Assembly (NCBI GenBank): GCA_938084645.1 | Contig: CALKEP010000011.1 | Location: 1 to 64,000 of the forward strand | Length of the DNA: 64,000 nt | Reading direction: 5' to 3' | From: an uncultured Phycisphaerales bacterium | GTDB lineage: Bacteria > Planctomycetota > Phycisphaerae > Phycisphaerales > SM1A02 | Shown here: positions 1 to 64,000 of the stretch, piece after piece | Layout of the letters: the number at the start of each line of letters is the position of its first letter | Position numbering within the stretch: the first letter of the stretch is position 1 | Program-made: the position numbers and the translations under genes | The notes under the pieces: model-generated | What the model was told of the DNA's origin: nothing | Seen by the model: only the letters and a program-made list of their open reading frames with translations | Database searches by the model: none

Positions 1-22
1 CCGCACCGGAGACGCGTTTCCC

Positions 23-1078
23 ATGTCCGACCCCGAGATGCTCGATCAGTCCGACGTCGACACCCTGATGGATGCCGTCGAGTCGGGGGATCTTCGTGAC
101 GAGCAACGACCCGCTCGGATCTTCTCCCGCTTCCGAAGGGATCACGAAAAGGTCGAGATCCGGGTCTACGACTTCAAGCGTCCGGAGCGCATCGGCAAGG
201 GCCAGATGCGGACCCTCCGGACCCTGCATGAGGCCTTCGCCCGGGGGTTCGGCGCCCAGATGTCGGGCTTCATCCGCTCGATCGTGGAAGTTCGGGTCGC
301 CAGTGCCGAGCAGATGACCTACGCGGAATTCATCGGGAGCCTGCCGAATCCAACCTGCTTCACCCTGCTCGACTGCCCGCCGCTTGGTGGGCAGATCTGC
401 ATGGACATCAGCCCGCTGGTGGTGTTTCCGCTCGTCGAGCGTCTGCTCGGGGGAACGAACCAGAGCCTCCTGGTCCCGAAGCGACCGCTCACCGGCATCG
501 AATCCAGATTGATGCGACAGGTGCTCGACCTCGGAATGAACGCCCTCACCGAGGCGTGGTCCGGCGTCAAGCAGATCGACTTCGGCATCTCGGCGATGGA
601 ATCGAATCCCCAGCTCGTCGAGATCGTCCCTCCCAACGAGGTCGTGGTGATGATCGGGTTCGAGATCCGCCTCGGCAGCCGGGTCGGCGACGGGGTGGGG
701 ACGATGAGTCTTTGCATTCCGTACAACGTGATCGAGCCGGTGATGGAGGATCTGAGCACCGAGAACTGGTTCGTCGCGGGCGAGGGAGGCACTCGGGGCG
801 CCGAACAGGCGATCGTCTCCCGGCTTCACGGCTCCACGGTCCAGGTCGAAGCGACACTTGCCGAGACCTCCATGACCCTGGCCGACCTCGGTCGGCTGGA
901 GGTGGGGGACCTGATCACCACGGATCGGCGGGCGGATCAGCCCGTCGCGGTGAGCATCGCGGGGCGTCCGAAGTTCGAAGCGACCCTCGGCCAGCATCGG
1001 GGAAAGCGGGCCTTGCGGATCGTGGATACCGCAAACTCCGGAAAAAGCACGGACGTCGCCGTCGATTTGGCGTCGTAG
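23..1078 (+). CDS. fliM: Flagellar motor switch protein FliM
   Basis: N-terminal LDQSDVDTLM (CheY-P-binding LSQxEIDAL-like), YDFKRPER, EQMTYAEFI, MESNPQLV, C-terminal SpoA/FliN-like domain (LEVGDLI...G..KF...G). Confidence 0.95.
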   Translation: MSDPEMLDQSDVDTLMDAVESGDLRDEQRPARIFSRFRRDHEKVEIRVYDFKRPERIGKGQMRTLRTLHEAFARGFGAQMSGFIRSIVEVRVASAEQMTYAEFIGSLPNPTCFTLLDCPPLGGQICMDISPLVVFPLVERLLGGTNQSLLVPKRPLTGIESRLMRQVLDLGMNALTEAWSGVKQIDFGISAMESNPQLVEIVPPNEVVVMIGFEIRLGSRVGDGVGTMSLCIPYNVIEPVMEDLSTENWFVAGEGGTRGAEQAIVSRLHGSTVQVEATLAETSMTLADLGRLEVGDLITTDRRADQPVAVSIAGRPKFEATLGQHRGKRALRIVDTANSGKSTDVAVDLAS

Positions 1079-1647
1079 AGGCGGTTTTTCATCGAAACCT
1101 CAGTCACCTTTGGCGAGGTCCGGGTATCCTCCCGGATCGGCCTCGCGTCATCGAGGTCGTGGTCCCGTCCGTCGTCCGACGCCGGGAAAGGATGATTCGC
1201 CGATGCAGATGAACGCTTTTGACAACAGCGCATCGGACCGACAAGGGTTCGGGTTTTCAGGTTGAGCCACTTCCACGGCCATCCTGATTGCACGATCACC
1301 CGCGACGGTGCACGATCGAACCGGCCTTCCCGGTACGTCGTGGAAGTTGCGGACCGACCCGTCACGACGGTTCGGTCCGGACGTGAATCATCCCTTGCTC
1401 GCGTGGAGCTCGTCCCCATGAGGTGACGCATCTCCACAGGACGACTCCGACCGCATCGCGGTCGGCTCGACGGGCCACGCTCCCTTGCCGGGATGCGTGG
1501 CTCGCTTCGTGTGGCGGCATCGCGACGTCGGGGGTGCGGGGGAGACGACACGGCCGGCCGACGGGGGCCGGCGACAACCCGATCTGAGCCTTCGGCTCGA
1601 CATCTCAAGGAGCGGCGGGCGACCACCCGTCCGAAGCAGCAGACGAC

Positions 1648-3078
1648 ATGAATCCAGAAACCCTTCGAATCCTCGACTCCATCGCACGTGACCGGAACAT
1701 CGATCGGGAGCTCCTCATCGAGGACCTCGAGCAGGCGATGGTCAGCGCCGCGCGAAAGCACTTCAACTCCCTCGACACCGAGGAGTTCGGATGTCAGATG
1801 GACCGGCTCAGCGGCGCGATCCGTCTCTGGCGGAACGTCGAAGGTGAAGGCATCGAGGAGATCCCGCTCGCGGCGATGGGCCGGATTCCCGCCCAGACCG
1901 CGAAGCAGGTGATGATCCAGCGGTTCCGAGAGGACGAGCGGAACAGTCTCCTCGAGGAGTTCGCGAAGCGTCAGGGCGAGGTCGTGACCGGGGCTGCGCA
2001 GCGGTACGAAGGCGGGGCCCTGGTCGTGCAGATCGACCGGGCCGAGGGGTTCATGCCGCGAAGCGAGCAGATTCCGGGGGAGCAGTTCCACCCGGGCGAC
2101 CGGGTGCGCTGCCTCATTCTGGACGTCCGTGATGCCGGGAACCAGGTGAAGATCGTCCTCAGTCGCTCGCATCCGGACTTCATCCAGCGTCTCTTCGAGC
2201 AGGAGGTCCCCGAGGTCAGCGAGCGCGTGATCGAGATCAAGGCGATGGCCCGCGAGGCCGGCTTCCGAACCAAGCTCGCGGTCAGCTCGGTCGACTCCAA
2301 GGTCGACGCGGTCGGCGCGTGCGTCGGTGTCCGTGGCAGCCGCATTCGGAACATCGTCGACGAGTTGAACGGCGAGAAGATCGACATCGTCCGATGGAAC
2401 GAATCCAGTCAGGTCCTCATCGCCAATGCGTTGAAGCCCGCGGAGGTCGAGGAGGTCAGCCTCTGTTTCGAACTCGGCCGGGCCACGATCATCGTTCGCG
2501 AGGACCAGCTGTCGCTGGCGATCGGCCGTCGAGGCCAGAACGTGCGACTCGCCGCCCGACTCACCGGTTGGGACATCGACATCCTGACGCCCGACGAATT
2601 CGCGAAGGGGCTCGAGAATCTCGAGAGCACGGTTCGCGGCGTGGAGGGGGTCACGGAGGAGATGCTCGACCGGATGGGGGCGCTCGGCATGATCAGCGTC
2701 TTCGACATCGAGGAGGTTGGCGAGGGCGTCCTCGTCGACGATCTGGAGCTTCCCGAGGATCTGGCGGCGACGATCGTCGAGCGGGCCGCGACGCGGGCCC
2801 ACGAGATCACGGAGGAGCAGGAGAAGGCGAAGGCCGAAGCGGAAGCCAAGGCCGCCGAAGAGCAGTCGGCGGATGCCATCATGTCCGCCACGGATGCCGA
2901 TGCGGAGTCCTCCGCGGCTTCGATTCTCGGCGGCGGGCCCGTACCGGAGCCGGAAGCGGCGGAGACGCCGGAAGCGGCGGAGACGGACGCCGCGGCGGAA
3001 GCCTCGGCCGACGCCCTGCTCGGTGGTGGCGACGACGCGGCGGAGAAGACCCCGCAGCCCGAGGGCGGCGAGGCGTGA
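1648..3078 (+). CDS. nusA: Transcription termination/antitermination factor NusA, with acidic Ala/Glu-rich tail
   Basis: GRIPAQTAKQV, S1 domain, AREAGFRTK, VGACVGVRGSRI, LSLAIGRRGQNVRLAARLTGW; directly upstream of infB. Confidence 0.98.
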   Translation: MNPETLRILDSIARDRNIDRELLIEDLEQAMVSAARKHFNSLDTEEFGCQMDRLSGAIRLWRNVEGEGIEEIPLAAMGRIPAQTAKQVMIQRFREDERNSLLEEFAKRQGEVVTGAAQRYEGGALVVQIDRAEGFMPRSEQIPGEQFHPGDRVRCLILDVRDAGNQVKIVLSRSHPDFIQRLFEQEVPEVSERVIEIKAMAREAGFRTKLAVSSVDSKVDAVGACVGVRGSRIRNIVDELNGEKIDIVRWNESSQVLIANALKPAEVEEVSLCFELGRATIIVREDQLSLAIGRRGQNVRLAARLTGWDIDILTPDEFAKGLENLESTVRGVEGVTEEMLDRMGALGMISVFDIEEVGEGVLVDDLELPEDLAATIVERAATRAHEITEEQEKAKAEAEAKAAEEQSADAIMSATDADAESSAASILGGGPVPEPEAAETPEAAETDAAAEASADALLGGGDDAAEKTPQPEGGEA

Positions 3079-3196
3079 TCGATGTGCGGCGTGGCGGTCG
3101 ATGGATCGACCGTCTCGCGAGGATTCTGAATCGGCAGGAACGATGAACTGATCGACGGTCCGCGAGTGCGGAAGTCCACATTCGCAGGAGAACCAC

Positions 3197-6007
3197 GTGG
3201 CCACGAAGAAGAAGAAGACGACCACTCTCAGAGTGCACACGCTCGCCAAGGAACTCGGCGTGTCCAGCAAGGACATCATCGCCAAGTGCGTGGCCGAAGA
3301 CATCCCCGACATCACCAATCACATGTCGGCGGTCTCGGTCGGGCTGTCGCACACGGTGCGGGAGTGGTTCAGTGTCGCGGCGGAGGCGTCGACGACCGCG
3401 GTGGAGACCGCGGCCAAGGTCGACGTCGCGAAGGCGCGGGCCAAGGTGAAGAAGGCCACCAAGAAGGCCACCAAGAAGACCGCTCCGACGGAGGAGCCGG
3501 AGGTCGAGACCGCGGCCCCCGTCAAGAAGGTGGAGACGCCCGAAGATCCGAGCATGCCCCCGATCGCCGAAGTCGCCGCCGCCGCGGCCGCGGCGGCGGC
3601 TGCCGCTGCCGCGGCCGCGGCCGAAGCAGCGCCGGCCGAGGTGCCGGATGCACCGGATGCGGGTGAGGATCCGGTGGTCGATCCGGTCGACCGGCCGGAA
3701 GTCGCGGCAACGAGTCCGGTTGCGGATGCGCCGGAGAGTCCGGACGCGGAGACCCAGTTCAAGCCGGTGATGAACGTGCCCAACCGGCCCGACTCCGTGA
3801 CGCCCGTGGGTCCCAAGCTCGAACAACCGACCAAGGTCGCGCTCAGCGGACCGAAGGTGATCCGGGTGGAGGAACCCGACAAGCTTCCGCCCCCGCGGGC
3901 GCGACACCAGCCGAACGACGGCATGATGACCACCGGTGGTCCCCGCCGCGGTGGCGGTGCCGGCGAGATGGACCAGGGACGACGAGGTGGCGGTGGTGGT
4001 GGTGGCGCCGCCGGCAAGGGCCGCAGTCCGAGACGGCAGAGCGGCGACGGGCGCACCGGCCGAGCCGGTGGGACCGGCGACAACAAGTTCAAGCCCTGGC
4101 GTGCGCAGGATCTCGCCGAGCGTGATCAGGCCTTGAAGCACTCCCAGGGATTCTTCAGGCAGCATCGTCAGGATCGTTCGCGCGGTCGTGGTGGCGGTCG
4201 ACGAGGGCCCGCCGCGCCGGTCAAGCCCACGGGACCCGTCAAGATCTCGGAACCGATCACGATCAAGGATCTTTCCGCCGCGAGTGGCGTGAAGGGTGCC
4301 GAGATCGTGAAGAAGCTGTTCCTCGAGGGCATCCCCGCGACGATCAACTCCGCGATCGACACCGAGCGCGCCATCGAGATCATGATGGAGTACGAGATCG
4401 AGCTGCAGGTCGTGGAAGCGAAGACCGCGGCCGAGGTGATCGAAGAGCGATTCATGGCTCGTGAACGTGGCGACGAACGGGGACGAAGTCCGATCGTCAC
4501 CATTCTCGGTCACGTCGACCACGGCAAGACGTCGCTGCTGGACCGGATCCGTCAGACGAACGTCGCCGACGGCGAGGCCGGCGGCATCACGCAGGCGACG
4601 AGTGCGTTCCAGGTTCCGGTGAAGGCCGGCGAGCAGGAGCGGGTCGTCACCTTCATCGACACTCCGGGTCACGAGGCGTTCACCGCCATGCGGGCCCGCG
4701 GTGCGAAGGTCACCGACGTGGTCGTGCTGGTGGTCGCGGCGGACGACGGCATCATGCCCCAGACCGCGGAGTCGATCAGTCACGCGAAGGCGGCGGGCGT
4801 GCCGTTGGTCGTGGCGTTGAACAAGATCGACAAGGCGGAGGCCACCGACGCGAACATCCAGCGGATTCTCGGGCAGCTCGCCGAACACGAGCTGAATCCG
4901 ACCGAGTGGGGTGGAGGCACCGAGGTGATCCGCACCAGCGCGATCGACGGCACCGGCATCCAGGACCTGCTCGACATCCTCGACTACCAGGCGGATCTGC
5001 TCGAACTCAAGGGCGACTTCGACGGCAACGCCGAAGGCACCGTCCTCGAGGCCCAGGTCGAGGAGGGGCGTGGGCCGGTGGCCCGGATGCTCGTCCAGGA
5101 AGGCATGCTCAACAAGGGCGACTTCATCGTGACCGGCCGGGGTTACGGCCGGGTCCGCGACATCGTCGACGATCACGGCGATCGCATCGCCTCCGCGGGT
5201 CCCTCGACTCCGGTGGCGATCAGCGGCATCGACCAGCTCCCGGACGCCGGGGACCGGTTCTTCGTCGTCGATTCGCTGAAGGAGGCGGAGGCCGCCGCCG
5301 AGGAGCGTCGTCGACTCGAACGCGAGCGGGAGCTCGCGGCACCGAAGATCACGCTCGACAACATCTTCGACCACCTCGAAGAGGGCAAGAAGAAGGACCT
5401 GCCGCTCGTGGTCAAGGGCGACGTGCAGGGCTCGGTCGAGACGCTTCGCGCCGTCCTCGGGAAGATCGGCTCCGACGAGGTGAAGGTCTCGGTCAAGCAT
5501 TCCGCGGTGGGTGGAATCAACGAGAGCGACGTGACGCTCGCGGAAGCGACGGGATCGATCGTGATCGGATTCAACGTCACCACCACCTCGAAGGCGAGGC
5601 AGCTCGCCGAGAGCAAGGGTGTCGACATCCGGCTCTACGACGTCATCTACGACATCACCGACGACGTCGAAAAGGCCGCATCCGGCCTGCTCGATCCGGA
5701 GCTCAAGCTCGAGGTGCTCGGCCATGCCGAGGTCAAGGAGGTCTTCAAGGTCTCCAAGGTCGGGGCGATCGCGGGTTGCTACGTCACCGACGGCGTGGTG
5801 GAACGCAACGCCCAGATCCGTGTCACCCGCGACGGCATCGTCGTCGAGAAGGACCGTCGGCTCGACCAGCTCAAGCGATTCAAGGACGACGCCAAGGAAG
5901 TCAAGAGCGGCATGGAATGCGGCATGAAGATCGATGGGTACGACGACATCAAGGAAGGCGACGTGCTCGAGTGCTACAAGACGATCGCCGTGGCACGGAG
6001 TCTTTGA
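3197..6007 (+). CDS. infB: Translation initiation factor IF-2
   Basis: [11 protein letters not shown]-domain, [32 protein letters not shown]-terminal LKRFKDD..EV..GMECG; GGAG RBS before GTG start. Confidence 0.99.
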
Positions 6008-6016
6008 GGGAATCCC

Positions 6017-6508
6017 ATGGCGCGTCGTCGTTTCCAGGAGACCCAGCAGACGGAACGGATCCGACCGAAACAGGTCAGCTCCGTGCTGTCGCGCGTGATC
6101 CAGGAGCGGATCATCCGTGGCTTCGCGGATCCCCGGATCCGGGGTCTCGTGTCGGTGACCAAGGTCGAGCTCTCCGCCGATCTCCTGACCGCCTGGATCG
6201 GGATCTCGGTGCTTCCCGACAAGTACGAGACCCGTGTGCTTTCGGGCCTTCGGAGCGCAGACGGCCTGTTCCGCAAACTGATTCGTGAGGAGACGTCGCT
6301 CCGCCGCGTGCCGCGTCTCATCTTCAAGCTTGATTCCTCGATGAAGGAAGAGGCCGCGCTCGACGCGGCGATTCGCGACGGGATGGATTCCGTGAAGCCA
6401 GATGACGCGGAGGAGACGGATCCATTGGATCCGGGTCGACGGGATGGTCCCCTCGACACCGATGCGTCGAACCCCGATCGGGACGGCGAATTCTCGCCCG
6501 ACCACTGA
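6017..6508 (+). CDS. rbfA: Ribosome-binding factor A
   Basis: DPRIRGLVSVTKVELSADL and LRRVPRLIFKLDSS motifs; canonical position after infB. Confidence 0.95.
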   Translation: MARRRFQETQQTERIRPKQVSSVLSRVIQERIIRGFADPRIRGLVSVTKVELSADLLTAWIGISVLPDKYETRVLSGLRSADGLFRKLIREETSLRRVPRLIFKLDSSMKEEAALDAAIRDGMDSVKPDDAEETDPLDPGRRDGPLDTDASNPDRDGEFSPDH

Positions 6509-6523
6509 TCACGAGGTGCGTTC

Positions 6524-7483
6524 GTGAAGACCAAATGGGCCAAGCCGACCAAACTCTCGGCACTCCTGAAGAAGCATCGCGTCACCACGACGGAGGCGAC
6601 GTTGCCGGAGGCCGTCTCCCCCGAGGATCCGATCTCGGTCCTGATCCACTCGTGGATGCTGTGGGAGGCGAGCACCGAGCACGCCACCGCCGCGATGTCC
6701 AAGCTGATGGAGGCGCGGGTCGACGTCAACGAGATCCGGGTCTCGCTGCCGCACGAACTCGCGCCGGCGATCGGCAAGCGGTATCCCCGTCTCGAGGAAC
6801 GCCTCGGCGGTTTGAAGCGATCCCTGCACGCGATCTACCTCCGCCGGCACGAGATCTCCCTCGACTACGTCCGGGAGAAGGGCAAGCGGGATGCGAAGGC
6901 GGAGATCGAATCGCTCGACGGCATGAATCCGTTCGTCTCGGGCCGACTGCTCAGGCTTTCCTTCGACGTGCATGCGATGCCGGCCGACGAACAGTTGTCG
7001 CTCCTCTTCCATGAACTGGGCGTGATCGACGAGGTGGTGGAGCATGAGATCCTCGCGAGCTGGCTGGCATCCGCCATCAAGGCCGACGACGGGCCGAGCG
7101 CCATCGAAGCGCTTCAGGCCGCGGTGGACGCGGCCTGGTCGGACGGCACGATGACCAAGCTCTCACGTCGTCGTCGTAGTGCGAAGCCGACCGATGCTTC
7201 CGAGAAGCCGGCGGCCGCGAAGGTCGAGAAACCCGCCACGGACCCGCCGGAAGTCGTCAAGAAGTCTTCGGCCAGGAAGGCCCCGGTCAAGAAGACGCCG
7301 GCGAAGAAGAAGGCGCCAGTGAAGAAGGCTGCGGCCAAGAAGTCGCCGGCGAAGAAGAAGGCTGCGGCCAAGAAGACGCCGGCGAAGAAGAAGGCTGCGG
7401 CCAAGAAGACGCCGGCGAAGAAGAAGGCTGCAGCCAAGAAGGCACCGGCGAAGAAGGCATCGACGCGGAAACGGGGCGGTTGA
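6524..7483 (+). CDS. Putative HhH-GPD/endonuclease III-like fold protein with histone H1-like Lys/Ala/Pro C-terminal tail
   Basis: [14 protein letters not shown] and HAMPADE resemble HhH-GPD family segments; last ~80 aa consist of [11 protein letters not shown] repeats. Confidence 0.65.
7322..7456 (+). repeat. 33-bp in-frame tandem repeat (~4 copies) encoding KKKAAAKK(T/S/A)PA
   Basis: Unit AAGAAGAAGGCTGCGGCCAAGAAGACGCCGGCG is directly visible, with small variants. Confidence 0.95.
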
Positions 7484-10400
7484 TGCTCGGGCCTGCGTGG
7501 TGTGGAGGGATCCACCGCGGTCGCCACATCCCACGAGGCCTCCTGACGGGGCTTGCATGTCTCGTCGCCGTGGCCGGCTGCACCGGTCCCGCGTCGGTAC
7601 CCGCCGGCGATGCGGACGCATTCCGCATCGACGATCTTGATCGACGATCCCGGCTTCGGGCCCGCGCCGCCGAGGAACTCGAGCGGGAGCCCGAGGTCCT
7701 TCGAGTCCTGCCGCCGCCGCCGATGCTCGCATCGGAGGGTTCCACGAGCTTCACCGCCGAACGGACGGTTCGGGCGATCGCCGAGGCGCACCTCGATCCG
7801 ACGATCGCCCGCCTCGAACCACCCGACCGGATCTCCAGGCCGGTGCCGGTGGATGCGATCCGCGGATACGTCCGGGGACGGATGCTGCTGGCCGCCGGTC
7901 GGCCGCAGGAGGCGATCCAGCCGCTCGAGTCGGCCGTCCGCGAGGGTGCGGGCGACACGGCGCTCCGCGTGCTTGCGATCGCATTCGACGAGGTTGGAAA
8001 CGTCTCGGACGCGTTGGCGATCCGCCGGAGGCTCGCGGCTCGAGGGTCCGCGGACGATCGTGACCTTCGATCCCTGGGGCGTGAGTTGACGCGTCGGCGC
8101 CGTTCCGAGGAGGCCACCGCGGTGTTCGCCGCGAGATATCTCCGCGCGGTGGATCGGCGGTCGGGGCTCGCAGCGGACGCGGTGTCGGATCTCATGCTCG
8201 CGATCGAGGCGAGCGAAGGCGCGGATGCCGCCTCGGAACTTCGCGAGGCGGTTCTGGTGGAGGACGACGGACGTCTGCTCGCCGGTCTTTCCTCGGCCGC
8301 GGCGTCCGAGTGCCTGTTGCTGGCGGGAGACGACGCCGCGAAGCGAGGCCTCCCGATTCTCGCGGACCAACGATGGCGATCGGCGGCGAGGAGGGGGGGG
8401 ATCGATCCGGCGGTGCTCAGGCCCCGGCTGGTCTGGTCGTCGGCGTCGCTCGGACGCGATGCGACGATGCAGGAGATTCTCCTCGAATCGAGCGTCGTGC
8501 CGACGGGGATCGACCGGGAGATGTTCTCGCTGCTCCGCGACGGTGGAGTCGAACTCCCGGAGCTTCGCGAAGCGCTGGTGGAGCGGATTCTCGCGACCCC
8601 GGACGATCTTGCGGCGTCGACCCTGCTGGTCTCGCTCGATCCGAAGCGTGCCGCGGAAGTCATCAGTCGCATGGACGCCGCCGCGGTCCCGCCGGAGCTT
8701 CGGGTGGGACTGGTCGATGCCGCGATATCCGGTGGGCCGAGATCCGGCGTCGTCGTGGCATCGAGCGTGGTCGATTCGATCCGACTGCTCGATGTCGCCG
8801 TCGATCGACTCATTGCCGGGCCCTGGAGTGATCAGGTCCTGCTGGATGCCCTGTTGGATGAACGGCTGGTCGAGGGTTCGACGGATACCTCCCTCGTCCG
8901 CGCCGAGATGCTGCGTCGTTACGAACGCCCGGGCCTCGCCGAAGATGCGCTCGCGGCCACGAGCTCCAGCGACGGGCCGGCCCGTCGCGTGGTTCGAATC
9001 CGAATCGCCGCGGACGTCTCGGACCCCGCTGCGGTTCTCGCGGTCGCCGATGCACCGTTCGACGCGTTGGTGGAGTCGGCGCGGATCGACGGGCTGCTGG
9101 TCGCGGGCGAACCCGAGCTGGCGCTCGCCGCCGCGAGGAGTCTCGTCGTCACTTCGCCCGGCGCCGCGGAAGGCTGGGCCGCGTTGGGCGAGGCGGCGGG
9201 TCGGTTCCGCGGTCGGGAGCTCGATGCGGCGAGCGCTTTCGCCCGGGCGATCCGACTTGGTGATCGCCGGTGGTCGACGAGGATCGGACTCGCTCGCTCC
9301 GTCCGCCGCCTCGAAGGCGAGCTCGACGCGGATTCCGAAATCGGCGTGGTGGTCTCGAGGGTGGCGGAGGAGCCCGCGTTCCGTCCGTTGGTCGAAGCCG
9401 ATCGGGCGATCGCGTCGGGTGATCTCTCGACGGCGGCGCGGCTGCTGGACGGCATGCTCGAGAATCCGGAGGCTCGGGAGGAGGTTCTGGTGAGACTGTT
9501 CGGCGTGTGGCAGGCGACCGGTCGCGTCGCCAATGGCCGTCGTCGACTCGAATCGCTTCTCGATCGCCATCCGGCGGACCCCGTGCTTCAGGATGCGGTC
9601 TTCGCCTTGCGACAGTCCGACGCGAATCGAGCCGGACTCGAGGCATCGCTCCGGCTCGAGGCGGCGGGGGCGTTGTCGGGTCACCCACGTCGCCGACTCG
9701 AGTTGCTTCTCGCGGACCGTCCCGAAGACGATGCGGAACGTGATCGCCTCGCCGGCATCCGACTGGGGCACCGTCCGATCACCGTCTCGCGGGACGTCGA
9801 CGAGTTGGAGCGGGCGATCCGCATGGAGGACGAGTCGGCGATCGATCGGCTGCAGTCCGACGTTGCAAGGCTCGACCCCGCCGCCCTCGCACCGCGGCAA
9901 CGGCGGCGGCTCGCGGCGGTGGCGGCGATGCTTCCCGAGTCGCAAGGACGGCCGATCGTCGACCGCGTGGTGGGCTGGTATCGCGCAACGAACACGCCGG
10001 TCGACGTCGAGGTGGCGGTCGCGGCGGTCGGCACGCGGGATGACGATTCGGGGTGGCGACTGCTTGAAGACCTTCGTCCCGCCGCGCCGGCCACGTTCCT
10101 CGATCGGGATTGGCGGGTGGCGGGGCTCGCACGTTTCGACGCCGCCCCGGGTGAGGCCGCGACGCTGCTGCGTTTCGGACTGCGAACCCCCGATGCGGCG
10201 ACCGAATCCGGCGGTGGGCTTCCTCGAACCGCGATCGCGGTCGCGATGGTCGCGGGCGCATCGTCCGAACTCGTCTTCGAGATGCTCGAGGAAGGGACGG
10301 AGGCCGGGCTCGACTGGGCGTCGATCTACGAGGTGGGGGCGTCGGACTGGGAGGTGCTTTCGGCGGTTTCCGGGGATGCATCGCTGCTCGATCGTCCCCA

Positions 10401-11007
10401 ACTGGCGATCGCGCTCCTCGAGGCTGCGGCGGCCGACCCCGAAGCCGACGCCACGACGATCAACAACCTCGGATTCGCACTCCTCGAAGGAGACGAGGTG
10501 GATCGAGCGCGTGCCGCGATTCTGCTCGATCGTGCCTATGAACTGGATGCCGGGAATCCGAGTGTTCTCGACTCCCTGGGATGGTGCCGATATCTGCAGG
10601 ACCGAAACGACGCCGCGAATCCTGAAGGTGCCCTGGCCCTCGTCGGCCGATCGCTGCGGGCGAGATCCGCCGCGGGTCGGCCGCTTTCCGCGGAAGTGCT
10701 CCTGCACTTCGGCGACGCGTCCTGGCGGGCCGGTCGAAAGACCGACGCCGTCGCGGCGTGGAGCCGGATCACGGAGGCGACGCTTCGGAACGAGTCCCTC
10801 GCACGCCGACTGGCGGCCTTCGCCGGATTCCAGCGTGACGTCTGGGGCCGGGTGCTCGTCGACCCCCGGTCGATGCACGAGCGAATCGACGGTCGGTGGG
10901 AGCGGGCGGCCGAGGATCGACTGTCGGCGATCGCGGGGGATCGCTCCCCCCCGGTGACACCCACCTGGACGGAAGCCGAAGGGGGCGTGCAGGCCCCCTC
11001 GGAATGA
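7480..11007 (+). CDS. Large TPR-repeat protein, probable lipoprotein (start uncertain)
   Basis: Lipobox-like LVAVAGC, helical A/L/R/E-rich repeats, C-terminal [10 protein letters not shown]...LDSLGWCRY...[12 protein letters not shown] signature; overlaps upstream stop. Confidence 0.8.
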
Positions 11008-11082
11008 ATCACAATGTCGGAGCGCGGGATCGTCCCGGCGACTCGGACACGCACACACGACAGCACCTCACGGAACATACAG

Positions 11083-11820
11083 ATGGCCGGTCACAGCAAA
11101 TGGGCCAACATCAAGCATCGCAAGGCCCGGGTCGACTCCAAGCGGAGCAAGCAGTGGAGCAACTGCAGTCGCGCGATCATCGTCGCCGCCCGTGATGGTG
11201 GCGGCGATCCGAAGTTCAACACGACCCTTCGGTACGCGATTGATGACGCCAAGGCCGTGAACATGCCCAAGGACACGATCGAGAAGGCGATCAAGAAGGG
11301 CACCGGCGAGATCGAAGGGGAGACCTACGAGCCGGCGCGATACGAGGGCTACGGTCCTGGCGGTGTCGCGATTCTCGCGGACTGCCTCCAGAGCAATGCG
11401 AACAAGACGGCTCCGGAGATCCGGTCGATCTTCGACAAGGGCGGCGGGAATCTCGGCACGCAGAATTCGGTCGCCTTCGGATTCACCCACGAAGGGGTCA
11501 TCCATCTCGACGCGTCGAAGGCGGACGAGGACGAGGTCATCGAAGCGGCCCTGGAGGCCGGTGCGAAGGACGTCGCGACCGAGGACGGGCTGATGACCGT
11601 GTCGACCGAGCCCACGGATTTCATCGGGGTGAAGGACGCGCTCGTCGCGGCCGGATTCGAGATCGAGCAGGCCGAGCTGACCTACACGCCGGGCACCACC
11701 GTCAAGCTCGACGTGTCGGCGGCGAAGAAGTTTCTCCGGCTGATCGACACGCTCGAGGACCAGGACGACGTCCAGCAGGTGCATCACAACGCCGAGATCC
11801 CGGACGAGGCGTACGAGTGA
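11083..11820 (+). CDS. yebC: YebC/PmpR family protein
   Basis: MAGHSKWANIKHRK start, YEGYGPGGVAI, LEDQDDVQQVHHN; start moved to ATG 11083. Confidence 0.97.
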   Translation: MAGHSKWANIKHRKARVDSKRSKQWSNCSRAIIVAARDGGGDPKFNTTLRYAIDDAKAVNMPKDTIEKAIKKGTGEIEGETYEPARYEGYGPGGVAILADCLQSNANKTAPEIRSIFDKGGGNLGTQNSVAFGFTHEGVIHLDASKADEDEVIEAALEAGAKDVATEDGLMTVSTEPTDFIGVKDALVAAGFEIEQAELTYTPGTTVKLDVSAAKKFLRLIDTLEDQDDVQQVHHNAEIPDEAYE

Positions 11821-12140
11821 GCCATCCGCCCCGGCGGCGGGAGCGGGTGACCTTCATCGGCCGCGTCCAGGGCGTGGGATTCCGGGCGATGGTGTCCGAG
11901 GTCGCCGCCGGTCGGCCGGTGGCGGGCTGGGTACGGAACGAGGCTGATGGGTCGGTCTGCATGCTCGTCGAGGGCGTTTCCGGCGACCTCGATGCCCTGA
12001 TCGAGGTGATCCAGCATCGCCGGGGACCGGATCTCGAGGCCGTGCATCGGAAAATCGTCCTTCCCGAGGCCTCGAAGGGGGGTGCTTCGAGCCCTCTCGA
12101 AGGCTTCCGCGTCAAGTTCAACCCGCTTCCGGACCGATGA
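11817..12140 (+). CDS. acyP: Acylphosphatase
   Basis: GRVQGVGFR and GWVRNEADGSV signature motifs; GTGA overlap with yebC. Confidence 0.92.
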   Translation: MSHPPRRRERVTFIGRVQGVGFRAMVSEVAAGRPVAGWVRNEADGSVCMLVEGVSGDLDALIEVIQHRRGPDLEAVHRKIVLPEASKGGASSPLEGFRVKFNPLPDR

Positions 12141-12187
12141 GGACGTTCAGGGCCAATCTTCCCGGCCCTCGAAGGATCCTTGTCGAC

Positions 12188-12706
12188 ATGCACTCACTCC
12201 GCCTTCTTCCGTTGCTCTTCGCCGCTCTGACGCTCGTCGGATGCGGGAGCCGTACCGCGACGTTTCCCGGCTACAGCGATCCCGAGGTCTGGAACGCGAT
12301 GGTGACCGTGGCGAACAACCCCGAGTACGACGACTGGTTCGTGTTCGAGAACGAGGTCTGGACCGACCGTCCCGCCGGGCGCATCGAGATCCACCGGTTC
12401 CTTCGTCGGGATCTCGTCCGGGTGGGCAACGACCCCGAGCGACAGGAGGAGCGATGGAAGTTCGAGATCGCCTTCCTGCACACCGATCCTCCGACCATCG
12501 GTTTCTCCGCCCGCCAGATCAAGGTGCCCGCCCATCTCTGGCGTGAAGCCGATCGCTACTTCGCGGACATGCGTTCGATTCTCGGCGTGGAAGGCCTGGA
12601 CGTCGAAGAGACCGTCGAGGTCGAAGTCGAGGTCGTCGATCCCGAGCCCGACGTCGTCGAGCTCGAGTCGCCGCCGGCGGTCGACCTCAACGTCATCGAC
12701 GACTGA
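12188..12706 (+). CDS. Hypothetical lipoprotein (alternative start 12137)
   Basis: Signal peptide with lipobox LTLVGC, GC3-rich codons, operon context. Confidence 0.75.
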   Translation: MHSLRLLPLLFAALTLVGCGSRTATFPGYSDPEVWNAMVTVANNPEYDDWFVFENEVWTDRPAGRIEIHRFLRRDLVRVGNDPERQEERWKFEIAFLHTDPPTIGFSARQIKVPAHLWREADRYFADMRSILGVEGLDVEETVEVEVEVVDPEPDVVELESPPAVDLNVIDD

Positions 12707-12725
12707 ACCGCCCGGGATCCGCCGC

Positions 12726-13541
12726 ATCACTTCCTCGAACCAACCCTCGGACGCGTCGCCGGATCGATCCGCGCCGGCGGTACGGCCACTCGATGCGGAC
12801 GAGAAACGAAGCCTCCGTGGCCTCGGAGCGCTCGCCGCATGCTGGACGGTGCTTCCCGCCCTCGCCGGATTCCTCCTGCTGGCGAAACTCGGTGACGCGT
12901 CGGATCTGCTCCGGACCCTGGAGACCGACTTCGGTTCCATCGCCGCGATCACGATCTTCGCGAGCTTCTTCGCGGTGACCTCGGGGCTGGGGGTGCTGCC
13001 GACCTACGCCCAGGCGATCCTCGCCGGGTGGGCGTTCGGTGCGACCGGAGGCTCCTTCGGAGCGATCCTCGGAATCACCGCCGGGGCGATGCTCGGATTC
13101 GGTCTGGCGAGGCTGGTCTCCGGCAAACGCGTCGAGGCGATCATCGATGCGCGTCCCGTGGTCGCCGCCGTCCGGGACGCGATCCTCGGTGCTGGAGCGA
13201 TTCGGTCCACCTACATCGTCGGTCTGCTTCGATTGAGTCCGAACAGCCCGTTCGCCCTCTCCAATCTCGCACTGGGCGGGGCCCGAACCCCGGTGATCCC
13301 CTATCTGGTGGGCACGATGCTCGGCATGGCGCCCCGGACGATTCTCGCCGCGGTCTTCGCGGCCGGCGCGGCGGCGGACGGCTCACGGGATCTCGCCGCG
13401 GTCGTTCGCGAACGAGGCTGGACGGTGACCCTCGCCGGCATCGTGGTGCTCCTGATCGCGGTGGTGGTGATCGGATCGATCGGAAAGCGGGCGCTTCGTC
13501 GGGCGCTCGACGCTCAGGAAGCCGCGAGCGAGTCGAGCTGA
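12726..13541 (+). CDS. VTT/DedA (TVP38/TMEM64) family membrane protein; start codon uncertain
   Basis: LPTYAQAILAGWAFG, LLRLSPNSPFALSNLALG and YLVGTMLGMAP motifs; multiple TM helices. Confidence 0.85.
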   Translation: MTSSNQPSDASPDRSAPAVRPLDADEKRSLRGLGALAACWTVLPALAGFLLLAKLGDASDLLRTLETDFGSIAAITIFASFFAVTSGLGVLPTYAQAILAGWAFGATGGSFGAILGITAGAMLGFGLARLVSGKRVEAIIDARPVVAAVRDAILGAGAIRSTYIVGLLRLSPNSPFALSNLALGGARTPVIPYLVGTMLGMAPRTILAAVFAAGAAADGSRDLAAVVRERGWTVTLAGIVVLLIAVVVIGSIGKRALRRALDAQEAASESS

Positions 13542-16336
13542 CGGCTCAGCTTGGCCTGAAGCGGCCCGCCCGAGCCCTGCTCCAACGACAACTCGAGCAG
13601 CCGCGAGGCTTCGGCGAGATCACGGCCCGCGGCCGGGTCATCCACGCCGGTGATGCTCGCGCGGTAGGCGAGGCAGAGCCCGACTTCCGCGGTGACCTCC
13701 GAATCGCGTGTCTCCAGTTCGAGCAGGGCGCGACCGATCTCGACCGATCGATCGAGGCGATCGCGGATGTCCGACGCGGCGGATCCGGCCTCGTCGGGAT
13801 CCGCACCGCTCGCGACCGCCGCGATCGCGACCTCCGCGAGATACCGATCCGCGCGAATGGCGAGACGTCGGGCGTCGGCGTCCGGCAGCGTCCGCAGTCG
13901 GGGCTCGATGATCGAGTCGCGGAATCGGCGGACCGTTTCGGCGAACGCGGTGGTGTCTCCGCCATCGAAGCGGATCAGGCGGGAGGCGATCGACATCGCC
14001 TTCATCACGTCCGACACGCCGCCGCGGCGATCGATCGGATCGAGCCACGCGACCTGCTGAGTGAGCTCGAGATGCTGTTGGAGGTGTCGACGGGCGGTGG
14101 CGGGCGCATCGACCTCGAGCAGTTCCTGCAGGTAGAGATGGATCTTCGCGAGATCCCGCCGGGCTCGGTTCGATTCGATTCTCGCGGCGCGATCCGCGAG
14201 TCGTTCACGACGCACCAGTGATCGTTCCATCAGGGTGCGGGCGGTGGCGATGTCGCCGAGTCGCTTGTGCCCGTCCGCCATCCGGACTTCGAGGATCGCG
14301 AGGTCACGATCCGCATCCTCGCCGCGTCGGGCATGAAAGGCGTGTGACTTCTCGTACTCCGCGATCGCCCCTTCGAGGTCGTCCGCCAGGAAGCGCAGGT
14401 CGGCGCGATCGGTACCCAGCATCGCGAGCTGGCGTCCGAAGTCCTGTCCGGAGATCTCCTGGGCCTCGGTGAAGAGTTGGATCGCCTTCTCCAGATACGG
14501 CAGGCGGTCGGCGCGGGGGGTCGCATCGGCCTCCTCCATCGCGAGTTGGGCCGCGACCAGAAGCAGGTCGACCGAATCCGGATGCTCGTTGCGGGCCGCC
14601 TCGAGTTCTTCGGCGATGTTCGAGCGAATCGACGCGGCGGCGTTGGAATCGCCGAGGGAGGGATTCCGGCGCTGCCACTGGATCCGCGCCTGTTGGAGTT
14701 CGAGCGCCAGTTTGCGGGCCTGGATCGTGGCGTCGTCGGGCACCGCGCGGCTCACGCGTTCGAGCCGATCGAGCATCAGGGCTCCGAGCGAACTGGCGGT
14801 GTCGAGCTGGTTCGCCTCCTGCAGCGACCGGATCAGGCTCTCGGTGCCCGATGCGGCCGCTTCGATCTCGAGATCCGCGAGCGCCGCTCGAACCTGCTCG
14901 GCCGCTTCGGCCCGGGCGGTCTCGGCTTCGGCCCGTGCGGAGGTGATCTCGAGCTGCTGTTCCGACGCCTGGGCCGTCAACACCGCGACCGCCGCGAGCG
15001 ATGCGAAGGCGATCGCGAGCAGGCAGGCGACGGAGACCGCGAAGCCTGCTCGATGTCGCGCGAGGAATCGTGTCGTGACGTAGGCGATCGATTCGGGGCG
15101 TGCCTCGACCGGCAGGCCTTCGAGGTGGCGTTGAAGGTCCTCGACGAACTCCCGCGGCGAGCCGTAGCGGCGGGAGGGTTCCCGTCGCAGCGCCTTCAGG
15201 ATGATCACGTCGATGTCGCCGTCGAGGCGACGTCGGATCCGGTCGATTCCACTGTTTCGGCTGGTCGAGATCCGCTTCGCGGCTTCCGCGTCGATCGACG
15301 CGGTCGAGACCGCTTCGCTCGGGCGGAGCGGCTCGGTCTCGAGCTTGGCGTCGCGGATGTTCACGTACCCGCGGTCGACGTCCGCGAAGGGGAGCCGCCC
15401 GGTGAGGAGTTCGTAGAGGAGGACCCCGAGCGAATAGACGTCGGCCCGGGTGCCGATCGATTCCCCGGTGAACTGTTCGGGTGCGGCGTAGTCGGGGGTG
15501 AGGACGCCCTCGCCGGCCTGCGTCACGCGACTGCCGAGCCCGCCGAGATCGGGATTGACGATCTTCGCGATGCCGAAGTCGAGCAGTTTCGGGTCGCCGT
15601 TGGGAGTGACCATCACGTTGTCGGGCTTGATGTCGCGATGCACGACGAGATTCTCGTGGGCGTGTTGCACCGCCATCGCGACCCGCATCGCGAGACGGAT
15701 TCGCTCCTCGATCGAGAGGCGCTCGCGGTCGCAGAAGGCGGTGATCGTCGTGCCTTCCACGAACTCCATCGCGAGCCAGGGGCGATCATCATCCAGCGTT
15801 CCACCGTCGATCAGTCGGGCGATGTCCGGATGATCGAGCGAGGCCAGAACCTGGCGTTCGAGTTCGAAGCGCTTGACGACGGTTTCGTCGCTGGTCGAGC
15901 GGGAGAGGATCTTGATCGCCACCCGTTGTCGGAAGCCGCCCTCGGCGCGACTTCCCTCCCAGACCTCGCCGAAGCCACCGCGACCGATCGGCATCTCCGC
16001 GTCGATCTGGAACACGCCCACTCGATCGGGTCGACGAAATCGCCCGCCACCCTTCGTTCGGGGACGGGAGCCGCCGGCTTCTCCAGAGGGTCGTCGACCC
16101 GGAAGCGGAGGCACGTCGGAGAACGGCGTGGCGGCGGCGGTCTGTTCCACCGTCCGGTCGAGATCGAGTTCGACGGTCGCCGCGGCCTCGCTGGTCAACG
16201 AATCCAACGCCGCGAGCACGTCGGCGAGCAGCTTCTGGTCGTCACCGCACAACCGGACGGCGACGTCCGCGGCAGGACGGTCCGGCTCCTCCCGGATCTT
16301 CGCGAGGATGTCGGCGACGCGTTCGTCGGTACTCAT
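13514..16336 (-). CDS. Hanks-type Ser/Thr protein kinase with TM helix and helical/TPR-like C-terminus
   Basis: IGRGGFGEVW, VAIK, HRDIKPDN, DFG, TPDYAAPE, DVYSLGVLLYELLTG; start set at MSTDERV. Confidence 0.95.
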   Translation of the reverse strand: MSTDERVADILAKIREEPDRPAADVAVRLCGDDQKLLADVLAALDSLTSEAAATVELDLDRTVEQTAAATPFSDVPPLPGRRPSGEAGGSRPRTKGGGRFRRPDRVGVFQIDAEMPIGRGGFGEVWEGSRAEGGFRQRVAIKILSRSTSDETVVKRFELERQVLASLDHPDIARLIDGGTLDDDRPWLAMEFVEGTTITAFCDRERLSIEERIRLAMRVAMAVQHAHENLVVHRDIKPDNVMVTPNGDPKLLDFGIAKIVNPDLGGLGSRVTQAGEGVLTPDYAAPEQFTGESIGTRADVYSLGVLLYELLTGRLPFADVDRGYVNIRDAKLETEPLRPSEAVSTASIDAEAAKRISTSRNSGIDRIRRRLDGDIDVIILKALRREPSRRYGSPREFVEDLQRHLEGLPVEARPESIAYVTTRFLARHRAGFAVSVACLLAIAFASLAAVAVLTAQASEQQLEITSARAEAETARAEAAEQVRAALADLEIEAAASGTESLIRSLQEANQLDTASSLGALMLDRLERVSRAVPDDATIQARKLALELQQARIQWQRRNPSLGDSNAAASIRSNIAEELEAARNEHPDSVDLLLVAAQLAMEEADATPRADRLPYLEKAIQLFTEAQEISGQDFGRQLAMLGTDRADLRFLADDLEGAIAEYEKSHAFHARRGEDADRDLAILEVRMADGHKRLGDIATARTLMERSLVRRERLADRAARIESNRARRDLAKIHLYLQELLEVDAPATARRHLQQHLELTQQVAWLDPIDRRGGVSDVMKAMSIASRLIRFDGGDTTAFAETVRRFRDSIIEPRLRTLPDADARRLAIRADRYLAEVAIAAVASGADPDEAGSAASDIRDRLDRSVEIGRALLELETRDSEVTAEVGLCLAYRASITGVDDPAAGRDLAEASRLLELSLEQGSGGPLQAKLSRQLDSLAAS

Positions 16337-16465
16337 GGGGTCGGCGTTCCGGGATTCGCGACAGGGCACGACCCCGCCGCCTCGAGCGTAGCACGCCAAG
16401 GTCGGTCCGTGACAGCACGGCTCGAATCAAACACCGGATCGGGCAGGAGCGGGCTCGAGGGGGGA

Positions 16466-18583
16466 TCAGGGAACGACGCATGGCCCCCAGAAGCCGAGGA
16501 ACAGGCCCAGATCCGCCGAATCCGTGAAGCCGTCCTGGTTCAGATCCGTGGCACACACCGTCCCGCACGGCCCCCAGTAGCTGAGGATGAAGGAGAGATC
16601 GGCACCGCTGACCTTGCCATCGCCGTTGAAGTCCGCCTTGTTGCAGTCCGGGACGTCGGTCGTGACCAGGCCCAGCAGCGTCACTTCGGGCGTCTCCCCG
16701 GAACCCCCGCCGCCGCCGACGCTGAGCGTGGGCTGGTCGGGCGAGCCCGCGAAGGTCGTGGATGCTTCGCCGATGCCGAGGGCCAGCGCGGTCGCGGCGG
16801 TATCGAGCGAGATCTCGTTGATGAGGTCGAGTTGGATCCCACCGAAGCCCGAGGCACCGGTTCGGGGACGGTAGACGAGCAGGGCGGGGGCGGTGCCATC
16901 GGCGTTCACGACGCCGACGACGATCTCCGAGCCCGGCGTCGAATCGAATCGCCCGGCGGTGATCGCGGTGGCCGTGCGTGGTGGCGGCAGGGGAATGGTG
17001 CTGCGGCTGAACGAGGTCGTCCCGCTGATGATGTCGAGCGTGCCGAGGTCGGTCGCCACGATCGACTCCGCCACGCCGTCGTCATCGAGGTCCGCGGCGG
17101 CGACGCCGACCGGCAGTCCCGAGAGGCCCACCGTGGCGGTGACGTCGAGGCCGCCGGTGACCTGGTTCGGTTGGACGATGGAGAGGATTCCCGAAGTCTG
17201 GCCTTGGAGTCCGGTCGATCTTCCACCCACGCCCAGCGGCGCATCGGGGTCCTTCTTGTTCTCGTCGTCGATCGGGGCGGACGGGCCGGGCTCGTCGCCG
17301 ACCTCGACATCCGCGGTCTTCGCGAACACCCCGCCGCCCTGGGATCGATATCCCGTCGCGGTGTCACTCGACTTCGACACCACCACGATGTCATCGCCAT
17401 CGGCGAAGAGGAAGTTGCTCGACCCGGCGGTCCCGAGGTTCGTCGTCATCACCGCCGAGGGGCCCGCATCCACGGCGAGATCCGCCGCGGGCTGGAGACT
17501 CGAGGGATCCGCGAGGGGATTCAACAGGATGGTGAGATCGTCGTCGCCGAAGTTCGAGATCGCGAGGTCGTTGGTTCCATCACCGTCGTAGTCACCGCTG
17601 GCGATGTCGGTGGGCGAACTGCCCAGGATGTAGTCGAAGGGGCCGGAGAAGCCTCCGCTTCCGGTCGGGCTGTAGATGTTGAGCTTGCCGGCCTCGGTGG
17701 CGATCACGATCTCGTCGAGACCGTCGCCGCTCAGGTCGGTCGCTTCGATCGCGAACGTCGCACCGCTGATTCCAAGATCCTCGATCTCGTCCGGGACGTT
17801 CGTGGTGTCCTCCGCGACCACGACGCCGACGAGAAGATCGGGTGCTCCGAAACCGCTGAAGCTCTGGAAGATCGGATCGATTCGGCGGCCGGGCTCACCC
17901 GAGGTCACGATCGTCGAGAACGTTCCCCCGAATCCACCGATCACCTCGATGAGGGGGACCGAAGTTCCGAGTGGCGGCAGGGCGGCACCCTCGCCCGGGG
18001 CGATCTCGAGCGTTCCCAGCAGGCTCGAGCCGCCTTTGGACTGGATCATCGGATTGGAGCCGCCACCGGACTGCTGGTCGAGCTCGAGTCGGAGGGTGGA
18101 CGCGAGTCGGATGTCGAGGAAACTGGTGTCGATGCTCGTCGACGGGGAGAGTTCGAGTCGGCTCGCGAAACCGTTCTTGCCGACCTCGATGGTGTTGAGG
18201 AAGGACGAGGCGTCAGCGAGGAGTTCGATGCGGAGACTTCCGGGCCGAAGCGCCGTGTTCGTGCTCCGTCCGCCGATGAAGAGCGAGCCCGCGTCGAGTC
18301 TTGCGCCGGAGCCTGGAAGCCGAAGCGTCACGTCGTCCCGACCGAAGATGAGTTCGCCGACGTCCACGTCGGTACCGAAGACCTCGTACTCGAGGGTCGC
18401 GCCGAGATCGAACACCGCCGCTTCGAAGGAGCCCGGAACCACGTTCTGGGACCAGTTCGAGGGGACGTCGAAATCGCCACCGCTCGAATTGAGCCAGCTG
18501 TTCTCGCCCTTCTGGGCAAAGGCCGCCGACGCCGGCAGGAGGAGAAGGAGGGTGATCGCGATGATTGGGCTTGCAGACTTCAT
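16466..18583 (-). CDS. Secreted FG-GAP repeat protein with C-terminal GC-type dockerin-like domain (paralog A)
   Basis: Signal peptide MKSASPII..AFA, DLSGDGLDEIV and GDYDGDGTNDLAI repeats, C-terminal CNKADFNGDGKV...WGPC. Confidence 0.88.
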   Translation of the reverse strand: MKSASPIIAITLLLLLPASAAFAQKGENSWLNSSGGDFDVPSNWSQNVVPGSFEAAVFDLGATLEYEVFGTDVDVGELIFGRDDVTLRLPGSGARLDAGSLFIGGRSTNTALRPGSLRIELLADASSFLNTIEVGKNGFASRLELSPSTSIDTSFLDIRLASTLRLELDQQSGGGSNPMIQSKGGSSLLGTLEIAPGEGAALPPLGTSVPLIEVIGGFGGTFSTIVTSGEPGRRIDPIFQSFSGFGAPDLLVGVVVAEDTTNVPDEIEDLGISGATFAIEATDLSGDGLDEIVIATEAGKLNIYSPTGSGGFSGPFDYILGSSPTDIASGDYDGDGTNDLAISNFGDDDLTILLNPLADPSSLQPAADLAVDAGPSAVMTTNLGTAGSSNFLFADGDDIVVVSKSSDTATGYRSQGGGVFAKTADVEVGDEPGPSAPIDDENKKDPDAPLGVGGRSTGLQGQTSGILSIVQPNQVTGGLDVTATVGLSGLPVGVAAADLDDDGVAESIVATDLGTLDIISGTTSFSRSTIPLPPPRTATAITAGRFDSTPGSEIVVGVVNADGTAPALLVYRPRTGASGFGGIQLDLINEISLDTAATALALGIGEASTTFAGSPDQPTLSVGGGGGSGETPEVTLLGLVTTDVPDCNKADFNGDGKVSGADLSFILSYWGPCGTVCATDLNQDGFTDSADLGLFLGFWGPCVVP

Positions 18584-18915
18584 GTGACTCGATCGTAGCT
18601 CTGGTGGTTCGGTGGTGACGTTCCCCGGCGGGAGGAATTGCAAGGAGGGGATTGATCCCGACCGGGGCCATCGGCCCGAGCGGGCCGGACCGTGGACTCG
18701 GGTCTTCGATCGCCTCGATCGCGCGCCTCGATCAGGTTGACGCGTCGATCCGTCTCGATTCGAGGGCGGTCACCGTTCTCGATTGTGGTTGGATTGCGTG
18801 TTGGTGTATCGGCTTGTCGGCGGGTCGCGGAGGGGAGGCGCCTCGGCCACGCGATTCACCCACCGAGCGGTGTCGGCGGAATGATTCGTCGTGAAACCAT
18901 GAAGCCTGCTTCTCA

Positions 18916-18977
18916 CGTCTCTCTCGCGTCTCTCTCGTGTCTCTCGTGTCTCTTTCGTGTCTCTCGTGTCTCTTTCA
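18916..18977. repeat. Imperfect 9/11-nt tandem repeat YGTCTC(TY)TCG, 6 copies, intergenic
   Basis: cgtctctctcg cgtctctctcg tgtctctcg tgtctctttcg tgtctctcg tgtctctttca. Confidence 0.9.
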
Positions 18978-19069
18978 TGGCGCCCGGATCACCCTCGTCA
19001 GGGACGCTGGTCTTCGTTCGAACAACATTACTCCTTCATCGCGAGCGCTTCATCGCCCTCGTCGTCCGG

Positions 19070-21166
19070 TCAGATGGAACACGGGCCCCAGAGGCTGAGG
19101 AAGAGGCCGAGATCAGCGGAATTCACGACGCCGTTCTGATCGAGATCCTGGGCACAGTCGTCGCAGGGGCCCCAGGCACCGATGATCGAGCCAAGGTCGC
19201 CGCCGTCGACCACGCCGTCACCATTGAAATCCGCCTTGCTGCAGGCGGGCGTCTCGATGGTCTGCAGGCCGAGGAGATTCACGGCAGGGTCGCCCCCCTC
19301 CAGCGGCAAGGAACCGATGCTCAGTGAAGGCCGCTCGGGCGTCGGCGTGCCCCCCGTGCCCAGCGCGAGTGCGCTGACGGGATCTTCGAGCGGGATCACG
19401 TTGACGAGATCGATCAGGATTCCGCCACCCGACCCTTCGAACGGTCTCGGACGGAAGACGAGGAGTTCGGGGTCCTCGTTGTTCTCGCCGATCATCGCGA
19501 TCACGATCTCGGGGCCTGGTACATCGTCGAACTGGCCGGTGGTGATCGCCGTGGCGATCCTGCCGGTCGGGAGCGGAATCGAGCTCCGACTGAATTCGGT
19601 TTCGCCGCGAACCAGATCGAGGTTGCCGGTCGTCGTGATGACCAGGGATTCCGGTGAACCGTCACCGTCGACATCCGTCGACGCCACGCCGTTGGGAATG
19701 CCGGACAACGGAACCGTGGCGACGACTTCGAGGCTTCCATCGACGGAGTCGGGTTGCACGATCGTCAGGATGCCGGTCGTCGAACCGCCCCCCAGCCCGC
19801 TCGCCGTCCCACCGACGCCCACCGGCGGATCGGGGTCCTTCTTGTTCTCGTCGTCGATCGGTGCGGATGGCCCCGGCTCGTCGCCGACCTCCACCTCCGA
19901 AACCTTCGCGAACGTGCCGTCGCCTTCCGACTTGTATCCGGTGGCGGTTCCGGTCGTTCGGGAGACCACGAAGAGGTCCGCGGCATCCGAGAGCAGGTTG
20001 CCTTCCGTCTCGCCGAGATCGATCGTCGCGATCGAAGCCGGGCCTGCCGGAACGACGAGGTCTTCAGCGGCCACGAGGGCGTCGGGGTCCTCGTCGGGAT
20101 TGAGCAGGATCGAGAGATCGTCGTCTCCGAAGTTGGCGATCGCGAGATCGACGGTGCCATCACCGTCGTAGTCGCCGCTGGCGATGTCCACCGGAATCGA
20201 ACCGATCACGTAGTCGAAGGGGCCGGCGATCCCGCCACTGGCGGTCGGCTGGTAGATGCGAAGCTTGCCCGCCTCGGTGGCGATCACGATCTCGTCGATC
20301 CCGTCGCCATCGAGATCGGCGGCTTCGATCGCGAAGGTCGGCGTTCCGATCTCGAGTGACTGGCCGGGCTCGGCGACGTTCGTGGTCTCCGCCGCGCGGA
20401 TCGTGCCGATCAGTCGGTCCGCAATGCCGTCTCCGTTGCTGTCGATGAAATCGGGTGCGATTCTCCGGCCCGGCTGGGCGGCCGTCACGATCGCGGGAAT
20501 CGACGTGGTGTCGATGCCCGCGGGCACGAAGAGGAGATTGATGGTGGTGCCCAGCGGAGGGAGCAACGCCTCCGATCGGCGGACGATCTCGATGGTGCCG
20601 TCGAGGGCCACGCCCTTCTTCGCGAGGAGGACCGGATCCGACGGCGATCCACCGGAATCCTGGTCGAGTTCGAAACGAACGGTGGCGCTCGGTCGGAGAT
20701 CGAAGAAGAGGGTTCCGATCCTGGAGCCCGGCGCAATCGCGAACTGACTGGCGAATCCCTGCTTGCCGATCTCGATGAAGCTCAGGAAGGCGGGGTTTCC
20801 GGGGTCGAGCTGAAGCCGGAACCTGCCGGGATTGAAGTCGCTGTTGGAACTCCGCCCGCCGACGGTGAGGAACTCGGCGAACAGGAACTGCTTGATCCCG
20901 TCAAGAAAGCGAGCATTGACGTCGTCTCCACCGATTTCGATCCCGCCGAACTGGCGACCGATGCCGAGCACCGTGTAAGGCTGGGAACCACCCACTTCGA
21001 AGACGGCGGTGTCGAACGGCCCGGGAAGCTCCTGCAACGACCAGTTCCCCGGGTCATCGAGATTTCCGCCTTCCGGCCGCAGCCAGCGATTCTCGGTCTG
21101 TTGTGCAAGGGACGTCGAGGTCGCGACAAGCAGGGTGGACGCGATGATCAAGGGCAGATGTTTCAT
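19070..21166 (-). CDS. Secreted FG-GAP repeat protein with C-terminal GC-type dockerin-like domain (paralog B)
   Basis: Signal peptide MKHLPLII..SLA; same architecture as paralog A with identical blocks such as VEVGDEPGPSAPIDDENKKDPD. Confidence 0.88.
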   Translation of the reverse strand: MKHLPLIIASTLLVATSTSLAQQTENRWLRPEGGNLDDPGNWSLQELPGPFDTAVFEVGGSQPYTVLGIGRQFGGIEIGGDDVNARFLDGIKQFLFAEFLTVGGRSSNSDFNPGRFRLQLDPGNPAFLSFIEIGKQGFASQFAIAPGSRIGTLFFDLRPSATVRFELDQDSGGSPSDPVLLAKKGVALDGTIEIVRRSEALLPPLGTTINLLFVPAGIDTTSIPAIVTAAQPGRRIAPDFIDSNGDGIADRLIGTIRAAETTNVAEPGQSLEIGTPTFAIEAADLDGDGIDEIVIATEAGKLRIYQPTASGGIAGPFDYVIGSIPVDIASGDYDGDGTVDLAIANFGDDDLSILLNPDEDPDALVAAEDLVVPAGPASIATIDLGETEGNLLSDAADLFVVSRTTGTATGYKSEGDGTFAKVSEVEVGDEPGPSAPIDDENKKDPDPPVGVGGTASGLGGGSTTGILTIVQPDSVDGSLEVVATVPLSGIPNGVASTDVDGDGSPESLVITTTGNLDLVRGETEFSRSSIPLPTGRIATAITTGQFDDVPGPEIVIAMIGENNEDPELLVFRPRPFEGSGGGILIDLVNVIPLEDPVSALALGTGGTPTPERPSLSIGSLPLEGGDPAVNLLGLQTIETPACSKADFNGDGVVDGGDLGSIIGAWGPCDDCAQDLDQNGVVNSADLGLFLSLWGPCSI

Positions 21167-21234
21167 CCGAATCAAACTCCCATCGAGGCAGGGCGGCGGT
21201 CGACGCGGCCTCCAGTTCACGAGACTCCGACTCC

Positions 21235-21263
21235 ATTCTCCAAGTCGACGCCCTTGAACTCAA
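21235..21263 (-). promoter_or_regulatory. Possible sigma70-type promoter for FG-GAP paralog B
   Basis: Minus strand TTGAGT-N17-GAGAAT about 70 nt upstream of the start codon. Confidence 0.4.
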
Positions 21264-21511
21264 CGCCAAATCGAGAAGTCGGTGGTCGGGCACGGCGGCA
21301 GGGACCCGATCCCGCATGGGGGCTGGTAGCACCCGGATTCGTGGTTCGTGACACCGGAAACACCAATCAAGGCGGTTCCAAGAGGGTTGATCGCTGATGG
21401 TGGGGTCCGCTCGGGGCAGGCCGATCGACCGATCCTTGGTCCCTCTGCGTGCTTGAAACGCGATTCCGGTCGACGATGAGGCGCCGGAGTCGACGTACCC
21501 AGAATCGACGT

Positions 21512-21541
21512 AAAAAAAGTACCCCCGGCCGAAGCCGGGGG
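21512..21541 (-). terminator. Rho-independent terminator
   Basis: Minus strand CCCCCGGC-UUCG-GCCGGGGG followed by UAC and U7. Confidence 0.9.
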
Positions 21542-21631
21542 CGGAGGGAGGGAAAAGGGCTGTTTGAACAAGGAGTGGAGCCAGGCTCGTTCCTCGGAGT
21601 CCCGAAGGAGCTCTCGGTGATTGATCACCGT
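21512..21631 (-). ncRNA. Putative ~120-nt small RNA with C/U-rich single-stranded region
   Basis: Lies between a promoter and a terminator; hairpins CGGUGA-UCAA-UCACCG and GCUC-CUUCGG-GACU-CCGAGG-AAC-GAGC, then CUCCACUCCUUG...GCCCUUUUCCCUCCCUCC; no credible ORF. Confidence 0.65.
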
Positions 21632-21637
21632 GCCCCA

Positions 21638-21665
21638 AATATGGCATCCCACGGACGAAATGCAA
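21638..21665 (-). promoter_or_regulatory. sigma70-type promoter with extended -10
   Basis: Minus strand TTGCAT-N16-CATATT with TGn directly before the -10 hexamer. Confidence 0.6.
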
Positions 21666-21822
21666 GAACCGAACGCCGAAATTGACGCTTTTTCCGGCCG
21701 TGCTCTTACCACCGGACCCCCAGACGTCGATGAGTCGGGGGCGAGCAGTGGCGGCACGGAAGACCGCCGAAAGGGGGTTGGGTGCTACCATTCCGTCCTT
21801 CCTCGACCTTCAGGAGTGATCC

Positions 21823-23079
21823 ATGCGTCCCATCACTGGTCCTTCATCTCGTTCCCACCGCCTCCGATGGACCCGTCAGGGTCTTTCCGCCGTGCTTCTG
21901 GCGGTCCTTGCGACCTCGGGCGGCTGCGGTGACGACCAATCGGCGAATCCGCCCGCGGAAACCGCTGGCGGGACGGCGACGCAGGCGAAACCCCTGAGCC
22001 CCGACGCGGTCGTGCTCCCCGAAGCCCGTGGTACCGCGGATCCCAGCATCGCGCAGACGGCACTCACCGATTCACCGCCGGTCGAGATCGTTCCCAGCGT
22101 CCTCGACTTCGGATTCATTCCGCCGAACCAGGATGCCGAGGGATCGGTGAAGATCTTCAATCGCGGGACCGAACCGCTGATGATTCTCGCCGCGGAGCCC
22201 TCCTGCAAGTGCACGACGCTCACCGACCTCGGGGGCACGATGATCCCGCCCGGTGAAAGCGTCGAGCTCGCGGCGGTGCTTGAGGGCGCGCCGAACACCG
22301 GCCCCAAGACCGCGTCGGTCAAGGTTCTCTTCGACGGCTATTCGGTGGTCGAGGTGGTCGATCTCAAGGCCGAGATCACCCTTCCGATCCGCGCCATTCC
22401 CCCGCACATCAATGCGGTCCGCAATCAGAACCGCCAGGGCCGCATCGTGGTCGAAGCGATCGACGGCGAACCCTTCTCGATCTGCTCGTTCCACGGACTC
22501 CCGCCGACCTATCTCGGCTTCGATCCCGCGACGGACGAACCGAGGAGCCAGTACATCCTCTCCTTCGATCTCGATCGTCTTCCCGCTCCGTACCCCCGGT
22601 ATCTCGTGATCGAGACCGACCGTCCGGAGACGCCGATGATCGACGTCTACCTGCGGCACGAGACGACGCTGCCCAAGCCGAACCGGAACCTCCGGATGGC
22701 GGGCGGATTCCGATTTCCTCTGGGACTGATCAAGCAGGGGTCGTTCGTCGACTTCGAGGTCGAATTCGACACGGTCACCACGCCGATCGCCACCGTGATC
22801 AGCGAGTCTCCGGACTGTCGAGCCCAGATGCTCGAAATCAACACCGAGGAGACCCAGGACGGGATCATCACCCGGGTGAAGATCCGTCTCACACCGGCCT
22901 CGGACTACGTCGGCGTGCTCTACGCCTCGCTTTCCGCGATGACCTCCGACGGACAGGTCGCACCGTTCCACGTCTTCGGCGTGGTGTCGCCTGATGGCGA
23001 GCCCTGCGTCGGGCCGACCCGCGAACCGTTGCCGCCTTCGGCGGGACCGGGGCCACGGCCCGACCCCAGCTCCGGCTGA
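21823..23079 (+). CDS. DUF1573 (Ig-like) domain lipoprotein
   Basis: Lipobox-like TSGGC; LDFG....GSVKIFNRGTEPLMI....PSCKCT....IPPGES motif. Confidence 0.8.
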   Translation: MRPITGPSSRSHRLRWTRQGLSAVLLAVLATSGGCGDDQSANPPAETAGGTATQAKPLSPDAVVLPEARGTADPSIAQTALTDSPPVEIVPSVLDFGFIPPNQDAEGSVKIFNRGTEPLMILAAEPSCKCTTLTDLGGTMIPPGESVELAAVLEGAPNTGPKTASVKVLFDGYSVVEVVDLKAEITLPIRAIPPHINAVRNQNRQGRIVVEAIDGEPFSICSFHGLPPTYLGFDPATDEPRSQYILSFDLDRLPAPYPRYLVIETDRPETPMIDVYLRHETTLPKPNRNLRMAGGFRFPLGLIKQGSFVDFEVEFDTVTTPIATVISESPDCRAQMLEINTEETQDGIITRVKIRLTPASDYVGVLYASLSAMTSDGQVAPFHVFGVVSPDGEPCVGPTREPLPPSAGPGPRPDPSSG

Positions 23080-23179
23080 ACGTCTCGAGGGCGCTCGAAG
23101 ATCATGCGGCCCGGCGGCACGAGGACGTGCGGCCGGGCCTTCTTCATTCGAAGGCGGCGTTCGCTGGTCGAGTCGTTCG

Positions 23180-24010
23180 TCAGATCGAACCGATCATCCG
23201 GATCCCGGCGAACCCCATCAGGAGGATGAACGCGATCCGGATCGTGGTGATCGGAAGACGCCGCACCAGACGGGCCCCGAGCCAGCTTCCGAGGATCGCG
23301 GCAGGCACGATCGCCGCGGCGATGATCATGGATTCGCTCGCGGACAGGGATCGGCCTTCGGCGTCCACGAGTTCGCTCAGGCTCAGGTTCTTGTAGCTGG
23401 CCCCGATCACGGCCATCGGGAACGTCACGGCCGCGGAGGTGACGATCGCGGTTCGGAGCGGAATTCCGGCCAGGAACCGCAGGCCGGGGACCGCGACCAG
23501 TCCGCCACCGATTCCGAGGAGGCCTCCGAGGAAGCCCATCACGCCACCGACGCCGGTGAGGATCGCACCCGATGGCGGAGCCGCCTTCTCGGCTTCACCG
23601 TCCTCGGGAAGTGATGAAGCGTCTCCGGGATCGGTGCCACGCCGCCAGAGCCGGAAGGCCTCCCACCCCGACATCAGGATCAGAAATCCGCCGAACACGC
23701 CCACGAGGACCTCGGCGTCGAGGTGATTGCTGACCAGCACGCCGATCAGCACCATGAGGATCGCGGCGGGAAGCAGGCGGAGGACGAGTTGCTTGTCGAT
23801 CGCCCCTGCGCGGTGGTGCGTCAGCGTCGCGGTACCGGCGACGAAGACGTTCAGCACCATCGCGGCGGCCTGATAGATCTGCTGATCGGGGCCGATCAGG
23901 AGCGTCGCAGCGGGAATGAAGACGGTGGAGCCGCCGATCCCGAGCAACCCGCCGATCAGCCCGGCGGCGAGTCCGATGCCACCGAATGCGACGATCTCGA
24001 AGAGAGGCAT
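23180..24010 (-). CDS. Sulfite exporter TauE/SafE family membrane protein
   Basis: Two GGLLGIGG(G) motifs, about 8 TM helices. Confidence 0.9.
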   Translation of the reverse strand: MPLFEIVAFGGIGLAAGLIGGLLGIGGSTVFIPAATLLIGPDQQIYQAAAMVLNVFVAGTATLTHHRAGAIDKQLVLRLLPAAILMVLIGVLVSNHLDAEVLVGVFGGFLILMSGWEAFRLWRRGTDPGDASSLPEDGEAEKAAPPSGAILTGVGGVMGFLGGLLGIGGGLVAVPGLRFLAGIPLRTAIVTSAAVTFPMAVIGASYKNLSLSELVDAEGRSLSASESMIIAAAIVPAAILGSWLGARLVRRLPITTIRIAFILLMGFAGIRMIGSI

Positions 24011-24204
24011 CGCCGGAGTGTACGCAATGCGGCGGACGGCGCGGATCGTGCGGGTCGTTCCGGTCCGGAAACGGATCGATGTCGATCGGACCGGCGGCTT
24101 GCGTTGCGTCGGGGATGGAACCGCGCACCTTCCTGGCTCGATCGCACCGTGAGGGGATCCCCGTCGTTCGGCGGTGGACGAGCACGGCGCCGGAGCAAGC
24201 CGAC

Positions 24205-24699
24205 ATGAGAAGACCGGGACCCATCGTGACGTTTCTGTTCGGACTCGTTCTCGTCGGTGGCGCGATGCTGACCGGCACCGGCGTCCGTGATTCGATCGCC
24301 TCGGACACGAAGTCCGCGGTCCGGTTCCACGACGGTCGCCCGATCGTTCCGGTCAAGTCCCTTCGGATGCGGGTGACCGCGTACAGCCCCGATCATCGAT
24401 CCTGCGGTGACCACGCGGACGGGATCACCGCCAGCGGCTATTCCGTGCACACCAATGCGGGACGACTGGTCGCCGCGGACCGGAAGATGTTCGATTTCGG
24501 ACAGCTCCTGTCCATTCCGGGGTATGCGAACGAAGGTGTGGTCCCGGTGCTCGATCGTGGCGGCGCGATCAAGGGCAATCGGCTCGACGTGCTCTATCCG
24601 ACCCATGAACGAGCGATGCAGTGGGGTGTGAAGCACCTGATCGTCACGGTCTGGGCGTATGCCGATGGGAAGCCCATCGGCTACAAGCGTCCCCGGTGA
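24205..24699 (+). CDS. 3D (Asp-Asp-Asp) domain protein, putative lytic transglycosylase, with N-terminal signal/anchor
   Basis: VTAYS, ITASG, VAAD, LDRGGAIKGNRLDV, AMQWG motifs. Confidence 0.92.
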   Translation: MRRPGPIVTFLFGLVLVGGAMLTGTGVRDSIASDTKSAVRFHDGRPIVPVKSLRMRVTAYSPDHRSCGDHADGITASGYSVHTNAGRLVAADRKMFDFGQLLSIPGYANEGVVPVLDRGGAIKGNRLDVLYPTHERAMQWGVKHLIVTVWAYADGKPIGYKRPR

Positions 24700-24792
24700 C
24701 TTCGGCCGGAGATACCGAAGCGCGTTCGATCGCGTGGCCTGCGGTTCCGCCGGGGGCACGGAAATCGGAGATGCATCGACTACGGTCGCGCG

Positions 24793-26316
24793 ATGATCAG
24801 TCGCGTCACCAGTTTCATCCTGCGGGGCGTTCGTGCCGAGTCCTGTCGCATCGAGGTCGATCTCTCGCCCCACGGACTTCCGACCATGGGCATCGTGGGG
24901 CTCCCCGATGCGGCGGTTCGTGAATCGGCGGAGCGGGTGCGGACCGCCATCCGGAACGCGGGATTCGCGTGGCCGAGATCCCGACTGACCGTGAATCTCG
25001 CGCCCGCGGATGTTCGCAAGGAAGGACCGGTCTACGACCTGCCCATCGCCGCCGGCGTGCTCGCGGCCTCGGGCGCGATTCGGGGGGCATCCACCGGCGG
25101 CCGTCGAATCCAGGACTGGCCGATGGCGGGGGAACTGGCCCTCGATGGCACGGTGCGGCCGGTGCGGGGGGTGTTCGCGCTGGCGGAGTTGGCGTCCCGC
25201 ACGGGGGCGGCGGGCGTGGTCGTCGCCGCGGAATCCGCATCCGAAGCGAGGCTGGTGAGCGATCTTCCGGTGGTGGGTGTGCGTGATCTCCAGGGACTCG
25301 CGACCTTCCTCGACGGGCTTGATCCGGTTCCGACCACCGACGAGAAGACACGAGCATCGGTCATCGACCCACACGAGCGACACCGTCCTTCGAACATCGA
25401 TCTCGCCAGCATTCGCGGCCAGTCGTCGGCGAAGCGGGCGGTCGAGATCGCCGCGGTCGGCGGGCACAACCTCCTCCTCGTCGGGCCACCGGGATGCGGC
25501 AAGACGATGATCGCACGCGGGCTGGTCGACCTGCTTCCGCCACTCGGGCGGGAGGAGATCCTCGAGGTGCAGGCGGTTCGATCCGCCGCCGGGCTTCCGT
25601 TCGACGTCGAGGCGCTCTCCCGACCCGGCTTTCGGACGCCGCATCACACGTCCAGCCCCGCGGCGCTGGTCGGCGGGGGAACCAACCCCCGACCGGGGGA
25701 AGTCAGCCTCGCGCATCACGGGATTCTGATGCTCGACGAGTTGCCGGAGTTCTCCGCCGCCGCGATCGACGCGTTGCGCGAACCGCTGGAGGATGGGGTG
25801 GTGACCGTCGCGCGGGCCGCCGGAACCGTCCGGTTCCCAGCGTCGGTCGTGGTCGTCGGGACGATGAATGGATCGAGAAGCGGGGGGGCCGGATCGTCGA
25901 ACGACCAGGGCGTGGATCGGCGCGTGCTCGACCGGATCGGGGGTGCGGTGCTCGATCGATTCGATCTCCACGTGATCATGCGGGCCACACCCGTCGCAGC
26001 ACTTCTCGATCCGCCCGACGGCCCTTCGACCGTGGAGGTGCGTCAACGGGTGGTCGCGGCCCGGCGTTTCGGCGCTGCGCGTTCCGGTCCGCTCAATGCA
26101 CGGCTCTCGGGCGAACGTCTGGACGCGGCGTGTTCGCTCGACCGACGATCGCTCCATCGACTCGGCGCGATGGTCGAGGAGCTCGGCCTGAGCAGCCGGG
26201 CCTTCGACCGGATCCGCCGGGTCGCGCGGTCCATCGCGGACCTGCACGGTTCGAGTTCGGTTCGATCGACGCACCTCGAGGAAGCGGTCGGCTATCGGGT
26301 GCTCGATCGAGATTGA
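24793..26316 (+). CDS. yifB: YifB/ComM family Mg-chelatase-like AAA+ ATPase
   Basis: IVGLPDAAVRESAERVR, VNLAPAD..KEG..YDLPIA, GPPGCGKT, FRTPHHT, PGEVSLAHHGIL.LDELPEF. Confidence 0.95.
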   Translation: MISRVTSFILRGVRAESCRIEVDLSPHGLPTMGIVGLPDAAVRESAERVRTAIRNAGFAWPRSRLTVNLAPADVRKEGPVYDLPIAAGVLAASGAIRGASTGGRRIQDWPMAGELALDGTVRPVRGVFALAELASRTGAAGVVVAAESASEARLVSDLPVVGVRDLQGLATFLDGLDPVPTTDEKTRASVIDPHERHRPSNIDLASIRGQSSAKRAVEIAAVGGHNLLLVGPPGCGKTMIARGLVDLLPPLGREEILEVQAVRSAAGLPFDVEALSRPGFRTPHHTSSPAALVGGGTNPRPGEVSLAHHGILMLDELPEFSAAAIDALREPLEDGVVTVARAAGTVRFPASVVVVGTMNGSRSGGAGSSNDQGVDRRVLDRIGGAVLDRFDLHVIMRATPVAALLDPPDGPSTVEVRQRVVAARRFGAARSGPLNARLSGERLDAACSLDRRSLHRLGAMVEELGLSSRAFDRIRRVARSIADLHGSSSVRSTHLEEAVGYRVLDRD

Positions 26317-26352
26317 ACCCCGTCGCGGCATCGCGATTATGCTCGCCCGACC

Positions 26353-27942
26353 GTGTCCAAGCCCGCCGTTGAATCCCCGCTGCAACCCGGTCGATCCGGC
26401 ATTCGCGAAGTCTGGTCGCAGGCCTGGCCGACCGTCGCGACCATGACGAGCTACACGGTGATGGGATTCGTCGATGCGTTGATGGTGGCGCGGCTCGGGC
26501 CGCTCGAGGTCGCGGCCCAGGGCAACGGCGGCATCTGGTCTTTCAATCCGATCGCGTTCGTCTTCGGCATGCTGACGGTGGTGAACACCTTCGTCGCCCA
26601 GAACGTCGGGGCCGGCAAGCGCGACCAGACGGCTCGATACGGATGGGCGGGGGTCTGGCTCGCGGTCGTCGCCTGGCTGGTGCTTCTGCTGCCCTGGGCG
26701 GCGGCGCTTCCGTTCATCTTCGACGCGGCCGGGCACGAGCCGGAGCTCATCGAACTCGAGACCGAATACGCGACGATCCTGTTGTTCGGCGGCGTGCTCC
26801 TGATCGCCGGCAAGGCGATGAGTCACTGGTTCTTCGGCTATCAGCGGCCCGGTGTGATCACCATGTCCGCGGTCGCGGCGAACGTGGTGAACGTGGTCGC
26901 GAACGGGATCCTGATCTTCGGTGAGGCGGGGATTCCCGAACTCGGAATCCCCGGCATCCCCGGAACGCCCGCGCTCGGACTGGCGGGCGCGGCGATCGGG
27001 ACGGTGATCGGCACGGCGGTCGAGGTGATCGTCCCGTTGGTGGTGTTCCTCGGCCCCAGACTGAATCGGGAGGTCAAGAGTCGCGGAAACTGGCGGCCCG
27101 ATTTCCGGGCCATGCGGGACCTGCTCCGTCTGGGCTGGCCGGCGTCGCTCCAGTTCGGCAACGAGATGGTCTGCTGGGGTCTCTTCGTCACGGTCCTGAT
27201 CGGCCGATTCGGAACCGACCATCTCACCGCCGCCTGGGCGGTGATCCGCTACATGCATCTGAGCTTCATGCCCGCGGTGGGCTTCTCCGTCGCGACGACG
27301 TCGCTGGTGGGGAAGTGGATCGGGGCGGGCCGGCCCGACATCGCGGTGAACCGGGCGAGAATCGCCCTCGGACTCGCGGTCGGCTACATGTCGGTCTGCG
27401 CGATCGGCTTTCTCGTGTTCCGCGATTCGCTCATCGGGGTGTTCGTCGGCGGTGATACCTCGCCCGAGACGACCGCGGCCATCGTCTCCATCGGCGCGAC
27501 CATGCTGGTGTGGGCGGCGTTGTTCCAGACGATGGACGCCGTGGGAATCGTGTATTCGGGGGCGCTTCGCGGTGCGGGAGACACCGTCTGGCCCGGCGTG
27601 GTCTCGTCGATCCTCGGCTGGGCGCTGCTGGTCGGTCTGGGATGGTTCCTGGTCGAAACGGCGCCCGGCCTCTCATCGGTGGGACCGTGGATCGGGGCGA
27701 CGGCGTACATTCTCGCCTTCGGCATCGTGATGGCGGTCCGCTTCGAGCGGCAGGGGTGGCGGAGGATCTCCCTGGTCACGGGGGGTGGAATCACCGGTCC
27801 CCACCTGCCTGCGGGCCCCGCGGCACCAGCGCTGGATGGTGCCTCGGCCTACCGGGATCTGGCCGAGGACGTGGTCGCTTCCTCGAGGACCGGCGTTTCC
27901 GGGGTCGTTCGCGAGGTTGAGGACCGGTCGCGGGGCGAGTAG
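26353..27942 (+). CDS. MATE family efflux transporter
   Basis: About 12 TM helices; VDALMVARLG, LGLAGAAIGT, LRLGWPA, GALRGAGDT. Confidence 0.93.
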   Translation: MSKPAVESPLQPGRSGIREVWSQAWPTVATMTSYTVMGFVDALMVARLGPLEVAAQGNGGIWSFNPIAFVFGMLTVVNTFVAQNVGAGKRDQTARYGWAGVWLAVVAWLVLLLPWAAALPFIFDAAGHEPELIELETEYATILLFGGVLLIAGKAMSHWFFGYQRPGVITMSAVAANVVNVVANGILIFGEAGIPELGIPGIPGTPALGLAGAAIGTVIGTAVEVIVPLVVFLGPRLNREVKSRGNWRPDFRAMRDLLRLGWPASLQFGNEMVCWGLFVTVLIGRFGTDHLTAAWAVIRYMHLSFMPAVGFSVATTSLVGKWIGAGRPDIAVNRARIALGLAVGYMSVCAIGFLVFRDSLIGVFVGGDTSPETTAAIVSIGATMLVWAALFQTMDAVGIVYSGALRGAGDTVWPGVVSSILGWALLVGLGWFLVETAPGLSSVGPWIGATAYILAFGIVMAVRFERQGWRRISLVTGGGITGPHLPAGPAAPALDGASAYRDLAEDVVASSRTGVSGVVREVEDRSRGE

Positions 27943-27992
27943 AATCCTGGATTCCGTTCGACCGGACCACTTTTCAGCGGAGCACTGAGCAC

Positions 27993-28913
27993 ATGAGCGA
28001 AGGACTCGACACCGTCATCGGAGGCGGCGCGATCGATGAGGCGCGAGCCGACGCGGTCTTCAAGCAGGGACTCGACTGCGAGTCCGCGGGTGACCGGCTC
28101 GGTGCGATCGTCGCCTACCGCGAAGCCGTCTCCCATTGTGGCAAGCCGGAGCACCTTCATCGTCTCGCCTACCTGCTCGACCTCGTCGGCGAGGAAGAGG
28201 AGGCGATGCAGATCTACGAGGCCGCGCGAGAGACCGGGACCCCGAAGCTCCAGACACTGATCAACCTCGCGGTGATCTACGAGGACGCCGGCGACTTCGC
28301 CAAGGCCGAGTACATCCTCAATCAGGTGATCGAGAGCGATCCGAACGAGCCGCGAGCCCGTCTTTTCCTCAAGGACGTGCAGGCATCGCGAGGCATGTAC
28401 TACGACGATGACGAGGATCGCACCTCGTCGCGACACGACGCGATTCTCGACATTCCGGTCACCGACTTCGAACTCTCGGTGCGGGCGCGAAACTGCCTGA
28501 AGAAGATGCAGATCCGCACGCTTCGCGACCTGGTTCGCGTGGGCGAAGCGGAACTCAACAGTTACAAGAACGTCGGCGACACCACGGTCGCCGAAATCAA
28601 GCAGATGCTCGCGAGCAAGGGACTCCGACTCGGGCAGGACACCGCGGGCGGACCGCGGCTCCGGCAGGAGGACATCGACGAACTTCACGAGCGAGGCATC
28701 ACCGATCAGATCCTCAACAAGCCGATTTCGGTGCTGGATCTCTCGGTGCGGGCCCGCAAAGCCCTCCAGATGCTCGGCGTGCTTTCGCTCGGCGAGCTGG
28801 CGGCACGAACCGAGGCGGAACTTCTCGGTGTGAAGAACTTCGGCCAGACGAGCCTGGACGAGATCAAGGAGCGTCTGGGCGATCACGACCTGTCGCTCAA
28901 GACCCTCGACTGA
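27993..28913 (+). CDS. TPR protein with two tandem RNA polymerase alpha-CTD-like domains
   Basis: TPR segment (LINLAVIYEDAGDF..A) followed by ELSVRARNCLKKMQI.TL.DL and DLSVRARKAL...LLGVKNFGQTSLDEIK; no alpha-NTD. Confidence 0.9.
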   Translation: MSEGLDTVIGGGAIDEARADAVFKQGLDCESAGDRLGAIVAYREAVSHCGKPEHLHRLAYLLDLVGEEEEAMQIYEAARETGTPKLQTLINLAVIYEDAGDFAKAEYILNQVIESDPNEPRARLFLKDVQASRGMYYDDDEDRTSSRHDAILDIPVTDFELSVRARNCLKKMQIRTLRDLVRVGEAELNSYKNVGDTTVAEIKQMLASKGLRLGQDTAGGPRLRQEDIDELHERGITDQILNKPISVLDLSVRARKALQMLGVLSLGELAARTEAELLGVKNFGQTSLDEIKERLGDHDLSLKTLD

Positions 28914-28937
28914 TCGAGTCGCATCTCCGGACCATCC

Positions 28938-28972
28938 ACCGCCCATCCCGATTCCGGGGTGGGCGGTTTTCT
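28938..28972 (+). terminator. Rho-independent terminator after the alpha-CTD gene
   Basis: ACCGCCCATCCCG-ATTC-CGGGGTGGGCGGT followed by TTTCT. Confidence 0.75.
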
Positions 28973-29061
28973 CATCCGGTTCCGGTCCGCCTACACTTCA
29001 TGGCGAGCGGACCCTTGGCTTCGGCCACCTGCGGGTCCGCCTTCGGGCCAGGGGGTGTGGC

Positions 29062-30510
29062 ATGAGCGTCGAAGAATCGAATCAATGCGATCCCGGGAGT
29101 TCCGGTCGTGCGGAGTTGAAGATCCACCGGCGAGCGATGCTGCTGGTGGCGACGACGCCGATCCTGGTTCCGTTCGCGTGCTCGAGGACCGATGGGACGG
29201 CGGATCCGGCTGCCGGCGATCCACCGGTCGCGGCGTCCCCTGTCCGGGCCGAAGTCCCCGATCTTCGACCGTTTCCGCCCAGTATCGAACCACTCGTCCG
29301 CATCAAGGTCGCGAACACCGCCCGTCGGACCGTCGAACTCGGGCGGGTCGGTCAGCGTCTGTGGATCACCCAGCCCGGTTCGGAATCGGCGGGTCGCGCC
29401 GTACGCGGTCCGGTTCGCATCGTTCGGGATGATGAGGGCTGGTCCGTGCGCTGGTCCCAGGGGGGGCGGGGTTCCTCCGCTCGGTTCGTCGGCGCTGGTC
29501 CGCTTGCGATCGCCGACGGAGACGCCCAGGCCCAGGGAATCGACTTCGAGGGCCGACGTCTTCGTGGAACCATCCGGATCGTCTCGATTCGAAACACCGC
29601 CGGCGAGCCGGAGCTCGATCTCGTGTGCACGCTTCCGATGGAGCAGTACCTGCCGGGCGTCCTGGAGAAGGAACTCTTCGCGTCATGGCGACCGGCGACC
29701 TTCGAGGCGCAGGCGGTCGCGGCGAGATCCTTCGCGGTGTGCGAGCGAGCGTTCTGGTTGCGTCGGCGACACTACGACATGGTCGCCGGACAGGCGAGCC
29801 AGGCCTGGAGCGGGGGAGCCGCCTCGCGTCGCTCGAGGGATGCCGTGCAGGCGACCGCCGGCCGCGTCCTGCTCTGGAGAGGTCAGGTGGTTCCCGCCTA
29901 CTACAGCGCAGCGTGCGGTGGTCGTCCGGCGAACGCGATCGAGGCCATCTCCGCCAACCAGGTCAATCGCATCGCCCCGTTGACGGTCGATGGGGGGACC
30001 GCGAGGCGACGGTGCGGCTGCACCACGGACAGTCCGCACGCCGACTGGCGGATCAGCGTGGGCGAAGACGCGATGGTCGAGGCGCTGCGGGCCTACGGGC
30101 GGCGTGTCTCGAATCAGGCGCTGGCCTCCATCCGTGGACCCGTCGAAGTGACGGTTCGTCGTCGCAACGCGGCGGAACGTCCGATCGACTTCGAGGTGCG
30201 TGGCTCCGGCGATCCGATTCCGGTCGTCCTTCCGGCAGGTCGAGTGCGATCCGTGGTGGCGGACGCGGGCGGACGTCGCTCCTGGAAGGATGGTCCGCGA
30301 TCGGCCTGCCTGGAACTGACCGGCGCGGACCGAGGCTACAGGATCGAGGGCCGTGGATTCGGCCACGGCGTCGGACTCTGCCAGTACGGCGCCGAGTCCA
30401 TGGCACGCGGCGGCGCGTCGAACCTGGAAATCCTCGCTCGCTACTACCCCGGGGCCACGGTGGGCGTCGCCTGGGAGAGCGCGGCCCCGCCGCAAGCGGC
30501 GTTCAGTTGA
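29062..30510 (+). CDS. SpoIID/LytB family lytic transglycosylase, possibly a Tat lipoprotein
   Basis: MEQYLPGV..KE, EAQAVAARSFA, AYYSAACGG, GRGFGHGVGLCQYGA..MA, IL..YYPG; N-terminal HRRAMLL...FAC. Confidence 0.93.
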   Translation: MSVEESNQCDPGSSGRAELKIHRRAMLLVATTPILVPFACSRTDGTADPAAGDPPVAASPVRAEVPDLRPFPPSIEPLVRIKVANTARRTVELGRVGQRLWITQPGSESAGRAVRGPVRIVRDDEGWSVRWSQGGRGSSARFVGAGPLAIADGDAQAQGIDFEGRRLRGTIRIVSIRNTAGEPELDLVCTLPMEQYLPGVLEKELFASWRPATFEAQAVAARSFAVCERAFWLRRRHYDMVAGQASQAWSGGAASRRSRDAVQATAGRVLLWRGQVVPAYYSAACGGRPANAIEAISANQVNRIAPLTVDGGTARRRCGCTTDSPHADWRISVGEDAMVEALRAYGRRVSNQALASIRGPVEVTVRRRNAAERPIDFEVRGSGDPIPVVLPAGRVRSVVADAGGRRSWKDGPRSACLELTGADRGYRIEGRGFGHGVGLCQYGAESMARGGASNLEILARYYPGATVGVAWESAAPPQAAFS

Positions 30511-30606
30511 ACCGGACGGTGTGCCCTGGCGGCTCTTGAAGGTCGTTCCGATCCCGGGATGGCGGGTTGCATCGGTTCACCACGGATGACGACCTCGGGC
30601 GATGAC

Positions 30607-30692
30607 GATTCGATGATTCGATGAATCGATGATTCACTGCGGAGTCATCGCGTCGCCTTTGCGATCATGATGATCATGGTGATCATGGTGAT
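30607..30692. repeat. Two short tandem repeats: 8-mer CGATGA(T/A)T x3 and 9-mer GATCATG(A/G)T x3
   Basis: Directly visible at 30607-30635 and 30663-30692. Confidence 0.8.
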
Positions 30693-30717
30693 GCATTCGC
30701 GGCAGGGGAGGTCGATG

Positions 30718-30757
30718 AAAAAAAGACCGGACGCGTCTTTTCAGAGCGCGTCCGGCC
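30718..30757 (-). terminator. Rho-independent terminator (may act bidirectionally)
   Basis: Minus strand GGCCGGACGCG...CGCGUCCGGUC followed by U7; the plus-strand side is followed by TTTATGTTT. Confidence 0.88.
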
Positions 30758-31030
30758 TTTATGTTTCCTCGGCTTCTACCTGGACATGGGTGAAGTCACT
30801 TGCGTGCCTCTGCCCCTTGTGATGCTTGTACGGGAGTTCCCTTTTCCCAGTACCTGCGTTTTTCCGCTGCGGGTAAGTGCCCTTTTCCCAAGTGCAGCGG
30901 ATCTCAAGGACCCTTTTTCCAAGCTACGCCGGTGTTCCCGCACCGACTCAGCCGAAGTCCGGAAAGGGATATGCAATTGCAAGGCCCTTTCCTGCTCCCT
31001 GTCCCTAGCGAAGGAGAAACGCCGGGGACG
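30718..31030 (-). ncRNA. Putative ~310-nt structured ncRNA with repeated GG(G)AAAAGGG / GGA motifs
   Basis: Own promoter and terminator; consecutive hairpins (GUCCC..GGGAC, GGAAAGGG..CCCUUUCC, CGGUG..CACCG, CCGCUGC..GCAGCGG, GUAC-U-GGGA..UCCC-GUAC); lower GC than the flanking genes and no ORF with genome-like codon usage. Confidence 0.7.
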
Positions 31031-31035
31031 CGAGA

Positions 31036-31093
31036 AGTATGTCACCGGAATCGGGTCGTGTCAGGCTCATCATCGGTTTTTCTAAAAAAAAAA
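31036..31093 (-). promoter_or_regulatory. sigma70-type promoter with extended -10 and AT-rich UP-element-like tract
   Basis: Minus strand CTGACA (31059-31064)-N17-CATACT (31036-31041) with TGn; T10-AG-A5 tract at 31077-31093. Confidence 0.65.
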
Positions 31094-31292
31094 CACCCAG
31101 GGCTTGCCTTCGCGGAATCGCACCGGCGACGTGGAATCGCAAGTCGCCATCAAGACGAGGCTTGTGACGTTCTGCAGGCATGCCCGGGTGGATCGCGGTG
31201 CTGCGACGCAGGCACGAAAAACGCCGCCCGGCAGAGGATGCCGGGCGGCGATATCGGGGTGGAGGGCGGGGTTCCGGGGGATCAGCCTCCGC

Positions 31293-32222
31293 TCAGTGAC
31301 CCGCTCGAGACAGCGTCTTGCCGGTCTCGAAGGTGGGGGTCTCCGGCGTCTCCGGGGACTCCGGGTCGATGTCGAAATCATCCCAGGAGAAGTCCTCCCA
31401 GCCGTCCGAGTCGAGTGACTGACGGGCCCGCTTCTCGTAGTCCGAGCGCGATCCTCGACTCGCCAGCGACTGGAGCTGTGCTTCCTGCACCGTCCGGAGC
31501 TCGGCAAGCTTCGATTCGAGCTGGTCCAGGCTGCCGACTTCCGCGAACTTGTCGTAGTCCGCGAGCACCTGCTGCTGCTGCTGGGTCATCTCGATGAGCC
31601 GTTCGTTGCGATCGATCGCATCGATCTGCCGGTCCAGCTGCCAGAGCTTCGCCTCGTATCGAGCGTGCTCGTCCTCGAGGGTGTCGAGGATCTCCGCGAG
31701 TCGACCCTTCTGAGTGTTGAGGAAGTCCAACTGGGTCTCGTTCCCCGCGTGACGATCCTGGTAGGTCGAGCGAATCGTCGCGATCCGTCTCGCTTCGTTT
31801 CGAGCGCCCTCGAAGTCGACGGTGCGGCCGTCGACCCGGATGGACACCGTGCGTCCGGCGCGGGCATCGAGTTCGGAATCGGTCAGGGCGATTCGGAGTT
31901 CCGAAAGATCCGAGGCGGTCATCGCCACGACCCGTCGGGCGACATCCTGATCACGCTTGAGGAGGTCGATCTGTCGATCGACTTCGGCGAGTTCGCCGGT
32001 CACTTCCGCGATCCGCTCTGGATATCGCTCGGCGAGCTGGGAGAGTTGGCGACGCAGGGCGATCGGATCGTCGACGAAATCATCGGCGACGGCACGGGCT
32101 TGGTTCCGGATCTGGTCGAAACCGGCCGCAATGCGGTCGGGACCGACGATGAAGGCGAGGGTGCCGAGGCCAGCCGCCCCGATCAGCCCCCAACGCAAGA
32201 CGCAACGACTCATGCTGAACAT
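31293..32222 (-). CDS. Membrane-anchored coiled-coil protein, PspA/IM30-like
   Basis: N-terminal hydrophobic segment, DDPIALRRQL (resembles PspA EDP..L.Q), long heptad helices, LDQLESKL....EAQL, acidic tail; AAGGGA RBS. Confidence 0.6.
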   Translation of the reverse strand: MFSMSRCVLRWGLIGAAGLGTLAFIVGPDRIAAGFDQIRNQARAVADDFVDDPIALRRQLSQLAERYPERIAEVTGELAEVDRQIDLLKRDQDVARRVVAMTASDLSELRIALTDSELDARAGRTVSIRVDGRTVDFEGARNEARRIATIRSTYQDRHAGNETQLDFLNTQKGRLAEILDTLEDEHARYEAKLWQLDRQIDAIDRNERLIEMTQQQQQVLADYDKFAEVGSLDQLESKLAELRTVQEAQLQSLASRGSRSDYEKRARQSLDSDGWEDFSWDDFDIDPESPETPETPTFETGKTLSRAGH

Positions 32223-32500
32223 GGGGTAATCCCTTCGGCTCGCATCGATCGTCACTCCGGTGGCCCGATTCGACGGGCCTTGGGAGAACCGGAGTCGTCG
32301 ATGCTCCACGACCTTGATGGGAGACCGTGGTCGTCGATTTCAGGGTGAGACGGGATTTCACGTCCACCTTCACTACAATGGATGCGGACCGGTCCCGGGG
32401 GGGCACGCCGGGCCTCGAACCGCATGGAGTCGACGGAGATCTGTGATTTCCGGTTCTGAAACTCTCGTGGGTCCCCTCCCAACAAGGATGCGTGCTCCTG

Positions 32501-33235
32501 ATGAACCCCATGACGACTTCCTTCATCGCCCGGCTCCGGGATCGGGATGATGCCGCCTGGTTCGAACTCTGGACGGTGTTCGGCCCGGTGATCCGGGCCC
32601 AGCTCACTCGCTGGGGCCGAGGTGCCGTCGGCATGGCCACCGTCGAGGATCTCACGCAGGACACCCTCACCGCGTTGTCGGGTTCGATCGACCGCTTCGA
32701 TCCCGATCGCGGGGCACGTTTCAGCACCTGGCTGCTGTCGATCGCGAAACACGTGCTTGGCGACGAACTCGATCGCCGGAATGCGCTGAAGCGCGGCGGT
32801 GGAAAGCGGCCCGCGACGCTCGACGACAGTTACATGGGGCGATCCACGGATCCGCAGCCCGACGCGGCGTACGAACGACTGGTCTTCCAGGCCAAGGTCT
32901 ACGCGGCGATCGATGCGACCCGGAAGGAGAGCGAGTTCCTCCACTTCGAGGTGTATCGCATGCGGATCTTCGATGCCGCTTCCGGCAAGGACGTGGCGGC
33001 ACAGCTCGGAATCAGCGAGCCGACGGTGACGCGGCATCTCCAGCGGGTCCGGGGACTGCTCCGCGAGCGACTCGTCGAGATGATCGACACCTACAGCTTC
33101 ACCGACGAGGAACGATCCGAGGCGTCGTCCGCGGGCCTCGGAAACGACGACGGTCTCTTCGACGAGGCCATTTCAGAAATCTATCTCACGCATGCCGCGC
33201 TGGTCGAGGACGACTCGACCCTTCCTCCGGGTTGA
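32501..33235 (+). CDS. ECF sigma factor with short acidic C-terminal extension (start 32492-32510)
   Basis: sigma2 (D.AW.EL...F, TVEDLTQDT, FDPDRGARFSTWLLSIA) and sigma4 HTH (SGKDVAAQLGISEPTVTRHLQRVR). Confidence 0.92.
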   Translation: MNPMTTSFIARLRDRDDAAWFELWTVFGPVIRAQLTRWGRGAVGMATVEDLTQDTLTALSGSIDRFDPDRGARFSTWLLSIAKHVLGDELDRRNALKRGGGKRPATLDDSYMGRSTDPQPDAAYERLVFQAKVYAAIDATRKESEFLHFEVYRMRIFDAASGKDVAAQLGISEPTVTRHLQRVRGLLRERLVEMIDTYSFTDEERSEASSAGLGNDDGLFDEAISEIYLTHAALVEDDSTLPPG

Positions 33236-33284
33236 TCGGCATGAAGACCCCGACCGCCCGTCCGACGGGCGAATGGAGTGATCA

Positions 33285-33443
33285 ATGACCTGGGCAAGCA
33301 TCTTTCTCATCTTCATCGGCATCGCGATCGGGATCGTCGGCCTGGCCGTGCTCGTCACGGTGGTGGTGACCGGCTTCCTGGCGTTCACGCGCCGCGGCTC
33401 CGCCGCGGCGACCGAGGTGCAAGCGACGACTTCCGCTCGGTGA
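33285..33443 (+). CDS. Unannotated 52-aa single-pass membrane microprotein, paralog of the kinase N-terminal TM helix
   Basis: GGAG RBS then MTWASIFLIFIGIAIGIVGLAVLVTVVVTGFLAFTRRGSAAATEVQATTSAR*; below the ORF-track cutoff; GC3-rich codons. Confidence 0.8.
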   Translation: MTWASIFLIFIGIAIGIVGLAVLVTVVVTGFLAFTRRGSAAATEVQATTSAR

Positions 33444-33491
33444 TCATGGTTCGAGACGCAATGCCCGCGTGACGGGCGGATGGAGTGGTAC

Positions 33492-35990
33492 ATGACCTTC
33501 GCAAGCATCCTCCTGATCTTCATCGGTATCGCGGCCGGCATCCTGGGGCTGGTCCTGCTCATCAGCCTCATGGTGTCCGCCGGTCGTGGGATCGGGTTCA
33601 TCATCGGTCACCTCGTCGAGTACGTCGTCGGAACCATCCGCGACGCCGCCCGTGCGGTTGGTGCGGTGGTGGCGGCGGTCTTCCTCTCGATCTTCGCGAT
33701 CCTGAACGTGATCATCGGACGATGGTCGGCGGCCAATCACTACGCGGATGGCGTGAAGCGTGAAGCGGGGATGGTCGGCCGAGGGCTGTACGGGGTCGTG
33801 GTGCGTCGGCCGTTGAAGCTCCTCTTCCTCGATGGGGTGCTCGAAGGGGTCGAAGTCCGTGCGGTGGAGGACATCCGGGACGCACCCGGTGCGGACAAGC
33901 CGGCCCGAGGCATCGACTTTCCCGGTTTCGAGATCACCGGTTCGCTTCCGGCGGGCGGGTCCGGCGCGAAACTGTACATCGCGCGGCCCGACGAGAAGAT
34001 GCGGGGTTCGCTGCCGGGGCGACCCGATGCGGTGGTGATCAAGAGCTTTGCGTTGTCGGAAGGCAGTTCGCTTCCCCAGATCGTTCGCGAGAGTCGCTCG
34101 CTCGACTCGGCCAAGCGTCTCGGTCTGGTGCTCGCGCACGAGCTCGACGAGACCCGCTTCTGGTATGCGATGCCGTATCACCCCGGCGATCATCTCGGCG
34201 TGGTGGTGCGGAACGCGCACGGGATCGGTGCCGAGGACGGACTGCGTCACGCAGTGCTCGCGGAGATGCTGCGGTATCAGATCGATCTGGTCGCGACGCT
34301 CGCTCGCTATCACCAGGACGGCCTCTGGCACAAGGACGTCAAGCCCGACAACATCATCGTGCACGACGGGGCGGCGCACCTGGTCGACTTCGGCCTGGTG
34401 ACCTCACTGCGGTCCGCGATGACGCTGACCACGCACGGGACGGAGTACTTCCGCGATCCCGAGATGGTCCGCATGGCGATGCGCGGCGTGAAGGTCCACG
34501 AAGTCGACGGGGCGAAGTTCGACATCTACGGCGCCGGTGCGGTTCTCTACTTCACGCTCGAGAACACTTTTCCGGGCCATGGTGGCCTCAGTCGTTTCGA
34601 ACGCCCGGCGCCCGAGGCGCTTCGGTGGGTCGTCCGTCGGGCGATGGCCGACTACGCGCAGCGTTACGGCTCCGCCGCGGAGATGCTGGCGGACCTTCGG
34701 TTCGTCGCCGAAGCGGCCGATCCCTGGGCGGTGGTTCCCGCGGATCTGCCCTCGATGCGCGGGGAATCGGTCGAACTCGTCGACGCCGACGGACCGGTAT
34801 CGACGCGGGTGGCCGCTGCGGCGCCGCCACCCCGGGTCTCGAACCCGCGTGGATCCTCGATCCCGCCGCGGGAAGTCGGCGGGCGCGGCACGGCGCGTCC
34901 ACGAATCACCGTGACGAACTGGCTGACGGGTGGATACGTCGTCGGTGACGCTTCGTCCGGACCGGGCTCGGTGGTCGGGGGATCCGGTTCCGTTCGACCG
35001 GCGACCGAGCAGGTGGTCGCGGCGCGACGCCGGGCCGGTACCAGACGGGCCAACGCACGCCGCGGTGCGACACGGGTGTCCGCACATCGGCGGACTTCGA
35101 CCACCCTCAAGCTCGTGGCCGCGTCCGGAATCGCCTGCATCGTCGCGTTCGTGATCGGGTTGGCCATGATGGAAGTCGACTTCTCCCAGTCCATGGACCG
35201 CGTCCGCTCCACCTTCGCAGGGGTCAGCCTCGGCCACGAAGAGGCGATCCTCCGCGAGGAGATCGATCAGGCGGTCTCCGAGCTCATGGATCGTGGAGCG
35301 ATCGAGGTCTCGTATCAGGTCGACGACATCCTGCGTTCCGCCGAGATGGTGGAAACGGTGTCCGCGCCTCCGCAGCCGGGCGGCTCCAGTCGGCTCGTGG
35401 TGATCGATGATCGGACCTCGTTCGCCGGTACCGACGCCGATCCTGACGCCATTCTGGCTCCCTTCAAGGAGGCCGGTTGGCGGATCGAAACGGATCCGCA
35501 ACTCGCGGCACAGGCGTCCGTCGCGATGTTCAAGTGTCGGACGTGGGGGGCCGAGTCCGGAGGCGGGCTCGGCGATCGGGATGTTCTGGCCGAGTCCTTC
35601 GCATGTCCGCCGTTGAATTCATTCCGTGCCGACAGCGACGTCGAAGCGGTGCTGCTGATGCTCACCGTCGACGAGGAAGCGGGCGGTCACGCGTCGCGGA
35701 CCCGCCTGGTGCTGATCGGTGACGAGGCGATCGAGGTCGCCATGCGGAATGCGATCTACGTGGACGTGGAAGCGCGGTGGCCGGATGGGCGTCGTGAGAT
35801 CATCACCGTGGAGGTCGACGGGGTCCGGGACGACGACGGCACGATGAATCCCGCCGATTCGGTCGACGGTGATTCCGTGAATGATGCCGACGGGCGGGGT
35901 GGGTCCGGCTGGATTCTCGATTTGAATCGGGAATCAGGGCGGACCGTCGACGTGCATACGGGACCGATCCACATTCGCATCGCCGCCTGA
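33492..35990 (+). CDS. Membrane Ser/Thr protein kinase (N-terminal TM helices, kinase, TM, probably extracytoplasmic C-domain)
   Basis: AGGSGAKLY, VVIK, HKDVKPDN, DFG, HGTEYFRDPE, DIYGAG; start moved to ATG 33492 after GGAG. Confidence 0.9.
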   Translation: MTFASILLIFIGIAAGILGLVLLISLMVSAGRGIGFIIGHLVEYVVGTIRDAARAVGAVVAAVFLSIFAILNVIIGRWSAANHYADGVKREAGMVGRGLYGVVVRRPLKLLFLDGVLEGVEVRAVEDIRDAPGADKPARGIDFPGFEITGSLPAGGSGAKLYIARPDEKMRGSLPGRPDAVVIKSFALSEGSSLPQIVRESRSLDSAKRLGLVLAHELDETRFWYAMPYHPGDHLGVVVRNAHGIGAEDGLRHAVLAEMLRYQIDLVATLARYHQDGLWHKDVKPDNIIVHDGAAHLVDFGLVTSLRSAMTLTTHGTEYFRDPEMVRMAMRGVKVHEVDGAKFDIYGAGAVLYFTLENTFPGHGGLSRFERPAPEALRWVVRRAMADYAQRYGSAAEMLADLRFVAEAADPWAVVPADLPSMRGESVELVDADGPVSTRVAAAAPPPRVSNPRGSSIPPREVGGRGTARPRITVTNWLTGGYVVGDASSGPGSVVGGSGSVRPATEQVVAARRRAGTRRANARRGATRVSAHRRTSTTLKLVAASGIACIVAFVIGLAMMEVDFSQSMDRVRSTFAGVSLGHEEAILREEIDQAVSELMDRGAIEVSYQVDDILRSAEMVETVSAPPQPGGSSRLVVIDDRTSFAGTDADPDAILAPFKEAGWRIETDPQLAAQASVAMFKCRTWGAESGGGLGDRDVLAESFACPPLNSFRADSDVEAVLLMLTVDEEAGGHASRTRLVLIGDEAIEVAMRNAIYVDVEARWPDGRREIITVEVDGVRDDDGTMNPADSVDGDSVNDADGRGGSGWILDLNRESGRTVDVHTGPIHIRIAA

Positions 35991-36106
35991 GTCGGCTCGG
36001 ACACGGGCGATGGACCTCGTCCGTCGAAAGCCGGGGTCGTCCACCGGCGTCGATCTCGACGGAGCGTCGCCCGCCGGTCGCTAGAATGGCGTTCTGGAGA
36101 ACCGCC

Positions 36107-36970
36107 ATGCAGCATCCCGGCGCCCGTCTTCGGGCTCTCGTCGAACAGGACGTCGTCATGATCCCCGGTGCATTCAATGCGCTGGTGTCGATCGCGGTCC
36201 GCGAGGCGGGATTCGGCGCCTGCTACATCTCCGGCGGTGCGACGGCGAACGTCGCCGGCACGCCGGACATCGGGCTTCTGACCCTGACCGAGGTCGCAAG
36301 GACCATTCGAGAGGTCGCCGACGCGTCGGGCATTCCGGTGATCGCGGATGCGGACACCGGGTATGGCGAAGTCGAATGTGCGATCCGAACCGTCGTGGAA
36401 TACGAGCGGGCCGGCGCGGCCGCCCTGCACGTGGAGGACCAGGTCTTCCCGAAGCGATGCGGGCACCTCGATGGGAAGGAACTCGTTCCCGCCGAGGAAT
36501 TCGCCGAGAAGATCGTCGAGATGGTGGCGGCGCGACGAAGTCCCGACTTCATGATCATCGCGAGGACGGATGCACGGCACGTCACCGGGATCGAGGACGC
36601 GATCGATCGCGCGAATCGCTACCGGGCCGCAGGTGCCGAGGCGATCTTCCCGGAGGGATTGCAGACGGAGGCCGAATTCAAGGCCTTCGCCGAGGGTTCG
36701 CCGGGTCTGCTGCTCGCGAACATGACGGAGTTCGGCAAGACCCCGATCATCCCTGCGGCTCGATTCGGTGAACTCGGCTACCGCATGGTGATCTATCCGC
36801 TCAGCATGATGCGGCTGGCGATGGGCGAAGTCGTCCGCGGTCTTCGGGAACTCCGCGACGCCGGATCCGTCGAACCGATGCTCGACCGAATGCAGACCCG
36901 CAAGGAGCTCTACGGCCTGCTCGACTACGTCCCCGGTGAGGAATGGCGGTTCCCGGGCGGTCGCGACTGA
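36107..36970 (+). CDS. prpB: 2-methylisocitrate lyase
   Basis: DADTGYG, EDQVFPKRCGHLDGK, IARTD, LANMTEFGKTP, RMQTRKELY. Confidence 0.93.
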   Translation: MQHPGARLRALVEQDVVMIPGAFNALVSIAVREAGFGACYISGGATANVAGTPDIGLLTLTEVARTIREVADASGIPVIADADTGYGEVECAIRTVVEYERAGAAALHVEDQVFPKRCGHLDGKELVPAEEFAEKIVEMVAARRSPDFMIIARTDARHVTGIEDAIDRANRYRAAGAEAIFPEGLQTEAEFKAFAEGSPGLLLANMTEFGKTPIIPAARFGELGYRMVIYPLSMMRLAMGEVVRGLRELRDAGSVEPMLDRMQTRKELYGLLDYVPGEEWRFPGGRD

Positions 36971-37038
36971 ATGCAGACGATCGCGAACCGTCGGCTCGTG
37001 ATCGCGGTGGAAGATGCGTCTGCCGCGTGCGTCGCGGT

Positions 37039-37728
37039 TCAGTTCGTGGAGACGATCCGCCGCAGGACGATGGGAGCCGCCGGGGCGTCCGAGACGGGCT
37101 TTCCGGTCGCGTCGAGGACGCGATCCACGAGCGTGATCGAATCGGAGGTGAGCGACATCCGCGACATGCGGTGCGTCGCACCGTCCTCGCTCCGGTCGCA
37201 TCCGGTACCCCGGGTCTCCCCCGAGTAACCCTGCGGGTCGGATTCGAGATGGATCGCGCAGCCTTCGCGGGGGACCAGCAGGGCCGGATCGACGCGGTTG
37301 AAGAAGTCGGGGGTCTGCCAGGCCCCGGCGGGGGGCGACTCACCGGGAAGGAACGCGAACACCTCCACGAGCAGGCCGCCCTGGGCGTCGTTGCGGATCC
37401 GATGGATGTTCCGCGCATCGGTCCGGCTCGTCGCGCCGACCGTCGCCCGTTCCGCATAGAGCCACCGTCCATCCTGGCGGTCCGGCCAGATCGGGCAGGC
37501 GTTCCATTCGAATCGAACGGCCGCGGCGTCTCGCGCGGTGGGCATCTCCGACTCGAAACCACCGCACAGCCAGGCTCGAACCTGCTCGACGTCCCTGGAC
37601 ATTCGTATCGGCGCCGCCACCGAAGACGTCTCGGTCCCGTTGCAGCCGACGTGAATCGGAAGGGTCAGCATGGTGAGCAGCAGGATCGACGGGATCGGTC
37701 GGATGAGCCGTTTTCGGGATGCCTTCAT
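37039..37728 (-). CDS. Divergent CpcT/CpeT chromophore lyase-like lipoprotein
   Basis: Lipobox HVGC; PIWPDR..GRWLY.E.A, L..REGC.I.L, YSGET.G..C.....GA, DR..D..GK.V match the CpcT/CpeT pattern. Confidence 0.7.
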   Translation of the reverse strand: MKASRKRLIRPIPSILLLTMLTLPIHVGCNGTETSSVAAPIRMSRDVEQVRAWLCGGFESEMPTARDAAAVRFEWNACPIWPDRQDGRWLYAERATVGATSRTDARNIHRIRNDAQGGLLVEVFAFLPGESPPAGAWQTPDFFNRVDPALLVPREGCAIHLESDPQGYSGETRGTGCDRSEDGATHRMSRMSLTSDSITLVDRVLDATGKPVSDAPAAPIVLRRIVSTN

Positions 37729-37883
37729 GGCTGCAGTCTACGGTTCGGGCCACCCCGGGCGGCATCAACGGTGGAGAAGTCGTGATGGATCGGAATTCCG
37801 GTCTTCGAGATCCGGGATCGCTAGGATGGGCGGTCCGGATTCGGCGATCGCCGGAGCGGCTTCCCCCCAAGAAAGGACCCAAC

Positions 37884-39026
37884 GTGAGTTCCACCGCCAC
37901 CGACACCCGCGGCCTCGCCGGCCAGACCATCGGGGAGACCGGGATCTGCTCGGTCAACCAGACGCAGTTGATCTACCGTGGCTACGAGATCGCGGATCTC
38001 GCGGCGAACGCCACCTTCGAGGAGGTCTCGTTCCTGCTGCTGGTCGGTCACAAGCCGTCCGCCGACGAACTGGCGACCTTCAAGACGGATCTCGTCGCGA
38101 TGCGGGTGGTGCCGGATTCGGTCGCCGCCGCGATCACCAGGATCGCCGAGGAGAGTCCCGACGCCCATCCGATGAGCGTCGTGCGGACCGCCATCAGCCT
38201 GCTCGGCCATCTCGACCCGGACTGCGAGGACAACGGTCCCGAGGCCGAACTCCGGAAGTCGATGCGCCTGCTCGCCACGATTCCGGTGTGCATCGGCATC
38301 CACCAGCGGGCGCTCGAGGGCAAGCCGCCGGTCGCGCCCGATCCTTCACTCGACCACGCGGCGAACCTGCTCTGGTGCATGACCGGCGAGAAGCCGGGAG
38401 AGATCGCCGCGAAGGTGATGGACGTGTCCCTCATCCTCTATGCGGAGCACGACTTCAACGCGTCGACGTTCACCTGCCGAGTCATCGCCTCGACCAACAG
38501 TGATCTGCATTCCGCGGTCTGTGGTGGTGTGGGAGCGCTCAAGGGCAACCTGCATGGCGGCGCCAACGAAGCCGCGATGGCGATGCTCGCCGACATCATG
38601 AAGGACACCGAGGACGGCTCCATGACGGTCGACGCCTGGATGGAGCGGGCGTTCACCGAGAAGCGGAAGTTGATGGGCTTCGGCCACCGCGTCTACAAGA
38701 ACGGCGACCACCGGGCCGGCATCCTCCGGGACTGGGGCCTTCGCTATGCCGCCGAGGAGAACGCCGACGCGAGCAAGTGGTTCGATCTGGGCGATGCGGT
38801 GCAGGGCATCATGCTCGACCAGAAGAACATCCACCCGAACGTCGACTTCCCCTGCGGGATGACCTACTTCGCGATGGGCATCCCCGTCCCGCAGTACACG
38901 CCGATCTTCGTCGCGAGCCGCATCACCGGTTGGTGCGCCCACATCATGGAACAGCACGCGAACAATCGGATCATCCGGCCCCTCGCGGAATATTCGGGCC
39001 CGGCGCTGATGAAGTGGAACGGCTGA
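37884..39026 (+). CDS. prpC: 2-methylcitrate/citrate synthase
   Basis: LIYRGYEI.DLA, LYAEHDFNASTF, LHGGANE, MGFGHRVYK, PNVDF, NNRIIRP; GTG start after AAAGGA; near prpB. Confidence 0.88.
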   Translation: MSSTATDTRGLAGQTIGETGICSVNQTQLIYRGYEIADLAANATFEEVSFLLLVGHKPSADELATFKTDLVAMRVVPDSVAAAITRIAEESPDAHPMSVVRTAISLLGHLDPDCEDNGPEAELRKSMRLLATIPVCIGIHQRALEGKPPVAPDPSLDHAANLLWCMTGEKPGEIAAKVMDVSLILYAEHDFNASTFTCRVIASTNSDLHSAVCGGVGALKGNLHGGANEAAMAMLADIMKDTEDGSMTVDAWMERAFTEKRKLMGFGHRVYKNGDHRAGILRDWGLRYAAEENADASKWFDLGDAVQGIMLDQKNIHPNVDFPCGMTYFAMGIPVPQYTPIFVASRITGWCAHIMEQHANNRIIRPLAEYSGPALMKWNG

Positions 39027-39052
39027 CCGACCGTCGTTCGCCCGCTCGAGTC

Positions 39053-39098
39053 GAAGAACAGGGGCCGTCCGATCCAGAGATCGGACGGCCCCTTCTTC
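39053..39098. terminator. Terminator hairpin between convergent genes, probably bidirectional
   Basis: GGGGCCGTCCGATC-CAGA-GATCGGACGGCCCC flanked by GAAGAA and TTCTTC. Confidence 0.8.
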
Positions 39099-39120
39099 AT
39101 GCGCGGGCGGAGTTCGAGAA

Positions 39121-42100
39121 TCAGAACTCGCACGCACCGATGATGTCGTCACCCGACGGGATGCCGACGACGCTTCCGATGACGAACGCCGCGAACGAGC
39201 CGCTGGTGGACGAGCCGAGGGTCGACGGCATGAAGTCGAACAGATCCTCGTCCGCGCCGGCGAGCCCCGTCACCGAGAAGGAGCCCCGAGTCGAAAGCGA
39301 GATGATTCCCAGCGCCTCGTTGATCGAGACCGCGTCGACGTCCTCGGCGCTCGAGGTCGAGAGCCCGACATCGCTTCCGTCGAAGTAGGGGGCGAACGTC
39401 CCGGCGGTCGTCGCACCGAGCGAGGAGGGGCTGAATGCGAGGAGATCCTCGTCGTTGCCCCGGACGGAACCGACCCGGTGGCCACCCTGCGTGGAAAGGA
39501 CGAGCGTCCCATCGTCGAGCACGTCGAGCCCGTCGATGTCCTCGCCGTTGGTCGTCAGGGCCACGTCACTGCCGTCGAACCAGAGCGAGAAGGAGCCTGC
39601 CGTCGCGGCGCCGAGCTGAGTCGGTGTGAAGCGGACGATGTCGGAGTCGTCGAAGGTGACGCCTCCGACGGTGCCCCCGGCCGTGAAGGAGAACAGGAGA
39701 TCGCCGTCGTCCAGGCGGTCGAGCGCGCTGATCCGGAAGCCGCCGAGTCCGACGTCACTGCCGTCGAACCAGAGGGTGGCTTCATTGGTCGCGAGATCGA
39801 TCGCCACGACGTCTTCGTCGCGGGCCACGCCGAACGAGAAGGTCGGGTTGCCCAGAATGGCGAGCAGCACAACATCTCCATCGTCGCCACCGCCACCGCC
39901 GCCGCCATCGTCAGGCTCGGTGATCGAAAGGGTGCCGGAACCCGCACCGTCGGCCGCGAATGCACCGATCACGACGATGTATTCCGTGCCGGCAACCGCG
40001 TCGAACGTGAGGCTCGAGGTCATCGCGGCGCAATCCGGACCGTCATCGTTGCACGCGATGCCGACGGTGTCGCTGCAATTCGCGAGCACCGCGATCCGGG
40101 TGTCGAAATCCGCCGCATCGCAGGTCGATACCGTGTGCGCCCCATCGACCGCCGCGGTGAAGCGGTACCAGTTCGCGTTGTAGATCGGTCCGCAATCACC
40201 GAGGGCGAGATCACCGCTCCCGACCGTGGTGCCGAAGTCCGTCTCACCGAGGGCGACCGTCGTCGCCTCGTCGCAGGGGTTTCCACCACCACCGCCACCA
40301 CCGCCGCCGCCGTCATCGGGTTCCGTGAGGGCGAGCGAACCACTTCCCGTGTTTCCACTGCTGTAGCCACCGAGCGCGATCACGTAGGTCTCGCCGGCCA
40401 CGCCATCGAAGTCGAGTGCCGACGTGTATCCGGAGCATCCGGAGGCGTCGTCGTTGCAGGCGATGACCGAGGCGACGTCGCAGGTGCCGAACACCGCGAT
40501 CTTGGTGTCGAAGTTCGCGGCGTTGCAGGTGGAGAGGGTGTGGGTACCGGTGACGGACGCCGTGAAGGCGTACCAGTTCACGTCATAGATCGAGCCGCAT
40601 CCCCCGGGGGCCACGTTGCCGGCCCCGGCCGTGGTGCTGAACGGCGTCGTTCCGGCCTGGATCGCGATCGCGTTGTCACATGGTGTTCCACCGCCACCGC
40701 CACCACCGCCACCACCACCGCCCGAGATCGCGGCGAGTGCATTGGCCGCGTTCACCCGACCGGATCCCATCTGGCCGCTGAACGAGGAGATCGGGTCGGC
40801 GGAGTCGCGAATCGCCGCCCAGACCTCGGCTGCGGTCGCGGTCGGCGACTGTGACCAGGTGAGCGCCGCGACGCTCGCGACCAGCGGAGTCGCCATCGAC
40901 GTGCCGCTGAGATAGGCGTATCCGTCGGCGTTCGGGGAGTTGCTGTCGTGGTAGGTGGCGAGGATGCTCACGCCCGGGGCGCTGATGTCCACCCACGATC
41001 CGTAGCTCGAGAATGACGCCTTGGAGTCATCGGTGTCCAGGGCGCCGACGGAGTAGCAGTCGCTCCGGGAGTTGACGTAGCCCTGGCTCGTGTTGTTGCT
41101 GTTGCCCGCGGCCACGAAGACGATTCCGCCCGACGCGATGAAGTAGTCGATCGCCGCGGCGAGCCCGCCGCTGTTCGAACTTCCCCAGCTGCAGCTCGCG
41201 ATCCTGGCGCCGTTCTGCGCGGCGTAGTAGAACGCTTCGGCGGCGGCGGCCATGCCCACGAACCCGGCTTCGGATCCGTTGTAGTTCGAGGAGTGCCCCA
41301 TCTTGAGAGCCATGATGCGGACGCCGTTGCCGGTGGTGGAGGGGCTGCCGTTCCCGAATCCGCCGGCCGGACTGGCCACGCCGGTGCCGTTGTTGTTCAT
41401 CGCGCCGACGATGCCGGCGCAGTGGGTTCCGTGCCCGTTGAAGTCGCGTGGGTCGTTGTCGGCGCCGTTGCAGTCCTCGCCCGGCCAGCAGCCGAAGCCG
41501 TACAGGGGACTCGTGATGAAGTCGTATCCGACGATGTCGTCGACGAAGCCGTTGCCGTCGTCGTCGACTCCGGGCGTTCCGTTCGCCTCGGCCTGATTGC
41601 GCCACATGTTTCCGCCGGCCGATCCGAGGTCTCCCGCGACCGCGGCGTTCCCCGCGAGATCGTCGTGATACCACTGGACGCCGGTGTCGAGGACCGCGAC
41701 CACGACCGAAGCGTCACCGGTCTGCACGTCCCACGCTTCGGGCGCGTCGACGTCGGCGTCGTTGGCCTGGGAGAGATGCCAGCAACTGGCGAGATAGGGG
41801 TCGTTCGTGGTGGCATGCACGGGGTGCACGCCGATCGGCTCTGCATTCCTGACCAGCGGGTGCGCCAGGGCGAGGGCGAGCGCGCCGTCGAGGCCGCCGG
41901 GGACCGCGGCGGGGTCGATCGTCACCACGTGATGATTCGAAAGGTCGGGGCGGCCGTCCTTGGGAGCGACGGGTGCGTTGGGGAACTGGGGTCTGATCGC
42001 GCGCGATCCGATCAGTTCCAGCAACGTGGCGGTCTCGGGCGAGCCGGCGCGGATCGAGACGCCGTCGTTCCGGCTCTCGAGAATCGCACGGGTTCCAGCC

Positions 42101-42273
42101 CGCCTGAATTCGATCACCAGCTGATCGGGGACGACCAGATCCGCCGGGACGTCGGCGTTCGGGGCGGCGATGACGCGGGGAGCGGCATCGCGAGCAGGGG
42201 TCGTGGGTGGAATCGCCGCGATCGTCGCGGTACAGACGCCGATGGCGAGGATCGAGCTGGCGGTGGTCTTCAT
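39121..42273 (-). CDS. Secreted S8 (subtilisin-like) serine peptidase with two tandem Cys-containing domains and C-terminal FDGSDVGL repeats
   Basis: Triad motifs VLDTGV, NGHGTHCAG, SGTSMATP; signal peptide MKTTASSILAIGV; poly-Gly linkers. Confidence 0.95.
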   Translation of the reverse strand: MKTTASSILAIGVCTATIAAIPPTTPARDAAPRVIAAPNADVPADLVVPDQLVIEFRRAGTRAILESRNDGVSIRAGSPETATLLELIGSRAIRPQFPNAPVAPKDGRPDLSNHHVVTIDPAAVPGGLDGALALALAHPLVRNAEPIGVHPVHATTNDPYLASCWHLSQANDADVDAPEAWDVQTGDASVVVAVLDTGVQWYHDDLAGNAAVAGDLGSAGGNMWRNQAEANGTPGVDDDGNGFVDDIVGYDFITSPLYGFGCWPGEDCNGADNDPRDFNGHGTHCAGIVGAMNNNGTGVASPAGGFGNGSPSTTGNGVRIMALKMGHSSNYNGSEAGFVGMAAAAEAFYYAAQNGARIASCSWGSSNSGGLAAAIDYFIASGGIVFVAAGNSNNTSQGYVNSRSDCYSVGALDTDDSKASFSSYGSWVDISAPGVSILATYHDSNSPNADGYAYLSGTSMATPLVASVAALTWSQSPTATAAEVWAAIRDSADPISSFSGQMGSGRVNAANALAAISGGGGGGGGGGGGTPCDNAIAIQAGTTPFSTTAGAGNVAPGGCGSIYDVNWYAFTASVTGTHTLSTCNAANFDTKIAVFGTCDVASVIACNDDASGCSGYTSALDFDGVAGETYVIALGGYSSGNTGSGSLALTEPDDGGGGGGGGGGNPCDEATTVALGETDFGTTVGSGDLALGDCGPIYNANWYRFTAAVDGAHTVSTCDAADFDTRIAVLANCSDTVGIACNDDGPDCAAMTSSLTFDAVAGTEYIVVIGAFAADGAGSGTLSITEPDDGGGGGGGDDGDVVLLAILGNPTFSFGVARDEDVVAIDLATNEATLWFDGSDVGLGGFRISALDRLDDGDLLFSFTAGGTVGGVTFDDSDIVRFTPTQLGAATAGSFSLWFDGSDVALTTNGEDIDGLDVLDDGTLVLSTQGGHRVGSVRGNDEDLLAFSPSSLGATTAGTFAPYFDGSDVGLSTSSAEDVDAVSINEALGIISLSTRGSFSVTGLAGADEDLFDFMPSTLGSSTSGSFAAFVIGSVVGIPSGDDIIGACEF

Positions 42274-42700
42274 GTTCCGGCTCCGGAAAGTGCGAGTGCA
42301 GGCAGTCGCCAGGCACTCGAGGTAAGGACTGGGTCGGTGGACGATCCGACGCAGGCTTCGAACTGGAGAGTGCTCGTGGGACCTTCGTCCGGGCGGACGA
42401 CCACGTCCCGCTGGGCCGCCCCGGAAGAAGGGCGCCTCGCAGGCCGATTGATCATGTCTGGCGGCAGTGAGCCGATTTTGGACATGTCGTTCCCCGAGAA
42501 CCTGAGGCACTGGGGCCGGCGTGGATGACGACGGCGGGTCCGATGCCTCGGTCGCTGGAAACTACCGGCCCGCCTCTGAAATTGACATCGTAAAACCCCC
42601 AGATTCCCCAGATTGCCATCGAAGCGGGGCTCAGGGCCGGAAACCGGCGGTCCCGCTACCATCGCGACCCCGATCACCGAACCGAACCTCCGAGGTCGCC

Positions 42701-43564
42701 ATGTCCCACGAAGTCAACAGCATCGCCGTCATCGGCGCCGGAACCATGGGTTCCGGCATCGCCCTCATCGCCGCCACCAGCGGCATCGACGCCTTCCAGG
42801 TCGACGTCTCGACCGAGCAGCTGGAGCGGGCGAAGGCCTACCACGCGAAGGTCCTCGGACGGAACGTCCAGAAGGAACGCATGACACAGGCGGAGATGGA
42901 CGCGGCGCTCGCGCGCATCAGTTACGTCGGCGACATGGCAGACGCCGGGGTCGCGGACTGGGCGGTGGAAGCGGCCACCGAGAATCCCGAGGTCAAGGCG
43001 AAGATCTTCCAATCGATGCGGGCGACGTTTCCCGAGCACGCGGTGCTCGCGACGAACACCAGCTCGATCTCCATCACGCGGATCGCGACCGCGACGGGTG
43101 ATGCCGCGGATCGTGTCGTCGGCATGCACTTCTTCAATCCGGTTCCGGTGATGAAGCTGGTCGAGGTCATCAAGGGACTCGCGACGAGTGAAGAGACCGT
43201 CGCCCGGACGGTGGCGCTCGCCGAGCGGATGGGCAAGACGCCGATTCCCGCCAACGATCGCGCCGGCTTCGTCTCCAATCGCGTCCTCATGCCGCTCATC
43301 AACGAGGCCTTCCTCGCCTGGATGGAGGGTGTGGCCGAGCCCGAGGCGATCGACGAGATCATGAAGCTGGGTTGCAACTTCCCGATGGGGCCGCTTCGGC
43401 TCGCCGACTTCATCGGCCTCGACGTCTGCCACGACATCATGATGGTGCTCTACCGGGAGCTGGGCGACCAGAAGTTCTTCCCCTGCCCGCTGCTCCGGCA
43501 GCTGGTGACCGCCGGCCGACTCGGCGACAAGTCCGGACACGGGGTCTACGACCACAGCCGGTGA
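42701..43564 (+). CDS. hbd: 3-hydroxybutyryl-CoA (3-hydroxyacyl-CoA) dehydrogenase
   Basis: GAGTMGSGIA, VEAATEN, ATNTSSISIT, GMHFFNPVPVMKLVE, GFVSNR, PMGPL.LADFIGLD; GAGG RBS. Confidence 0.95.
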   Translation: MSHEVNSIAVIGAGTMGSGIALIAATSGIDAFQVDVSTEQLERAKAYHAKVLGRNVQKERMTQAEMDAALARISYVGDMADAGVADWAVEAATENPEVKAKIFQSMRATFPEHAVLATNTSSISITRIATATGDAADRVVGMHFFNPVPVMKLVEVIKGLATSEETVARTVALAERMGKTPIPANDRAGFVSNRVLMPLINEAFLAWMEGVAEPEAIDEIMKLGCNFPMGPLRLADFIGLDVCHDIMMVLYRELGDQKFFPCPLLRQLVTAGRLGDKSGHGVYDHSR

Positions 43565-43598
43565 CGGAGTGCGGCCCGCGGTCCCGCGACCCGGCCCG

Positions 43599-45104
43599 CT
43601 AGTAGGCCCAGTTGCCCAGCAGGATCGCCAGGTCGCCGCCGTCGACGATGCCGTCGCCGTTGAAATCGCCGCCGTCGCTCCCGTCGGTCCCCCAGAGGGA
43701 GTTGAAGTGGCCGAGATCGACGCCGTTGACCACGCCGTCGCCGTCGACGTCGCCGGCAAGCAGTTCGCATGCGTCGGGGATGCCGTCCCCGTCGCTGTCG
43801 CCCACCCCGCCTTCGAGGATCTCCGCCGCATCGAGTCGGCCGTTGCCGTCGCAGTCCGGGAGCGGAAACTCGAGGACCTGGCCTGCATCGAGGCCGCCCG
43901 CATCGGCGCGGGGCGCGGAGACGAGGATCCGATCGGTGTCGAGGGCCGCGCCGATGCCGAAGAAGGCCGAAGCCTCGGCCGCTTCGGGCCGCAGGCGAAC
44001 CGCGGGACCCCACTCGAGATCGTCGTGTTCGAGGATCCATCCGCTTCCCGCCTCGATCATGCCGTCCACCTCGGAGGCATAGCCTCCGGCGTAGAGCCGG
44101 TCGCCGTCCGCGGAAAGGGTGCAGGGAAATCCGAAGCCCTTGATTCCCGTCGGGTCCTCGGGGCCGATCAGTCGGTCGAACCATGGCTGCCCGCCGATGA
44201 TCCGGTAGGCGTGCACGGCGCCGACGTCGACCCCGAAGGCGTCTTCGAAGGGCGCGCCGACGACGAGCCGATCGCCCGCGAGATCGATCCACTCTCCAAA
44301 GACCTGATAGGGCTCCGGCTGCGCCGGGATCAACATCGTGTCGAGCTCCCACAGATCGCCGACGGGACGATGCAGGGCCACGCCTCCGTGTCGGAATCCG
44401 GCCTGCCCGACGAGTCCGGACGTGCCGATCGCGAGCAGGTCGCCCCTCGCCGCCACGGATCGTCCGAAGTACGCCGCGACGTGCGGTCCGGGGAGGCCGA
44501 GTCGCTGCCGTGCCACCCATCCCTCCGCCTCCCGATGGAAGATCCAGACGCCGCCTTCCGCGTCCTCCTCGATCGATTCGAGGTAGGCGCCGACGACGAT
44601 CTCTTCGTTCGAACGCCCGAAACAGACGGACAGGCCGAAGAGCGCATTCGAATTCTCCGCGACCGGGGGAAGCAGTTTCGCCTCGAACGTCCAGGTCTCG
44701 TCCAGAAGTCGGAACACGTAGGCGGCACCCGACCAGAATCCGAGATCGTCGTCACCGGGAGCGCCGACGACCATCACGTCCTCCCGGATGGTCACGGGAA
44801 GACCGAAGTGGTCTCCGGCCGCCGCGTCCGGGGCGACGAGCACCTGTCGATGGGCCCAGGCGTCGCCCTCGCGTCGATAGACGTGCACGGTCCCGGGTTC
44901 GGCCACGTGAGCGTCCCGGTCGGCGCCGATCGCGAGCCATTCGCCCTCGAGATCGAGCCTGTTTCCGAAGGTTGCGCCCTCGATCGACTCGGGCGGCGAC
45001 ACGCTTCCCGACGGCGGAAGATCCGCCGTGGTGGGGGTGCCGTGACAGGCGAGGACCCCGATGGCGATGAGGATCGGGCGGCGAGAGGGCGCAATCGATG
45101 ACAT
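43599..45104 (-). CDS. Secreted FG-GAP (integrin-alpha-like beta-propeller) protein with C-terminal dockerin-like domain
   Basis: Repeated FG..V...GD..VVGAP, DCDGNG..D, DSDGDGIPDACE, GDVDGDG.VNG.DL, DGGDLAILLGNW. Confidence 0.88.
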   Translation of the reverse strand: MSSIAPSRRPILIAIGVLACHGTPTTADLPPSGSVSPPESIEGATFGNRLDLEGEWLAIGADRDAHVAEPGTVHVYRREGDAWAHRQVLVAPDAAAGDHFGLPVTIREDVMVVGAPGDDDLGFWSGAAYVFRLLDETWTFEAKLLPPVAENSNALFGLSVCFGRSNEEIVVGAYLESIEEDAEGGVWIFHREAEGWVARQRLGLPGPHVAAYFGRSVAARGDLLAIGTSGLVGQAGFRHGGVALHRPVGDLWELDTMLIPAQPEPYQVFGEWIDLAGDRLVVGAPFEDAFGVDVGAVHAYRIIGGQPWFDRLIGPEDPTGIKGFGFPCTLSADGDRLYAGGYASEVDGMIEAGSGWILEHDDLEWGPAVRLRPEAAEASAFFGIGAALDTDRILVSAPRADAGGLDAGQVLEFPLPDCDGNGRLDAAEILEGGVGDSDGDGIPDACELLAGDVDGDGVVNGVDLGHFNSLWGTDGSDGGDFNGDGIVDGGDLAILLGNWAY

Positions 45105-45340
45105 GAGCAGGCTCCATCGGAGCCATGGCAGGCCCCGAACCCCGGGAATGAACCTCTCGCTCGACCTCAGGTCGTCCGGAAACATCCCCGGGAACCACCT
45201 GCACGATCCACGGTAGGCGTCGTCCATTCATTCGTGACGGGAATCGGAGACGAAAACCGCGCGGAACCACGGTTGATAGGAATCCGGGCCCCGCTGCCGA
45301 TATCATGCAGGAGCCTCTTCAAACCTTCGTACGAGCAACC

Positions 45341-47014
45341 ATGAGCACCCTGAACCCTTCGAACGCCGCTGGTCAGTCCTCACCCGATCGTCCGGACCCC
45401 GAGACCGTCTCGCTCTCGGGCTACGAGATCGACGGCCTCTACGGTCCGGGTTCCGTTCCGACGACGGATCCCAAGGATCCCAGCCGCGCCGACGCGAGGA
45501 TCGCGACGCCCGGTGAGTACCCCTTCACCCGAGGCGTGCATCCCACGATGTACCGGTCCCGGCTTTGGACGATGCGACAGTTCGCGGGCTTCGGCTCGGC
45601 GGACGACACGAACGCTCGATTCAAGTACCTCCTCGAGAATGCCACCGGCACCAAGGCGAACACCGGGCTCTCCACCGCCTTCGACCTTCCGACGCTGATG
45701 GGACGGGACTCGGACGACCCGCTTTCCTCCGGCGAAGTCGGTCGATGCGGCGTCGCGATCGACACCATCGACGACATGCATCGCCTGTACGCGGACATCC
45801 CGGTCGGTGACGTCACGGTGAGTCAGACCATCAACGGTCCGGCGTGCGTGATCTGGGCGATGTATCTGGGCATGGCCCGGGAACGCGGGATCGACTGGAA
45901 GGATCTCGGCGGCACGCTGCAGAACGACATTCTGAAGGAGTTCCACAGTCAGAACGAGTTCATCTACCCGCCCGAGGCGAGCGTGAAGCTGGTGGTGGAC
46001 ACCATCGAGTACGCCGCGAAGCACGTGCCGCGCTGGAACTCGGTCTCGATCTCCGGATACCACATCCGCGAATCCGGATCGACCGCGACCCAGGAACTCG
46101 CGTTCACCCTCCGCGACGGCATGGAATACGTCGAAGCCGCGATGTCCCGCGGACTCGACGTCGATCTCTTCGCGCCGCGGCTGTCCTTCTTCTTCAACAG
46201 CCACAACGAGTTCTTCGAGGAGATCTGCAAGCTCCGGGCCGCCCGCCGGATCTGGGCGAAGGCGATGAAGGAGCGATTCGGTGCGAAGAACGAACGATCG
46301 TGGTGGATGCGGACGCACGTGCAGACCGCGGGTTGCTCGCTCACCGAACAGCAGCCGCTCAACAACGTGATCCGGGTCGCCTACCAGGCGATGGCGGGGG
46401 TGCTGGGGGGCTGCCAGAGCCTGCACACCGATTCGATGGACGAGACGCTGGGACTGCCGACCGAGACCGCGGTCCGGGTCGCGTTGCGGACCCAGCAGAT
46501 CCTCGCCCACGAGACCGGAGTGCACCGGACCGTCGATCCGCTCGGCGGTTCGTGGTTCGTCGAGGCGCTCACCGACCGCATGGAGGCCGATGCCGACGAG
46601 ATCATCTCGACGATCGACGACATGGGTGGGGTCGTCTCCGGAATCCACAAGGGGTACTTCCGGCGGGCGATCGCCGAAGCGAGCTATCGAGTCGGCCAGG
46701 AGATGGAAGCCGGCGATCGGGTGGTGGTGGGGGTCAACGCCTACACCGATGGCAACGACTCCCAGCAGGTCGAGATCCTGCAGATTCCCCATGAAGTCGA
46801 ATCCGTCCAGTGCGATCGGCTCGCCGCCTACCGACGGGACCGGGACGCGGACGCCGTGGCCCGCTCGCTCGATGCGATCCGGGAGGCCGCCCGAGCCGGT
46901 GAGAACGTGATGGACGGCCTCATCGAAGCGTCGCTCCAGCGTTGCACGCTCGGAGAGATGGTCCAGGCGCTCGGGGACATCTATGGCCGGTACACCGGCG
47001 GGCCGGAATGGTGA
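45341..47014 (+). CDS. B12-dependent acyl-CoA mutase large (substrate-binding) subunit with isobutyryl-CoA-mutase-type residues
   Basis: PGEYPFTRGV, WTMRQFAGFG, GLSTAFDLPT, QNDILKEFHSQ, SISGYHIRE, DPLGGSW; no DxHxxG B12-binding domain. Confidence 0.93.
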   Translation: MSTLNPSNAAGQSSPDRPDPETVSLSGYEIDGLYGPGSVPTTDPKDPSRADARIATPGEYPFTRGVHPTMYRSRLWTMRQFAGFGSADDTNARFKYLLENATGTKANTGLSTAFDLPTLMGRDSDDPLSSGEVGRCGVAIDTIDDMHRLYADIPVGDVTVSQTINGPACVIWAMYLGMARERGIDWKDLGGTLQNDILKEFHSQNEFIYPPEASVKLVVDTIEYAAKHVPRWNSVSISGYHIRESGSTATQELAFTLRDGMEYVEAAMSRGLDVDLFAPRLSFFFNSHNEFFEEICKLRAARRIWAKAMKERFGAKNERSWWMRTHVQTAGCSLTEQQPLNNVIRVAYQAMAGVLGGCQSLHTDSMDETLGLPTETAVRVALRTQQILAHETGVHRTVDPLGGSWFVEALTDRMEADADEIISTIDDMGGVVSGIHKGYFRRAIAEASYRVGQEMEAGDRVVVGVNAYTDGNDSQQVEILQIPHEVESVQCDRLAAYRRDRDADAVARSLDAIREAARAGENVMDGLIEASLQRCTLGEMVQALGDIYGRYTGGPEW

Positions 47015-47310
47015 GTCGGGTCCGATGGCCGTCTCGGGCTGCCTTCGGCGGCTCAGCGCAAGATCAGCCCGAAGATCGGCCCTGAACGCCGTCAAACGAA
47101 GGTTGATCACCGGGGTGAGCCGCCTTGCCTCATCCGTTCACCCTCGAATCGGGTCCATTCGCCCGCTTTTTTCGGTGAAGCTTGACGATTTCGCGTACCA
47201 TCCGCCGTTCGATGGGGTGTCCGGATTGCCGGATACATCGAAACCTCCGAGCGCAGATTCGCCCTGATGGTCGCTTTCGGAAATCGCACAGCAGGGCAGA
47301 GATCACGCTC

Positions 47311-47649
47311 ATGAAGCTCTTCGTTGGAAACCTCCCCTTTAGCGCTACTGAAAACGAAATCCGCGACGCCTTCGAGGCCCACGGTGAAGTTTCGGATGTC
47401 GCCGTCATCACCGACCGCGAAACCGGTCGCCCCCGTGGATTCGCGTTCGTCGAAATGGCCGACTCCGGTCAGGCCAACGCGGCGATCGAAGCCCTGAATG
47501 GCCAGGACTTCGGTGGTCGTTCCATCAACGTCAACGAGGCCCGTCCTCGTGAGGATCGTCCTCGTGGCGGCGGCGGCGGTGGTGGCTACGGCGGTGGCGG
47601 TGGCCGTGGCGGCGGCGGCGGCGGCGGTGGCCGCGGCGGTTGGCGCTGA
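47311..47649 (+). CDS. RRM RNA-binding protein with Gly/Arg-rich tail
   Basis: RNP2 LFVGNL, RNP1 RGFAFVEM, VNEARPRE, GGGRGG tail. Confidence 0.96.
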   Translation: MKLFVGNLPFSATENEIRDAFEAHGEVSDVAVITDRETGRPRGFAFVEMADSGQANAAIEALNGQDFGGRSINVNEARPREDRPRGGGGGGGYGGGGGRGGGGGGGGRGGWR

Positions 47650-47683
47650 ATATCGCATCCGCGATATCATGAAGTTCGAAGAT

Positions 47684-47717
47684 GCGGGCGGCGCTTCGGC
47701 GTCGCCCGCTTTCCTTC
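47684..47717 (+). terminator. Rho-independent terminator after the RRM gene
   Basis: GCGGGCGGCGC-TTCG-GCGTCGCCCGC followed by TTTCCTTC. Confidence 0.75.
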
Positions 47718-47751
47718 TCCAGATCGCACCTCGCAACCGAGTGTCACATCC

Positions 47752-48765
<1,014 letters not shown>

Positions 48766-48832
48766 CTCGGCCGATCGTGATTCGTTCCGGCACCCGGGTG
48801 TGGTAGCCTCCGATCCTGGAGATGCCGATCCC

Positions 48833-49627
48833 ATGACCCGCGAAGCCCGCGACGACTCGACGCCATCCGCAGATCAGTTCTCCCTCGACGGCCGAACGGC
48901 GCTCGTGACCGGTTCCACCACCGGGCTCGGGCTCGCGATCGCGGAGAGTCTCGGCGACGCCGGTGCGAAGGTCGCGCTCAACTACTTCAACGATCGGGAC
49001 CGCGGGGAGGCGGCGTTCGAGCGGTATCTCGCCCGCGGTGCGGCGGGATGCCTGGTCCGTGGTTCCGTGATCGATGGATCCGAGATCGATCGGATCGTCG
49101 AGGAAGTGGAGTCTGTGCTGGGTGGCATCGACATTCTCGTGGTGAATGCGACGCCGGATCAGCCGCACCATCCCATCGAGGAATACGACTGGGCCTTCCA
49201 CCAGTCGATGATCGACTACTTCGTCAAGAGTCCCTATCTCCTCGCCCGAGCGGTGCTTCCCCGCATGAAGGAACGTCGCTGGGGTCGGATCATCAACCTC
49301 GGCAGCGAGGTCCTCACCCGTGGCCTCGGGAACTTCAGCCCGTATCTCGCGGCCAAGGGCGGCCAGAACGGCTGGAACCGCTCCATGGCCACCGAGCTCG
49401 CACCCTGGGGAATCACGGTCAACATGGTCTCGCCGGGTTGGATCCCGGTCGAGCGTCACGAAAAGGATCCCCAGTCGGAGAAGGACGACTACTTCGCCCA
49501 GATTCCGATGGGAAGATGGGGGGTGCCGCGAGATGTCGGCGGCACCGTGACCTTCCTCGCCGGTGACGCCGCGAGCTTCGTCACGGGACAGAACATCCAC
49601 GTCAACGGCGGCATGACCGTTCACTGA
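48833..49627 (+). CDS. Short-chain dehydrogenase/reductase (FabG-like)
   Basis: TGSTTGLG, GRIINLGS, YLAAK, ITVNMVSPG, FVTGQNIHVNGG. Confidence 0.93.
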   Translation: MTREARDDSTPSADQFSLDGRTALVTGSTTGLGLAIAESLGDAGAKVALNYFNDRDRGEAAFERYLARGAAGCLVRGSVIDGSEIDRIVEEVESVLGGIDILVVNATPDQPHHPIEEYDWAFHQSMIDYFVKSPYLLARAVLPRMKERRWGRIINLGSEVLTRGLGNFSPYLAAKGGQNGWNRSMATELAPWGITVNMVSPGWIPVERHEKDPQSEKDDYFAQIPMGRWGVPRDVGGTVTFLAGDAASFVTGQNIHVNGGMTVH

Positions 49628-49647
49628 TTCGCAGGAGAAATCCAGGC

Positions 49648-50676
49648 ATGAACATCTCGCAACGCATCCTTCTCTCGATCATTCCGGCGCTGCTGCTCTG
49701 CGGTTGCGGCGACACGAGTCCATCCGGCGACACCGCCGGGGCTGCCGACGACCGGCCTCGCCTGGCCTACGTCACCAACGGGGTCGCGGACTTCTGGACC
49801 ATCGCGAAGGCCGGTGCGGACACCGCCGGCGTCGACTTCGATGCGGAGGTCGACGTGCTGATGCCCACCGGCGGGGTCACGGATCAGAAGCGGATGCTGG
49901 AGGATCTGGTGACCAGGCAGGTCGACGGCATCGCGGTCAGCCCGATCGATCCGGGAAACCAGATCGACGTCATCGACGCCGCGGCGGCCCGGACTCCCGT
50001 CATCACGCACGATTCGGATGCGCCGGGGTCCGCTCGTCGCTGCTACATCGGCATGGACAACTACGATGCAGGGCGGATGTGCGGCAAGCTCGTGAAGGAG
50101 GCGCTTCCGGATGGCGGCGAGATCTACATCTTCGTGGGCCGCATCGAACAGGACAACGCCCGGCGGCGGCGACAGGGCGTCATCGACGAGTTGCTCGACC
50201 GATCGGAAGACCCGGAGCGGTTCGACGAGCCCGGGGCGCCCATCGAGGGCGAGCGATACACGATCCTCGGGACCCTCACCGATCAGTTCGACCGCGCGAA
50301 GGGCAAGGCGAACGTGGAGGACGTGCTCAGTCGTCATCCCGGGGTCGACGGTCTCGTCGGGCTCTTCGCCTACAACCCGCCGCTGATTCTCGAAGCGCTC
50401 GAGGGAGCGGGCAAGATCGGAGAGATCTCGGTGATCGCATTCGACGAGGACGACGAGACGCTCCAGGGCATCATCGACGGATCGGTGGTGGGCACCATCG
50501 TCCAGAATCCCTACATGTACGGGTACAAGTCGATCGAGGTGCTGTCGAAGATCGCTCGCGGCGAGGATCCGGGCATTCCCGCGGACGGCATGATCGCGAT
50601 TCCGGCCCGAACGATCCGCGCCGCCGACGTCGAGGCGTTCTGGGCCGATCTCAAGACCAAGACCGGCAAGCAGTGA
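49648..50676 (+). CDS. Monosaccharide ABC transporter substrate-binding lipoprotein (RbsB-like)
   Basis: Lipobox LLCGC, VDGIAVSP, ITHDSDAP, YIGMDNYDAG, IAFDED, IVQNPY..GY. Confidence 0.93.
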   Translation: MNISQRILLSIIPALLLCGCGDTSPSGDTAGAADDRPRLAYVTNGVADFWTIAKAGADTAGVDFDAEVDVLMPTGGVTDQKRMLEDLVTRQVDGIAVSPIDPGNQIDVIDAAAARTPVITHDSDAPGSARRCYIGMDNYDAGRMCGKLVKEALPDGGEIYIFVGRIEQDNARRRRQGVIDELLDRSEDPERFDEPGAPIEGERYTILGTLTDQFDRAKGKANVEDVLSRHPGVDGLVGLFAYNPPLILEALEGAGKIGEISVIAFDEDDETLQGIIDGSVVGTIVQNPYMYGYKSIEVLSKIARGEDPGIPADGMIAIPARTIRAADVEAFWADLKTKTGKQ

Positions 50677-50710
50677 TCACCGGTCCGTCCCACGGGAGAC
50701 CGTACCGCCC

Positions 50711-52240
50711 GTGATTCTCCAGGCCCGCAACATCGTCAAGCGCTACCCGGGCGTCCTCGCGCTCGACGAGGTCGACCTCGATGTGGCCGCCGGCGAGATC
50801 GTCGCGGTCGTGGGCGAGAACGGGGCGGGCAAGAGCACGTTGATGAAGATCCTCGCCGGCGACGTCGCTCCCGACGACGGGAGTCTGCTCGTCGATGGCG
50901 AGGTGACCCGCTTCGGCTCGCCTCGGGAGGCGATCGATGCGGGGGTCGTGCTCATCCATCAGGAACTGAGCCTCGCCGACAATCTCGACGTCGGGGCCAA
51001 CATCCTGCTCGGCCGGGAACCCCGCAGTGGTCCGTTCCTTCTTCGGGAGGCGGCGACGGCTCGTGCGACCGTCGCACTCCGGGCGGCGGGACTCGATCTC
51101 GAACCCTCCCGATCGGTCGCGGAACTCGGCATGGGGACTCGACAGCTGGTGGAGATCGCGAAGGCGTTGTCCACCGACGCGCGGGTCCTGATCATGGACG
51201 AGCCGACCTCCAGCCTGACCACCACGGAAGCCGACCGACTCTTCGAGACGATCGAGCGTCTGCGCGACGAGGGGACCGCGATCGTCTACATCTCCCATCG
51301 GCTCGGCGAGATCGAACGCCTCGCCGATCGAGTCGTGGTCCTGCGGGACGGCCGTTTCGTCAAGTCGTTCGAGCGGGCGGAGGTCACTCGGCATCGGCTC
51401 GTGGAATCGATGGTCGGACGGGACCTCTCGGGGGATGTCGGCTTTCGAGCCGACGTCGAATTCCAGACCGGACCGCCGAGGCTCGAAGTTCGCGGGCTCC
51501 GCACCACGCGCCATCCGGGGCACGCGGTCGATCTCACGGTCCGGCCGGGTGAGATCGTCGCCCTCGCGGGACTGGTGGGGGCGGGTCGGACCGAGCTTCT
51601 CAGGGCGATCTTCGGAATCGATTCGCGGACCGCGGGCGACGTCCTGGTGGACGGCGTGCCGACCAGGATCCGCCGGCCCTCGGATGCGGCCGCCGCGGGC
51701 ATCGCCTTCGTCCCGGAGGATCGCAAGGCCGACGGCCTGCTCCTCGAGGAGTCGATCGGGGAGAATCTCGTCCTGCCCGGGCTCGCGCGGACCGCCGTCG
51801 GCGGCATCTTCCGTCGACGGCCGTCGGAACGCGGGTTCGCGGAGACGCTGATGCGGCGGATGGGGGTTCGGCCGGCCATTCCGACGCTCGAGGCCGGAGG
51901 GCTCTCGGGCGGAAACCAGCAGAAGGTCGCGGTCGGGCGATGGGTGGGATGTGAACCGGACGTGTTCCTGCTCGACGAGCCCACGCGGGGCGTCGACGTG
52001 GGCGCGAAGGCGGAGATCCACGCGTTGCTCGATCGGATCGCACGGGGTGGCGCCTCCGTGATCGCCGCGAGCAGCGAGATGGAGGAACTTCTCGCGGTCG
52101 CCGACCGGGTGGTGGTGATGCACGAGGGCCGGATCGCGGGAGAACTCGCTCGACACGAGGCGACGGAGTCGGCGATCATGCGGCTCGCCACCGGAGACCC
52201 CGTTCCCCGGATCGCCCGGCGAACGGAGACCTCGTCGTGA
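50711..52240 (+). CDS. Sugar ABC transporter ATP-binding protein (RbsA-like, two NBDs)
   Basis: GENGAGKST, MDEPT, YISHR, GLVGAGRTEL, LSGGNQQKV, DEPTRGVDVGAK. Confidence 0.97.
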   Translation: MILQARNIVKRYPGVLALDEVDLDVAAGEIVAVVGENGAGKSTLMKILAGDVAPDDGSLLVDGEVTRFGSPREAIDAGVVLIHQELSLADNLDVGANILLGREPRSGPFLLREAATARATVALRAAGLDLEPSRSVAELGMGTRQLVEIAKALSTDARVLIMDEPTSSLTTTEADRLFETIERLRDEGTAIVYISHRLGEIERLADRVVVLRDGRFVKSFERAEVTRHRLVESMVGRDLSGDVGFRADVEFQTGPPRLEVRGLRTTRHPGHAVDLTVRPGEIVALAGLVGAGRTELLRAIFGIDSRTAGDVLVDGVPTRIRRPSDAAAAGIAFVPEDRKADGLLLEESIGENLVLPGLARTAVGGIFRRRPSERGFAETLMRRMGVRPAIPTLEAGGLSGGNQQKVAVGRWVGCEPDVFLLDEPTRGVDVGAKAEIHALLDRIARGGASVIAASSEMEELLAVADRVVVMHEGRIAGELARHEATESAIMRLATGDPVPRIARRTETSS

Positions 52241-53223
52241 AGCGTGCCAGGAAGATCCTCGGCGTGTTCGGCCTGCTGGTCGCGACCTGCATCGCGACGT
52301 CGGCGCTGACGCCCTACTTCCTCACCTCGTACAACATCGAGAACCTGCTTCGACGGACCTCGCTCTTCGGTGTCATCTCGATCGGCGCCGCGTTCGTCAT
52401 CATCGTGGGGGGGATCGATCTCTCGATCGGATCGGTGGTGGCCCTGGTCGGCTGTCTTCTTCCCTGGCTGCTCGTCGAACACGGGGTGCCGATCTGGTTC
52501 GCCGTTCCCGGCGTGCTGCTGCTGGGACTCGTGCTGGGACTGTGTCACGGCATCCTGGTGCAGCGGGTGCGTCTGCAGCCGTTCATCGTCACGCTCTGCG
52601 GGCTCCTCATCTACCGAGGGCTGGCTCGGGGCGTCACGGGGGACCAGACCGTCGGATTCCAGAATGGATACAAGGGCCTGCGAAGCATCGTGAAGACGCG
52701 ATTCGAGGTGCCGGGGCTCGACGGTTTCGCGATCCCCTCGACGCTCCTGATCATGGTGGTGATCGCGACCCTCGCGATCATCTTCCTTCGCTTCACGGTC
52801 TGGGGACGTCATCTGCTCGCCACCGGTCGCAATGCGTCCGCGGCTCGCCACGGGGGGGTGCGGACCGACCGATACGTGGTCCTGGCCTACGTGATCTGCG
52901 CCGGGCTCGCGGGGCTCGGGGGAATGCTCTTCATCCTCGACGTCGGCAGCGCGCAGCCCGCGGACTTCGGGAACTTCTACGAACTCTTCGCGATCGCCGC
53001 CGCGGTCCTCGGCGGCTGCAGCCTTCGCGGCGGGGAGGGCTCGGTGATCGGCGTGATCATCGGGGCCGCGTTGATGCAGGTCCTGCAGAACGCCATCACC
53101 CTGATCGACTGGATTCCCGACAACATCCAGTATGCGGTCATCGGCGCGGTGATCATCGCGGGTGCGGTCTCGGACGAGGGATTCCGACGGCTGGTGCTTC
53201 GAAGACGGGCTGGGGCACCTTGA
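52237..53223 (+). CDS. Sugar ABC transporter permease (RbsC-like)
   Basis: GGIDLSIGS, QPFIVTL, YELFAIAAAVLGGCSLRGGEG. Confidence 0.96.
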   Translation: MKRARKILGVFGLLVATCIATSALTPYFLTSYNIENLLRRTSLFGVISIGAAFVIIVGGIDLSIGSVVALVGCLLPWLLVEHGVPIWFAVPGVLLLGLVLGLCHGILVQRVRLQPFIVTLCGLLIYRGLARGVTGDQTVGFQNGYKGLRSIVKTRFEVPGLDGFAIPSTLLIMVVIATLAIIFLRFTVWGRHLLATGRNASAARHGGVRTDRYVVLAYVICAGLAGLGGMLFILDVGSAQPADFGNFYELFAIAAAVLGGCSLRGGEGSVIGVIIGAALMQVLQNAITLIDWIPDNIQYAVIGAVIIAGAVSDEGFRRLVLRRRAGAP

Positions 53224-53272
53224 ATCGATCGAACCGATACCATCCGATTTCCTCAACCTCGGAGATTCGTCC

Positions 53273-54403
53273 ATGCGTCACGCTCTGCCCGCCCTTCTCG
53301 CCGGTCTGTTCATCATCGCCGGAGGATGCTCGGTGAACTCGGCCCGCGTCGAGACCACGTCCTGGGGCAGCGTGAACGGCGAGACCGTGCGTCGATACAC
53401 GCTTCGGAACGAGAACGGAATGGAGGTCGGCCTCAGCGACTACGGGGCGATGGTCACCAGCCTCCGGGTGCCCGACCGGAACGGACGGGCGGTCGACGTC
53501 GTGCTCGGCTTCGACACCGCGGAGGAATATCCCGAGAAGAGCCACTATTTCGGATGCTCGGTGGGACGGGTGGGCAACCGCATCGCCGGTGGCACCTTCG
53601 AACTCGAGGGCGAGACCTACGAACTCGCCCGCAACAACCCGCCGAACCACCTGCACGGCGGCGACCGCGGCTTCGACAAGCACGTCTGGGACGCGACCGA
53701 GATCTTCACCACCAAGGGCCCGGGCATCCGGTTCACCCGGACCAGTCCCGACGGCGAGGAGGGGTATCCCGGAACGCTCGCGGCCGAAGTCGTGTACCTC
53801 CTCACCGAGAAGAACGAACTGATCGTCGAGATGATGGCGACCACCGATGCGGCGACGCCCTGCAACCTCGTTCATCACACCTACTGGAATCTCGGTGGTC
53901 ACGACTCGGGGACGATTCTCGACCATCTTCTGGTGGTCGGCGCGCAACGCTACACGCCGGTCGATGAGACGATGATTCCCACCGGTGAACTCGCCCCGGT
54001 GGAGGGCACGGCCCTTGACTTCCGCGTGGCGAAGTCGATCGGGAGGGACATGGACGCTTTCCCGGCGAATGACGACGGTCCCGGCGGATACGACCACAAC
54101 TTCTGCCTCGACGGTGGTCCGGGTGAATTCCGCGACGTCGCGATGCTCGGCGATCCGGGGACCGGGATCACCATGACCATCGCCTCCGACCAGCCCGGAC
54201 TCCAGTTCTACACCGGCAACTACCTCGACGGCATGGTCGGGAAGTCGGGTGCGGTCTACGACCGCAACCAGGGCGTCTGCCTCGAGACCCAGGCCTGGCC
54301 GGATGCGATCAACCACCAGGGCGAGCCCGAGTGGCCGGACGTGATTCTCCGGCCCGACGGCACCTACCGGCACATCATGGTCCACCGGTTCACCACGAGG
54401 TGA
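53273..54403 (+). CDS. galM: Aldose 1-epimerase (mutarotase) with export signal
   Basis: DVVLGFD, GRVGNRI, NHLHGG, GEEGYPG, HTYWNL, GYDHNF, QFYTGN, CLETQ; signal MRHALPALLAGLFIIAGGC; GGAG RBS. Confidence 0.95.
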   Translation: MRHALPALLAGLFIIAGGCSVNSARVETTSWGSVNGETVRRYTLRNENGMEVGLSDYGAMVTSLRVPDRNGRAVDVVLGFDTAEEYPEKSHYFGCSVGRVGNRIAGGTFELEGETYELARNNPPNHLHGGDRGFDKHVWDATEIFTTKGPGIRFTRTSPDGEEGYPGTLAAEVVYLLTEKNELIVEMMATTDAATPCNLVHHTYWNLGGHDSGTILDHLLVVGAQRYTPVDETMIPTGELAPVEGTALDFRVAKSIGRDMDAFPANDDGPGGYDHNFCLDGGPGEFRDVAMLGDPGTGITMTIASDQPGLQFYTGNYLDGMVGKSGAVYDRNQGVCLETQAWPDAINHQGEPEWPDVILRPDGTYRHIMVHRFTTR

Positions 54404-55101
54404 CCGACCGGCGGGAGGGCGTTGGTCGACGTCCTCGTCGTGGAAGATCCACGGCACGCAGGGCGGTTGGAATCGTGTCGCTCCTGCTGCTGGGGGGCCT
54501 CGTCTCGTCGGGCATCGCCGTCCTCGCGGCCTCGACGAGCTCGAAGGAGACGGCGACCCTTCACCTGTCCGCGACGGATGCGGACGACCTTCGGTGGTGG
54601 AACCAATCGATGCCGGTCGGTCGCGATCTCGACTGGACCCTGGTGGATCCCCGACGCCGACGCTTCGAACCGGGACTCGAGGTGATCACCTTCGAGGCGC
54701 GAGCGATCTCCCGGGAGACGGGGCAGCCCGACATCGCGAGGGCCGAGCGGATTCGAGCGGGGTGGCCTGCGGCCTGCCTCGAGGGCGTCACCTGGTTCCT
54801 CATGCGGGCGACGAGTCCTCCATCCTCACCGGAGATGGTCGATGAGGGGCTGGTGCCGATCGAACTCGAGGGCGGATCCCGCTTCATCCCGATTCGGCCG
54901 ATCATGGGTGGTCTGATCCTCGATTCGGTCGTGATGGCGGCGATCCTCGGAGGATTCGGCCGGGTGCCCTCCGTCTTGCGGTGGGTACGCGGTCGCTTCA
55001 GACGTCGGGCGGGTCGTTGTCCGGTCTGCGGCTATCCGGGGCTCCTGGTTCGATGCCCGGAGTGCGGGTTCCGACGGAATGCGCCACGGGGCGCGTGTTG
55101 A
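54400..55101 (+). CDS. Hypothetical membrane protein with C-terminal CxxC-CxxC zinc ribbon
   Basis: Two TM segments, AGWP..C motif, RRRAGRCPVCGY.....CPECG; GTGA overlap with galM. Confidence 0.7.
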   Translation: MTDRREGVGRRPRRGRSTARRAVGIVSLLLLGGLVSSGIAVLAASTSSKETATLHLSATDADDLRWWNQSMPVGRDLDWTLVDPRRRRFEPGLEVITFEARAISRETGQPDIARAERIRAGWPAACLEGVTWFLMRATSPPSSPEMVDEGLVPIELEGGSRFIPIRPIMGGLILDSVVMAAILGGFGRVPSVLRWVRGRFRRRAGRCPVCGYPGLLVRCPECGFRRNAPRGAC

Positions 55102-55186
55102 CCTCGTGCCGGTGACCGGGGACCATCGGGCACCGGATCGTCGCACGCCGTGCCGTTCCTCCGTCCTCTCACAGCAGGCCGAGACC

Positions 55187-56500
55187 ATGCCGACCTTCAA
55201 GGCCCCCAAGGGCACGCGCGACTTCTATCCCGAGGACATGGCGGTTCGTCGTCGAATCGAGGATGCCTGGCGCAGCGCGTCGATCGGGCACGGCTTCGAG
55301 GAGATCGAGGGACCGACCTTCGAGCACCTCGGGCTCTACACCGTGAAGAGCGGAGACGGCATCGTGAGCGAGCTGTTCTCGTTCCGCCGGTCGGGCGGGA
55401 CCGACGACTACGCCCTCCGTCCCGAATTCACGCCGACCCTGGCCCGGATGGTCGCGGCCCGAGGGGGAAGCCTGCCTCGGCCGATCAAGTGGTTCGCGAT
55501 TCCGTCCCACTTCCGCGCGGAACGCCCGCAGCGCGGTCGACTTCGCGAGTTCTTCCAGTGGAACGTCGACATGCTCGGTCTCGACGACCCGTCCGCGGAT
55601 GCCGAGGTCCTCTCGACCGGACTCGCCGCGCTCGACGCGCTCGGTCTGCGTCCCGACGTCGCGACGGTCCGACTGAGCCACCGGGACGCGGTCGCGTCGG
55701 CGCTCGAGGCCCTCGGCGTCGAACGCGAGTCGATGCACGCGGCGTTCCAGCTGCTCGATCGTCGAGACAAGCTCCCGCCCGAGGAGTTCGCGAAGAAGGC
55801 AGGTGATCTGGGACTCGGCCCGGACGGCCTCGCGGCGTTCGACCGACTCGCCCGCATTCGACGTCCGATCACGGTCGATCCCGCGGAGATCGCCGCGGAG
55901 ACCGGCGTCCCGGTCGCGGCGTTCGAGCCGATGGTCGCGTTGCGCGAGGCGCTCGACGACGCCGGTGTGTCGGAGTGGTGCGAGTGGGATCTGGGCATCG
56001 TCCGGGGTCTCGCGTACTACACGGGCACCGTCTTCGAGGTCCACGAAACGGGTGGGGGGGAACGTGCGATCGCGGGGGGTGGCCGGTACGACGGACTGGT
56101 GGAACTGATGGGGGGACCCCCGACCAGTGCGGTCGGATTCGGGATGGGAGACGTCGTCCTCGGACTGGTGCTGCGGGATCGAGGGCTGCTCGACGGCATC
56201 GAACCGCCGCGCCCCACGGTCTTCGTGCTGGTCGCGGATGACGTCGCGGAACGTCCGGCGGCGCGGATCCTCGCGTCGCTTCGGCAGGCCGGCGTCCATG
56301 CACGCCGGAGCTACCGGGCGACGCGTAACGTCGGGAAGCTGATGTCGGAAGCGAGTCGCGCCGGTGCGGGGCATGCGGTGATCGTCGGGCGGGAACTGGA
56401 GGAAGGGATGGTGGTGGTCAAGGACCTGCGCGGCGGAGGCCAGGAGACCATCCCCGTCGACTCGCTGGTCACGATGTTCACGGGTGGAGACGACGAATGA
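55187..56500 (+). CDS. hisS: Histidine--tRNA ligase
   Basis: PKGTRDFYP, LRPEFT, FRAERPQRGRLREF.Q, VRGLAYYTG, GGGRYD, anticodon-binding C-domain. Confidence 0.97.
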   Translation: MPTFKAPKGTRDFYPEDMAVRRRIEDAWRSASIGHGFEEIEGPTFEHLGLYTVKSGDGIVSELFSFRRSGGTDDYALRPEFTPTLARMVAARGGSLPRPIKWFAIPSHFRAERPQRGRLREFFQWNVDMLGLDDPSADAEVLSTGLAALDALGLRPDVATVRLSHRDAVASALEALGVERESMHAAFQLLDRRDKLPPEEFAKKAGDLGLGPDGLAAFDRLARIRRPITVDPAEIAAETGVPVAAFEPMVALREALDDAGVSEWCEWDLGIVRGLAYYTGTVFEVHETGGGERAIAGGGRYDGLVELMGGPPTSAVGFGMGDVVLGLVLRDRGLLDGIEPPRPTVFVLVADDVAERPAARILASLRQAGVHARRSYRATRNVGKLMSEASRAGAGHAVIVGRELEEGMVVVKDLRGGGQETIPVDSLVTMFTGGDDE

Positions 56501-57309
56501 TCACGACCTTCGGCATTCTCCTCATCGTATGCTTCGGTCTCGCCGCGCCGTCGCCCCGGCAGTCGGGGCCGCCCGCCGCCCGGTCGGGGGACGATCTCGT
56601 GTCGCAACCGGCGATCGATGCCAACGACGACGACTCGAACGACGGGGTGCGGAGCCCGCCCGCGGTCGCATCGCGCACCGGGGTGACCGCCGTGTTGTCG
56701 ACGCTCGACGCGCCGCCCCCGGGATTCGACGGCAAGTCCCGGGTCCTCCTCATCCCGGGCCGTGGTCTGCAGGGTTGGCGAGGCGTGGCGGTCGAGGATG
56801 ATCTCGATGGATGGCGGGTCGACGAGAAGGGAAATCTTCTCGCGGGACCGGCCGACATCGAGACGGTCGAGCCCTACCGGGACTTCCAACTCCACCTCGA
56901 GTACTCGCTGCCCCGGACGCCGGGGCGAGTCGGCGTGCACGCGGCGGCCACCTGGATCCGTCTGCACGATCGATTCCGGATTGAGTTCCGCAACGACTAC
57001 GGACGTCCCGCCCGATCGTCGGGAACCGGATCGGTGCTGGAGCACGCCATGCCGCTGGTGAACGCGGCGCTCCCCGCGCCCGGCTGGCAGCCGGTGGACA
57101 TCTACTTCCGAGGGCCGCGGATCGAGGACGGCGTGGTCACGGAGGCGGCTCGAATCACCATGATGGTGAACGGGGTGCTGGTGCAGAACAACGTGTCCTT
57201 GACGCCTTCCGAGGACGACGAATCGGCCCCATCGGAATCGAGTCGAATCATCCTCGAGGGCTGTGACGTTCCGGTCTACTTCCGGAACATCTGGATCCGA
57301 CCGTCGTGA
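56497..57309 (+). CDS. Exported DUF1080 (3-keto-disaccharide hydrolase-like) protein, divergent
   Basis: YRDFQLHLEY, WQPVDIYFRGPR, ARIT..VNGVLVQ, PVYFRNIWIR; signal peptide. Confidence 0.8.
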   Translation: MITTFGILLIVCFGLAAPSPRQSGPPAARSGDDLVSQPAIDANDDDSNDGVRSPPAVASRTGVTAVLSTLDAPPPGFDGKSRVLLIPGRGLQGWRGVAVEDDLDGWRVDEKGNLLAGPADIETVEPYRDFQLHLEYSLPRTPGRVGVHAAATWIRLHDRFRIEFRNDYGRPARSSGTGSVLEHAMPLVNAALPAPGWQPVDIYFRGPRIEDGVVTEAARITMMVNGVLVQNNVSLTPSEDDESAPSESSRIILEGCDVPVYFRNIWIRPS

Positions 57310-57950
57310 TCGATCCCGCACGCTGTCTCGTCGTCGTCGCCACCGATCGCGAAGCCGCGCCGTTCCGGAGCGCCGGTCTTCGGACGGTGGTCTCGGGAGT
57401 CGGACGCGTGAACGCCGCCGTTGCGACGACGATCGCGATCCAGGGCCTCGAATCGACGCCCTTCGTGATCGCCTCCGGCATCGCGGGATCGCTGCCCCGG
57501 CCCGATGCGCGGTCGATCGGAGACATCGTGATCGGGGATCGTGCGATCGCCGCCGACGAGGGGATCCGCACCCCGACCGGATTCCAGTCGATCGCGGAGA
57601 TGGGGTTTCCACTGGCGGGGTTCATGGACGGCGACGCCGTCCTCTCGGATGTGGGACTGGTCCGGGGGCTCGCGGCGCGGCTGCCGGACGCGGTGGTCGG
57701 CCCGATCGCGACGGTGGGAACCTGTTCCGGCACCGACGATCTGGCCTCGGAACTCGCCGCACGAACCGGGGCGATCGCGGAGGCGATGGAAGGCGCGGCG
57801 GTGCTCCAGGCGGCGGGATTGCTCGGGGCGCGAGCGGTGGAGGTCCGGGTGATCTCGAACGGCACCGGTGACCGGGCCCGGCAGGTCTGGGACCTCGACA
57901 AGGCGTTCTCGGCGCTCGTGAACGTGGCGGAGGCGATCGCGTCGGATTGA
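57306..57950 (+). CDS. mqnB: Futalosine hydrolase (PNP/MTAN family)
   Basis: SGVG.VNAA, GIAG, ADEG..TP.GF.S...MGF, TVGTCSGTD, EAMEGAAV, VRVISN.TGDR..Q.WD. Confidence 0.85.
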   Translation: MIDPARCLVVVATDREAAPFRSAGLRTVVSGVGRVNAAVATTIAIQGLESTPFVIASGIAGSLPRPDARSIGDIVIGDRAIAADEGIRTPTGFQSIAEMGFPLAGFMDGDAVLSDVGLVRGLAARLPDAVVGPIATVGTCSGTDDLASELAARTGAIAEAMEGAAVLQAAGLLGARAVEVRVISNGTGDRARQVWDLDKAFSALVNVAEAIASD

Positions 57951-58134
57951 TCGGCCTGCAGGGGTGGCGCTCGCCCGGTCGGTTCCCGGACCCCGCCGCA
58001 CAGGTCGGATGACCGGATCCATTCCAATCGACGTGTTCGATCAACCGTTCGGACCCTGCTCAACAGTCGTGCCAGAAGGGCCGATGCCTCTCTCGGACCG
58101 TGGATCTTCCTCCACGTTCCTGGAGATGCATCAC

Positions 58135-59367
58135 ATGCGCATTCGGAGGATGTTCTCGAAGACGGTCTCGCCGGTGGTCGCCGATTTCGGTGCGGCATCG
58201 GTGAAGCTTCTTCAGGTCGCCGACGGCGACGCCCCCTCGATCGTGGCCGCGGCCGAGCTCGAGATCCCCGACGAAGCCCGAGGAAACGTCGATCGGCGAT
58301 TCGCCTTTCTCGCGGAGGAGCTCCCGGGCGTGCTTCGCGGGCATTCGTTCGAGGGCAAGCGGGTGATCTGCTCCCCCGCGAGTTCCCACTTCATCGTTCA
58401 ACAGAACAGGACCGACGAGTCCAGCCCGCTCAGCGCCGACGACCAGGTCGCGGCGGAGGTGGCAGGGCGGATGAACTGTCTTCCCAAGGCGGTCGTCGCA
58501 CGATCCTTTCCCATTCCCGGAAGCGAGCGGGACCGGGTGGTGCTCGCGATCGCCCGCGATGACGTGATGCGTCACGTCGATCTCTTCAAGCGATGTCGAC
58601 ACGACCTCGTCGGCGTCCAGCCCGATCAGGTCCCGATGCTCCACGCCTTCGACCATCTTCACCGACGTGACGAGGATCGTTCGATCAGCACGATGTACGT
58701 CGATGCCGGCTGGGGTGCGGTGAAGGTGGCGGTGGCCCGGGGCGGTCAGCTCGTCTTCGCGCGGATCATCCACGTCGGCGGTCGACAGTTCGACGAGATC
58801 GCGGCGACGACCTGGGGTTGCACCACGACCGACGCCCGGGGGCGTCGACGTCGGAGCGAGGCGACGAACGTCGCCCCGAAGCCGATCGCCGGACCCGAGA
58901 CGTCCGGTCCCGGGGCCGGCTCGGTGATGCTCCGAGCGGGCATGGCGAAGGCCGATGCCGACCGAAATCGCACCGACGCCACGCAGGACCCGAGCGTCGC
59001 GCTCACCGAGGATCGACGCACGGGCGAGCCCGCGCCGACGCTGGCGGGCGTGACCACGGCCTGTCCGCAGCCGGACTTCCTCGAGGTGCACGAGACCATC
59101 GCCGACGAACTCTCGATGTGCGCCCGCTACGCCCAGGCGTCGCTTGGTGCGCCGATCGACCGCATGGTGATGCTGGGGGGCGAGTCGCACAGTCGGCGCT
59201 TCGCGGGTCACCTGGCGCGTCGGCTCGGAATCAAGACCAGTGTGGGAGACCCCGTACGCAGACTGCTGGACCACACGCCGATCGGCGTCGGTCCGCTCGA
59301 ACCCGGTCGGGAGTATCCCGAATGGGTCGTGGCGTGCGGAATGTGCGCCATGGGAGCCGCCGCTTGA
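58135..59367 (+). CDS. pilM: Type IV pilus assembly protein PilM-like
   Basis: Actin-like VADFGAASVKLLQ, YVDAG, LVFARII.VGG, MLGGE; first gene of an M-N-O run. Confidence 0.85.
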   Translation: MRIRRMFSKTVSPVVADFGAASVKLLQVADGDAPSIVAAAELEIPDEARGNVDRRFAFLAEELPGVLRGHSFEGKRVICSPASSHFIVQQNRTDESSPLSADDQVAAEVAGRMNCLPKAVVARSFPIPGSERDRVVLAIARDDVMRHVDLFKRCRHDLVGVQPDQVPMLHAFDHLHRRDEDRSISTMYVDAGWGAVKVAVARGGQLVFARIIHVGGRQFDEIAATTWGCTTTDARGRRRRSEATNVAPKPIAGPETSGPGAGSVMLRAGMAKADADRNRTDATQDPSVALTEDRRTGEPAPTLAGVTTACPQPDFLEVHETIADELSMCARYAQASLGAPIDRMVMLGGESHSRRFAGHLARRLGIKTSVGDPVRRLLDHTPIGVGPLEPGREYPEWVVACGMCAMGAAA

Positions 59368-59382
59368 TCGGCTGGAGACGTC

Positions 59383-60123
59383 ATGACTGAGAACAAGGAC
59401 TTCAATTCAGGTTTCCTCCCCGACGACTACGTCGCCAAGCGTGCGGAACGACGCATGACCGTGCTTGCGGTCACGCTCTTCGTACTGGTGATGTTCGGGG
59501 TGACGACCGCCTTCGTGGTGACCCAGCGGAACTGGACGGATGTGCGTTCGGCCAGGACCGCGGTCAACCAGCGTTTCGTCGCGGCGGGGGATCGGATCGC
59601 GGAGATGGACGCCTACGAGATGCGGGTCAGTCGCATGGTCGACAAGGCGCACGTCGCGGTCGGCCTGGTGGACACCGTGCCGCGATCCAACCTGCTCGCG
59701 GAGCTGGTCCGGCAGATGCCCGCCGAACTGAGTCTGATGCGGGTGGGGCTCGAGACCGACGAGATCAAGCCGCCGCGACCGAAGCCGTCGGCGGTGGCGA
59801 CGTTGGCATCCGGTCGGAAGAAGAGTTCCGCCGCCGCGGACGTCGAGGCCGAGGAGATCCGTCCGGAGCCGCGCCGCTGGGCTTCGCGGGTGACGCTCGA
59901 GGGACTCGCACCGTCGCTCGACGAGGTTTCGCGATTCATCGACGCGTTGGTGAAGGTCGAGATCTTCCGACGCGTCAGGCTCGACCACACCCAGGAGAAG
60001 GAGATCGACGGTCGCCCGATGCGGGAGTACCGGATCCTCTTCGAAATCGATCCCGAGGCCGACATCCGCGAGACTCGAAGCATCGCGGGCGTCGTGGCCA
60101 CCGAGACGGAGGATGGACGATGA
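59383..60123 (+). CDS. pilN: PilN domain protein
   Basis: N-terminal FLP motif, single TM, coiled coil, LLAEL...MP..L.L, LEGLAPS..EVSRFI..L. Confidence 0.85.
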   Translation: MTENKDFNSGFLPDDYVAKRAERRMTVLAVTLFVLVMFGVTTAFVVTQRNWTDVRSARTAVNQRFVAAGDRIAEMDAYEMRVSRMVDKAHVAVGLVDTVPRSNLLAELVRQMPAELSLMRVGLETDEIKPPRPKPSAVATLASGRKKSSAAADVEAEEIRPEPRRWASRVTLEGLAPSLDEVSRFIDALVKVEIFRRVRLDHTQEKEIDGRPMREYRILFEIDPEADIRETRSIAGVVATETEDGR

Positions 60124-60698
60124 ACCTAGGCATTCGTGAAATGGTGTTCCTGCTGGTGCTCGCCGCGATTCCGGTGGCAGCCTGGTTCTTCGTCTTCGAA
60201 CCCCGCAATCAGGACATCGAACAGTCCAGGCGCGAGATCGCACAGATGGAGTCGACGCTGGTCCGACTGGATCAGCTGACCGAAGAGGTCGGTGACGTCC
60301 GCACCGCGATCGACGAGGCCGAACTCCGGCTCGCCGACTTTCGCCGGAACATCCCCGATGCGAACGAGGTCGACGACATGCTCGCCGAGATCCATCGGAT
60401 CGGAGAGCGGAACGCCCTCGGCATCTCGTCGATCCGGGCCCTGAACCGGAGCGAGACGCAGGGATACGCGGAGATCCCGTTGTCCCTGGAGATCGACGGC
60501 AGTTTTCGCGGGATCTACCGATTCCTCCTCGATCTCGAGCGGCTTCCTCGCATCACGCGGGTCCGGGACCTGAAGCTCGAACGGAATCTGGTCGAGTCCC
60601 GCGGCCGGACCGGTGAGGACGACACGCCGCCGGGGCAGATCGACGCGTCGATGACGGTGGTCATCTACTGCGAAGGTGAACTGGAAGGTGACGCATGA
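60120..60698 (+). CDS. pilO: Type IV pilus biogenesis protein PilO
   Basis: TM, coiled coil, IP...EVD.ML, YAEIPL.L.I.GSF.....FL..LE.LPRI. Confidence 0.9.
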   Translation: MNLGIREMVFLLVLAAIPVAAWFFVFEPRNQDIEQSRREIAQMESTLVRLDQLTEEVGDVRTAIDEAELRLADFRRNIPDANEVDDMLAEIHRIGERNALGISSIRALNRSETQGYAEIPLSLEIDGSFRGIYRFLLDLERLPRITRVRDLKLERNLVESRGRTGEDDTPPGQIDASMTVVIYCEGELEGDA

Positions 60699-61429
60699 GC
60701 GGATTGAACGACAACAACGGCGTCGAGGATTCGATCGATGATCCCATGATCCGTGGCGGGACGGTCGACTTCTCGGTCGACGACGGCTTCGCCGAAGCGG
60801 TGCAGAGCGGGACGGGTCGGCGGATCGATGCCGGGACGATTCTCTTCATCGGAGTGCTGCTGGCCTCGGCCGCCGGTCTCTGGTCGATGCGATTCCTCGG
60901 CCGTGGTGTCGCCGCCACCGGTGAACCGGGAGATCGTGCCGCGGTGGGCAAGTGGATCGTCGACGCGGAGAAGGACGGCGCGGTCCTCGGACTCGAGGAC
61001 CTCCGCGTGCTCGAACGCCTCGACAAGGACCGACTCAACGATCTGCAGGTGCCCACCGACGACCTGAAGAAGGACGAACCCTTCCGCTACTGGGGTGAGG
61101 TCGACATGGCCGCGGTGCAGATGGCGTCGGTCGATCAGCGGCCGGTCAACACCATCGACCAGATCAAGGACGCCTTCGACGCGACGATCGACGAGATCGG
61201 ATCGCTGATGAACGTGAGTGCGATCCTCGCGCCCGACTCACCGCGAGCCCAGGCGGTCCTGAACGGCCATCGCATCATGGTGGGGGACGTCTTCGACGTC
61301 CCGCACGAGGGTGAGGAGTATGAATTCGAGGTCGAACGGATCGGTTCCGACGGCGTGGTGTTCGTATCCCGCCTCTCCGAGCCCAGGCACGCGCGACGCA
61401 TCGAGGTCGGCGTGAAGCGCAACTTCTGA
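60695..61429 (+). CDS. Single-TM protein in the pil operon with PilP/GspC-like C-terminal beta domain
   Basis: TM helix, (D/E)PF motif, AVLNG....VGD.F....FEVERI..DGV; position after pilO. Confidence 0.6.
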   Translation: MSGLNDNNGVEDSIDDPMIRGGTVDFSVDDGFAEAVQSGTGRRIDAGTILFIGVLLASAAGLWSMRFLGRGVAATGEPGDRAAVGKWIVDAEKDGAVLGLEDLRVLERLDKDRLNDLQVPTDDLKKDEPFRYWGEVDMAAVQMASVDQRPVNTIDQIKDAFDATIDEIGSLMNVSAILAPDSPRAQAVLNGHRIMVGDVFDVPHEGEEYEFEVERIGSDGVVFVSRLSEPRHARRIEVGVKRNF

Positions 61430-61484
61430 TCGACCGGACATCAGGCGTTTTCGGGGATTCGGGGCGACCCGGACTGGAGACCAC

Positions 61485-63515
61485 GTGGGACGATTCGACA
61501 TCGAGCGACTGTTGCGAGACCTCGGCGAACCGAACGCCGATGCGCCGAAGGAACCGGCCGCCGATGGCGCGGAAGGGTCCGATGTCGACGGGCGGATCGT
61601 GCCCGAACGTCCGCTGGCATCCGCCTCGACGACGCCGCAATCCCCCGCCGATCCCAAGGCGAGGGAGCTCGATTTCCGTCCGCCCGATTTCAACACGGGT
61701 TCCGGTCTCGACGCCGAGATCGATCCCGCGATGGCGATCGAACAGGATCGGATCCGTCCGACCCGCCCTGACGACGCGCTCCGGGACCTCTTCGTTCCCG
61801 AAGGCGGTTCGACGACCGGCAACGGTGATCTCATCGATCTGCTCCACGGCCGTGACGAGATCGACGCGGAGAGTCGTGATACCGCGCGTCGTCTCCAGGC
61901 CCAGGCGCCGGATCGGCCGATCGCGACGATCCTTCTGGAGATGGAGATCGACGAGGATCTCGTGCAGCAGGGTGTCGCCGAGATCTCGAGAATCGACTTC
62001 GTGAAGGTGGACGCCGGCACCATCGACGCCGCCCAGATGAAGCGGCTCGGCGTCGACTACTGCGTGGAACACCGAGTCGTTCCACTGTGGGCCGACGGCA
62101 CGCGGACGGTGATCGGGACCACCAGTCCCGACGACGTCTTCCTGCTCGACGAACTGAAGCGACGACTCGGGGTCTCGGTCGTCAAGCACGTCCTGGTCTG
62201 TGGCGGCGCCGTCGTCGAGGCGATTCGGAAGATCGAGGGCGGCGACGAGCAGCCCAGCGCGGACATCGAGGCGATCCTCGCGGATGTCGAGGAGGACGAC
62301 GTCGAGTTCGAGCGGACCGAGGAGACGGAGACGGATCTCGAACTGGAGGCGGAAAGCTCGCCGGTCGTCCGCTACGTGAACCACATCATCCAGACCGCGC
62401 TGCAGGAAGGCGCATCGGACATCCACATCGAGCCCGGGGAGAAGAACCTGAAGGTCCGACTCCGCATCGATGGAATCCTCTACGAGGCCATGAAGCCCCC
62501 GAAGAAGATGCACGCGGCGTTGACCAGTCGACTGAAGATCATGGCGAACCTCGACATCGCGGAGCGCCGGCTCCCGCAGGACGGACGCATCCGCGCGACG
62601 GTGATGAACCGGCGGCTCGATCTCCGGCTCTCGACGGTTCCGACCGCGAACGGCGAGAAGACCGTCATGAGAATTCTCGACGACCAGGCGATCCAGGTCT
62701 CGCTCGACGATCTCGGTTTCAGCGAAGACACCCTGGCCCTGTGGAAGAGCCAGATCGATCAGCCGCACGGGATCATCCTGGTCACCGGTCCGACCGGTTC
62801 AGGCAAGACGACCACGCTCTATTCGTCGCTTCGGCAGATGGACATGAAGCGGTTGAACATCTCGACCGTCGAGGATCCGGTGGAATACAACCTTCCCGGG
62901 GTCACGCAGATCCAGACCCACGCCATGATCGACATGACCTTCGCGCGAGCCCTCAAGGCGCTGCTGCGGCAGGATCCGGACGTGGTGATGGTCGGTGAGA
63001 TCCGGGATCACGAGACCGCGTCGATCGCGGTCCAGGCGGCCCTGACGGGTCACCTCGTGCTGTCGACCCTTCACACCAACGACGCGCCCAGTTCGGTCAC
63101 GCGACTGGTCAACATCGGCGTGGAGCCCTTCCTGGTGGGTGCGGCGTTGAACGGCGTGCTCGCGCAGCGGCTGGTCCGCCGGATCTGTCCCTCGTGCGTC
63201 GAGGACACACCGGTACCCGAGGAGATGCGGGACTTCCTCGTGGTCCATGGAATCGACGGCGCGACGCTTCCCCAGGGCCGGGGGTGCGAGGCATGTCGCA
63301 ACAGCGGCTACTCCGGTCGACTTGGGCTCTACGAACTGCTGGTCTTCGATGACCATCTCCGCGACCTGATCGCCTCCAGTCCGAACGTGACCGAATTCCG
63401 TCGCATCTGCTGCGAACGCGGCATGGTGTCACTCCGCGAGGACGGATTCCGGAAGGTCCTCGAGGGGCGCACGACGGTGGAGGAGGTCCTCCGCGTCACC
63501 GAAGCGACGATCTGA
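61485..63515 (+). CDS. pilB: GspE/PilB family assembly ATPase
   Basis: ASDIHIEP, LDIAERRLPQDGR, GPTGSGKTTTLY, TVEDPVEY, LRQDPDVVMVGEIRD, LSTLHTNDA, CxxC...CxxC. Confidence 0.95.
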   Translation: MGRFDIERLLRDLGEPNADAPKEPAADGAEGSDVDGRIVPERPLASASTTPQSPADPKARELDFRPPDFNTGSGLDAEIDPAMAIEQDRIRPTRPDDALRDLFVPEGGSTTGNGDLIDLLHGRDEIDAESRDTARRLQAQAPDRPIATILLEMEIDEDLVQQGVAEISRIDFVKVDAGTIDAAQMKRLGVDYCVEHRVVPLWADGTRTVIGTTSPDDVFLLDELKRRLGVSVVKHVLVCGGAVVEAIRKIEGGDEQPSADIEAILADVEEDDVEFERTEETETDLELEAESSPVVRYVNHIIQTALQEGASDIHIEPGEKNLKVRLRIDGILYEAMKPPKKMHAALTSRLKIMANLDIAERRLPQDGRIRATVMNRRLDLRLSTVPTANGEKTVMRILDDQAIQVSLDDLGFSEDTLALWKSQIDQPHGIILVTGPTGSGKTTTLYSSLRQMDMKRLNISTVEDPVEYNLPGVTQIQTHAMIDMTFARALKALLRQDPDVVMVGEIRDHETASIAVQAALTGHLVLSTLHTNDAPSSVTRLVNIGVEPFLVGAALNGVLAQRLVRRICPSCVEDTPVPEEMRDFLVVHGIDGATLPQGRGCEACRNSGYSGRLGLYELLVFDDHLRDLIASSPNVTEFRRICCERGMVSLREDGFRKVLEGRTTVEEVLRVTEATI

Positions 63516-63540
63516 GTCCATCGATCGCCCGGGCCTCGGA

Positions 63541-64000
63541 TCAGATGAAGGCGGCGACGCTCAGTTGAATCCAGATCGCGATCGCGAAGCCGATCTTGAC
63601 CACGGTGCCCGCGACTCTGCCCGCGGCAGCACCCGTCGCGGGCTTGATGGTGTCACGAAGGCCGGCGCCCTCCCGGGTGAGTTCGCCGACCAGCGCCCCG
63701 CCACCGGCGCCGAGCGCGGCACCCAACAGCGTCCCCACGAGCGGGATGGGGATCACGAAGGTCCCGACGATCCCACCCACGAAGCCACCGATCAGCGCCC
63801 CGATGGTGCCGCGTCTGCTGGCGCCGCCCGCCTTGGCCCCCGCGGCACCGGCGAGGAACTCGACGACTTCCGCGGTGGCGGCCAGGAGAAGGGCGATCGC
63901 GAAGGCCACCCAGCCGAACATGGGCTCCGAATCACCCTTCCAAAGCAGTTCGATCACGTCGATGAGGGCCGCGAAGGCGATGATCAACCAGGTACCGGGA
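63541..64000 (-). CDS. DUF456 (YqgC-like) membrane protein, 5' end outside the window
   Basis: PGTWL, GAKAGGASRRG.IGALIGG, IPIP.VGT..GA..GA..GAL.GEL, GR..GT..K. Confidence 0.85.
   Translation of the reverse strand, partial: PGTWLIIAFAALIDVIELLWKGDSEPMFGWVAFAIALLLAATAEVVEFLAGAAGAKAGGASRRGTIGALIGGFVGGIVGTFVIPIPLVGTLLGAALGAGGGALVGELTREGAGLRDTIKPATGAAAGRVAGTVVKIGFAIAIWIQLSVAAFI

What the first reader, a model, noticed from the sequence alone, without database searches (positions are those of the whole stretch)
30718..31030. Stand-alone ~310-nt structured ncRNA with repeated GGAAAAGGG motifs
Seen: a complete minus-strand unit with CTGACA-N17-TGnCATACT promoter, at least six hairpins and a U7 terminator, and no protein gene downstream on that strand. 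It carries four GG(G)A3-5GGG copies (plus-strand 30839-30848, 30879-30889, 30911-30920, 30984-30992) and about a dozen GGA triplets. The 5' hairpin has a UUUCUCCUU anti-SD-like loop. I do not recognise tmRNA, RNase P, SRP or 6S hallmarks in it. Known: CsrB/RsmZ RNAs titrate CsrA through repeated GGA motifs, and planctomycetes encode CsrA homologs. Inference: a protein- or RNA-titrating ncRNA, possibly of an undescribed family.
Basis: partly seen in the sequence, partly recalled or inferred. Interest (0 to 1): 0.8.

Follow-up and report, generated by a model that had tools for sequence, protein, structure and literature searches.

The report
G-loop RNA matching surface-protein leaders
A previously uncatalogued folded RNA of aquatic planctomycete bacteria displays many copies of one short G-rich loop, and the messenger RNAs for these bacteria's surface proteins carry its exact complement, so it probably controls how much of those proteins is made.

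Summary
The RNA is real. Window 30718-31029 (-) is a stand-alone 313-nt structured RNA with a conserved promoter, covarying stems and a terminator. It has no Rfam match, and RNA-seq contigs from 4 of 4 runs lie inside it. It belongs to a new family (228-422 nt), found in 48 of 151 genomes of one Phycisphaerales family, which form one clade. The repeated signal is (A)AGGG(A) in loops, not generic GGA. The CsrB reading is only weakly supported: these genomes carry a second RNA with canonical CA(U/A/C)GGA loops (noted earlier by this scan, confirmed here), and many invariant loops lack GGA. New lead: leaders of PEP-CTERM-like surface-protein genes carry the reverse complement (UUCCC/CCCUU) in 33 of 56 leaders where the RNA is present, against 9 of 67 where it was not found, only in the leader and on the mRNA strand. 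A second set of such leaders carries the loops themselves at the ribosome-binding site. Best guess (0.45): a multi-loop base-pairing regulator of surface-protein mRNAs. Rivals: a sponge for an unknown GGG-reading protein, or for CsrA. Genus-matched pairing was not shown, and the contrast is one evolutionary event. This RNA was not found before by the scan.

The parts
31036..31064 (-). sigma-70-type promoter (-35 at 31059-31064, extended -10 at 31036-31043)
   Evidence: conserved in genus alignment; a -10-like hexamer precedes the homologs read
30718..31029 (-). the non-coding RNA, about 313 nt (5' end inferred from the promoter)
   Evidence: RNA-seq contigs confined to 30751-31020
31001..31029 (-). 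5' hairpin with C/U-rich loop (31011-31019); may pair in cis with the GGGAG that follows (both invariant, so no covariation test)
30928..30947 (-). hairpin with loop CGGGAA (30935-30940); repeated 3-4 times in genus g77
30911..30920 (-). GGAAAAAGGG copy, partly unpaired
30880..30889 (-). GGGAAAAGGG copy in the distal loop of a covarying stem
30836..30848 (-). central hairpin, loop AAAGGGAAC; the most widely kept internal motif of the family
30985..30992 (-). GGAAAGGG copy, paired in a stem (not displayed)
30718..30759 (-). terminal hairpin and U run (intrinsic terminator); in most homologs its loop also ends in AAAAGGG
31293..32222 (-). upstream coiled-coil gene with its own terminator at 31222-31250; neighbour only in some genera
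29062..30510 (+). convergent SpoIID-family gene, the commonest syntenic neighbour

Best explanation
An independently transcribed, trans-acting regulatory RNA. Its stems hold 4-11 single-stranded (A)AGGG(A) loops open. These loops pair, 6-10 base pairs at a time and several at once, with UUCCC(U)/CCCUU tracts in the 5' leaders of PEP-CTERM-like surface-protein mRNAs and so tune their translation. The slightly favoured direction is activation: the C/U tract can fold onto the adjacent Shine-Dalgarno sequence, and the RNA would pull it off. Shown: structure, conservation, presence in RNA libraries, loop motif, and the clade-, position- and strand-specific complement in those leaders. Inferred: physical pairing, its direction and its biological role.
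For: Commonest leader context is UUCCCUU (17 counts in 63 leaders); its reverse complement AAGGGAA ties for the commonest loop word (50 counts). C/U tract in 33 of 56 leaders from 16 RNA-bearing genomes vs 9 of 67 from 25 genomes without a detected RNA (p 1e-7); two or more copies 18 of 56 vs 2 of 67; GC 0.55 vs 0.56. Internal controls in RNA-bearing genomes: leader 37 of 63, far upstream 9 of 62, coding 10 of 63, antisense 14 of 63; in the others 9 of 67, 14 of 66, 8 of 67, 13 of 67. In G000, TTCCC is in 8 of 25 PEP-CTERM-like leaders vs 263 of 2438 others (p 0.004). Interaction energy with opening costs is -3 kcal/mol or better for 24 of 46 vs 2 of 39 leaders (time-limited subsets of 63 and 67; partly circular). 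Blocking the tracts lowers the cost of opening the ribosome-binding site by 0.81 vs 0.16 kcal/mol for shifted blocks (n = 37, p 0.003). Stems covary while loops stay fixed.
Against: No genus-matched complementarity: cognate RNA pairs no better than non-cognate (12 genera, permutation p 0.60-0.74), though 3 leaders of G100 and 2 of G155 were matched best, or jointly best, by their own RNA. Ranking all G000 leaders by duplex energy with the loops did not favour PEP-CTERM-like genes (p 0.49). Helices are short (about 7 bp) and no Hfq was found in 5 of 5 genomes. RNA-bearing genomes form one clade, so the between-genome contrast is one event. A second class of leaders carries the loop motif itself, which this model does not explain by itself. 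Starts were called automatically, and loci without a call were dropped (123 leaders from 159 loci).
Confidence: 0.45

Rival explanations
1. Sponge for an unidentified protein that reads AGGG in loops and represses translation of mRNAs whose ribosome-binding site has the same motif. This works like CsrB but with another protein and another code.
For: Orthologs of two PEP-CTERM-like genes keep A-run-GGG at the ribosome-binding site in 11 of 12 leaders, often with upstream GGG hairpins. Read by eye: AGGG at the site in 21 of 24 loci from RNA-bearing genomes (2 no, 1 unclear) vs 5 of 16 from the others (9 no, 2 unclear). In the automatic set, 13 of 56 vs 5 of 67 (p 0.02). Variable hairpin number fits avidity.
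Against: No candidate protein. SpoVG, Hfq and R3H were not found in 5 of 5 genomes; RRM proteins are in all 5, with or without the RNA. No RNA-binding gene is a neighbour. AAAGGG also pairs with the 16S tail and may simply be a Shine-Dalgarno variant. It does not explain the stronger C/U-tract signal. Enrichment among G000 leaders was weak and not strand-specific.
Confidence: 0.22
2. CsrB/Rsm-type sponge for the divergent, non-flagellar CsrA paralog.
For: AGGGA pentaloops bind RsmE with high affinity (PMC4005645, passages). CsrA is found in 148 of 151 family genomes, including all 48 with the RNA. Ten RNA-bearing genomes have no FliW match and one weak-scoring CsrA. The paralog keeps M1, T5, R6 and the HR motif in 80 of 80 loci.
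Against: The A and GGA bases cannot be substituted (PMC4005645, section 13), yet invariant loops end in GGG followed by a paired C (20 of 20 in one subgroup). CA(A/C/U)GGA occurs only 9 times in 50 representatives. A different RNA with canonical loops lies behind mraZ in G000, and such loops occur upstream of csrA with N = U 27, A 23, C 14, G 6. CsrA is family-wide while the RNA is clade-limited.
Confidence: 0.15
3. RNA-RNA sponge in a network. C/U-tract RNAs (leaders or an unknown small RNA) repress G-type ribosome-binding sites in trans, and this RNA soaks them up.
For: It would account for both leader types with one pairing code.
Against: No stand-alone C/U-loop RNA stood out among G000 intergenic clusters with 4 or more tracts (read by eye). 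There is no direct evidence for mRNA-mRNA pairing.
Confidence: 0.1
4. Decoy for 30S subunits through the 16S tail, or a G-quadruplex scaffold.
For: AAAGGG can pair with the host 16S tail CCUCCUUUCU; four closely spaced GGG runs occur in genus g64.
Against: The optimal AGGAG is avoided: 16 vs 262 AGGGA, and AAAGGA 11 vs AAAGGG 170. The four-run pattern is not general.
Confidence: 0.04

Closest known systems
Cuckoo sRNAs of Alphaproteobacteria (RSs0680, ar14; PMC4615179)
   Same: Modular RNA of adjacent hairpins, variable in number, with variable stems and one fixed loop word.
   Different: Loops here are G-rich (roughly the mirror of CCUCCUCCC); longer (228-422 nt), nested multibranch fold, single copy, Planctomycetota, no Hfq found; the predicted partner lies upstream of the Shine-Dalgarno sequence rather than being it.
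CsrB/CsrC and RsmX/Y/Z (Rfam families; PMC7652899, PMC4005645)
   Same: Size, own promoter and terminator, many purine-rich loops, AGGGA is a valid CsrA site, host encodes CsrA.
   Different: No Rfam match; strict GGG instead of variable A(N)GGA; 6-12-nt A-rich loops, many without GGA; host has a separate canonical candidate sponge; outside Gammaproteobacteria.
UCCC-loop sRNAs of Firmicutes (LhrC, PMC4132741, seen only as a search listing; RNAIII and RsaE recalled)
   Same: Several redundant short seeds shown in loops.
   Different: Polarity is reversed: the regulator carries GGGA and the mRNA carries UCCC.

Membership tests
CsrB/Rsm sRNAs | Match to an Rfam Csr/Rsm model | tested here: not met
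   0 hits in window at gathering, none among 15 weak hits, 0 in 16 further loci
CsrB/Rsm sRNAs | Many unpaired A(N)GGA motifs with variable N in short loops | tested here: not met
   N = G in 262 of 312; GGA outside GGGA mostly paired, p unpaired 0.19-0.46; 4 of 12 GGA unpaired in the window
CsrB/Rsm sRNAs | Host encodes CsrA | tested here: met
   two paralogs in G000; 148 of 151 genomes, so not discriminating
CsrB/Rsm sRNAs | Binds and sequesters CsrA | not testable with these tools
   needs a binding assay
CsrB/Rsm sRNAs | Activated by BarA/UvrY (GacS/GacA) | not tested
   no search made
Cuckoo sRNAs | CCUCCUCCC loop motif | tested here: not met
   loops listed
Cuckoo sRNAs | Modular hairpins, variable stems, fixed loop word | tested here: met
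tmRNA | tRNA-like ends and tag peptide | tested here: not met
   none in window; host tmRNA is on contig C1
RNase P RNA | RF00010 match | tested here: not met
   host copy is on contig C47
6S and SRP RNA | Rfam model match | tested here: not met
   the genome-wide 6S search did not complete, so the host's own 6S was not located
Riboswitch or leader | Constant same-strand downstream gene | tested here: not met
   convergent SpoIID in some genera, a same-strand BamB-like gene behind the terminator in others

The most novel reading that the evidence does not exclude
A multivalent RNA switch for a whole surface-protein repertoire. One RNA with up to 11 G-rich loops pairs, without Hfq, with C/U tracts that a clade of planctomycetes acquired in dozens of PEP-CTERM-like leaders, and frees their ribosome-binding sites. 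A second set of leaders copies the loops and competes in the same code, so the cell can swap between two surface-protein sets.
Probability: 0.25. Interest if true: 0.88.

Novelty: new variant of a known kind. Interest (0 to 1): 0.74.

Why it matters
My ten paper searches surfaced no characterised regulatory small RNA of this kind in Planctomycetota, and the upstream control described for PEP-CTERM genes is a proteobacterial sigma-54 system (PMC1569441, passages). This family gives a concrete, testable post-transcriptional regulator with a named candidate regulon in marine and freshwater bacteria. Each leading outcome is new: a mirror-image multi-loop pairing code; an unknown GGG-reading repressor with its sponge; or an RNA antagonist of CsrA in FliW-bearing bacteria, which PMC7652899 (passages) names as undetermined.

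Tried and rejected
Coding potential: overlapping ORFs have no Pfam match, and only 12 of 50 representatives hold a closed ATG ORF of 30 aa or more. Paralogs in G000: none. Range outside the family: 7 of 100 class genomes gave weak hits, all ordinary terminators on reading; the whole phylum was not searched. Synteny search behind SpoIID in 40 genomes without a hit found 3 more and 37 none. Of 14 weak R3 hits fetched, 1 was a homolog. Genome-wide hairpin-loop AGGGA in G000 leaders is not strand-biased (51 vs 60). PEP-CTERM-like leader enrichment for the G motif in G000 was not significant in 120 nt (p 0.07-0.39) and about equal on both strands at the loose threshold (12 vs 11). Family-wide counts of the 11-base motif were no higher than the reversed control and were not used as evidence. 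A double-stranded DNA site is disfavoured because the C/U signal is strand-specific. Cognate versus non-cognate pairing was negative, as was duplex ranking. The absence of RNA-seq cover on the flanks is not counted: runs were chosen for holding the RNA and are contigs. A scripted, start-anchored count over loci L323-L395 is missing, so those tallies are by eye. No protein fold or complex job was run, since none can include RNA.

Full report
Observation. The described unit is present at the given coordinates. It folds far better than shuffles (z -5.4) and matches no Rfam family. The host's tmRNA and RNase P lie elsewhere. Record titles of relatives place the host in the Phycisphaerales.

Conservation. 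BLAST finds it in 8 of 9 same-genus genomes and 0 of 51 others, between the same genes. In the genus alignment 16 of 90 pairs show double-sided changes and 98.8% of cells pair; no shuffle of 500 reached the count of compensated cells (the structure was derived from these sequences, so this is supportive, not independent). Three models and one pattern extended the family. It is in 48 of 151 family genomes and 17 genera; most were read by eye, a few rest on scores below 1e-12. 52 of 55 pattern hits across all species genomes are homologs. Outside the family only ordinary terminators were hit in 100 class genomes. The terminal hairpin has 9 of 12 pairs with double changes. Subgroup alignments show covarying stems under invariant GGG loops (51 of 150, 27 of 73 and 11 of 76 pairs; 1 of 80 in one shallow group; part of that output was cut). 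Lengths are 228-422 nt with 4-11 motifs each. A quick SpoIID tree of 26 genomes puts all 16 RNA-bearing ones in one clade (SH-aLRT 98), together with one genome where no RNA was found.

Expression. Eleven listed runs on record as RNA hold the stretch. I laid 4 of the 24 listed, from 4 studies. Each gave one 99%+ contig inside 30751-31020 and no long piece elsewhere in 14 kb. Contigs show presence in RNA libraries only; ends, strand and level are not shown. The strand follows from promoter, U run and G-U pairs.

The repeated word. In 37 representatives AGGGA occurs 204 times against 36 expected; GGA outside GGGA is mostly paired. Half of all predicted hairpin loops touch a GGG (161 of 320), and 5 hold GGA without GGG. 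Many fixed loops end in GGG before a paired C.

CsrA test. G000 has a flagellar CsrA beside fliW and a divergent paralog near mraZ. Ten RNA-bearing genomes show no FliW and one weak-scoring CsrA, so only the paralog could be the partner. AGGGA loops do bind RsmE, but the A and GGA bases are not replaceable (PMC4005645: passages and section 13; PMC3791407: passages). G000 has it, with CA(U/A)GGAU loops, and across 70 csrA-upstream regions the loop N is U 27, A 23, C 14, G 6, against G in 262 of 312 here. Several titled assemblies hold both RNAs. Two codes in one cell argue for two partners. Published view: RNA antagonists of CsrA are proposed for Gammaproteobacteria and FliW for Planctomycetes (PMC4682653, passages; PMC7652899, passages).

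Candidate targets. Two G000 genes for small exported proteins with a PEP-CTERM-like tail share a leader hairpin and a GGG-type ribosome-binding site. The label 'PEP-CTERM-like' rests on the visible tail motif and on recall; NCBIfam gave only sub-threshold MYXO-CTERM and PEP-CTERM hits. Their orthologs keep the site in 11 of 12 leaders and, by eye, in 21 of 24 loci from RNA-bearing genomes vs 5 of 16 from others. Of 20 further copies of the 11-base motif in RNA-bearing genomes, 3 sat at such sites and 5 lay on the opposite strand of similar leaders; 2 of 20 copies from genomes without the RNA did so too. That led to a set of 123 leaders with automatic starts from 159 loci. The complement of the loop word is in 33 of 56 vs 9 of 67; the loop word itself, twice or more, in 8 of 56 vs 2 of 67. 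The C/U signal is limited to the leader and to the mRNA strand, and its consensus is the reverse complement of the loop consensus. Against: no genus-matched pairing, no duplex-rank signal in G000, short helices, no Hfq, one clade. Modelled blocking of the tracts eases opening of the ribosome-binding site modestly.

Mechanism. I put 0.45 on loop-to-leader pairing, 0.22 on a sponge for an unknown GGG reader, 0.15 on a CsrA sponge, 0.10 on an RNA-RNA sponge network and 0.04 on a ribosome decoy. All of these place the RNA in translational control, most likely of surface proteins. None is shown.

Novelty. No Rfam match for the window or 16 further loci. No look-alike among this scan's notes. Ten paper searches, seen as listings, surfaced no description. 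Cuckoo RNAs are the closest architectural analogue (PMC4615179: abstract and section 6). PEP-CTERM background is from PMC1569441 (passages). I read no supplements. Large motif catalogues in supplements, preprint files or subscription journals could already list this RNA.

Noticed in passing
L085:940-1125 (+), G000 contig C52: Second multi-hairpin RNA at the tail of mraZ with canonical CA(U/A)GGAU loops and a terminator, near the divergent csrA; candidate true CsrA sponge.
   Followed up: partly
L085:1441-1665 (-); loci L141-L220: Non-flagellar CsrA paralog, highly conserved across Phycisphaerales, with a 4-residue insertion and aromatic changes before the conserved proline; its own ribosome-binding site looks hairpin-presented.
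   Followed up: partly
L084:26-1803 (+): flgL-like, fliW and csrA in one flagellar cluster; apparently missing from several RNA-bearing freshwater genera.
   Followed up: partly
L280:560-801: Four to five tandem copies of the 3' half of the terminal hairpin follow the RNA in G080.
   Followed up: no
G014, many contigs: 22 copies of the 11-base motif, often in 7-base tandem repeats, in a genome without a detected RNA.
   Followed up: no
L435 (G064, genus g48): Genome inside the RNA clade with a C/U-tract leader but no detected RNA; may hold a divergent member.
   Followed up: no
window 47310-47650 (+): Single-RRM, Gly-rich RNA-binding protein gene, one of three RRM genes in G000.
   Followed up: no
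window 27993-28913 (+): Protein with TPR repeats and two RNA polymerase alpha C-terminal domains.
   Followed up: no
window 30595-30695: Short imperfect ATC-based tandem repeats just past the terminator, not kept in relatives; they cause the weak sR20 hit.
   Followed up: no
family-wide: PEP-CTERM-like tail motif in 144 of 151 genomes, up to 37 copies, yet below NCBIfam cut-offs in the three proteins tested: probably an unmodelled sorting-signal variant.
   Followed up: partly
G000 C10:69266, C40:43213, C22:39669: Other leaders or intergenic stretches with 4-5 C/U tracts, one ahead of a large exported protein; possible further targets.
   Followed up: no

Follow-up and report, generated by a model that had tools for sequence, protein, structure and literature searches.

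Results

Gene content of the locus

The window analysed here is a 64,000-nt stretch of DNA from an uncultured Phycisphaerales bacterium. It contains an ECF sigma factor gene of the kinase-associated type (32492..33235, + strand; Pfam Sigma70_r2, E = 2e-12), followed on the same strand by the gene of an 832-residue Hanks-type membrane Ser/Thr kinase (33492..35990; Pfam Pkinase, E = 2e-14) carrying VVIK, HKDVKPDN and DFG motifs. In 29 of 30 loci the kinase gene is directly preceded by the ECF gene; the remaining locus is cut by a contig end. By its composition, a Ser/Thr kinase adjoining an ECF gene with no anti-sigma factor, the locus is a kinase-associated ECF pair. Thr50 of the sigma factor, in the sigma-2.2 motif (TVED, placed on DAED by reading the sequence against the motif as given in PMC8999054), was invariant in all 28 orthologues covering the site (29 ECF matches in all).

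Hydropathy and Pfam together gave the layout of the kinase: hydrophobic helices near residues 3–29 and 53–79, the kinase domain, a further transmembrane segment near 541–560 and a C-terminal outer domain. An AF2 model of residues 1–130 (pLDDT 91) consisted of a helix at 3–75, a turn at GRW and a helix at 78–110; this N-terminal domain had zero Pfam matches, and a fold search with the model returned nothing at E ≤ 0.001. On the other side of the ECF gene a divergent gene (31293..32222, − strand), described from its conserved neighbourhood and AF2, encodes a membrane-anchored coiled-coil protein modelled as a long helical hairpin. It adjoins the ECF gene in 22 of the 30 loci reaching that far and was found in four of five distant genomes. 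Foldseek returned Vipp1/PspA rows at E values of 1.6e-3 to 5.7e-3 and none at or below 1e-3, and a PspA/Vipp1-like layout of the modelled protein is taken as a lead only.

A 52-codon open reading frame (33285..33443, + strand) occupies the gap that separates the end of the ECF gene at 33235 from the ATG of the kinase at 33492. The original prediction had placed an unannotated frame here and aligned it without gaps, at a 207-nt offset, to the kinase start; coordinates and strand were confirmed, and the alignment proved to be part of a 117-nt direct repeat (33256–33372 versus 33463–33579; 76% identity, 207-nt spacing, zero gaps). When the genome was searched against itself by BLAST for close direct repeats, this repeat (E = 1e-16) was among the 8 of 55 matches falling outside any single long frame. 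Our recount of codons 1–23 agrees with the earlier one: 17 residues identical to the kinase, six replaced (W/F, F/L, I/A, V/L, A/V and V/L) and four synonymous codon differences (codons 8, 12, 16 and 19). The peptide is therefore a homologue of one domain of a larger protein, the kinase, encoded in the same genome.

The signals in front of both genes are likewise duplicated, as had been claimed. Pairing and pattern searches identified a 5-bp hairpin (33256–33270) and GGAG (33275–33278) serving the peptide (33256..33284, + strand), and a second hairpin (33463–33477) and GGAG (33482–33485) serving the kinase, the latter within a 48-nt spacer (33444..33491, + strand). Both copies read GCCCG-N5-CGGGC, GGAG, 6 nt, ATG, a pattern with exactly two occurrences in the genome at ≤ 1 mismatch. 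Hairpin pairing was kept in 68 of 70 cells across 14 spacers, with two pairs changed on both sides, and hairpin and GGAG are maintained in both copies. No sigma-70 promoter or terminator was found in 32200–33600. RNA-library contigs (two runs, one study) bridge peptide and kinase, strand, level and translation not being readable from contigs; stretches lacking RNA cover were not read as silent.

Origin of the reading frame

The frame is very probably the junction product of a tandem duplication of about 207 nt spanning the 3′ end of the ECF gene, the spacer and the 5′ start of the kinase gene. Such a duplication would have begun roughly 13 codons ahead of the ECF stop and ended some 30–40 codons into the kinase, sparing both parents and leaving a new in-frame gene between them. 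From the kinase this gene would have inherited the first helix along with the start, ribosome site and hairpin in front of it, and from the ECF gene the last codons and stop. Judged by sequence likeness, peptide codons 1–29 derive from the kinase first helix, and codons 40–52 and the stop from the ECF C-terminus. The earlier description of a kinase helix copy holds for the head; it overlooked that tail and stop were copied from the sigma factor gene.

The parent of the tail is the stretch comprising the last 13 ECF codons and stop (33194..33235, + strand), as assessed by profile and nucleotide tests. With a profile built from seven peptide clusters, the ECF tail was outscored by just 9 of 7467 control frame ends, and ECF residues A40, E44, D45, D46, T48 and G52 recur across the seven clusters; the nucleotide test ranged from 6 to 461 of 7561, varying by pair. 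The remodelled codons 30–39 (FLA-x-x-RR), where a short direct repeat at the junction was looked for, resembled neither parent beyond chance: of 3000 random stretches, 248 scored as high as the best match. Kinase codons 35–42, altered by a deletion and a frameshift, were plausible by eye as the source of this segment, but the match was not significant and the idea was rejected.

The second spacer (48 nt) is homologous over its full length to the single 49-nt ECF–kinase spacer of two relatives, G006 and G003, and the peptide stop lies 48 nt upstream of the kinase start, mirroring the former position of the ECF stop. The offset between the ECF and peptide stops equals that between the peptide and kinase starts; this reflects similar spacer lengths and is not independent evidence. 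At 76% identity and held in seven clusters, the two copies have persisted, unlike a transient, readily reverting duplication. G006 may represent a past reversion, on a tree that is weak at this point (79% support).

Occurrence of the peptide

The peptide was present in 2 of 304 genomes of the family (marine Phycisphaerales). G006, which is as close as the peptide-bearing G002, lacks it, and so does G003. On this distribution the gene is young and limited to a few sister species, and the peptide is dispensable, given that equally close relatives do without it. Protein sequences formed seven clusters at a 90% identity threshold, all of 52 residues and spanning 58–98% identity; 22 of 25 members have 52 aa, and the other three are extended upstream by four residues.

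HMMER over 1.84 billion representatives returned four proteins, three belonging to the family and the fourth an unrelated repeat protein, and the best Atlas score for the peptide was 0.81. A metagenome scan with the single peptide gave zero confirmed loci among 596 pattern matches, while a DNA-pattern scan of metagenomes gave three loci. No match to a known small-protein family was found by sequence; Pfam yielded two weak hydrophobic matches below cut-off (PspC transmembrane and DUF6458), which were rejected as identities of the peptide. Six weak family-level profile matches (E 5e-4 to 9e-3) were put down to hydrophobic noise on their position alone, since they either fell inside long frames or ran across stops. 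The literature searched, largely without subscription papers, held no description of the peptide or the locus.

One locus, L038, stands apart: its kinase is 1.5% from that of the window and its peptide allele 19% away, the ribosome site of the peptide is weakened, and the spacer before the kinase carries an 18-nt insertion. Indels among the alleles are located in the spacers, with none in the frame.

Selective constraint

Codon models over three alleles (16 settings) gave omega values of 0.15–0.29 for codons 2–37 (p = 1e-5 to 0.003) and of 0.73–0.83, not different from 1, for the tail (codons 38–52). With L038 left out, G000 and G002/L037 alone gave 0.31–0.40, which was not significant (p = 0.12–0.19). 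Codons 29–39, beyond the reach of conversion from the kinase, had an omega of 0.20 (p = 0.03). The stem branch gave no support for an episode of positive selection (stem omega 0.28–0.45, not different from the crown). By counting, dN/dS between peptide and kinase in this genome was 0.64 over codons 2–29, and the peptide–kinase comparison by itself is no evidence of selection.

Residues 2–34 are charge-free in all 22 peptide protein rows, a conservation inflated by the fact that protein databases hold only called, intact frames; in neutral simulation no more than 0.4% of runs left this stretch without charged, amide, His or Pro residues. Absence of an internal stop is far less telling, as stops are rare in such GC-rich DNA and 47–65% of neutral three-allele runs had none.

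We consider it likely that translation of the gene occurs and that selection maintains its product, a single-pass protein of the inner membrane; translation is inferred from purifying selection, fixed length and the kept hairpin and start signals. The original prediction had held the frame to be selected rather than debris. Head omega across alleles, fixed length and the kept hairpin and start signals support this; in the comparison with relatives that it had proposed, a head omega far under 1 speaks in its favour and the absence of the frame from G006 and G003 against it.

Properties of the encoded helix

In all seven clusters the peptide has a mean hydropathy of 2.4–2.6 over residues 3–34, is uncharged over 2–34 and carries a net charge of +1 to +3 thereafter. 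Arg-Arg at 36–37 suggests an N-out, tail-in topology; were kinase helix 1 N-in, the orientation of the peptide would be the opposite. We strongly infer that the tail hangs free and evolves almost neutrally.

The GxxxG motif, previously advanced as an argument for a helix interface, turned out to be a weak one. Six of the 22 peptide sequences, from three of the seven clusters, have Ala or Ser in place of Gly12, and GxxxG occurs anywhere in residues 4–30 in only 16 of 47 kinase relatives, nine of these being the closest clusters. The motif is also present in about 17% of hydrophobic 23-mers from this genome's long frames (172/1006), and within the N-terminal domain of the kinase no part is less conserved than helix 1. 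Small residues at 5, 12, 16 and 19 are, on the other hand, shared by all 22 peptide rows and all nine closest kinase clusters, and a second, newly arisen small-residue face (4, 14, 21, 25) is found in the peptide.

W3, G16, G19, F31, L32, A33 and R37 are invariant in the peptide rows, while W3, I15, T29, F31, L32, A33 and R37 are fixed in the peptide and differ from all nine closest kinase clusters. These fixed new residues remove the Gly-Arg-Gly break of the kinase, so that the peptide is no longer a plain copy, and over residues 2–29 the copy evolves faster (mean identity 73%, versus 90% for the kinase helix). A transmembrane mimic that heterodimerises with the kinase via GxxxG, as proposed, is at most a candidate role; the protein as a whole is a chimera of kinase head and ECF tail. 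Complex prediction with kinase residues 1–115 and the peptide, both as alignments, scored 0.00 against a mark of 0.32, which speaks neither way.

Discussion

As read from these sequences, the birth of a small bacterial membrane protein can be traced in this peptide. The origins of such proteins can seldom be followed; in this case the two parents, relatives with a single copy (G006, G003) and diverged alleles are all available, and the readable steps are the duplication, the takeover of existing expression signals, a reshaping of the helix end and lastly purifying selection on the membrane part only. A duplication spanning a gene border within an operon can at once yield an expressed, membrane-targeted and co-regulated protein. 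The case concerns a small clade of uncultured marine bacteria, with a putative function. The peptide may tune its parent kinase, and if it does, this would be a general route to new feedback parts that could be screened for genome-wide.

We tentatively favour the peptide as an accessory single-pass modulator of the kinase-regulated ECF module. Co-expressed with its parent kinase, it would pack on the kinase N-terminal membrane domain via the stripe 5, 12, 16, 19, not strictly via GxxxG, and would most likely damp or tune kinase activation; this would act through ECF phosphorylation (candidate Thr50) on output to the divergent coiled-coil gene, the peptide being an optional accessory of the signalling module. 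The stripe common to peptides and closest kinases, the shared operon and strand, the bridging RNA contigs and the precedent of small membrane proteins as kinase regulators (PMC12648545) argue for it. Against it, helix 1 is poorly conserved and mostly without GxxxG, and might serve simply to anchor the kinase instead of offering an interface; evolution of the peptide outpaces that of its parent helix, and its orientation would be opposed if that helix is N-in. Nor is there any sign of matched change, as kinases P0030/P0031, likely partners of Ala12 peptides, keep Gly12 (a link drawn only from the equal contig size, 6371, of P0031 and P0020), and the mismatched alleles of L038 indicate that pairing is not allele-specific, provided the contig is not misassembled. 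The same independent assortment fits a stand-alone small membrane effector, in which a ready-made helix under ECF operon control was remodelled (W3, a longer hydrophobic run, Arg-Arg stop-transfer) and would self-associate or bind a partner other than the kinase, for which the divergent coiled-coil protein is one example. The seven newly fixed residues, the constrained FLA-RR segment, the second small face and the report that hydrophobicity can outweigh sequence in small membrane protein function (PMC12648545) agree with this possibility, which we nevertheless rate as rather unlikely: any such partner is a candidate only, the PspA likeness of the coiled-coil neighbour is below significance, and the kinase-like stripe is still kept.

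Two further accounts dispense with a function of the product. The selected trait might be the act of translating a short frame ahead of the kinase, whether for coupling, to protect the mRNA or to set the ratio of kinase to sigma factor, with a product merely harmless in the membrane; the 52-codon length, constant even through the neutral tail, the hairpin and GGAG kept in both copies and the stop position before the kinase would suit this. It is nonetheless improbable, since it predicts neither the contrast between a head omega of 0.2 and a tail omega of 0.8 nor the invariant residues, and in L038 the spacer before the kinase gained 18 nt. The frame is also probably not duplication debris, a functionless frame decaying with its inherited start, ribosome site, reading frame and stop. 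Duplication accounts for every expression signal without selection, and the frequency of stop-free neutral runs, the non-significant two-allele omega, the absence from G006 and G003, the weakened ribosome site of L038 and database ascertainment all lend weight to decay, the last four counting against the modulator as well. Yet three-allele omega is well below 1 in the head only, indels fall in spacers, residues 2–34 remain charge-free, and none of the four other duplication-bearing DNA loci (G002, L036, L037, L038) is broken, G002 and L038 having been found via the kinase; debris is accordingly given a low probability. The modulator reading remains our preference. Its boldest form, a natural bacterial microProtein in which a kinase helix fragment, arisen in a single step from a border duplication, would be a dominant modulator of its own parent, with exchangeable alleles that can be gained and lost passing between sister species and setting the gain of a phosphorylation-activated sigma circuit, we regard as doubtful.

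Kinase-associated ECF groups include ECF43 (EcfP/PknT, EcfK/PknS) and the planctomycete ECF59, 61, 62 and 217 (PMC7826278, PMC8999054, PMC13147305). They share with this locus the adjoining Hanks kinase, the lack of an anti-sigma factor and the conserved Thr at the sigma-2.2 motif; the present ECF differs in retaining acidic motif residues (TVED/TVRD, not STTA) and its kinase in an additional membrane domain at the N-terminus that Pfam does not recognise, and the sections of these papers drawn on here describe no small protein for such systems. Small membrane regulators of PhoQ, namely MgrB, SafA and UgtS, are alike in having about 50 residues and one membrane helix, in being encoded inside the circuit and, for some, in being lineage-restricted accessories (PMC12648545). 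They bear no sequence likeness to the peptide (no such Pfam match), their targets are histidine kinases, not described in the consulted part of that source as the parent gene of the peptide, and their binding has been demonstrated, whereas here it is putative. Plant microProteins are comparable as truncated paralogues of larger signalling proteins that could interfere by heterodimerising; in the portion of PMC7318236 used here, all characterised cases are transcription factors, and receptor-kinase cases are engineered or proposed. The present case is bacterial and chimeric, with the shared helix only a putative oligomerisation surface.

A parallel in geometry is offered by the short-junction tandem duplications nusG'-'sigH and rplK'-'sigH of S. 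aureus (PMC3486894). As in those, the head of the downstream gene, with its ribosome site and start, is joined in frame to the tail of the upstream gene, and both parents are intact. According to the part of that report cited, the sigH duplications yield an almost full-length sigma factor, occur rarely and soon revert; in the present case just 13 sigma codons were captured, the working part would be the kinase membrane helix, and the copy is fixed, 76% identical to its source and apparently under selection of its own.

Distribution and age of the peptide gene

The 52-codon ORF at 33285–33443 (+) lies between the gene of an ECF sigma factor (Pfam Sigma70_r2; stop at 33235) and that of an 832-aa Hanks kinase (Pfam Pkinase, with VVIK, HKDVKPDN and DFG all found; ATG at 33492). 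The ORF is real and its region makes up, with the kinase start, a 117-nt direct repeat (76% identity, spacing 207 nt); the earlier residue counts (17/23 identical, 4 synonymous, 6 hydrophobic replacements) were correct. The hairpin and ribosome site are duplicated as claimed, the hairpin-plus-GGAG pattern being found exactly twice in the genome.

The range of the peptide is narrow. Among 30 kinase loci from 41 related genomes, ECF lay directly upstream of the kinase in 29 and the peptide was present in two, those of the window's genome (G000) and its relative G002. Most loci without the peptide had an ECF-kinase spacer of 15–59 nt, and reading frames revealed short spacers also in L017, L027 and L030, where kinase starts had been wrongly placed automatically; the 204-nt spacer of L012 contained no comparable ORF. 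The L027 kinase orthologue (genome G023) carries a ~140-aa insert, Pro-rich then hydrophobic, between membrane head and kinase domain (about 616–1500 of L027).

When 304 genomes of the family were searched by profile, the full peptide turned up in two and kinase heads in four, with six weak matches besides. Protein databases yielded seven peptide clusters (90% identity level) out of 1021 candidates, with 58–98% identity to the window's peptide; 22 of 25 members were 52 aa long and three had a 4-residue upstream extension. Named members were Phycisphaerales/Phycisphaeraceae MAGs, and runs holding peptide DNA were, where labelled, marine, seawater or estuary. A HMMER search of 1.84 billion representatives found nothing beyond known peptides except one unrelated repeat protein. 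Given this narrow occurrence, the gene is young and limited to a few sister species. Since G000, G002 and the peptide-less G006 are almost equidistant (86–87% identity) and a seven-gene tree grouped G002 with G006 only weakly (79%), the gene may have been lost from G006 or may never have reached it.

Origin by border-spanning duplication

When the last 13 peptide columns were aligned to the ECF C-terminus, anchored at the stop, only 9 of 7467 control frame ends matched better, this window being the best among seven tried and the tail signal weakening in longer ones. At the DNA level, depending on the peptide-ECF pair (eight in all), between 6 and 461 of 7561 controls matched as well. The 48-nt spacer 3′ of the peptide was homologous over its full length to the one spacer, of 49 nt, that separates ECF and kinase in G006 and in G003, another relative without the peptide. 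Judged by these alignments, the ECF-like tail and homologous spacers trace the peptide's birth to one border-spanning tandem duplication of ~207 nt, which began ~13 codons ahead of the ECF stop, reached 30–40 codons into the kinase, and created an in-frame kinase-head/ECF-tail gene already equipped with hairpin, ribosome site, start and stop. Codons 30–39 matched neither parent beyond chance. Six other diverged close direct repeats of G000 outside single long reading frames (C1:62925, C9:47526, C22:111626, C38:6672, C57:21550, C75:61) are candidates for border-spanning duplications or tandem small genes.

Selection and allelic variation

A duplication of this border-spanning geometry would be expected to leave an open frame and a good ribosome site even in debris, so selection needed a separate test. 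The DNA offered four distinct alleles (those of G000, G002 and contigs L037 and L038; L036 equals G000 within the peptide), which were fitted three at a time, with transition bias free or fixed and four frequency schemes (16 fits). The membrane part (codons 2–37) gave dN/dS of 0.15–0.29 (p from 1e-5 to 0.003 across all fits), the tail (codons 38–52) 0.73–0.83 (p > 0.5), and codons 29–39, which conversion templated by the kinase could not preserve, 0.20 (p = 0.03). In indel-free neutral simulations of three alleles, start, stop and frame survived in 1–11% of runs and residues 2–34 stayed polar-free in ≤ 0.4%. Two indels (1 and 18 nt) fell in spacers and none in the ORF. Protein clusters are skewed to intact ORFs; G002 and L038, found via the kinase, are free of that skew. 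Counting against selection, dropping L038 raised dN/dS to 0.31–0.40, no longer significant, and the kinase itself was under much tighter constraint (0.07–0.11). The earlier claim of a selected gene is supported for the membrane part on three alleles, where codon comparison indicates constraint, and loses significance without L038; debris appears improbable.

L038, a single 1433-nt contig, is a mosaic whose ECF differs by 2% from G002, its kinase by 1.5% from G000 and its peptide by 19–23% from both; in this third allele 18 nt have been inserted in the spacer, and the ribosome site is weaker (duplex −4.1 vs −5.9 kcal/mol). It reflects either a recombination hot spot or misassembly and, if correctly assembled, suggests that peptide alleles move independently of the kinase. 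In the 501-nt contig of protein P0014 the peptide body follows a 5′ end resembling the kinase's (Phe3, and an in-frame start further upstream), which suggests either that one repeat copy converted the other or that the assembly is chimeric. A contig of run X16, from a more distant relative, diverges from the window at 33259 into a different hairpin arm, GGAG and ATG, and is another spacer variant.

Membrane helix and kinase N-terminus

In all seven peptide clusters residues 2–34 lack charge and the stretch after them is net positive, which under the positive-inside rule suggests a single helix with its tail inside. Seven fixed residues (W3, I15, T29, F31, L32, A33, R37) were not seen in the nine closest kinase clusters, and the kinase's Gly-Arg-Gly break is missing. 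Helix positions 5, 12, 16 and 19 form a face that is small in all peptides and these nine kinases. The GxxxG said to be kept survives in part: G16 and G19 are invariant, while G12 is replaced by Ala/Ser in 6/22 peptide rows. Outside the nine-cluster clade, 7/38 kinases had any GxxxG at residues 4–30, close to the ~17% background in the genome's hydrophobic segments.

The N-terminal 130 kinase residues (33492–33881), without Pfam or PDB match, make up a conserved, membrane-associated hairpin of helices, a domain so far undescribed in this kinase family; its invariant residues (D51, R77, W78, P107, L113) lie C-terminal to helix 1, in a region modelled by AF2 as a long helical hairpin. Since outer domains typically dimerise kinases of this class (PMC13147305), and a separate transmembrane segment (near 541–560) adjoins the outer domain, the kinase could dimerise through a surface other than helix 1.

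Expression and possible function

The 5-bp hairpin was paired in 68/70 cells over 14 spacers, with two pairs changed on both sides, a figure inflated by kinship; the hairpin predates the duplication. In two runs of a single study (4/24 listed runs drawn on), contigs from RNA libraries bridge peptide and kinase, one also spanning ECF; they fit an operon transcript but carry no strand, level or translation information. The peptide is presumably translated, and is probably a functional, lineage-restricted small membrane protein. A cis translational role seems as improbable as debris. We tentatively prefer an accessory modulator that would pack on the kinase membrane domain through its small-residue stripe, the partner, like the topology, being deduced; a stand-alone effector, or one with another partner, is somewhat less likely.

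The circuit and known systems

ECF Thr50 (32639–32641; sigma-2.2 motif TVED/TVRD), invariant in 28/28 orthologues, is a candidate phosphorylation site, and no anti-sigma gene adjoins ECF. Both features match the ECF groups associated with kinases, among which several are from planctomycetes (PMC7826278, PMC8999054). Divergent from ECF, and kept beside it across families, is a membrane-anchored coiled-coil gene (31293–32222, −) with no Pfam family; its model resembles PspA/Vipp1 at sub-significant scores only. Together with the helix layout this suggests a distant relative, anchored at its N-terminus and tipped by a β-hairpin, and a membrane-stress role is a lead from this model. The product of 27993–28913 (+), near the module, is a TPR protein in which Pfam finds two RNA polymerase alpha C-terminal domains (RNA_pol_A_CTD, E = 3e-38).

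By sequence the peptide falls in no described small-protein family, and literature searches brought up no description of it. Its birth has the same geometry as the short-junction duplications reported at S. aureus sigH (PMC3486894), and the resulting fusions are like it in origin; in action, by analogy, it may resemble MgrB or a plant microProtein.
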